Counted from the stretch's first letter, positions 1 to 34,104 are shown. The stretch is 34,104 bases of DNA from Folioceros fuciformis (GCA_049999805.1 JBNGIO010006379.1:251614-285717), one strand, 5' to 3'. A program made the numbers and translations. The notes: a model not told the origin generated them from the letters alone.

Positions 1-135
1 CAGCCTTCACACATCCATCCAATGTCGTCCGTGGTTCGTGCAGCCGGGCGCGGCTGAAGAAGTTTAGGGAGTTTCCAAGATCCGAACTCGCCAACTCTTA
101 CGAGAATTGGCGCCTCGCCAATTCTCCCTCTTCCC

Positions 136-363
136 TCAGCCAGAGAGGCTGGAAATGCTGGAGAGGCTGTTGCAGCTCCCCCCGACGCTGCCCGCGTATC
201 TGAAGCTCCTGTTCGAGATCCCCCCGATGAGGGACGAGACGGAATGCAGCAGTTTGCAGGCGATGGCGGCCTTGACAGCCCCCCGCCTGCGCCGGCGCCG
301 CTTGCCCGCGGCCGACATGGCCAGCGTCCCGGGCCTCGGCGCGCTCACATCCATCTGCGCCAT
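136..363 (-). CDS. Putative small basic plant protein (75 aa) with KRRRRRRGAVKAAI motif
   Basis: Single-exon ATG..TGA ORF with strongly G/C-ending codons and a 5'UTR-like leader (CAA/CAG-rich, 364-500). The motif resembles, from recollection, the uncharacterised short plant proteins with 'RRG(Q/A)(I/V)KxxI..xLxxSV'. Not confirmed by search. Confidence 0.5.
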   Translation of the reverse strand: MAQMDVSAPRPGTLAMSAAGKRRRRRRGAVKAAIACKLLHSVSSLIGGISNRSFRYAGSVGGSCNSLSSISSLSG

Positions 364-1255
364 CGAGTTGCTAGTTTGATCTTGCGGGCTCGCTGTTGCT
401 GTTCCAGTTGCAGTTGTTCCGGAGGAGGACCCTGCAGAGTAGAATGCAGACTTGAGGCTTCGGCCGCCACACCAGAAGAGAGCAAAGAGGAAAGCGCAAT
501 TTTCAAAATGCCCGACAGGAGCTTTTAACCGACAGAGGAGCAGGCAGGGGGCACAGATATGCTCAGGGAATCAAGTTTGCCGCAGGGAGGCCAGCGGAGG
601 AAGCAGGGGAGGAAGGCGCCGAAGCTAGGGCCACAGCGACTGCGGGAAGACGTCAAGGCTAACTTGGACCGGCCCAAATATCACGCGGCACAAGGGATGG
701 ACAGCACGCTGGTCCGTTTTAGGGTTGAGACTTGCGTGATCTTCAGGACAAAGACGCCGTAGCGTGCGGCACAAGGAGGAGGATATTCTAGGAGATGCTC
801 TCTGGCATCTCCCAATTCTCTGCGCTGTGACTGGCCGCTGGCTGCTAGCCGCTGGCTGCTGCTCCCTGTACCGTGGGATAAAAACAACGTGTCCAAAAGT
901 TGGTGTCCATCCCCTGGCCGCTGCTTCCTCCAGCCCCCTGAGGCTCTCCACTGGAAGCTGAACAGTGGCCCAACGGACACGGACGGGGCGCCCATTGATT
1001 AGAGGCCTCCTGGCCTCCTGGCAAGGCTGGCCTCGGTCATTGAGGGCCGCTGCTATCAGAGAACCTGAGTAGGCTGCAAGAAAGACAGTAGTCAATACGC
1101 GCGGCCACGTCTGCAACATCGCTTACAGATGAAGACTTCCCTGTTGACGGATGATCCTCAACACTGCGGACCTTTGAACTACTCTATCCAAAGCAGGCAG
1201 ACTCGCAGGTAAAAGATTAAATTGAAGGGTACAGTGCAACTAAGTCGCATGACTG

Positions 1256-1327
1256 AGGAGGCAACCAGGGTTGAACTGGTGACCTATCGGACTGCAGCCG
1301 ATTGCTCTACCACTGAGCTATACCTCC
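1256..1327 (-). tRNA. tRNA-Cys(GCA)
   Basis: GGAGGTATAGCTCAGTGGTAGAGCAATCGGCTGCAGTCCGATAGGTCACCAGTTCAACCCTGGTTGCCTCCT. Acceptor stem GGAGGTA/TGCCTCC with U discriminator; D-arm with box A; anticodon stem ATCGG/CCGAT with loop CT-GCA-GT; T-arm ACCAG-TTCAACC-CTGGT. Confidence 0.96.
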
Positions 1328-1348
1328 CTATAGCCATGTTTCACATTA

Positions 1349-1363
1349 GCTTATATTTATATC
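1349..1363 (-). promoter_or_regulatory. TATA-like element upstream of the tRNA-Cys gene
   Basis: GATATAAATATAAGC at about -22 to -36 from the mature tRNA 5' end, as is typical of plant Pol III tRNA genes. A T4 run downstream (1211-1214, minus) is a candidate terminator. Confidence 0.5.
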
Positions 1364-1399
1364 AATTTAAATAAAAGAACATTTCAAATGTGAATAAAG

Positions 1400-4300
1400 T
1401 TAGTGACAATTTAGATCTTTCTCTACAGCAAGAGAAAGGCCAGAGTTCTTAAATTCTACATGTAGTGCTTGCGTTGTCGATGGTTCTTGTTTTCCCAATA
1501 TACCTTTGAAGACTTGAGCAAATATAACTCTCGATTCAAACAATGGCAAAAATGTGCAAACAATAGATGAGAATAGTGCCCAAATGATGGAGATAACGAC
1601 CCATAGCGTGAAGTATTTCTGTGAACAAGAATAATGTAATTGAAATTAAGCATCAAATAAGTGTACATAATGTAGCTGCGTCTATTCATACACGAATGAC
1701 TTTGGCATGTAGAATGACTTACCTCCGAAAAGACACCTGCCGGTAGGGCAAGGAGAGGCCAAACTATGCAGGTGATGAAAATGATTCCCAATGCAATGAA
1801 TAGGGTGAGTCGAAAATATCGCTCCATGGCTTTCTGGTCGTTCTGATCGTATTGTGATATGTCGATGCCATCCATCACCTCTATCTGTTGGAATCTGCTG
1901 CATACGTGGTACCGGGGTTAGCAGCTTAGCCATCTGAGGTTAGAGCTTTGGGTATCCACATGTGTGTCAAAATCCAGAGTTCGCACCTTCCGTAGCTGTC
2001 AGTTTTGTCTGGATTCAGAAGAGTCCAAATGAGAATTACAACTGCCGACCCAATGAGAGAAACCAACGTTCCAGTCATAGTAGGACCAAGCTCCTGAAGG
2101 CTGTGTTGGACGCTCAATTCATGATATGCCCACTGAGTTGATACATTGCCCAACACACAGAAACACATGTACCGTGAATGGGCTCTTCAAGCTGAGGGTG
2201 CAATGTCAAAGAGAACCCAAAGGGCTGAGGCATCACCTGGGCATGACACAACCATGTAGTGATTCCTGCAGCCTGCCCAGCCAAAGCTCCTAGTATGACT
2301 GCTCCTGAGGGGACCGCTGGCCACATGAGCATCATAGTGAGAGGGGCAACGGAGGAGCAGGCAAGGATGCCTATCACCAGAAACAGGAAGTTGACGTCCA
2401 CGTCTATCTGCAAGTCATCCGTCAGTCGTGACCAGGAAAATTGCAGGCCATCTTTCACACCTTCTCTAGCGGCCAAAAGCAGTAATCCGTTTTACTGTCA
2501 AAGATTGGGGGATTCAGATCTCACCAGATGCAAAACACAGGCAAGGCCACCCATGGAGAGTCCGAAGAGAATCAGGGCCCATCTCGAAACCAACAGCATC
2601 TCTGTTCCCGAAGCTTGTGGTTTCAGGTATGCCTGCACAGATTTACAAAGCTCATGCCACCCAAACCACTGCTTCCTGCACCATCGCCTTGATTCTCCTC
2701 CTAGTTCGAGCTCACCTTGTAAATGTCGTATGTGAAGATTGAGCTCATGGCGATAAACTCTGCTGAGCCGGCCGAGGTTACCGCCATGAAAACCATACTC
2801 AACACGAGTATCACCCCTCCTGTCATGCACCGAGCGTCATGACGCGAGAATAACACTAATTTCAAAGTTCAGACAAATAGATTCTGGTAGCCAAGTAGTC
2901 CCTTAATACCTGATCCTAGGACGCATTGTGCAGCAGCTACTGGCACCAAGCCAGAATTAGCTTCCAGGGATGTGAGGGGAAGGTCCAAGGCCCTAGCTGA
3001 CAATCCCAGGGAAGTTGCCAGAGCAAATGGGATAGGTAGCCACAAGAATGATCCCAACAGATAACCCTTGTAGGAGGCTTCCGGAGTGGCAGCAATGGCT
3101 CCCTTCAGATAAGTCAAGGGTTAAAACTGTGGGTCAACATCTGCAACAACTGAAGCCTACTTCGAGGGCTTTATGCCAAGTACCTGCCAATAGGCTTGAT
3201 CTGCCCAAACTGTTCCGAAGGAACCAGCTAGAATGTTCACTCCAAACTGCAAGCCTCCTCTGCTGAACATGGTCAGGTAGCTACCACCTCTGTTGCCTGG
3301 GCACGCCATCAGCCAACACTTCAGCTGCATGTGTCAAGCCTGGCAGGAGAACGTAGAGGTATAATGTTTTGCCACGAGGCAGGTGCTTTACCTGAAACTG
3401 GAACAACATGTGCATACTCTGTGAGGTTTTGCCAAACTTTGCTAATGCTTCCTATTGGCTCTTTGTTGGATGCGTACACCTGCCATTTTTAACTTTGTCA
3501 CTGAAACAAGCATGCAACTGCTTCCAGGCAAGCCTATGCACAGTAGATCATAGTTCAACTTACTGTGAAGCAGAAGACATTGAGTGTGATGAAGATGATG
3601 ACTGTGTGCAGGTACGACGATGTAAATGTTGCTTTAAGCCCGCCGGCCACGGTATAAACAATAACGCTCACGGGAATCAACATCAAAGCTGCATACACGT
3701 TCATGCCTGCATTTCACTCATCCAGTTCAGAACGCCAGCAGGATTTCTTTGTCAGTAGCCATGCCACAGTTTCATAAGTACCTGTTGATGCCACAAGCAC
3801 ATTCCCTGCTCCAAGAATAAGCAAAGCGCTGACGATGAAATTATTTAGATAGCATAGGTACATGAACACCTGGAACACCGCGACAACGTGACAAATGCAT
3901 TCCATCGTATATGTGTGTAGACTAAAAAACACATCGGCGGCAAAGCCAGCTCAACTTAAACAAGTGCCAAATTGCGCATGTACTTACAAAACCGGCTGTG
4001 TGACCCCAACGGCGCCTAACCAGCTCCACGACCGTGTGCCCCATTGGTGCTCTGCGTTTGATCTGCAGAGCCACTGTACTAAACAAGAAATACTGTACAG
4101 CTGCACCAGCCCCATACCTTCACACAATTTGCGATGGTGTTAAGCTCCGGGCCCCAAATTTTCGAAATTTCGCGGCAATCGTGATAGCGTCTTGAACAGA
4201 TTCTCACCAGAATCCTCCGCTGATTCCAAGTTTGAAGGCTTCATTGCTGGATTGCAGCAGCGTTGACACCCTGCAGAGACGACGTCCATCGCAGCAGAGA

Positions 4301-4708
4301 AAATCATTTGTCCGCTGATTATGGCCAGCAGTGCAGAACCGTGAGCTTACCATGTTCCCCGGCTGACGATGTCAACCGCCGTCAGTCCGGTTTTGATGTT
4401 TCTCCCCGCTGTGTTGAATTCCTCCGAGTGGTAGACGCTGCCAGCGAACTTCTTATCCAAGTGCATGATCAGAGTTGTGACCGCCGCAAAAAACAACCCA
4501 AATCCACAAACAATGCCGTACCCAACACTCTGCAAATTCGGCAACGGCTCAAGTTACATCACTTGCTACGAGGTGTCTAGATTTCCCCAAGAGCCTGCAC
4601 TGCTAGCTGCTAAGATCTTACTTGGGGGAAGATTGCATTGCCATTGAAGAAGCTGGTTCGATTGTCAAATTGGTGCAACCCAAAGAGATTGGGTTCGCCG
4701 AGAGGCAT
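1400..4708 (-). CDS. DUR3: DUR3-like urea/H+ symporter (sodium:solute symporter superfamily), divergent, 15 exons
   Basis: The spliced reading frame, joined by GT-AG introns, runs [40 protein letters not shown]...[15 protein letters not shown]...STLLQSSN...[18 protein letters not shown]...GGSYLTMFS...YKGYLLG...[11 protein letters not shown]...TYDIYK...[19 protein letters not shown]...DLNCH*. ATG at 4708, TAA at 1402-1400. No frameshift found. Confidence 0.88.
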
Positions 4709-5416
4709 TGTGACGAAGAGACAGACGGATCATACATCTGCATGGGCTTTATCCATATTTCGTTCGAGTGAGAGGAAAGCTTTGGGTCATTCCCACCTTG
4801 ACAAGTTCTGGATGGCCGGTGTAGAGTGCAGGTCACAAGGAGTCTCCGTGACGAAAACGTAGTATCTGTGAACATACTGCTTTTCCATTCGCGTTAGAGG
4901 TCCAGGTTAGCGATCGACTGTCAGTCGGGATCATGTGCTGCAGGTACCAGTCGCTGTCAAGACGACTCCATGCAGAAATGCTTATTATGTACGTAGATGG
5001 GACACAGATCCCACATTTCTAACCCAAGTTTCCACTCCTCTGTCGAAGAGCTAACTTTCCTCCCCATCAGCGAGGCCACAATTAGCAAGTTTTTCTTCAA
5101 GGCCATGCAGAGCTTCCGCAAGGCCGCGCCAAACAGTTGGAGGGGTTTCACAAGGGCATGCAGAAGAGCAGCCACTTCTGCCTAAACAAACTCACACTTA
5201 AGAGACAACTCTATTATGCACTATACCAAAACTGTCCGACTACTAAAGCCGCTTGCCTCCGTAGTTGTTTAAGTCGTCATTTCTTTTGAAACCAGCTCCC
5301 CCAAATTCTTAGTTCGCTTCACAAGATTGAGACAGTTACTCTCTGCCACCAGCACCAATGAAAAAAAAAGGCCCGGAGAAAGAGTGTGCAGTAGTTTCCG
5401 TGCTGTATACGACAAT

Positions 5417-7459
5417 CTAGGTGACCCTGTACTCCAGGAACATGAGCAACTTCTCCGCAAGGAGCTCGTGATTCCCGTATTGGGGCCTTTCCGGACTCAT
5501 CCAATCCTTCTCTGCAATAACCGTTTTGCCCCCAGCTCCAGCTGTTAACATTTCAGCTTCAAACTCTGCAACAATACGATATATGCAGACGCGAAGAACG
5601 TCTGCCAGAGCATGACCCTTTCTGTGCATAGCAGTGTTTTTGGGAAACAGAAATCCTGGTTTCTTAACTGCTTCAAAAACCCCGCCTCGGGATGGCATGG
5701 TCCACCTAATGCTGTTTGGCCCTACAAACTTGCTACTTTCAGTGTGGCTCCGGCGACCGAGGTAGACCTCCAAAACCAGGAGACAGGACAATAAGGAGGA
5801 TATAACTGCCCCATTAGAACCACTTAGCTGGGCCACACCAAACCTGTCTTCGTACCGAGAAATGGCTGTCAATGAGGCCACAGTTCGGGCACACCAGGAG
5901 CACAACTGGAAGGGCAAGTTCAGACGTCAGCTGGAAGGGGCAGAAAAGTGAAGAATGCACAAGGGTTTAGGGTTGCAGAACGACATCAAGACAGGTTGTC
6001 CGACAGACCTGGAAGTTAAAGACGCCCCTCGAGTCGATGCCAGGCCCTATTTGCACCAGCTCATTCGGTGATAACATTTGCTTCATAAGATGGCCGTTTT
6101 CAGTCTGGAAACCTTCCAGACCACCCGCAAGTTTCGAAGTAAGAGCATTGATGGGGCTGAGACATAGTCCAATTATACTCTTGTACGTCTCTGCCGTTTC
6201 TTCGAACAGAGCAGCACGCCTCCATGTATCCCCATTGGTTTCTGCAACCATGCACAAATCTAGGTAGGCCAGATACTGCAAAATAGAATGATCTTCCGAA
6301 TCTCTTAGTGCCGTAAGCAAAGGTTCTGTGGGGTCAGTTTCTGCCGCAACTGAGCCAAGAGGAGACTCAAACTTGTGGTGCTTGGTGTGAACGACCTGTT
6401 TCCAGGGCATGAAATCAAATGTAACCATTAGACCTGGGAACACTGAGTAGCCATTTCAATGAGAGTGCAGCAGAAAACTGCCGTAAGCAACAACAAGCAG
6501 CAAGAGGTACCTGAATCAGATGATGACCAAACTCCCAGCTTAAAACAGTGAAGAGAGAAGCCACCGAGAACAAGAGAGTGTTCCTGACAAAAGAAGGGTA
6601 GTCGAGTGCCGTCAAAATGTTGCCCCGAAGAGCCAGTAACGCTCGGAAGAGCCCAAAGAACACAGCTGCACTAGAAATCTGTAGGGCCCGGTTTGCAGCG
6701 ATGGGAATAACAAGTTTGAATGCAAAGTAGAAGAGCCGCTGTCCAGAAATCACACCACCAAATTAGTCACACGTGACCTCTACAACCTTAGGGGCAAGCA
6801 GAAACGGAGTTTTGAGAACAGAAGATCTACAAGCCGTCCTGAAATTAACTCGAACAGAATGGTTGAAGGTACAGACACACCTGGATGATGGGAAAGGTAA
6901 GCACAGCTTTCTTCCAATATAGATGAAAGCAGAAGTACACGAGGCCCAGCATCACACCCTGAACACTCAGTTCGAGCACAACCCTCCATTGCAGCACACC
7001 ATACAATGCAGATACCAGCGAAAACACTCCCAGCAGCCCCGAAAGCGCACACAAGAGTAAGAAGCCACAATGCAGGCCTGTCACACGTATTCTCCGATGC
7101 AAAGCAGCCGCTTGCCGGTTCGACTGCTTGTCCAGAGATGGACCCACAATCAACCACCAGGTATGCTGCCATATATAAGACAGCAAATCTCCCGCAGACG
7201 CTGCATCTACATCCTCTGGCTGCAATATAAACGCGGTCCCGAGCAGGAAGAGTATCTGCGATGACTGGAACACCAGAAACCTGATAATCCCCCAGATCGA
7301 AGCCAAGAACAGAGGTCCGAATTCATAGTACCGACTAGACGTGCCTCCGGAAAAAGTGCATTCCCACATCAACCAAACAATTGTGGACATGGCCGCATGG
7401 ACAAGCCCGCAACGGATCCACCGCTTCCCCACTACCTCCCACCAGAAGGGATGCGCCAT
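5417..7459 (-). CDS. NDC1: Transmembrane nucleoporin NDC1, 4 exons
   Basis: Multi-TM N-terminus and plant NDC1 motifs FPIIQ|R, YLAYLDLCMVAETNGDTWRRAALFEETAETYK, SLTAISRYEDRFGVAQLSGSN and ALADVLRVCIYRIVAEF. ATG in gacATGG context at 7459, TAG at 5419-5417. Confidence 0.88.
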
Positions 7460-7929
7460 GTCCACAATACAATCCGGTATCACCACCGGAAATTACCACT
7501 GGCATCCAATATCACCGCAAGTCTCGTCATTCTCCTCCCGTAGCCATCGCCGGCAGCTCAACCTGCACCAGCCCTGGTATCAAATGAGGACGGCAAAGCA
7601 CACTCTCCGACCGACAAGAAAACGAAGACCTCAGGGCAGCGTAAAACCTAAGACTGCCTCCAGTCCCAGCCGCGCTTTCAAGACAGCCAATTCACGAATT
7701 GCAACACGCCGATGACCTAGCCCAAATCCAAATCCAACACGCACTCCAGCAACTCGGCGAGCTGACAGGCCAGGAGCCTGGAGGAGTATGCAAAATCAAT
7801 TCACTGTAATCCCCCTGCAATCGCAGTCTGCCGACGGCCCAACGAACCAACAGTTCAGGGGAAAGTACCGCACAAGCGCTTGCCGCCGCAGATGACAAGA
7901 GCCATCCTGAAGGAAATGCCAGTGAGGGC

Positions 7930-8061
7930 GCGTACCTCACGTGATCAGTCGCACGTGCGCGGCCAATTGGAGACGCGTCGAGGAAGCGGGGGCCGGGAGG
8001 GACGTTCATTCGACTCCTACACCTTGATCCGATCGGAATCGAGGAAATCGGAATCGAGGAA
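7930..8061. promoter_or_regulatory. Divergent (bidirectional) promoter core between NDC1 and MRL1
   Basis: Two palindromic G-boxes (TCACGTGA 7937-7944; CGCACGTGCG 7950-7959), palindromic CCAATTGG (7963-7970) and a tandem ATCGGAATCGAGGAA x2 (8032-8061), midway between the head-to-head start codons. Confidence 0.45.
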
Positions 8062-8299
8062 GAAGCAGGCAGGCGGGGGGGGACTACGAGAGGTGATCTC
8101 CAGGCTCCAGGGCGGACGTAACAGAGCTCCCGAGATTCGAAAGTGGCGGGAACGAGAGGCGTGGAGTGGAGTGGAGTACAATGCGCTCTCTCACCACCAG
8201 CTGATGAGAGCCTGCGAGATTAGGGGCCCTTTTAAGATTAGGCAGCGCGCAAGATAAGGCTGATTTGGCGCAAGGGGAAAGCAAGCAGGAGAAGAGGAG

Positions 8300-11200
8300 A
8301 TGGAGATGGAGTGGCCTGGCTGGGCCAGGCCAGGCCACGCCATGGGCCTTGCTCCTCCCTCCGTTTGGCTGCCGCGCGCGCAGCCTCAACCCATCGCGAT
8401 GCCCCGCCTGCTGCAGCGCCTGTCGGATGCAGCGGCCGCGCACCCGCGCCCAGTGGCGCACTCGGCCGCCACGCAGCGAGCGTTCCTGCCGCTCCCGCTC
8501 GGGAGCAGCAGCAGCAGTGGCGGGGGCAGTGGGGGCGACGACGCCTGTGCCAGCTCCTCTTCCTACGCGGACGACGACGCCAGAGCCGGCCTCGCCCGTG
8601 CCAGGATCACCTGTATGCAGAATGTAGAGGACAGGGCGGCCGGGGGCGGCGTCAGTGCACGGGCCGGGGAATTGAGCACCAGGGACGCATTCTGGAACGA
8701 TGTCATGGCACACGTGCGGAGCAAGCCGGGAGGTCAGCCGGGATACTTCTACGTCGCCCCGCTGCCGCAATCGCTGGCAGAGCTCCTGCCCCTGGCCCCG
8801 GATGTGGATCCCGAAGTCTGCCTCGCCTTGTACAATAAATTGCTCAGGGCCGACAGGTACATCGCCTGGTCCGGATGTGGTGCTGAGCTGCGTGAGCCAT
8901 GGTATGTGGTTAAACGCCGCGGTGTTGGATTGCCAGGCTGCAGGATTGTCTTGTACTATTGGATCATATGGACAGGGCGGGGATACTGGATATGAATAAG
9001 GTACGATTCCTGGCTCATGGATTCCGTGAGGTTTGAGGTTCGTGCCGATTTCTGTTTGTTCTGCCTGATGAAATGTATGCCCCGCGCAATGTAATGCAGA
9101 TCCTCCATATGAGGTTCTATGAAGAGTGCAAATCTCGGAAAGCTGTGGCCGAGGCTTTTAGATTTACGCTTCTGATCAAGGAAGCAACCCTTAGAAAGTA
9201 CACTATGCTGCTGTCGGTGTGCGCTGCAGCTGCAGATGCAGACGGTAGGTAGACCGGTGAGGTGAAACTATGTCGAGATGTGCAATTTATCCACCTCGAA
9301 GTGCGTATGTTGATGGTGCGGATCTTACGATTGGATTATTTGTGTCTCGTAGGTGCATTGAGGGCCTTCTCTCTGTTGGAGAGGGAAGGTCTGAAGGCTG
9401 ACTGCATTATATACACTGCTGCCATCTCGGCGTGTGCCAAAGCGGGGTGTGTGGACCTCGGTTTCAAGGTGAGTTTGCCGCTAGCGTCGTGGTCGTTCCT
9501 CGTCAGGACGTGTGCAAAAGCGTAGTCTGGTCGTAGTCACAGGTTTCGGGCTGCATCAAGCTCTCACTTTGTCACTGTGGTGGCAGCTTTTTTTTGAGAT
9601 GGATAGTGTAGGAGTGAAGCCAAATCAACACACATTTGGTGCCATGATCGATGGCTGCGCCCGTGCTGGTCTCCTGGCTAAAGCTTTTGGAGTGTATGGG
9701 ATCATGCTGTCGAAGGTCAGCAACAGCTTCCTGGTCCGGCTGTCCTTGACATCTGGCTTTGCCTCATGCCATCTGCCCTTGGGTGTGCAGAATGTGAAAC
9801 CGGATATCGTCATTTTCAACTCCCTCATCAATGCCTGCGGCCGCGCTGGAGCCGTGGATCGTGCATTTGATGTCTTGAGTGACATGAAGAACGAAGACAC
9901 AAAGGTCGAACCTGATCACGTGACATATGGTGCACTCATTTGCGCTTGCATTCGTGCTGGACAGGTCAGGGCCAAAAGGATCTCAGCTTTTTGCTGTATC
10001 TGCTTTCTTAAAGCTTATGTTCGTGAGGGAGCTAAACAAGGATTTCGCAGGTAGACAGAGGACTTGAAGTATACAAGATGATGCATGAGAGCGGATTTGT
10101 TGGAAGTCCTGAAGTCTACACTGCAGCTGTACATGCGCACAGTCTCACGAAAAACGTGGATGGCGCTTTTGAAGTGCTCAATCACTTGCGAACAAAGGGC
10201 GTCAAGCCAGATGATGTACTGAGCATTCTGACGAACAAGCATGTTCTTGGCAACCTTTGACAGCTCAGGTACTTTGTGACGAGTTGAAGGAAGTAGTTGC
10301 CTGATTTCTATTTGACTTTTTGTGAACCACAGGTATTTTTCAGTGCCTTGATTGACGTTGCCGGACAAGCAAGGAAGATAGATGTTGCATACAGTATCTT
10401 GGAGGAAATGAGGAAAAGCTCTATACAACCTGGCCCTCCTGCCTACAGTGCGATGATGGGTGTCTGCAGCATTGTAAGACTCATACTTCACTGTGTTTGG
10501 CAATATCCTTTGTGTTTATCCTCATCCTGATTCACGTCTGCGATGCAGATGAAGGATTGGGAAAAGGCCCTAGCTGTCTACGAAGAGATGAAAAAGACTG
10601 AAGTGATTCCAACTGTTTCAACTTTGAATGCTCTCATGAATGCCCTATGTATGTGCACTGCTCACGCCTAACCGCCACATTCTCTGGTCCTAGAGTTTCA
10701 CACAAGTCCTGTGATTGATTGTTTCTACCCCCAAATCTGTTGTTTTCCCTTCCCAATCCAGGTAGCGGAAAGCTCTTGCTAAAGGCAATGGATCTTTTGA
10801 AAGAAATTCGGGATGCAGGAGTTTTGCCTGATCAGATCACTTACACTATTTTGCTCAATGCTTGTAAAAGGTCAGTGGAAGGTGTGCGCTGCACCGTGTT
10901 CTCTTGTGGTGTCATATGTTGCACTATCGTAGATTCACGGGTGTAACATCCCATCGACAGGTCAAATGAAGCAGAGCACGCATTTGATCTCCACATGAGC
11001 ATGATGTCTGAAGGCCTGTCTCCAACTCTTGCCATTTGCGATTGTATCACAGGTCTGTGTAGAAATTTATCGTGGGAGTTATTTATTTACTGCTGGCAGC
11101 CCGTTTGCCATTGGTTTAGCATACTGATTTGATGTTCTAACATTTTCCTTTTAGCGCTTAGGCATTTGCTTGAGACGTGTCCAGGCATGTGCACCGGCGC

Positions 11201-12613
11201 CCGACTTTTCTTGTCATCTTGGACCCCTTCAAGCAGACTTGTGCAAGGGAGCTGCACATGAACAATGGTGCGTCATGCCCTGTTCAATACTAGAAACTGC
11301 AACTGAGCCACGCCGGGGGAATATCTTTGTCTGTCACCTGTGTGCTTTGTCAAGGGTATTCTTGATAACAATCTGTCGTCTTTCTCAGGGCTTCCTGGGC
11401 TCTTGCCATTTATCGGCAGACAATCACAGCAGGAATTGTTCCTACAATCTATGCCCTTGCTCAACTGTTTGGATGTTTACGCACCCCAGAGTCAGAATTC
11501 GGGACTATTGTCGGGGGAGAAAATGGAGGATTGTTCTCTCGAGTGAAAGAGGACACCTTCACCAGCAATACCATGTTGGATGGCTCTAGAATATACGACC
11601 CCCGCGCACTCTCTCTTTTTGAGGTATAAGAGACTGGTGATGCTGGTTTACTTCAGAACCTGCATCTCGACTGGCTTCAGTATGCATCTCTGCTTGTGTA
11701 CTAACTATGTCTCTTTTTGACTGGTTCAGGAAGCTGCAGGTCTAGGGGTTGTCCCACATTTTTCTTTCACGGCGGGGCCATTGGTGGTCCACACAGAGGA
11801 TATGCCTCCATATGTTGCTGAGGCAAGCCTCCTGTCAAATCTTTGTTTTATTGCTCTCCCAGGCCATCTTTTGGTTTTGTGGTGCACTTGAGCTGAAAAG
11901 TGTGATGCTGGGGATGCAAACAGGTCTGCATTCTAACGATTCTGAAGGGTCTGAGGCATCGACTTGCGGCTGGTACGTAATTCTCCGCTTTTGTCGGCTT
12001 GTGACCCATGAAGCGGCGCTATGTCTGATTATCCTTGGCTTCAGGCGCGAAAATCCAGCCTATTATCATCTGTTTGCCAACTGAGAGGAAGGAAACGTTT
12101 ATCGCAAAGAACGACAACAAGAAGATCTTTGTGTTTGGCAGGTTACTTCCCACCGATACTTGTCTCCATTTCCTGGCTCGGTTCCACTGTTGAAATTTTT
12201 GTAGAAGAGCTGCCCACATGCAAGTGTCCTTCCATCACGCTAGAGGTTGCAAGTTATCTCCGTATCTGCTTACCTCCTCAGGTGGTTGGAACAGGACTGG
12301 TCAAGCCGTAATGGCGTTGTTGAGGAGATTGCGGTTGCGATGTGAGAGACGTCGAACCTGGGGAAAAATCCGGCTTAGTTCTGCGGCCATCCAAACCTTT
12401 CTTCAGCCTAGGGCAACATTCAACCCTGGGATCAGCTTCCGGTTGCAAGACGTGGCCTTTTCTTACACAAAGCTGGCCAGGGGCCTTAGAGATCAACGGA
12501 GAGATATCCGGCTCAAGAATACTTACCCCGATGAATCAGATGGCACGCAGGAATCGGATGCATTCAGGAGGTTCAGAGATAGGAAGCCACAGTCAGACTG
12601 GTTAGGAGATTGA
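8300..12613 (+). CDS. MRL1: Plastid P-type PPR protein of the MRL1 (maturation of rbcL 1) family, 17 exons
   Basis: Transit-peptide-like N-terminus, then YNKLLRADR|LQDCLVLLDHMDRAGILDMNK. PPR tract includes HTFGAMIDGCARAGLLAKAFGVYGIMLSKNVKPDIVIFNSLINACGRAGAVDRAFDVLSDMK and VFFSALIDVAG. C-terminal MRL1-C region YDPRALSLFEEAAGLG...ILTILKGLRHRLAAGAK...GRTGQAVMALLRRL. Start could be 8300, 8306 or 8342. One GC-AG intron. Confidence 0.88.
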
Positions 12614-12947
12614 TATTTGCAGCGTGGCATAACATTTATCAATTGTCGGGGAAAGTAAACGTAGGACAGGGTAGGCCTTTCGTTGGAATCATTGATTAAG
12701 GAGGCTCACGAGCGACCTTCTCTCCACTGGGAACTGATAGCCTGGTATGTGTCGTGACACAATGCCGCAGGCTACACGAGGTGTAGAACTATGATTATCC
12801 TTCGGAGGTCCATGACCTGGTGACAAACACCAATTCTTGTTGGAACTCAGGCCCGAGCCGATACTTGCCATCGTTCCGATCTTTTATCAAATGCATGCTA
12901 CCTCGTTACAAGTGGCAGTTTGCCAGAGTTTAGTTGCCTTCGCTATC

Positions 12948-13010
12948 TGAAAAATGTCATTCAAAAGAATGACATTTTTCAAATGTCTTACCTTAACTTG
13001 AGTTAAGGTA
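12948..13010. repeat. Two adjacent perfect inverted repeats (hairpins)
   Basis: TGAAAAATGTCATTC-AAAA-GAATGACATTTTTCA (15-bp arms, 12948-12981) and TACCTTAACT-TG-AGTTAAGGTA (10-bp arms, 12989-13010). Confidence 0.85.
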
Positions 13011-13338
13011 TGAGTTATGTTACTCGTTTTCCTTGCTTTCATGTTCTTTGAATTGTGTTTGTGAGATACATACATTGGTCTCTTCTACTTATGCGGTGGC
13101 TCGTTTTGATACTAACAACACTTTGTTATGTTTGAGAACGTTGTGTGTGATGAATTATGTCCTTCAAAAGCCAACAAGAAGTTTGTTAGGTTAGAGCCTC
13201 GTAGAGCGAGGCTATGGCATAGAGCTTGGAAGACTCCAATCCTGAAATAGCTCTAATCCATGCTCCATATCTGACTGCAGTTACCTCACATCAATGTACA
13301 CCTAAAGTAAGGGTATAATCCTACGGGCGCGATCTTGC

Positions 13339-14240
13339 ATTTTTATATTTTTAATCATAATAACTTAGAAGTAATATGTCACAATTCACTGTAATCTGGT
13401 CATATGCCCGAATTGCTGTTACTAGGTAACACGACTCAATTCAATGTATGCCAACTACGTATTTTTTACCTTAGTAATATGATTTTTATTTGAAGAATAT
13501 TTTTTTATTATATTTATAATATATTATTTCCTATATTTTATTTTCTTTTCATACTTTTACCTTTTGAAAAATAATATATAATCAAGATTTATTATGTACA
13601 AAGTAAAAAACAAATCTCTAGATTTTTTTTCTCTTTTGAAAATTTTATCACATTGTACTCCCATAAAGGGAGGTGAGTACCCTTTCTTATTAGATAAGGC
13701 CACACATATTCTAGATATGTTCCTTTCTTCAAAGCGTCATTGGTTTGGTTTGATCTGACAATATTTTGCCACTTTATGGAACAATATGCATAAGGTATGT
13801 CCTTCAAACTAGGCACGTCAACAACCGGCCCATTGACCAATGTATTCTTTGACCACCTCTTGGCTTGCTAGCACTATATTCTTATATGTCTTTCTTCTTT
13901 CCTTATCTATTTTAAGATATTATAATATATTAAAATATTAAAAATAATTATATTATTATATTATAACTATTGTAATATTGAACGTAAAATCCTAAGTTTA
14001 TTATATTATTTTATTTTATTTTTAATACATTGATGGTAGTTTCCTCTACGGGAGCACTTTGAAGAATCACTCAGTTTGTCCATAGTGTGTTACTGAACGA
14101 CATTCCATATTCTTCGAGAGTATTGAAGAGCTCTGACTTTTGCAAGAATTCTCGAAGTGCAGAATTGATTTTATTTTCTGTCTATATATACACATTTTAA
14201 ATTGTTTTCTCAATTTTATTAATATGATAGTTTTCTAACT
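13339..14240. other. AT-rich low-complexity island, possibly a TE remnant
   Basis: Near-pure A/T tracts at about 13460-13650 and 13900-14030 in an otherwise roughly 50% GC window; no credible ORF. Confidence 0.5.
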
Positions 14241-14600
14241 ACCATAGATACGATTGCGTAGGGGGACCTGCATTTCACTTTGGAGTTCAATGCATCCGAC
14301 CCTGCCATCTTCCCATGCCCCATACCTACCCGTGATGTCCCCTAATTTACTAGGTACTTTCGTCAGAACCGGTTATAAGTCTCGTCAGACCGTTCAGTCA
14401 TCGGTGGTCTCGTCCCAACTTTCTTCCTCCTCTGGATCAGTTCAGTAGGTCTCCCATCAGTGGGTCTCTTCGATGATACCCGAAGAAGAACTTCGATAAT
14501 CTCCAGAGAGGAACTTCGGCTGTCTCCTGAGAAGAATACTGTGAGATTCCGGAACACTTCTAACAAAGCTGATTCCAGTTCTCAGATTCTTGGACAATTT

Positions 14601-16165
14601 TCACAAATCTGATCCCAGTTTTCTAACAACCCACTGCAAGTGAGCTCGCAACTGCCTGGCTGCAGGGTAAGTCAAGTCACGGGGCACGCCCACCCTGTCT
14701 CTAAAGTAAGCAGCCGCGACAGCAACTTGTTGTGGTAGACCCGTGGGATACTTGCCTGCATTGTCGACTCCCACCAGCAAGGCATATGCGGCATAACGAA
14801 AAGCCAAGTCCACATCGTCCCGGAACCTTTCTCCATCCTGCACACCCCGGAGGGCGAATCCTACTACAGCATGGTGGTTTCCTGCTAGAGCTAGAGCAGC
14901 TTCTTCCTTGGCCCCTCCCCCACCAGTGCCATCGTCCTTGCCCCAGGCAGTCTCTTCTGGTTTGAGAGGTAAATCCCAGTGACCACCTTTTCCATCAATC
15001 TTTTCTCGGTAAGCAGCTCCTTTAGGCTTAGAGCTGACACGACCAATTTGAGGCTCCAGCGTGTGAGTGATGGTGAAGTCATCCGACTTGATGGCACGAT
15101 AAATTGACCTACTGTCCATAGTATCGTACCACTCATTCAGTGCTGGCCACCTCGATGACCCACGTATGGTGATCCCTGCCCAATACGGAACCGAAGCAGC
15201 TATCCTCTCAAGGAAAGGTGCGTACACAGCATCCACCAATGAGAACTGCACGTGAGACCAAATACACCTGTGAGTCAAAGACCAGTGTGAACCACAAGCA
15301 CAAAGCTCCAAGTTCAATGTACACATACAGCACAGGGGACGTCGAGAAACATGGGCAATACCTTGCTTCCCAGGAAATAAGGGCCCCCGAATGCCCGCAA
15401 TGCAGCATCCACCTTATCAAGAGAACTAGAGAAATCAGAGGATGTATCCCAGAAGCTCTTGATGCAAGACAGCCAATTCCCCATGAGGACCCTCTCCAGC
15501 CTAAGGAGCCCCGGCAGTGCATCGTTCTCCGGAGTGCCTTTGGTTGGCAGCAGAGGATTCCGATCTGGGAACCTATTCTCCAGCAGCAGCATAATGTCCA
15601 GGGACTCCGTGACAACCTTGCCGTCCAGCTTCACGACCGGGAGCAGGCCGGAGGGCACCATCTTCATGAACCAGTCGGGCTTGGGCCCGTAGCAACGCAT
15701 ATTGATCTTCTCCACGGCATAGGAAACCTGCTTCTCCTCCAGCTGCAGCCACACTCGCTCGCAGTAAGGGCACCAGGCGGAGTTGTCCCTGTACAGAAGC
15801 AGCGCGGGGGCCGTGTCGGAGCCGAAGAGCCGCTCTGTTGCATGGGCCAGCCTCACACCCCCGTTCGTGCCATTGGACTTAAACCCTTGCAGCCTCTCCT
15901 GCAGAGTCTCCCAGCTAGGAAGCGCTGCCGGAGCTTCCACAGCCGCCATGGTCGCTCCTGAGGCCCCGCCCGAAGCTCCCCCACCCGGCCCCCGTCTCCT
16001 GCCAGTCCAAACCGTGGAGGAGGAGGGGTGCGACAGACGGTAGCCTAGATGAAGCAGCTGGTTCCTGTTCCTCGCATTGCGGCCCGTATCGTAAACGCAG
16101 GCCCGTGTCGGCCGAGGGTTGCACACCAAATCAGAGAAGCAGGGCCCGGTCGTAACAGCCAGCAT
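14601..16165 (-). CDS. GSTI: Cysteinyl glutathione transferase, iota class (CPYC), with putative transit peptide; 2 exons (intron 15246-15361)
   Basis: LYRDNSAWCPYCERVWLQLEEKQ...KINMRCYGPKPDWFMKMVPSGLLPV...TESLDI; GST C-domain GPYFLGSK|FSLVDAVYAPFLERIAAS; C-terminal RDRVGVPRDLTYPAARQLRAHL typical of cyanobacterial/algal/bryophyte iota-type GSTs. Confidence 0.85.
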
Positions 16166-17095
16166 TCTGTTCACGGTGGTGTGCACGGCAGTCAGTCGCA
16201 CAAGCTGGATCCCCCATAGCTGGAGCTGCGTCCATTGTTCATCATGTGATTGCCGTTTACACGGTTAGTGACAGGTAATGTTGTTAGCTACATAATATGT
16301 ATATATGTACAGTAGAGTAATATGAACATCAGATAAGGTTCTTGACCTGGCCGCCGGACTCTCAGCAAAGAGCCGGCCCCGCTGAAAGTTCCGTCTCGAG
16401 ATCCCGGTGCCTTGACGACTTCTAGATGACTCCAGAAGGCAGGATGGTGACGACACGATGAGACTCTAATGCGAGCCACGCTACCGCCGCGCGCAACTTG
16501 GGCGCTCGGCGTTTCCCACGGCGGTTTACCCGGTGTGGTCCACGAATGGGCGGATATTTACAAGCCCCTTCCTTGCTCAGCCGAGGTGAGAGTGGATAGC
16601 CTTTGTCAACGAGGGGCCAGGGGGAAGAGGGGTACCGTGGGAACGACGGAGACAGCAGGGACTAGGGGGGAAGCACAAGCACTTGAGAGCGGAACTCCTT
16701 GCGGAAGCTTTTATTCATTTGAGTGAAAAGAATCAATGAATAGATCACCACTACACCATGAGAATCGTCATATATGTACATCAGGACTTCCCCTTGAGAT
16801 ACATACTCTAACGAAAAGAATGCCGTCTTTAGACTCAACTGCTAAGGCCTCTTGCTTCCATGGCGAGGGTGGCAAGCTCGCGTCGCACTTCAGATGTTTC
16901 GTCTAACCACCAACGTCACAAACCCACCGCCATGAAGCCCGACCATGGACTTCGCTTCCCTGGATTAAAAAAAACTTTGGCCATGTGCAAGAGCTCCTGA
17001 TCCGACTCTCGGCTTCTTTTTACCAAAACCCATCCTCTCAAATCCAAGAACCATGCGAAGAATTGACCTCCACCTTCATCAGCCTGGAGCTTAGC

Positions 17096-19393
17096 TTAGA
17101 CACTCACCAAGTTGGAGAACCGAGAGGTGATGTCGTGAAGATTGTTCTGCTGAGCAGTGAACACCGGGTCCCGTTGGTTGGCATGGTTCACACTTGTCAC
17201 GGGAGACTGTGAGGCCACCTGAGGAGGACCTGAAGGTTCCACTCGCACGTTGTGATGTCCAGCATCCCGTATATGGCCCTGGACAGCAGCACTAGTCACA
17301 GCACTAGGCTCCCACCGGTGGAGAATCTTCAGCAAAGAGCTTGCCTTTCTCTTGGCCCTCAAGGTGCCGTTGGTAAGTAACGTGTATAGTGAGGGGATGG
17401 CAGTGTTCATCTTGAAAACCCTCTGGATGATGTCATCTCCTCCGTTCCGACACAAGGCCAACAGCACAGCAATGGAGTTCTCCTTTCCCTTGGCCGATCC
17501 GAATCTCAACAAGTTCACAAGCACTGGAATAGCTGCTGTCTGGGCAATGGCGTTGAGACCTTCATGACCCACGGCCAGGATGGCCAGCACTGCGAGCACA
17601 TCGTCAGTAAGACCCGCTGTCTCATCAGTGAGGAGGTCCACCAGAAGGGGGATGCCCCCAGCAGCAACAACCTTGAGCTTGTTGTCAGGGTAGAAAGAAA
17701 GGTTGAAGAGAGCTGTAGCAGCATCTTTCTTCCCTCTGGTTGTACCCTCCCTAAGCAGATCGACCAACGCCGGTATAGCTGAAGGCCTATTACCAATAGT
17801 TATCTTATACTCATGAACGACTGACAAGCTGAAGAGGGTGGCTGCAGCATTTTCCCTGGACTCCATAGTGATGCCATCCTTGAGCACATCCAAGATGGGA
17901 TCCAGAGCCCCAGCAACCATGATCAGCTTCTTGTTATTCTCATATATGGATAGATTAAGAAGGGCCGTAACGGCATTCTCCTGAGTCTTGGAGTCTCTGG
18001 AGGCAAGCAGAGGAACCAGAAACGGTATGGCCCCCGCTTCCGCAATACACATGCGATTGTCCATCCCGCACTTAGCCAGCAGCCTCAACTCGTAAGCTAC
18101 CTGTTTCTGCACCTCAGGAGAACCCGTTGCCAGCTTCCCGACCAGAAACGCAGCAGTCATCTTGGTAGCCTCCAGAGCCGCCTTGGTAATCTCAATATGA
18201 TCAACGCCCGCATGCCTGTTGTCTTTGTCGAAGTTGTCAAAAGGAACACGATTATCCTCGCACCACTGGCTGATGAGACTCCGCAGGGCATAATTGGGAA
18301 TCAAAGACACATGAATGAGCTTCTGTCCAGTCTTTGGGCATGTAGAGTTGCCAGCATCGAGCCACCGAACGATGGAAGCCCGGTCGTAAGTCTGACCCGT
18401 GGCAACTATTACGGGGTCTCTCATAAGATCCAGACTGATGGGACAGCGGTACTCGTCAGGGGGGTTGACGAGCGTATCCTGGCCGCTGGTGGACACCTCT
18501 GAGCTAGAGTTGGCTCTGGACAGATCCCGCGGACTGTCCGGCTCGATCTCCGCAACGCCGTACAACACACACTTGCCAAATCTCACAAAGCTAATCAAAC
18601 TGTTGATGAAGGCAGCGACGTCCTTGCTGCTGCTAAGCTGGTTGGACATCTCCTCCTCCAGCAGCTGCATCTCTCTCTGACAGTCCCTAGTGTTGCACAG
18701 GCGCAGGCGCTGAAACAGGGAGCCAAGGCGTACGGTTTCCGGCGCCTCCTTCCTCTCTACTTGCTTGAGCAGCTCGAGCACCTCGCTCCGCAGCTGGCCC
18801 TCCTGCGGATCCAGAAAGATCTTGGCCCGCTTCACCTGCGCCCGCACCAACTCTATTTGCTCCTTCACCTCGTCCGACAGATCGAGCAACTCCAGCGGCA
18901 CATTTTCCAACGCACCGGCGATCTGCTGCGTGTGATCGTAAAAGTCCTTAGCTACCGCTTCATTCTCGATGAGCAAGAACATGCAACTCCCTCCCCTGCA
19001 ATCATCAAGCAACAGCTTGACCCGCTGGAGAATGACATGCAACTCTCGGAAGGCCAGAACCGCAGACGGGGGCAGAGGAGGGCGGTTATCCTTGAGCTCC
19101 TCAAACAAAGGCGAGAGCAACTTGATCCGCCGCGTGATATTGGCCGCGTTCCTCCGCTGCACAACCCGCGGCTTCTCGCAAGCCGCCACATCCTGTAGCA
19201 GACCGATGAGTAGCCGCACAAGCGAAATCGCCGAGGGAGTGGACGGAGAGCCCGCCGACACAAACACCGGCCACCTCCGCCGCATGAGCGATGGCGGAGA
19301 AGGCCGGGCTCCTAACTCCGTATACTTCCTCCTATGCTCTGCTGGAGTATCCTTTGCACTTCCCCCCGGCGTAGCGTCGGAAGGGAATGCCAT
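17096..19393 (-). CDS. PUB: Intronless UND/U-box/ARM-repeat E3 ubiquitin ligase (MtPUB1 / PUB16-17 clade), 765 aa
   Basis: U-box PPDEYRCPISLDLMRDPVIVATGQTYDRASIVRWLDAGNSTCPKTGQKL...LIPNYALRSLISQWC; ARM repeats from AYELRLLAKCGMDNRMCIAEAGAIPFLV onward; N-terminal UND region. First in-frame ATG at 19393. Confidence 0.93.
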   Translation of the reverse strand: MAFPSDATPGGSAKDTPAEHRRKYTELGARPSPPSLMRRRWPVFVSAGSPSTPSAISLVRLLIGLLQDVAACEKPRVVQRRNAANITRRIKLLSPLFEELKDNRPPLPPSAVLAFRELHVILQRVKLLLDDCRGGSCMFLLIENEAVAKDFYDHTQQIAGALENVPLELLDLSDEVKEQIELVRAQVKRAKIFLDPQEGQLRSEVLELLKQVERKEAPETVRLGSLFQRLRLCNTRDCQREMQLLEEEMSNQLSSSKDVAAFINSLISFVRFGKCVLYGVAEIEPDSPRDLSRANSSSEVSTSGQDTLVNPPDEYRCPISLDLMRDPVIVATGQTYDRASIVRWLDAGNSTCPKTGQKLIHVSLIPNYALRSLISQWCEDNRVPFDNFDKDNRHAGVDHIEITKAALEATKMTAAFLVGKLATGSPEVQKQVAYELRLLAKCGMDNRMCIAEAGAIPFLVPLLASRDSKTQENAVTALLNLSIYENNKKLIMVAGALDPILDVLKDGITMESRENAAATLFSLSVVHEYKITIGNRPSAIPALVDLLREGTTRGKKDAATALFNLSFYPDNKLKVVAAGGIPLLVDLLTDETAGLTDDVLAVLAILAVGHEGLNAIAQTAAIPVLVNLLRFGSAKGKENSIAVLLALCRNGGDDIIQRVFKMNTAIPSLYTLLTNGTLRAKRKASSLLKILHRWEPSAVTSAAVQGHIRDAGHHNVRVEPSGPPQVASQSPVTSVNHANQRDPVFTAQQNNLHDITSRFSNLVSV

Positions 19394-20081
19394 ACCCGCA
19401 CACCAACACCGACGGCACACCACTCCACACCGCTTCACTCAAGCTTTTTCAAGTTCACCAATACTCAGTATCGAGCAGCAGGAGCAGCAGGAGCAGCAGA
19501 AGCAACTCCGGCAGATCAGCAGTCCTCCTTCACACGAACAGCAAGCGCGATCCCTTCCGCATCGTCACCTCACCCTCACCCTCACCAGCAGCTCATACCC
19601 TACCAACATGTAACCTTCCCCTGAGCACCAGGACCCCACCGCGTTCCCCGGTGCAAGCGAAACCGACAGGCTGCACGCCCCTTCGCTCGGACTACAAAAG
19701 ATGCAGGAGTGCGATCGCGATATGGTGTCTCCAGGAGGCTTCACACGGAAGAAAACGAAACACCAGAGCCACCGCCACCGCCACCGACACGGCGAACACA
19801 AGGGCACCCTGAGACCTCTGCCCTTCTTCCGCCGACTTGCGTTGACAAAAGGAAGGAGGAAGAACTGGGGCAAACACCTGTTCGACTCTACTCGACACCG
19901 ACAATGGGCCTACTCTTGGCGTCCGCGCTTCTGCGTGTGCTTCGCTTCACTACTGGTCGCGCTCATTCGCTCACTCGCTCACGCTCTTCTACAAGTCACG
20001 CATACACAGCTCATCAGCTATGGCAAGCGCTTCAACCCTGCGGCAAGACGCAGGAGCCTTCCTTAAAGCCACAATACGGGG

Positions 20082-20260
20082 CTCTCTCTCCCTCTCTCCC
20101 TCTCTTCCCCTCTCTCTCTCTCTCTGGAAACAGCTCTCTCGCACATACGCAGTCTCTCTCTCGCTCTTACCCGAGTGCGAGAAGAGAAGCAGCTCTCTCC
20201 CCTCTCTCCATCACTGTTCACTCTTACCCGCCTGCTCGCTCGCTCGCTCGCTCGCTCGCT
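20082..20260. repeat. (CT)n-rich and (CTCG)n microsatellite tracts upstream of PUB
   Basis: CT runs at 20082-20210 and about six CTCG units at 20235-20259; GAGA-type on the PUB sense strand. Confidence 0.8.
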
Positions 20261-21680
20261 TGCCTTGAACAGACTGGGCAAAGTGCGGGCCAGCATCGCA
20301 GCTTCCGGGAAGGCGGCAGTCGAAAGGCGGGACCCAAGCCGGGCCATTATCTGCTGCCAGCCCCGCTACCCGTCGCCCGCTCATATGTGATACGCGGACA
20401 CACAAGCCGGTTGCGGCCCGGCATCCGGGGTACGCAGACGCGTGTACGCGTGAGTGGCCAGAACCATAACCTGGAAACGGGAACCGGAACCGTCGCCCGG
20501 AAACAGCATAACAAAATCCACGGCAACCGTGGATGGCTCATGGCAGGCCCAGAAATATCACCCAACTCGGGCTGGCTGGACTCGGAGATCCACAGCCAGG
20601 GGTGCAGTTCCACAAGCTCACCTCGTTCGCAATTCAAAACATGAGGCCAAGTCAAAGGGGCCTCCGAGGCGCCCCATCCCGAGCCCGAGCCCCAGAGAGT
20701 ACTTGTATCGAGATGCAGCAGATGATGCGAGCTCAAATGTATGCATTTGTATATTCCTCCACCCCAAGCTCAAAGCTGGCAGCTGGGAGGGCAAGCGTGA
20801 TTTCCCAAACATGCACAGCGTTTCTTAGCACTCGATTCTCCTGTGTTCGTGTTGGATTGGGAGGAAGGAAGGCGGGAGGGGGGAGTCGGAGCCGGGAATC
20901 GCTAACCGCTGAAAGCCGACGTTGACTCCCAGTGCCCTGGCTCTGGCTCTGGCCTCTGGCCGGCGGGGCCCGGGCCGGCCCGTCCCGACCCGGCCCTCCC
21001 CTCCCCTCCCCTCCCATGCTTGAATGGGAGCGGAGCTAATCCTGGAGCTTAGCTTAGCGCGCGTGTTAAAAAAGCGACTGGGCTGGTGGAAAGTCCCGGA
21101 TAAAAGGCCACAGGCAAGAGTTTTTATGAAGGGATCGTGGCGTGGGAGACGGGTGTCAGATAGACAGCGGAGCCGGCTGGAAGGCTGCCGCCATCTCCTC
21201 CACTCAAGTCACAAAATACAGTATAGTCTGGAGGGTACATGGCGTAACTGGTGTATGTTTGCCCAGTGCCCAGCAGTCAGCAGTCAGTGAGTCAGAAAGT
21301 GGCCGGCAGTCAGGAGTGTAGACTAGTCCAGTACTGGTTAGTGGTGGGGAGCTCTGGTCATGGGATTGGCGCAATCTGTGCCCACACTTGTGACTTTTCC
21401 ACACAGTCACACCCTGGACAGGCCGTCGGGATCGGGATCCAAATCCACACCCAAGTCCAAACCAATAGCCGGCAACAACGCCACCTCCGTCGGCGCATGC
21501 CAACTCACTGCGAACAAGCTACCAGTAAGTAAAACTGTATCCCTTTCAGTGAAAATGTGTTCGTGCTCCATGTGTAGAGCATTCCCACAAGGACTTGTTG
21601 CTATGAATCGTGAACATCGGTTTGATCACGGAGAACGCGTACTCTTATGTGATACCAGAACGAAAGTCATGAGAAGTACG

Positions 21681-22052
21681 TTCATCGAGCACAAAGAAGT
21701 TCAAAAAAGATATGCTGTCCATCGAGCACAAGGAAGTTCAAAAAAATATGTCGTCCATCCAGCCCGAGGAAGTTCAAAAAGATATGCCGTCCATCGAGCA
21801 CAAGGAAGTTCAAAAAGATGTGTCGTCCATCGAGCACGAGCACGAGGAAGTTCAAAAACATATGCCGTCCATCGAGCACAAGGAAGTTCAAAAAGATATG
21901 TCGTCCATCGAGCACGAGCACGAGGAAGGTCAAAAAGATATGCTATCCATCGAACACAAGGAAGTTCAAAAAGATATGTTGTCCATCGAGCACAAGGAAT
22001 TTCAAAACGATATGCCGTCCATCGAGCACAAGGAAGTTCAAAAGATGTGCCG
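21681..22052. repeat. Minisatellite, 10 copies of a 36-bp unit (two 42-bp variants)
   Basis: Consensus TCCATCGAGCACAAGGAAGTTCAAAAAGATATG(C/T)CG. Copies 5 and 7 carry an extra GAGCAC, giving a 78-bp higher-order duplication. Confidence 0.95.
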
Positions 22053-22187
22053 CACAATGATGTGACAAGGCGTGAACCATCTGGTCAGATGCAAAGCAAT
22101 GACAACCACATGGAGAACAAAGTGATGACAACCACATCGAGAACACCTAGTGCATTTATAAGATTAAATAATAGAACCAACTTTGGA

Positions 22188-22628
22188 GATCGAATGTGAA
22201 GTGAAGCTCTGACATGACAAAAAGAATGAGGACATTAGTACGTTTGAGGACCGACTATATTCAAAATTGTCATTATGCACTAAAAGTACTAGGGCCTTGC
22301 AACAACCAGATTGCATTCAAGAATGCAAGGGATTCGGATCACGATGCTTGTCCATNNNNNNNNNNATGCAAGGGATTCGGATCACGATGCTTGTCCATCC
22401 CTGCTAGAGATTGATCGAATGCGAAGTGAAGCTCTGACATGACAACCAGAATGAGGACATTAGTACATCTAAAGGACAACCAAAATGAGGACACTAGTAC
22501 GTTTAAAGGACCAACTGCATTCAAAATTGTCATTATGCACTATGAGTACTAGGGCCTTGCAATAACCGGATTCCATTCAAGAATACAACGGATTCGATCA
22601 CAATGCTTGTCCATCCCTGCTAGAGATT
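22188..22628. repeat. Tandem ~182-bp repeat (at least 2 copies) spanning a 10-N assembly gap (22356-22365)
   Basis: GATCGAATG(T/C)GAAGTGAAGCTCTGACATGAC...CTTGTCCATCCCTGCTAGAGATT starts at 22188 and 22413. The second copy has an internal ~34-bp duplication. Confidence 0.9.
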
Positions 22629-22704
22629 CTGTGTCCTTACATCCCAACGGTTAACCTCTTCACATGTCTTGTGTCCTGTGATGTCTTCTTACATCATTCT
22701 TACG

Positions 22705-23120
22705 TTTCAAACGACCAACTTCTCTGTCCATAGCCAAGTACATATGTACTCAAACTTGACAGGGTCATAGTCCATAGCCAAGTACTTCTTGCATTTCAAA
22801 CGACTAACTTCTTTGTCCATTGCCAAGTACATATGCGCTCAAACTTGACAGGGTCACAGTCCATAGCCGAGTACCTCTTGCATTTCAAACTTCTCTGTCC
22901 ATAGCCAAGTACATACATATGCGTGTCCATAGCCAAGTACATACATATGCGCTGAAACTTGGCAGGGTCACAGTCAATAGCCAAGTACATATGTGCTTAA
23001 ACTTGATAGGGTCACAACATTCTAAACTTTTTACGATTCATCATATTTCAAACAACTAAGTATATGTGTGCTCAAACCTAGTGGGGTCACTACGTCCTAA
23101 ACTTTTTCACGATCCATCAC
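22705..23120. repeat. Degenerate tandem repeat built on GTCCATAGCCAAGTAC (7 copies) with two alternating linker types
   Basis: The core motif recurs from 22726 to about 22988. Linkers ATATG..CTCAAACTTGACAGGGTCACA and (T/C)TCTTGCATTTCAAAC.. alternate as an ~89-bp dimer. The tail is duplicated again at about 23060-23120. Confidence 0.85.
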
Positions 23121-23204
23121 AAGCATAATTACATATGTACATAATATTGCCTTACCTTCCAAGTACTCATAACTTTTCTACGGCCTACCGAACACCCATC
23201 ACAA

Positions 23205-23340
23205 TCATGGGACATAGACCTCAACGGTCATATGAAGCAGTCACGGGACATAGGCCTCAACTGTCATATGAAGAAGTCCTTGTCCCGTTCATAGACATCG
23301 AACTCAACTCAACTCAATTGACATAGACTCAACTCAACCG
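23205..23340. repeat. Short direct repeats: 36-bp duplication and (AACTC)n
   Basis: GGGACATAG(A/G)CCTCAAC(G/T)GTCATATGAAG x2 (23209-23272) and AACTCAACTCAACTCAA at 23301-23317. Confidence 0.75.
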
Positions 23341-26300
23341 TTATGTGCAACAATCCTTGTCTTGTTCCCAAGACATAGGACAACTAGATTTTACACACAT
23401 TACAGTTACATCCCTTGTCCGGTTCATAGGACAAATGACTCAACTAATTTTCCCACGTTTCTCTCTTGACTACGGAACTCAACTAACTTTCCCGTAGTCT
23501 TCACTTTAAAGAGTATGCCAAGAGTTCATTCCATTCTGACTGCACATTTTCCCTTGCAAAGGGCAACAATATGTGCATACTAATGTGGCCATATAGAACC
23601 ATTCATACAAGACATGTATATATATATATATATGGATAGACCAATATATACACTCTCTAAATACATAGAGAGAATATGTTTATGTGACTATAGATTGTAT
23701 TACACAATAACCTAGAGGCCTAAAATCCATGGTTTTCCTCACGCATGGAGTATGGGAAAACGGAAGGGAAGGGCTGGAGCCAGCTCATGCGCTCAAATCT
23801 CAAGGGGAAGAGAAACTTGACCGGCTAGCGCTGAGGAGCGGGATTTGGACGACGGTCAACAAATCCGTCTGTCACCTGCGCTCTCCAACAAAGAAACGTT
23901 CAGATATGAAGGGATTACAGTCTGCGATGATGCGGAGTTGGAAAGGGCGAAGTTGCAGGTGTGGACGCCATGGCCTACGAGGATCCCTCAATCTCCTGGC
24001 CACATCCAGCGGGGCTCCGGGAGACCGTGCAAACAGGAATAGGGTCTGGGGAACGCGATGCGCATGCCTTGCCTCGGGAAGAGAGGCGGACGCAGAGGCA
24101 GGAGCAGGGTACAGAGAAATATGTATCTTTAGCCGGAGCTCGGGTTCCCTCGGTTCATGGATCCGTCGGGGCATCCAACAGGGATGAAAAATAATGAAGC
24201 GGCCGTGCTCCTGGGTGGCACTCGCAAGGCAAGAGGTGGATCGACTGACAGCCCAGACTGGACTGGCGACTGGCCGAGTAAGGAAGGAATGTACAGTGCA
24301 GGGGCGGAGAGTGGAAGAGGGAGCCGGGACGCTCTGTGGTTGGTTATTAGGTTTAGGTTTGCTGGACGACGACAGTTGTGTTTCAGGCCTGTGAGCCAGC
24401 GCAGAATTCACATGGGACCAATCGCGGCCCGCTCGGACCTTTTTGTCGCCGCGCAACAGGTGTCCAGTCACAGAATCACATGCACGCGAGGGAGGCAGCA
24501 ATGCTTGGGCTGGGTCCGGGTCTGGGTGTGCTTGAATCAACTCGGATCGCTTCGTTTTACAGTGTGACAACTTGTCATCACCATATCGTGTACGTATGTG
24601 TGTACGATCTGATTGTGTATGCATACATGCCCATCTTTGTGGGTCGTTACGATCCGGCGCTGGCGTCATGCTGTGCTTCTTGCCACGAAATGGGAGGCTT
24701 TCCAGTTGGCATATCCGACGAGCCAGGTGGGTCGTCACCTGAATTCGCACCCCACAAGGTTGGGATCCTACATGTCAAGCCTCTGTGTGATGCCCTTCTT
24801 GTGCTCCATTACGGCGTCCAGGTCAGACCTTGACCCAGGTCACAGCACCGTCGGTCATGAATGCAGTCGGCATTCGCCGTCATAGCAAACATGCTTGATG
24901 CTGCCCATACTCGGAAAATGTCTTCCATGGTGGCTTTCTTTATTTCTGCGACTCCGAACAGAGTCTGCAGAGTCAGGGCTTTCGCAAGGTCGTCAAGGGT
25001 CTACTAACACGAGAACTGTTCAAACTTCCATGGAACTCTACCTGGACAAGGTCATTCCTGTGTATGTATGCCCACAGGAAGGAGAGGCGCGCTGTAGCAC
25101 AACTTCTTAGTATATGTGGGTACGATGACATCCTGTCACAGTAATTGGGGGCACTTGTATTTTCTATGGCATTGGCCAGTCAACAAGCGTGGAAGCAAAG
25201 CACACATGTGGCAGGATGATGGCTCCATCAACGGGCCATTCAGAGGGGTGATGCGACGTACAAGACATGATTAAGGACGTTGAGAAGCCTGCAATTGGGT
25301 TCCCGATGCTTCATCACCTGGCCTGCCCGGATCTCACCCATGTGACCAACAGCTATGAACGCCGTCCCTGCGTTGGAGGGGAGGGAGGGGACGCAGAGGA
25401 GGTGGGGAATTGATTCCCCTCCGTATTTAATAGGCCAGAATATGGAAGTACTGAGAAAGCAGAATAAAGCAGGCAAGATGACGCAACAGCGCGGCAGCAC
25501 CACCGAGATGACCCAGCCAGCCAACCGTGACTGAGAGTCACAGTCCCCCACAGTGGAAGAGGAGAGAGTGCCACGCCTCCCAGACAGAGGAGATGCCCAC
25601 TTCTGGAGTACGCTTGGGACAGGGCACGACATGGCCCATGGCTCACATCGCTGCTCTCGTTGCTATCTTCCGGCCTAGGACGTCCGGCGTGCAAGCTCGT
25701 GAAGTACCTTACTGCTAGCGAGGCATGGGAGTTCAACCGGCCTCTAATGCTGCTGGTGGGTGGCCCACTCCCACCTCACGCCATTTCTGGACAGCGCAGC
25801 GCACCACCATCTCCCGTTCCTTGCCGTCTCTATCCTGCCAGTTCCTCCATGTGCATTTCCTCTACTGGCGTGCTCCACCTTTCTCCCTACCAGGCCCACC
25901 CCCAAAGAGGCCCACTGTGTGAGTGAGAGCGGTGTCACACTAACACACCGCCCCACGTTCCTAAGTAGTCTACGGTGTCTTGGTCAGGTGCAGAAACAGT
26001 GCTTTGCTTTTCCGAGTCACTCCACATATCCAAACAGCTCATTCAACAAATGGCAGCCAAGACATGCCAAAACAGTGGTCCTGGGTTCTGGAAAGCATGT
26101 CTGTGGGTGTTTGGTACTCTCTGCAGGTGAACAGAAGAGGTCTGCTGGGCTAGCCATTGATGGCCCAGCACCCGGACCATCTCGGACTCGAGGTGGCCAC
26201 GTTACAGCTTACCGTGTATGTACACGTACACCCTCCTGCCTTCAATGAAGCGCCCACAACCCACCACCAGAAGCCTAATTGAAAACAACACAACAACTTC

Positions 26301-26594
26301 GGCCCCCTCAAAATCGACACCTTAGCTGCCTTTTAGGGGCAGCCGCGTTCCGCGAGCCTCCACAACCACAGACACCAGCAGACGTGTTTTCATGAACCAC
26401 ACACAGGTGAGAGTCTAGTTGCACCAACAACCATCAGTACCTGCATCGACATGTGCAAAGACCCGGATATAAAATACTACTGTTCCAGCGACAGACGCCT
26501 GCATCGAGCGTTAGAAGCTTCACACATACGTAGCAGTACATTTGTCGAAGTTTCTGCGAAGTGCCGCTGAACGAGAAAAAAAAAAAACCCGCAT

Positions 26595-29500
26595 TTAAAA
26601 GTCTCTGAAGCTCATTCGGGGGTCCTCACCACTCTTCTTCCCTCTCCCTCGACTTCTGCCCCTCCCTCTCCCTCTACCTCTTCCTCTACCCCTTCCCGAC
26701 TTTCTGAAGAAGGATTTCCCGTGCTTCACCTCCACCAGAGAGTGCAGTAGGTCGTCACACAAGACGCAGGCTCGGTGTAAAGTGGTCTTATCTGGAAGTG
26801 GGGTGGTGTTCTTGTTGAAGTCCACCTCGAGGATGATAGAGCCACACTCCTCACAATGCTCTTCTGTGGTGACTATTCTGTGGGCATTGTGAGGAAGGTA
26901 AACCAGGCAGCTACATTTGTTGCAGTCAAGCCTCCACTTGGGAGCACTGACAGGATCCAGAACCAAGGTTCCATCGCACTCAGGGCATGCGCACACGCCT
27001 TGCCTGATGAGAGAGTGCCGACAGGTGGGGTGCAGACAGTGAGTACAGGGCATGCCGCCAGAGTGTCCACTTTTACTTGTCTCCTTCCCTCCAACACCTC
27101 CAAACGCCTGATCAGCTTCTTCGAACGGTGGGTGGTTGTAACAATAGGGGCATAGAGGGTATGACTTCCCATCCGGTCCAGCTAACGAGAAAAGGACAAG
27201 CTCATAGCTGTCCAAGGGACACGTCAATTCTTTGTACAGCTGCAAGAAAATGCATAGGCTCAGCAGAGCTCCCCTGAAAAATTCCTTGTCAAATGCCAAG
27301 CAGCCGGATTGCCTACCTTGATGGAGCCATGCTGAGGTAGTGCATGCACCTCTTCACATGTGGGACAATACAGTCTGGCCGGTCTCATCGCAATATACTT
27401 CATGTACCGGCTGCACTTGCCGCACTTACTCAAGGGCTTGCCGGATTCAGCCAAAGGTGAGAATTGAGCTTCGAAAAGGGAATCCATTCGCTCAATCTGA
27501 ACACCTCCTAACCCTCATTAGACTTAAACCGCCTCCTGCAAAATCCTAGGATCCTAATTGTACGGTGCCTGGAGAGGAAGTGAGAATCACACCTGGCTCA
27601 CAAAATATGTGAACTTGGCAGCAAAATCGCGTAACGAGTGATGAACAACAAGCTTATAATCTGCTTGTCCCTTGGCAATAAGGGTTATTTGCTGCTCTAT
27701 AAACCGTCTGATGTCTGGAAGGCACAGATCTACATCAATAGTCTGATACCCACGAACCAAGGTAATCCCAAGAGCAGTAGGTACCACACGCCTTCCGGCT
27801 TGAACCTGAATTTCAGCAAGGTATATCAGTTCCAAATAGCTGGTGCCACAACGTCCGCTTGAACTGCAAACCGCAGGAGAAGCAGCACCTGAGCATAGTT
27901 TCGCTCGCATATATTGTTGATGTGCACAGGAATTGATGCATCTGTGCCAATTCCATGCTTCTCCATAAGTGTGATGAGTTCACTCTCTGTCAAGTAGTCT
28001 GGAGGAGAAGTACGTCCCTGCTTGCCCCACAATAGCCCACGTGAAACCAGCAGGGTTGCAGGGAACAGAAAGAACCTGCAGACATTCTGTAAGCAGAAGA
28101 GTACCTGGTAAAGTTCTACTTCTGTACAGGGCACAGATTCACCAATTGAAAAAGGTGGTAAGCCCTCATCTGTGATGGCAAGCCAGGGCATAACAGCAGT
28201 AAATCCTGGTGAAATCAAGGTCCTGCCGCTACAAGAGAACTTCTCTCCTCCAGAAGTGAGCACAACTTTGGTCCTACAAGATTACGCCACACACATACTG
28301 TGATCCGCAAAAAATGAGCTTCAATGGCTACTAATCCTGTCAACTGGAAGACTTGTTGCCTATGAATGATGTAGGAAGAGGCTCACCGCGTGTACTTGCA
28401 ATCAGGACTAACACTTCCCAGAAAATGTCTTGTAACATACTCATATAGTCTCCACATGTCACCTCCTCCAAGTTCAGCCTCTGTCGCTGATCGCATTGGG
28501 ATAATAGGGGGGTGATCTCCAACATCAACTCCACCCTTTGGTGGATGTGGTCCACTTGCCATGAGTGACATTGCATAGTCCCCCCAGATGGGATGGTTTC
28601 TATGGAGAGCCAGGGATCCTTTTATATCAAAGCTTGCTGGGTAAGCCGTACTTTCAGTGCGAGGATAACTGTGCAGTACCAAACATGCCCAGATTATAAA
28701 CGTAGCAAGTTTCATCCTCAACATGTTGGGTACATATTTATCCTCAAAAGAACAATTTCAGATCATGCAGGAGGGTAAAGCACATAGACACAAGCACACC
28801 TCATGTAGCCTTGAATGTAGAGTCTTTCAGCAATTTGCATAGCATGATGGGGCCCCATATTCAGAGCACTTGACGCTATCTGAAATGCAGGGAAGGGCAA
28901 GTTGTCAAGGCCAATGCCATCCAACAGCGAGTCTGAGAAGGACTGTGAAAAACTACAGACATCCAAAACGAAATCCTTACTCACCTTCAACATATCAACG
29001 GTGTTTAGTCCAGTTGGTCGGCCCTTACGATCATCCTTCTTCGCCACGTCACTCACTTTCAACGCCCCAGCATCCAACACCAGCTTTTGGTACATCACAG
29101 CTATCTGACAGACAACAGTGTGTGGTCTGAGAGCTGTGGCAAGGATAGCATCGTGCAGGCCATTGAATTATAGAGTTGCATCCAATTGTGAGTGACTAAC
29201 TTTGTACTACTGCAAGAATATCTGACCAGATAGATAAGCAGCTTACATCACGATCAAACAGTCTGCTACGGTCCCATTCCAGTAGAATGAAGTGTCCACC
29301 CTTGTTCACATGGGGACGTACAATCCAGAAAGGCTCAGGCGTGAATGTTGATATTGCGATGTGCCGCTCCACACAGAAGCCAAGCGTGGGCGTTTGGCAA
29401 GGTCCATACCTGGAACATTAAGCACAGAAGGTTATGTTACTAACATACTGCTTGATGAGAGAAACCTCGAAGAAAAAATAAAATGGCAAGTCTACCTGCT

Positions 29501-30941
29501 ACAACCGAATAGACCCGATCATAGCTGTTCTATGCCTTAAACGCATTCTTTAGAGATTCCAGGCTTTCCTCTATGCAACCAAATCTAGTGTGTCAAACGA
29601 TTGCAACAACAGTAAAGTCTAGGTTAAACGCAGAACAAAAAACGTACGATATGACACTGGAATCAAGGTTGCCATATTTGCCTTGAAAGAATCGAGTCTG
29701 GAATCGAGTAAATGCCACGCCAACTTTTAAGTCAATCTCCTGGCGAGCATCAACCGCAAGGGCCTCATTCTTGTTGGGTTCAACAAGAGATCTCATTGCA
29801 GTGTGAATATCCTTCTCGCTAATAGCAGAGAAGCGTGCCCGAAAAACTTGCTGCTGCCCCTGACCTTTCCTCATAACAGGTACGGCACTTTCCATGACTG
29901 CACACGTGACATGGTCCAAAAATGAGATTTGTTGGCAATCTGGCAACATAAATGTCCGTAGGCCATGTGAAGGATCAGGGAACTGAAAGTCCAGAAGGCT
30001 GGTGGCATAACCACCTTCAAAGCAAATATTTTCCCCTTCACGATCACAGTCCAGCCACAGAACAAGAGTATCACATCCACGTGCTTCTTGTTGCAGATGC
30101 TTACAAACATGAGCCTGCAGGAACATACATATGCACCAGGAACTACTCATTCTGAACTGCGAGTGAAATCAAACAAAAGCATAGGAGCTTCAGTCTTGCA
30201 TGCAGTCCTGCCTTGGGATTTGCTTCACTCTTTATTGTTGGCGCAATGAAGAGCTCAAACGGGTCTGTGGTGTCCCAATTCTGATACTTGGGCGGAAAGT
30301 CGATACTGAAACAGAGCAACGGCATCATTAACTGCGTGACCAACCAAGCTCCTAGGCATTGGAACAGACTCAAGTTCAGCCAAGATTATGCTACCTGAGA
30401 ACATGTCCGATGACAGATGTCACTTTGTAGCGCACATGCTGACCCCTAAACGTCCCATCAAACTCATGGACATCCAGGTAAGATTTCCTTGTCGCAATCT
30501 GCCCCAAGCAACAAACTCAGGACATTACTGTAGCACTACATGATATCGTGAGGGCAACTGTTACAATGGCCTGCTCTCGCCTCCTCACGACATTCAGACC
30601 TATATGCAGAAAGACCTCTTTTCCGTTTAAAATCATTCCTGAAACCTTATGCCCAGCAACCATATACAAGAAGCTGCTAAGCTATGGAAGTCATTACCCT
30701 GCCACCAGAGAGGAAATTCGAAATGGAAGTTGCAATGCTGGGCTTCTCTGCTACCTGTTGCACCCGGGATCTCGTCAGAAGAAACCAACAGTAGAGTTCA
30801 TCTTGCCATTTAGTGTTGTTAACATCCACCTCTTGTTCCAGGCATGCGTAGAGTTCGATTGCAAGACATGATCGGTCAGAGGGGAATCAAAACCAGAAAG
30901 ATCTCAGATGAGAGACAAACCATGAGTACAACTGCCGCCAT
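26595..30941 (-). CDS. TOP3B: DNA/RNA topoisomerase III beta, 15 exons
   Basis: MAAVVLM|VAEKPSIA (TOPRIM), LWLDCDREGENICFE, DARQEIDLKVGVAFTRFQT, SYGPCQTPTLGF, catalytic GYMSYPRTES, MEKHGIGTDASIPVHI, C-terminal CxxC zinc ribbons and RG-repeat tail ending DPRMSFRDF*. Confidence 0.95.
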
Positions 30942-31481
30942 ACTTCCGATGGCCGCACGGTCGGCGGCTGCCCGCTGGCTAGTATCTTAAGGAACCAAGT
31001 CCCCACGTCAAGGTCCGCATCGCATCAGTTTGGTCGACAGTGAGGTGATCGACTAATTTTTTCCTGATTCCACCCTTGGCTCCGGTTTACCCTTGCATTC
31101 TACGTGAAGAAACTTGCATGGAAGCGGGTGTGTAATGTTCATAAGTAGTCAGAAAAGTTGTTAATAATTTGTCCGTTTGGGTGTAGCGCACTGTCTATGC
31201 TGTGTGCCCTGGCTGCATGTTGCTTCCATCACGTTGTCTGGTTGACGACCGACCAAATTGCTGGCAGAGGTGTTCGGGTGGCCCCATGGGTCTTTGCAGC
31301 CGCAGGGCTTTGTGAAGACAGATATCTGGGAAGGATACTATTTAGCAGTTGTTCTGCCCAGGAGTTTTCTTTCCGTCCACTTAGCCAGATTAGGTTTCAG
31401 ACAAGGTGACACATGTATATATATGTATACAGATTGTACGCATCATGTTGTCCGTGCAATTCGCTTCGCGTGGCCACATCC

Positions 31482-32404
31482 TCAGCTTGGTGTGCCCTGT
31501 CTCCCACTCGAAGCTGGTTGGGTACTGAGTGGAGTCTTTACAATCAGGACAGGGCATGGGACGTGATGGGCGGCGTAGTCGCTCACGCTTCCTAACAGTG
31601 CTCTGCAATCAGGGCAACCGGACGGTTGAGCATTTGACTCTCCACCCGCAGCATTTTACACTTAGCATCATCAGGGTTCAAGCAACTTCACCGCTTAAGA
31701 GCGCCATGACCATGGCTTCCGATGATAAGCATGTCAGGTTCAAGACTTTTGGTACTGTAGTCAATTACGTCTCTTCCATCCCCCTTGAGACTTAGCTTCG
31801 TCACGCTCATCTGTAACATGTCCAGTTGTTCAAGGTTTTTGGATATCTCGGTGCCGGAACAGAGATACTCGATGACAACCCAAAGCTCACCTTGATTTGC
31901 ACGAATGGCCTAGCCAACGTCTCCAGCAGCTGCTCGCTCTTTCTCCGGACCTTCTCTTGCGCCTCCATCAGCCTCTCCGCAACTGCCGACCCGTATGGAA
32001 ACAGTATGACTGTAAAGCAAGTCACATGTTATTGCCTTCAACTTTCCGTCGCTGCTTCCACATGGTGACATCGTTAAATCTAAGACCAGTTCAATACCTT
32101 CCACGTCAGGGTACGCGTTTACAAGGATAACTTGGTCGTCCCTAGTGACAATCTTGGAGAGAGCGTACTCCACTGTATGCATACTGCCGGACGTGCCGTC
32201 CACTGCAATCAAAATTCTCCTGGGCGGCGGTTTTTCTCTAGGCAAAGGAACCTTATCCTGCTGATGTGCCGAGTGTCTTGTTTCCTCTCCCCCCACAGCA
32301 TCTGGACTCCTTGATTTGGACACATGCCCTTCTGAGTTCGCTCCGCAGCCTTCAGGATGAGATTGCGCAGTTTTGTTCGAATTGCCTTTACCAGTTTCAG
32401 CCAT
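31482..32404 (-). CDS. Universal stress protein A-like protein, 4 exons
   Basis: RRILIAVDGTSGSMHTVEYAL...KGDGRDVI...DMLIIGSHGHGALK|RALLGSVSDYAAHHVPCPVLIVK with an intact G-x2-G-x9-GS ATP-binding motif; ~60-aa disordered N-terminal extension. ATG 32404, TGA 31484-31482. Confidence 0.9.
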
Positions 32405-33482
32405 GGCTACAACTTGGATCCAACACAATAATGCATGCTGTCATATGCCGTATGAAAGTGAGCGAAGCGAATCTGCCGGCATGTAGTCTCGCCACGTGGC
32501 AGCGACCTCACTTGTGTCTGTTAGTGAGACTGTGTCTCCAAGATAGCGTGCAAGAGATTTTGGTTATAGAACCCGGGTTAATTTCTTTGGTCAGTCCAGG
32601 AATAAATTAGCGCCAACTTGGCCCACGACTGAGGGAGGCTCATTCACGTGTTCCAGAAAACCCGCAGACATATTCTACCTAGAACAAAAGTTCTACCCCT
32701 ACCAAAAACCCACCGGGTCTTAGTAGGGTCGGTGAAGTCCAGTCGCCTCTGCACTGGAGACTTGAGACTTCAGAAGACCGGTGGCTGGGACTCCACAAGT
32801 CGTTTCCACTACGTCCCTCTCCCTCTTTATTTACATTATCACACTTGGTGCATTTCTGCTTCCTATTCAGTGTCGCCCAATGTAGGTGAGCCAACCTCTT
32901 CAGCAGAGCCACCCACGTCAACGTCATAAGTTATCATATACATGGTCAGGTATCCGTTTTCATGTCACTGTCCAATGTCGGAAACATGGACTGGCTGAGC
33001 AAGCATTTGCCAGCAGCATAGTCTGTTCCTACATGGCCCAATCAACAAAATGTTTGCACAGAAACAATATATGGACGACGAAGAAAAAAGATGCACCGTG
33101 CAGCAGAGGATCGTTTCATAGGAATTCAGGGGACGCTGCAGATGAAAGAGCTTACGGGTTGGACAGAACTTCTTTGGCTTGCTGCTGATACATCATGGAG
33201 CTTGCAAACCTGTTGCCCTGTATTTCAGCAAGGTCGGAGATGAACCATATATGAGATCGTCGTCGTCAAGTCCTCCTGGTCTAGGACTCAAAGTCCACAA
33301 CTGGGAATCATCCCCGTGTCCACCCCTCGAATAGGCCATGCACATGTTTCCCGCTGGTACGCCTTGTACCAACCGGTGCTCTGTTGTTCATGGCCAATGA
33401 CCGAGCTTACTCCTCCCGATTAGATTCACAAGCCAGAACCGCAGTTTTGCGGGACCGGGAAGCTTCCTCCTTGCTGGGAGTT

Positions 33483-34104
33483 TTACTGTGCATCATAGGT
33501 TACCAAGAAAGTAATGAGGGAATTAGCCTTGGTCTTGCCCCGCTCCGTGCCCCTGGCCTGTAGCAAATTAAGGTACGACATCAATCGAGTCTCAGCGACA
33601 ACCTCGGCTACCATGGTCTGCCCGCCGTGCTCACACAGCACGAGCAAGGTGCTGGCCGCCTGCTCCTTAGAGCGGGGAGAGCCGATTCCCAGCTCATTCA
33701 CCAGCACCGGAACGGCGCCGACCTCGGCCAGCACGGCCTGAGCTTCCGCGCAAGTGGCCAAAACCGCGAGCAGAGCCAAGGCATCCTCCACGAGAGCCGG
33801 GGCGTCTCTATCAAGGAGCAAGCACACGATGCTAGGAATAATCCCGGCGGCCACAACCTTAGGTTTGTTGTCCGGACGCAAAGACAGATGAAAAAAGGCC
33901 TTGATGGCATCCTTCTTCCCCCGCTCACTCCCATCCCTAAAGAGCTCCATAAGCGCCTCAATTGCGGTAGCATGATTCCCAACGGTGACCCTGAACTCCG
34001 TTACTACCAGCAAGCTAAACAAGAGCGCAGCTGCGTTCTCCCGCGCCTCCATCGTAATCCCCTCCCGAATAGCGGACACAACCCCGTCCAGCACCCCCGG
34101 AACC
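33483..34104 (-). CDS. 3' part of an ARM-repeat protein, probably a second U-box/ARM E3 ligase (5' end outside window)
   Basis: GITMEARENAAALLFSL...GSERGKKDAIKAFFHLS...GSPRSKEQAASTLLVLC...GTERGKTKANSL; co-linear with the ARM repeats of the PUB at 17096-19393. The frame is open to the window edge. Confidence 0.85.
   Translation of the reverse strand, partial: VPGVLDGVVSAIREGITMEARENAAALLFSLLVVTEFRVTVGNHATAIEALMELFRDGSERGKKDAIKAFFHLSLRPDNKPKVVAAGIIPSIVCLLLDRDAPALVEDALALLAVLATCAEAQAVLAEVGAVPVLVNELGIGSPRSKEQAASTLLVLCEHGGQTMVAEVVAETRLMSYLNLLQARGTERGKTKANSLITFLVTYDAQ

What the first reader, a model, noticed from the sequence alone, without database searches (positions are those of the whole stretch)
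1400..4708. Intact but non-canonical DUR3 with altered substrate-site residues: candidate new nitrogen transporter
Seen: a complete 15-exon frame with no stops. Compared with canonical DUR3 motifs (from memory), SQWTWAAT has become SRGTWVST (4351-4364), GLINIVGNFGTVFVDNGYW has become [19 protein letters not shown], and GWMYL has become NFLFL. As I recall the Aspergillus UreA mutagenesis, the first Trp of WTW, the Asn of INIVG and the Tyr of WMYL are important for urea transport (alignment needs verifying). Other positions (WY..GA, HT, D of xDxxYW, TYDIY) are kept. Inference: a neofunctionalised paralogue with shifted specificity (another amide, polyamine or N compound) or a sensor role. This would be relevant if the host has cyanobacterial or fungal symbioses.
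Basis: partly seen in the sequence, partly recalled or inferred. Interest (0 to 1): 0.72.

Follow-up and report, generated by a model that had tools for sequence, protein, structure and literature searches.

The report
Algal-type second DUR3 transporter lineage
This intact, spliced gene belongs to an apparently undescribed second family of urea-transporter-like proteins in seed-free plants, closest to those of Coccomyxa green algae and possibly borrowed from them, whose reshaped binding pocket probably carries a larger nitrogen compound than urea.

Summary
The gene is real: 15 exons, 667 aa, and a spliced transcript contig confirms all 14 junctions. The altered residues are real too. Against the Arabidopsis DUR3 structure it keeps the tryptophan sandwich (W95/W338), T98, Y117, Q124, Y315 and the proton relay (D312, E402, H222), but has W93G, N301I, N305S and Y461F. 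It is not a young duplicate of plant DUR3. The genome has a canonical DUR3 and a second odd copy. Both odd copies belong to a clade found in liverworts, a lycophyte and ferns, where loss of N305 and Y461F are clade-wide; W93G/S is special to this genome. The clade nests inside trebouxiophyte algal paralogues (sister: Coccomyxa, 100/98) and shares 6 intron positions with the algal gene, none with canonical DUR3. Transfer from an alga to early land plants is the simplest reading (about 55%); old paralogy with losses is not excluded. In the one genomic algal locus obtained, the gene lies head-to-head with an agmatine deiminase, hinting at agmatine or a substituted urea as cargo. Substrate is untested; low-affinity urea transport remains possible. 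No sign of a symbiosis-specific or sensor role. My literature searches found no description.

The parts
4622..4708 (-). Exon 1 coding part; N-terminal [12 protein letters not shown] motif shared with the clade and with trebouxiophyte DUR3s, absent from canonical plant DUR3
   Evidence: junction
4709..4836 (-). Transcribed 5' leader (minimum) with 5 upstream ATGs
   Evidence: contig reaches 4836; ATG list
4351..4529 (-). Exon 2: TM0 to TM1; Q92R (4361-4359), W93G (4358-4356), first two bases of the kept W95
   Evidence: 0 differences to transcript contig
4208..4270 (-). Exon 3: A96V, A97S, kept T98; the following intron shares its position with the Coccomyxa-like gene
3988..4117 (-). Exon 4: kept Y117, A121, Q124, T144; following intron shared with the algal gene
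3782..3869 (-). Exon 5
3564..3706 (-). Exon 6: kept H222 (3608-3606)
3392..3479 (-). Exon 7: extracellular loop lacking the 15-residue stretch with the C264-C275 disulfide; following intron shared with the algal gene
3184..3296 (-). Exon 8: TM6; N301I (3234-3232), N305S (3222-3220), kept T308, D312, Y315; following intron shared with the algal gene
2910..3102 (-). Exon 9: TM7; kept W338, P342
2716..2819 (-). Exon 10: TM8; kept E402, Y412; following intron shared with the algal gene
2525..2632 (-). Exon 11; following intron shared with the algal gene
2237..2407 (-). Exon 12: TM10; W459F, Y461F (2383-2381), kept S470, P474
1987..2132 (-). Exon 13
1723..1894 (-). Exon 14 (acceptor corrected from 1897 to 1894 by the transcript)
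1400..1618 (-). Exon 15 with stop; short C-terminal tail unlike the tail of the canonical copy
   Evidence: transcript covers 1440-1618

Best explanation
A working proton-coupled symporter of a second, old DUR3 subfamily ('DUR3-B'), carried beside the canonical urea transporter. Shown: intact spliced gene, purifying selection, DUR3 fold in a clade member, kept proton relay (D312, E402, H222, P474) and kept head-group site (W95/W338 sandwich, T98, Y117, Q124, Y315). Inferred: the urea-like head of the ligand still stacks between the two tryptophans, while loss of side chains that wall the pocket (N305S and Y461F/A97S clade-wide; W93G at the inner gate in this genome) makes room for a tail. The preferred cargo is then a substituted urea or guanidine, most likely agmatine or N-carbamoylputrescine, otherwise citrulline or a short amide, with urea at most a weak substrate. 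Origin (separate question, inferred): probably taken up as intron-bearing DNA from a Coccomyxa-lineage trebouxiophyte alga before liverworts and vascular plants split (about 0.55), then duplicated in this lineage.
For: Intact and spliced. dN 0.33 against dS 2.8, near saturation, between the two odd copies. Clade-wide fixed changes: position 305 is N in 0 of 27 land-plant rows (S 23, A 3, V 1), 461 is F in 24 of 24 rows with a residue, while D312 and W338 are kept in 27 of 27 (the 27 include near-duplicates). A canonical DUR3 with all site residues is in the same genome, so urea uptake is covered. In UreA the equivalent Y437F and N279A raise acetamide affinity 2.3- and 4.6-fold, so these positions tune selectivity toward substituted ligands. 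The algal sister gene (L021, 93% to P0138) starts 1.28 kb from a divergently oriented agmatine deiminase-family gene (PF04371, E 1.3e-28; catalytic-type RD, GHVD and IHC motifs present). T98 is Asp in 9 of 24 clade rows (ferns), as expected for a cationic ligand (inference). Yeast Dur3 is reported to carry polyamines (cited in PMC10753782). Model of fern member P0127: pLDDT 88, TM 0.86 to AtDUR3.
Against: No transport data. The deiminase link rests on 1 of 1 genomic locus of the algal gene long enough to show neighbours, was noticed after the fact, and is not kept in the host, whose single deiminase hit is on another contig. W82A and N275I, the nearest equivalents of two changes in this very protein, kill UreA, so the window copy could be impaired. 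Conversely W93A and N305A were mild in ScDUR3 (PMC11840088), so urea may still pass. An agmatine tail would want a second acidic site; I did not identify one. The window protein itself was not folded and no docking was done.
Confidence: 0.52

Rival explanations
1. Function rival: a lower-affinity or differently regulated urea/H+ symporter that complements the canonical copy.
For: 4 of the 6 urea contacts named for maize DUR3 are kept. UreA Y437F keeps 46% uptake with Km 88 uM, N279A 100%. W93A, N305A, T98A and Q124A had less impact in ScDUR3.
Against: The changes are stacked, not single. UreA W82A and N275I are null. Y461 never varies in 259 of 259 other rows. Aspergillus paralogues that differ at N275 and Y437 do not significantly transport urea. 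T98D in ferns is hard to fit with neutral urea.
Confidence: 0.3
2. Function rival: the clade is a transporter, but this copy has lost transport and is either a sensor or decaying.
For: N301I is found in 1 of 27 clade rows, this one, and matches a null UreA mutation; loss of W93 in well-modelled clade rows is confined to the two copies of this genome. Five upstream ATGs could damp translation.
Against: Full frame, all junctions spliced, low dN/dS, all proton-coupling residues kept, no signalling tail or extra domain. W93 is also lost in the sister copy, which split long ago (dS about 2.8), so that loss is probably old and tolerated.
Confidence: 0.1
3. Origin rival: no transfer. DUR3-B is a duplicate older than the chlorophyte-streptophyte split that survived only in core trebouxiophytes and seed-free land plants.
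For: Intron sharing does not discriminate: the control pair of deiminase genes shares 3 of 7 mapped algal introns, close to the 6 of 12 of the transporter. Within land plants the gene was evidently lost several times (no hit from mosses, Selaginella or seed plants in the two top-120 lists). For Coccomyxa and land-plant PIP/GIP aquaporins the authors could not separate transfer from descent (PMC3111385). Streptophyte algae are thinly sampled, and both word searches were capped at about 8000 candidates.
Against: The clade sits inside five successive starred nodes whose other members are all core trebouxiophytes (99/96, 100/99, 97/89, 100/99, 100/98); each would have to be a pre-split duplicate lost from all other green lineages. 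Holding those 14 algal rows together without the land-plant clade is rejected (p-AU 2.7e-42 and 1.4e-40 under two models; groups named after a first tree was seen). The one named streptophyte-algal row (Netrium) is canonical.
Confidence: 0.38
4. Artefact: algal contamination of the assembly, or an assembly error creating the odd codons.
For: Nearest non-plant relatives are common epiphytic algae; run X1 also holds a further DUR3-like piece not found in the assembly.
Against: The gene lies on a 1.07 Mb contig among NDC1, PPR, GST and plant U-box (PUB10_N, ARM_PUB) genes; its introns are 75-118 nt like the host's, not 253-647 nt like the alga's; relatives lie on 101-194 Mb fern and lycophyte sequences and branch in land-plant order; the transcript matches exon 2 exactly.
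Confidence: 0.02

Closest known systems
Plant DUR3 urea/H+ symporter (AtDUR3, PDB 9j7c/9j7d/9x5u; ZmDUR3, 9vim)
   Same: SSS/LeuT fold (TM 0.86 for a clade member); W95/W338 sandwich, T98, Y117, Q124, Y315, D312-E402 pair, H222, P474; about 43% identity to the genome's canonical copy.
   Different: W93G, A96V, A97S, N301I, N305S, W459F, Y461F; no C264-C275 loop; different N-terminus and C-terminal tail; 14 introns, none shared with the 6 of the canonical copy; separate clade.
Coccomyxa 'urea active transporter' paralogue (P0134, P0135, P0138; locus L021), uncharacterised
   Same: Sister clade (100/98); 52-53% identity; N305S and Y461F in 4 of 4 rows; 6 of its 12 introns at the same position and phase.
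   Different: Keeps W93; N301 is Q or E, T308 is N; lies beside an agmatine deiminase gene, which the window gene does not.
Aspergillus nidulans UreA and its non-urea paralogues (AN2598, AN7373, AN7557)
   Same: Precedent for DUR3-family paralogues that differ at the N275 and Y437 positions and do not significantly carry urea (PMC4077062).
   Different: Fungal, independent lineage; substrates unknown. UreA numbers were mapped to AtDUR3 by residue spacing, not by aligning the UreA sequence.
Saccharomyces Dur3 (urea and polyamines)
   Same: Shows that the family can carry polyamines (Uemura 2007 as cited in PMC10753782; original not read).
   Different: Has the canonical urea site and was the background for the AtDUR3-numbered mutants.
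Coccomyxa/land-plant PIP and GIP aquaporins
   Same: Same odd distribution (trebouxiophytes plus land plants), shared intron positions, transfer proposed (PMC3111385).
   Different: Different protein family; that paper could not exclude descent.

Membership tests
DUR3 subfamily of the sodium:solute symporter family (broad) | SSF domain and homology to DUR3 | tested here: met
   Exon 9 frame hits only the 3 DUR3 sequences in the PDB (E 9e-18 to 1e-16); clade member P0001 scores PF00474 70 bits, cut-off 22.8.
DUR3 subfamily of the sodium:solute symporter family (broad) | DUR3 (LeuT-type) fold | tested here: met
   Shown on fern clade member P0127 (62% identical), pLDDT 88, TM 0.86 to 9j7d; the window protein itself was not folded.
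DUR3 subfamily of the sodium:solute symporter family (broad) | Proton-coupling residues D312, E402 and H222 | tested here: met
   D292, E382, H216 in the window protein; roles from PMC11840088.
Canonical high-affinity urea DUR3 of plants | Tryptophan sandwich W95/W338 | tested here: met
   W89 and W318.
Canonical high-affinity urea DUR3 of plants | All six conserved urea contacts (W93, W95, T98, Y117, N305, W338) | tested here: not met
   4 of 6 kept; W93G and N305S.
Canonical high-affinity urea DUR3 of plants | Y461 and N301 | tested here: not met
   F441 and I281.
Canonical high-affinity urea DUR3 of plants | Extracellular disulfide C264-C275 | tested here: not met
   Loop absent in 27 of 27 clade rows; it is also absent from many algal DUR3s with a canonical site.
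Canonical high-affinity urea DUR3 of plants | C-terminal tetramer helices | tested here: inconclusive
   Tail is short and unlike that of the canonical copy, but canonical Selaginella P0105 also has a short tail; oligomer state not tested.
Canonical high-affinity urea DUR3 of plants | Orthology to streptophyte DUR3 | tested here: not met
   One clade with canonical rows rejected, p-AU 1.5e-6 under LG+G4 (the mixture-model run of this test was not finished); 0 shared introns.
Canonical high-affinity urea DUR3 of plants | Micromolar, proton-dependent urea transport at the plasma membrane | not testable with these tools
   Needs uptake assays.
Transceptor (sensor) | Loss of transport residues or gain of a signalling tail | tested here: not met
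   Coupling residues kept; 667 aa with no extra domain.
Horizontally acquired gene | Nested inside the donor lineage with strong support | tested here: met
   Five starred nodes; alternatives rejected.
Horizontally acquired gene | Absent from streptophyte algae | tested here: inconclusive
   None named in two top-120 lists, but searches were capped, many rows are unnamed, and the representative library hides members of a 50% cluster.

The most novel reading that the evidence does not exclude
The common ancestor of land plants acquired, from a Coccomyxa-lineage terrestrial green alga, an intron-bearing gene for a proton symporter of agmatine or another substituted urea. It opened an organic nitrogen source beside urea, is still kept and diversifying in bryophytes, lycophytes and ferns (T98D in ferns, W93G/S here), and was lost in seed plants.
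Probability: 0.22. Interest if true: 0.85.

Novelty: new variant of a known kind. Interest (0 to 1): 0.62.

Why it matters
The published picture is one DUR3 per vascular plant, all urea carriers (PMC3355718). A second lineage with a rebuilt pocket in liverworts, lycophytes and ferns would be a candidate for an unknown organic-nitrogen uptake route, and a natural set of specificity variants for a transporter whose structure has just been solved and that is a crop-engineering target. Transfers between eukaryotes from chlorophyte algae into the land-plant stem are rarely claimed; this case has a nested tree and can be tested. Marchantia polymorpha has an orthologue (MARPO_0006s0303), so a knockout is within easy reach.

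Tried and rejected
Young duplicate of the canonical gene: rejected. Pseudogene or assembly error: rejected. Symbiosis-specific gene: not supported by distribution. Shared introns as proof of transfer: rejected by my own control, 3 of 7 shared in the deiminase pair; they prove kinship with the algal paralogue only (chance: 0 of 200000 draws with all sites, 57 of 200000 if a tenth of sites is usable). Co-transfer or linkage of the deiminase in the host: none; one locus on another contig; neighbours of the window gene are not nitrogen genes. Viral vector: 0 relatives among 14 pattern matches in viral contigs. Prokaryotic donor: only 2 archaeal DUR3s at 40-41%. More of the algal contig could not be read, so whether other nitrogen genes lie near the algal pair is open. 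ESM Atlas returned only generic SSF clusters. Run search listed one holder, none on record as RNA; expression level and tissue cannot be told from contigs. Earlier findings of the scan: nothing. Literature: no description of this clade in the listings (titles and abstract starts only; the Marchantia gene id gave 0 papers); the Coccomyxa genome paper does not contain 'urea' or 'deiminase' in its main text. Supplements of transcriptome or HGT papers were not seen and could list the gene.

Full report
Observation. I rebuilt the gene from the minus strand: 15 exons from 4708 to 1400, all introns GT..AG and 75-118 nt, one terminal stop. A single 2092-nt contig from run X1 skips all 14 introns; the 8 of its pieces that are listed, exon 2 with the SRGTW codons among them, have no differing letter. 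The run is only guessed to be RNA, is one run of one study and may be the source sample, but a contig lacking every intron is a spliced product. It moves the acceptor of exon 14 from 1897 to 1894, giving 667 aa. Contigs say nothing about level or tissue.

Residues. AtDUR3 numbering came from the alignment of Selaginella P0105 to PDB 9j7c. [quoted passage not shown] The maize preprint (10.1101/2025.05.20.653754; parts 1-2 of 4, supplementary figures not seen) lists six fully conserved contacts. The window protein keeps W95, T98, Y117, Q124, H222, T308, D312, Y315, W338, P342, E402, S470 and P474 and changes W93G, A96V, A97S, N301I, N305S, W459F, Y461F. In UreA (PMC4077062, parts 1-3 of 7; PMC9783183, 12 passages with Table 1) W82A, N275I and Y437A leave under 2% uptake; Y437F keeps 46% with Km 88 against 26 uM and acetamide Ki 102 against 237 uM; N279A keeps 100% with acetamide Ki 51 uM. 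I mapped UreA numbers by residue spacing, not by aligning its sequence. The two data sets disagree on the first tryptophan (null in UreA, mild in ScDUR3).

Own genome. Three searches found the same three loci. L005 (C4854) is a canonical DUR3, 709 aa, 6 introns, all site residues. L004 (C4612) is a second odd gene, 671 aa, intact, with the same 14 intron positions, W93S, N305S, Y315F, Y461F. Between the two odd copies dN is 0.33 and dS 2.8, near saturation (667 codons): an old duplication under purifying selection; recent relaxation cannot be seen this way.

The clade. A search with exon 9 gave P0001, a full-length relative. Searches with P0001 and with the Marchantia member (981 and 1930 hits, best 120 listed each, about 8000 candidates scored) and look-ups gave members from Adiantum, Ceratopteris, Pteridium, Psilotum, Diphasiastrum, Marchantia paleacea, M. 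polymorpha and Riccia sorocarpa, then Coccomyxa; no named moss, Selaginella, seed-plant or streptophyte-algal member appeared in those lists. I aligned 293 of 464 fetched proteins (370 aa or more; rows of the representative search left out but for the Riccia piece) with the three own models. In the 27 land-plant clade rows (near-duplicates included) position 305 is never N, 461 is F in 24 of 24, 96 is V in 24 of 24, D312 and W338 are kept in 27 of 27, W93 in 21 of 24 (G here, S in L004, F in one row whose start looks mis-modelled), T98 is D in 9 of 24, and N301I occurs only here. In the 259 remaining rows Y461 is kept in 259 of 259 and N305 in 252 of 258. So two of the changes are old clade characters, shared with the 4 Coccomyxa sister rows, and two are local.

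Origin. A quick tree of 80 rows and a careful mixture-model tree of 49 rows chosen by me (46 of named source or own, 3 unnamed as outgroup) agree: the land-plant clade (11 rows, 100/100) is sister to three Coccomyxa proteins (100/98) and lies inside four more starred nodes holding only core trebouxiophytes; canonical streptophyte DUR3 with Netrium forms a separate clade (100/100). Inside the clade liverworts, this genome's pair and vascular plants (92/83) separate as expected from descent. AU tests reject joining it to canonical DUR3 (p 1.5e-6) and pulling it out of the trebouxiophytes (p 2.7e-42 and 1.4e-40); the groups were named after a first tree was seen, and branches in this part are long. 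A Coccomyxa-like genomic locus (L021, 1 of 33 loci) has 12 introns; 6 match the window gene in position and phase, 0 match the canonical copy. This confirms kinship independent of branch lengths. It does not prove transfer: the host and algal agmatine deiminase genes share 3 of 7 mapped algal introns. Transfer from a Coccomyxa-lineage alga before liverworts and vascular plants split needs one event plus later losses; old paralogy needs several pre-split duplicates all lost outside trebouxiophytes. I put these at about 0.55 and 0.38. A similar, unresolved case was argued for PIP and GIP aquaporins (PMC3111385, 12 passages). The passages I pulled from a 2025 review of plant gene transfer (PMC12448838, 7 passages) name no such case and the word urea does not occur. 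The host's canonical copy groups with bryophytes (100/97); a hornwort is my guess from the compact genome, not tested.

Mechanism. The fold of fern member P0127 matches AtDUR3 (pLDDT 88; TM 0.86). With the proton relay and the tryptophan sandwich intact, the protein most likely still works by protonation of D312/E402 and alternating access (inferred). The lost side chains line the pocket: A97 and Y461 on the outer side, W93 on the inner side, N305 beside the ligand. Smaller residues there suggest a ligand with a urea-like head and a tail. A hint to which: 1.28 kb upstream of the algal gene, pointing away, is an agmatine deiminase-family gene, whose substrate is a substituted guanidine and whose product, N-carbamoylputrescine, is a substituted urea (established knowledge, recalled). 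T98D in ferns fits a cation. This is one locus, found after the fact, and the host's deiminase is unlinked. I give 0.52 to a substituted-urea or guanidino cargo, 0.3 to low-affinity urea, 0.1 to a non-transporting copy.

Comparison and novelty. It works like a DUR3 and is a member of the broad subfamily, but fails the tests for the canonical high-affinity urea DUR3 (4 of 6 contacts, no Y461, not orthologous). [quoted passage not shown] Listings showed no paper on a second clade; databases label members 'urea active transporter' or 'urea-proton symporter' by similarity. The library lacks most subscription papers and I saw no supplements. Other papers consulted by passages only: PMC10753782, PMC5879115 (nothing of use), PMC3446292 (no hits). 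Verdict: new variant of a known kind, interest 0.62.

Noticed in passing
window 1255-1327 (-): tRNA-Cys(GCA) gene 72 bases behind the stop codon of the transporter, same strand.
   Followed up: no
window 4709-4836 (-): Five upstream ATGs in the transcribed leader: two short frames ending before the start (13 and 8 codons) and three overlapping the main frame out of phase; possible translational control.
   Followed up: partly
window 2723-2754: Run X1 holds a contig that matches these 32 bases and continues as a different DUR3-like sequence on both sides; it fits none of the three genomic loci: a fourth copy missing from the assembly or another organism in the run.
   Followed up: partly
L004 6057-2610 (-): Sister copy also has Y315F and T308I and a GC-AG intron after exon 10; its pocket differs again from the window gene.
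   Followed up: partly
L021 4723-1450 (-): Algal agmatine deiminase-family gene with variant motifs (WPAEW, PYIRD) against the host's (MPAEW, AWFRD); may have its own shifted specificity.
   Followed up: partly
proteins P0127, P0128, P0130, P0124, P0131, P0164: Fern subclade with T98D at a direct urea contact; Marchantia members have E402Q in the proton pair.
   Followed up: no
window 1894-1897: Tandem acceptor (CAGCAG) at intron 13; the transcript uses the downstream one.
   Followed up: yes
window 5400-34104: Neighbours by Pfam: NDC1 nucleoporin, PPR protein, GST, plant U-box/ARM protein (780 aa, one frame), type IA topoisomerase, universal stress protein; a second ARM frame at the right end.
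   Followed up: partly
window 21650-22080: Imperfect tandem repeat, open in several frames.
   Followed up: no
L047 4320-5220: Long tandem repeat of about 18-base units, open in several frames, just behind the host deiminase gene.
   Followed up: no
protein P0166 (Acetabularia): Independent W93G in an otherwise near-canonical algal DUR3, showing the change has arisen more than once.
   Followed up: no
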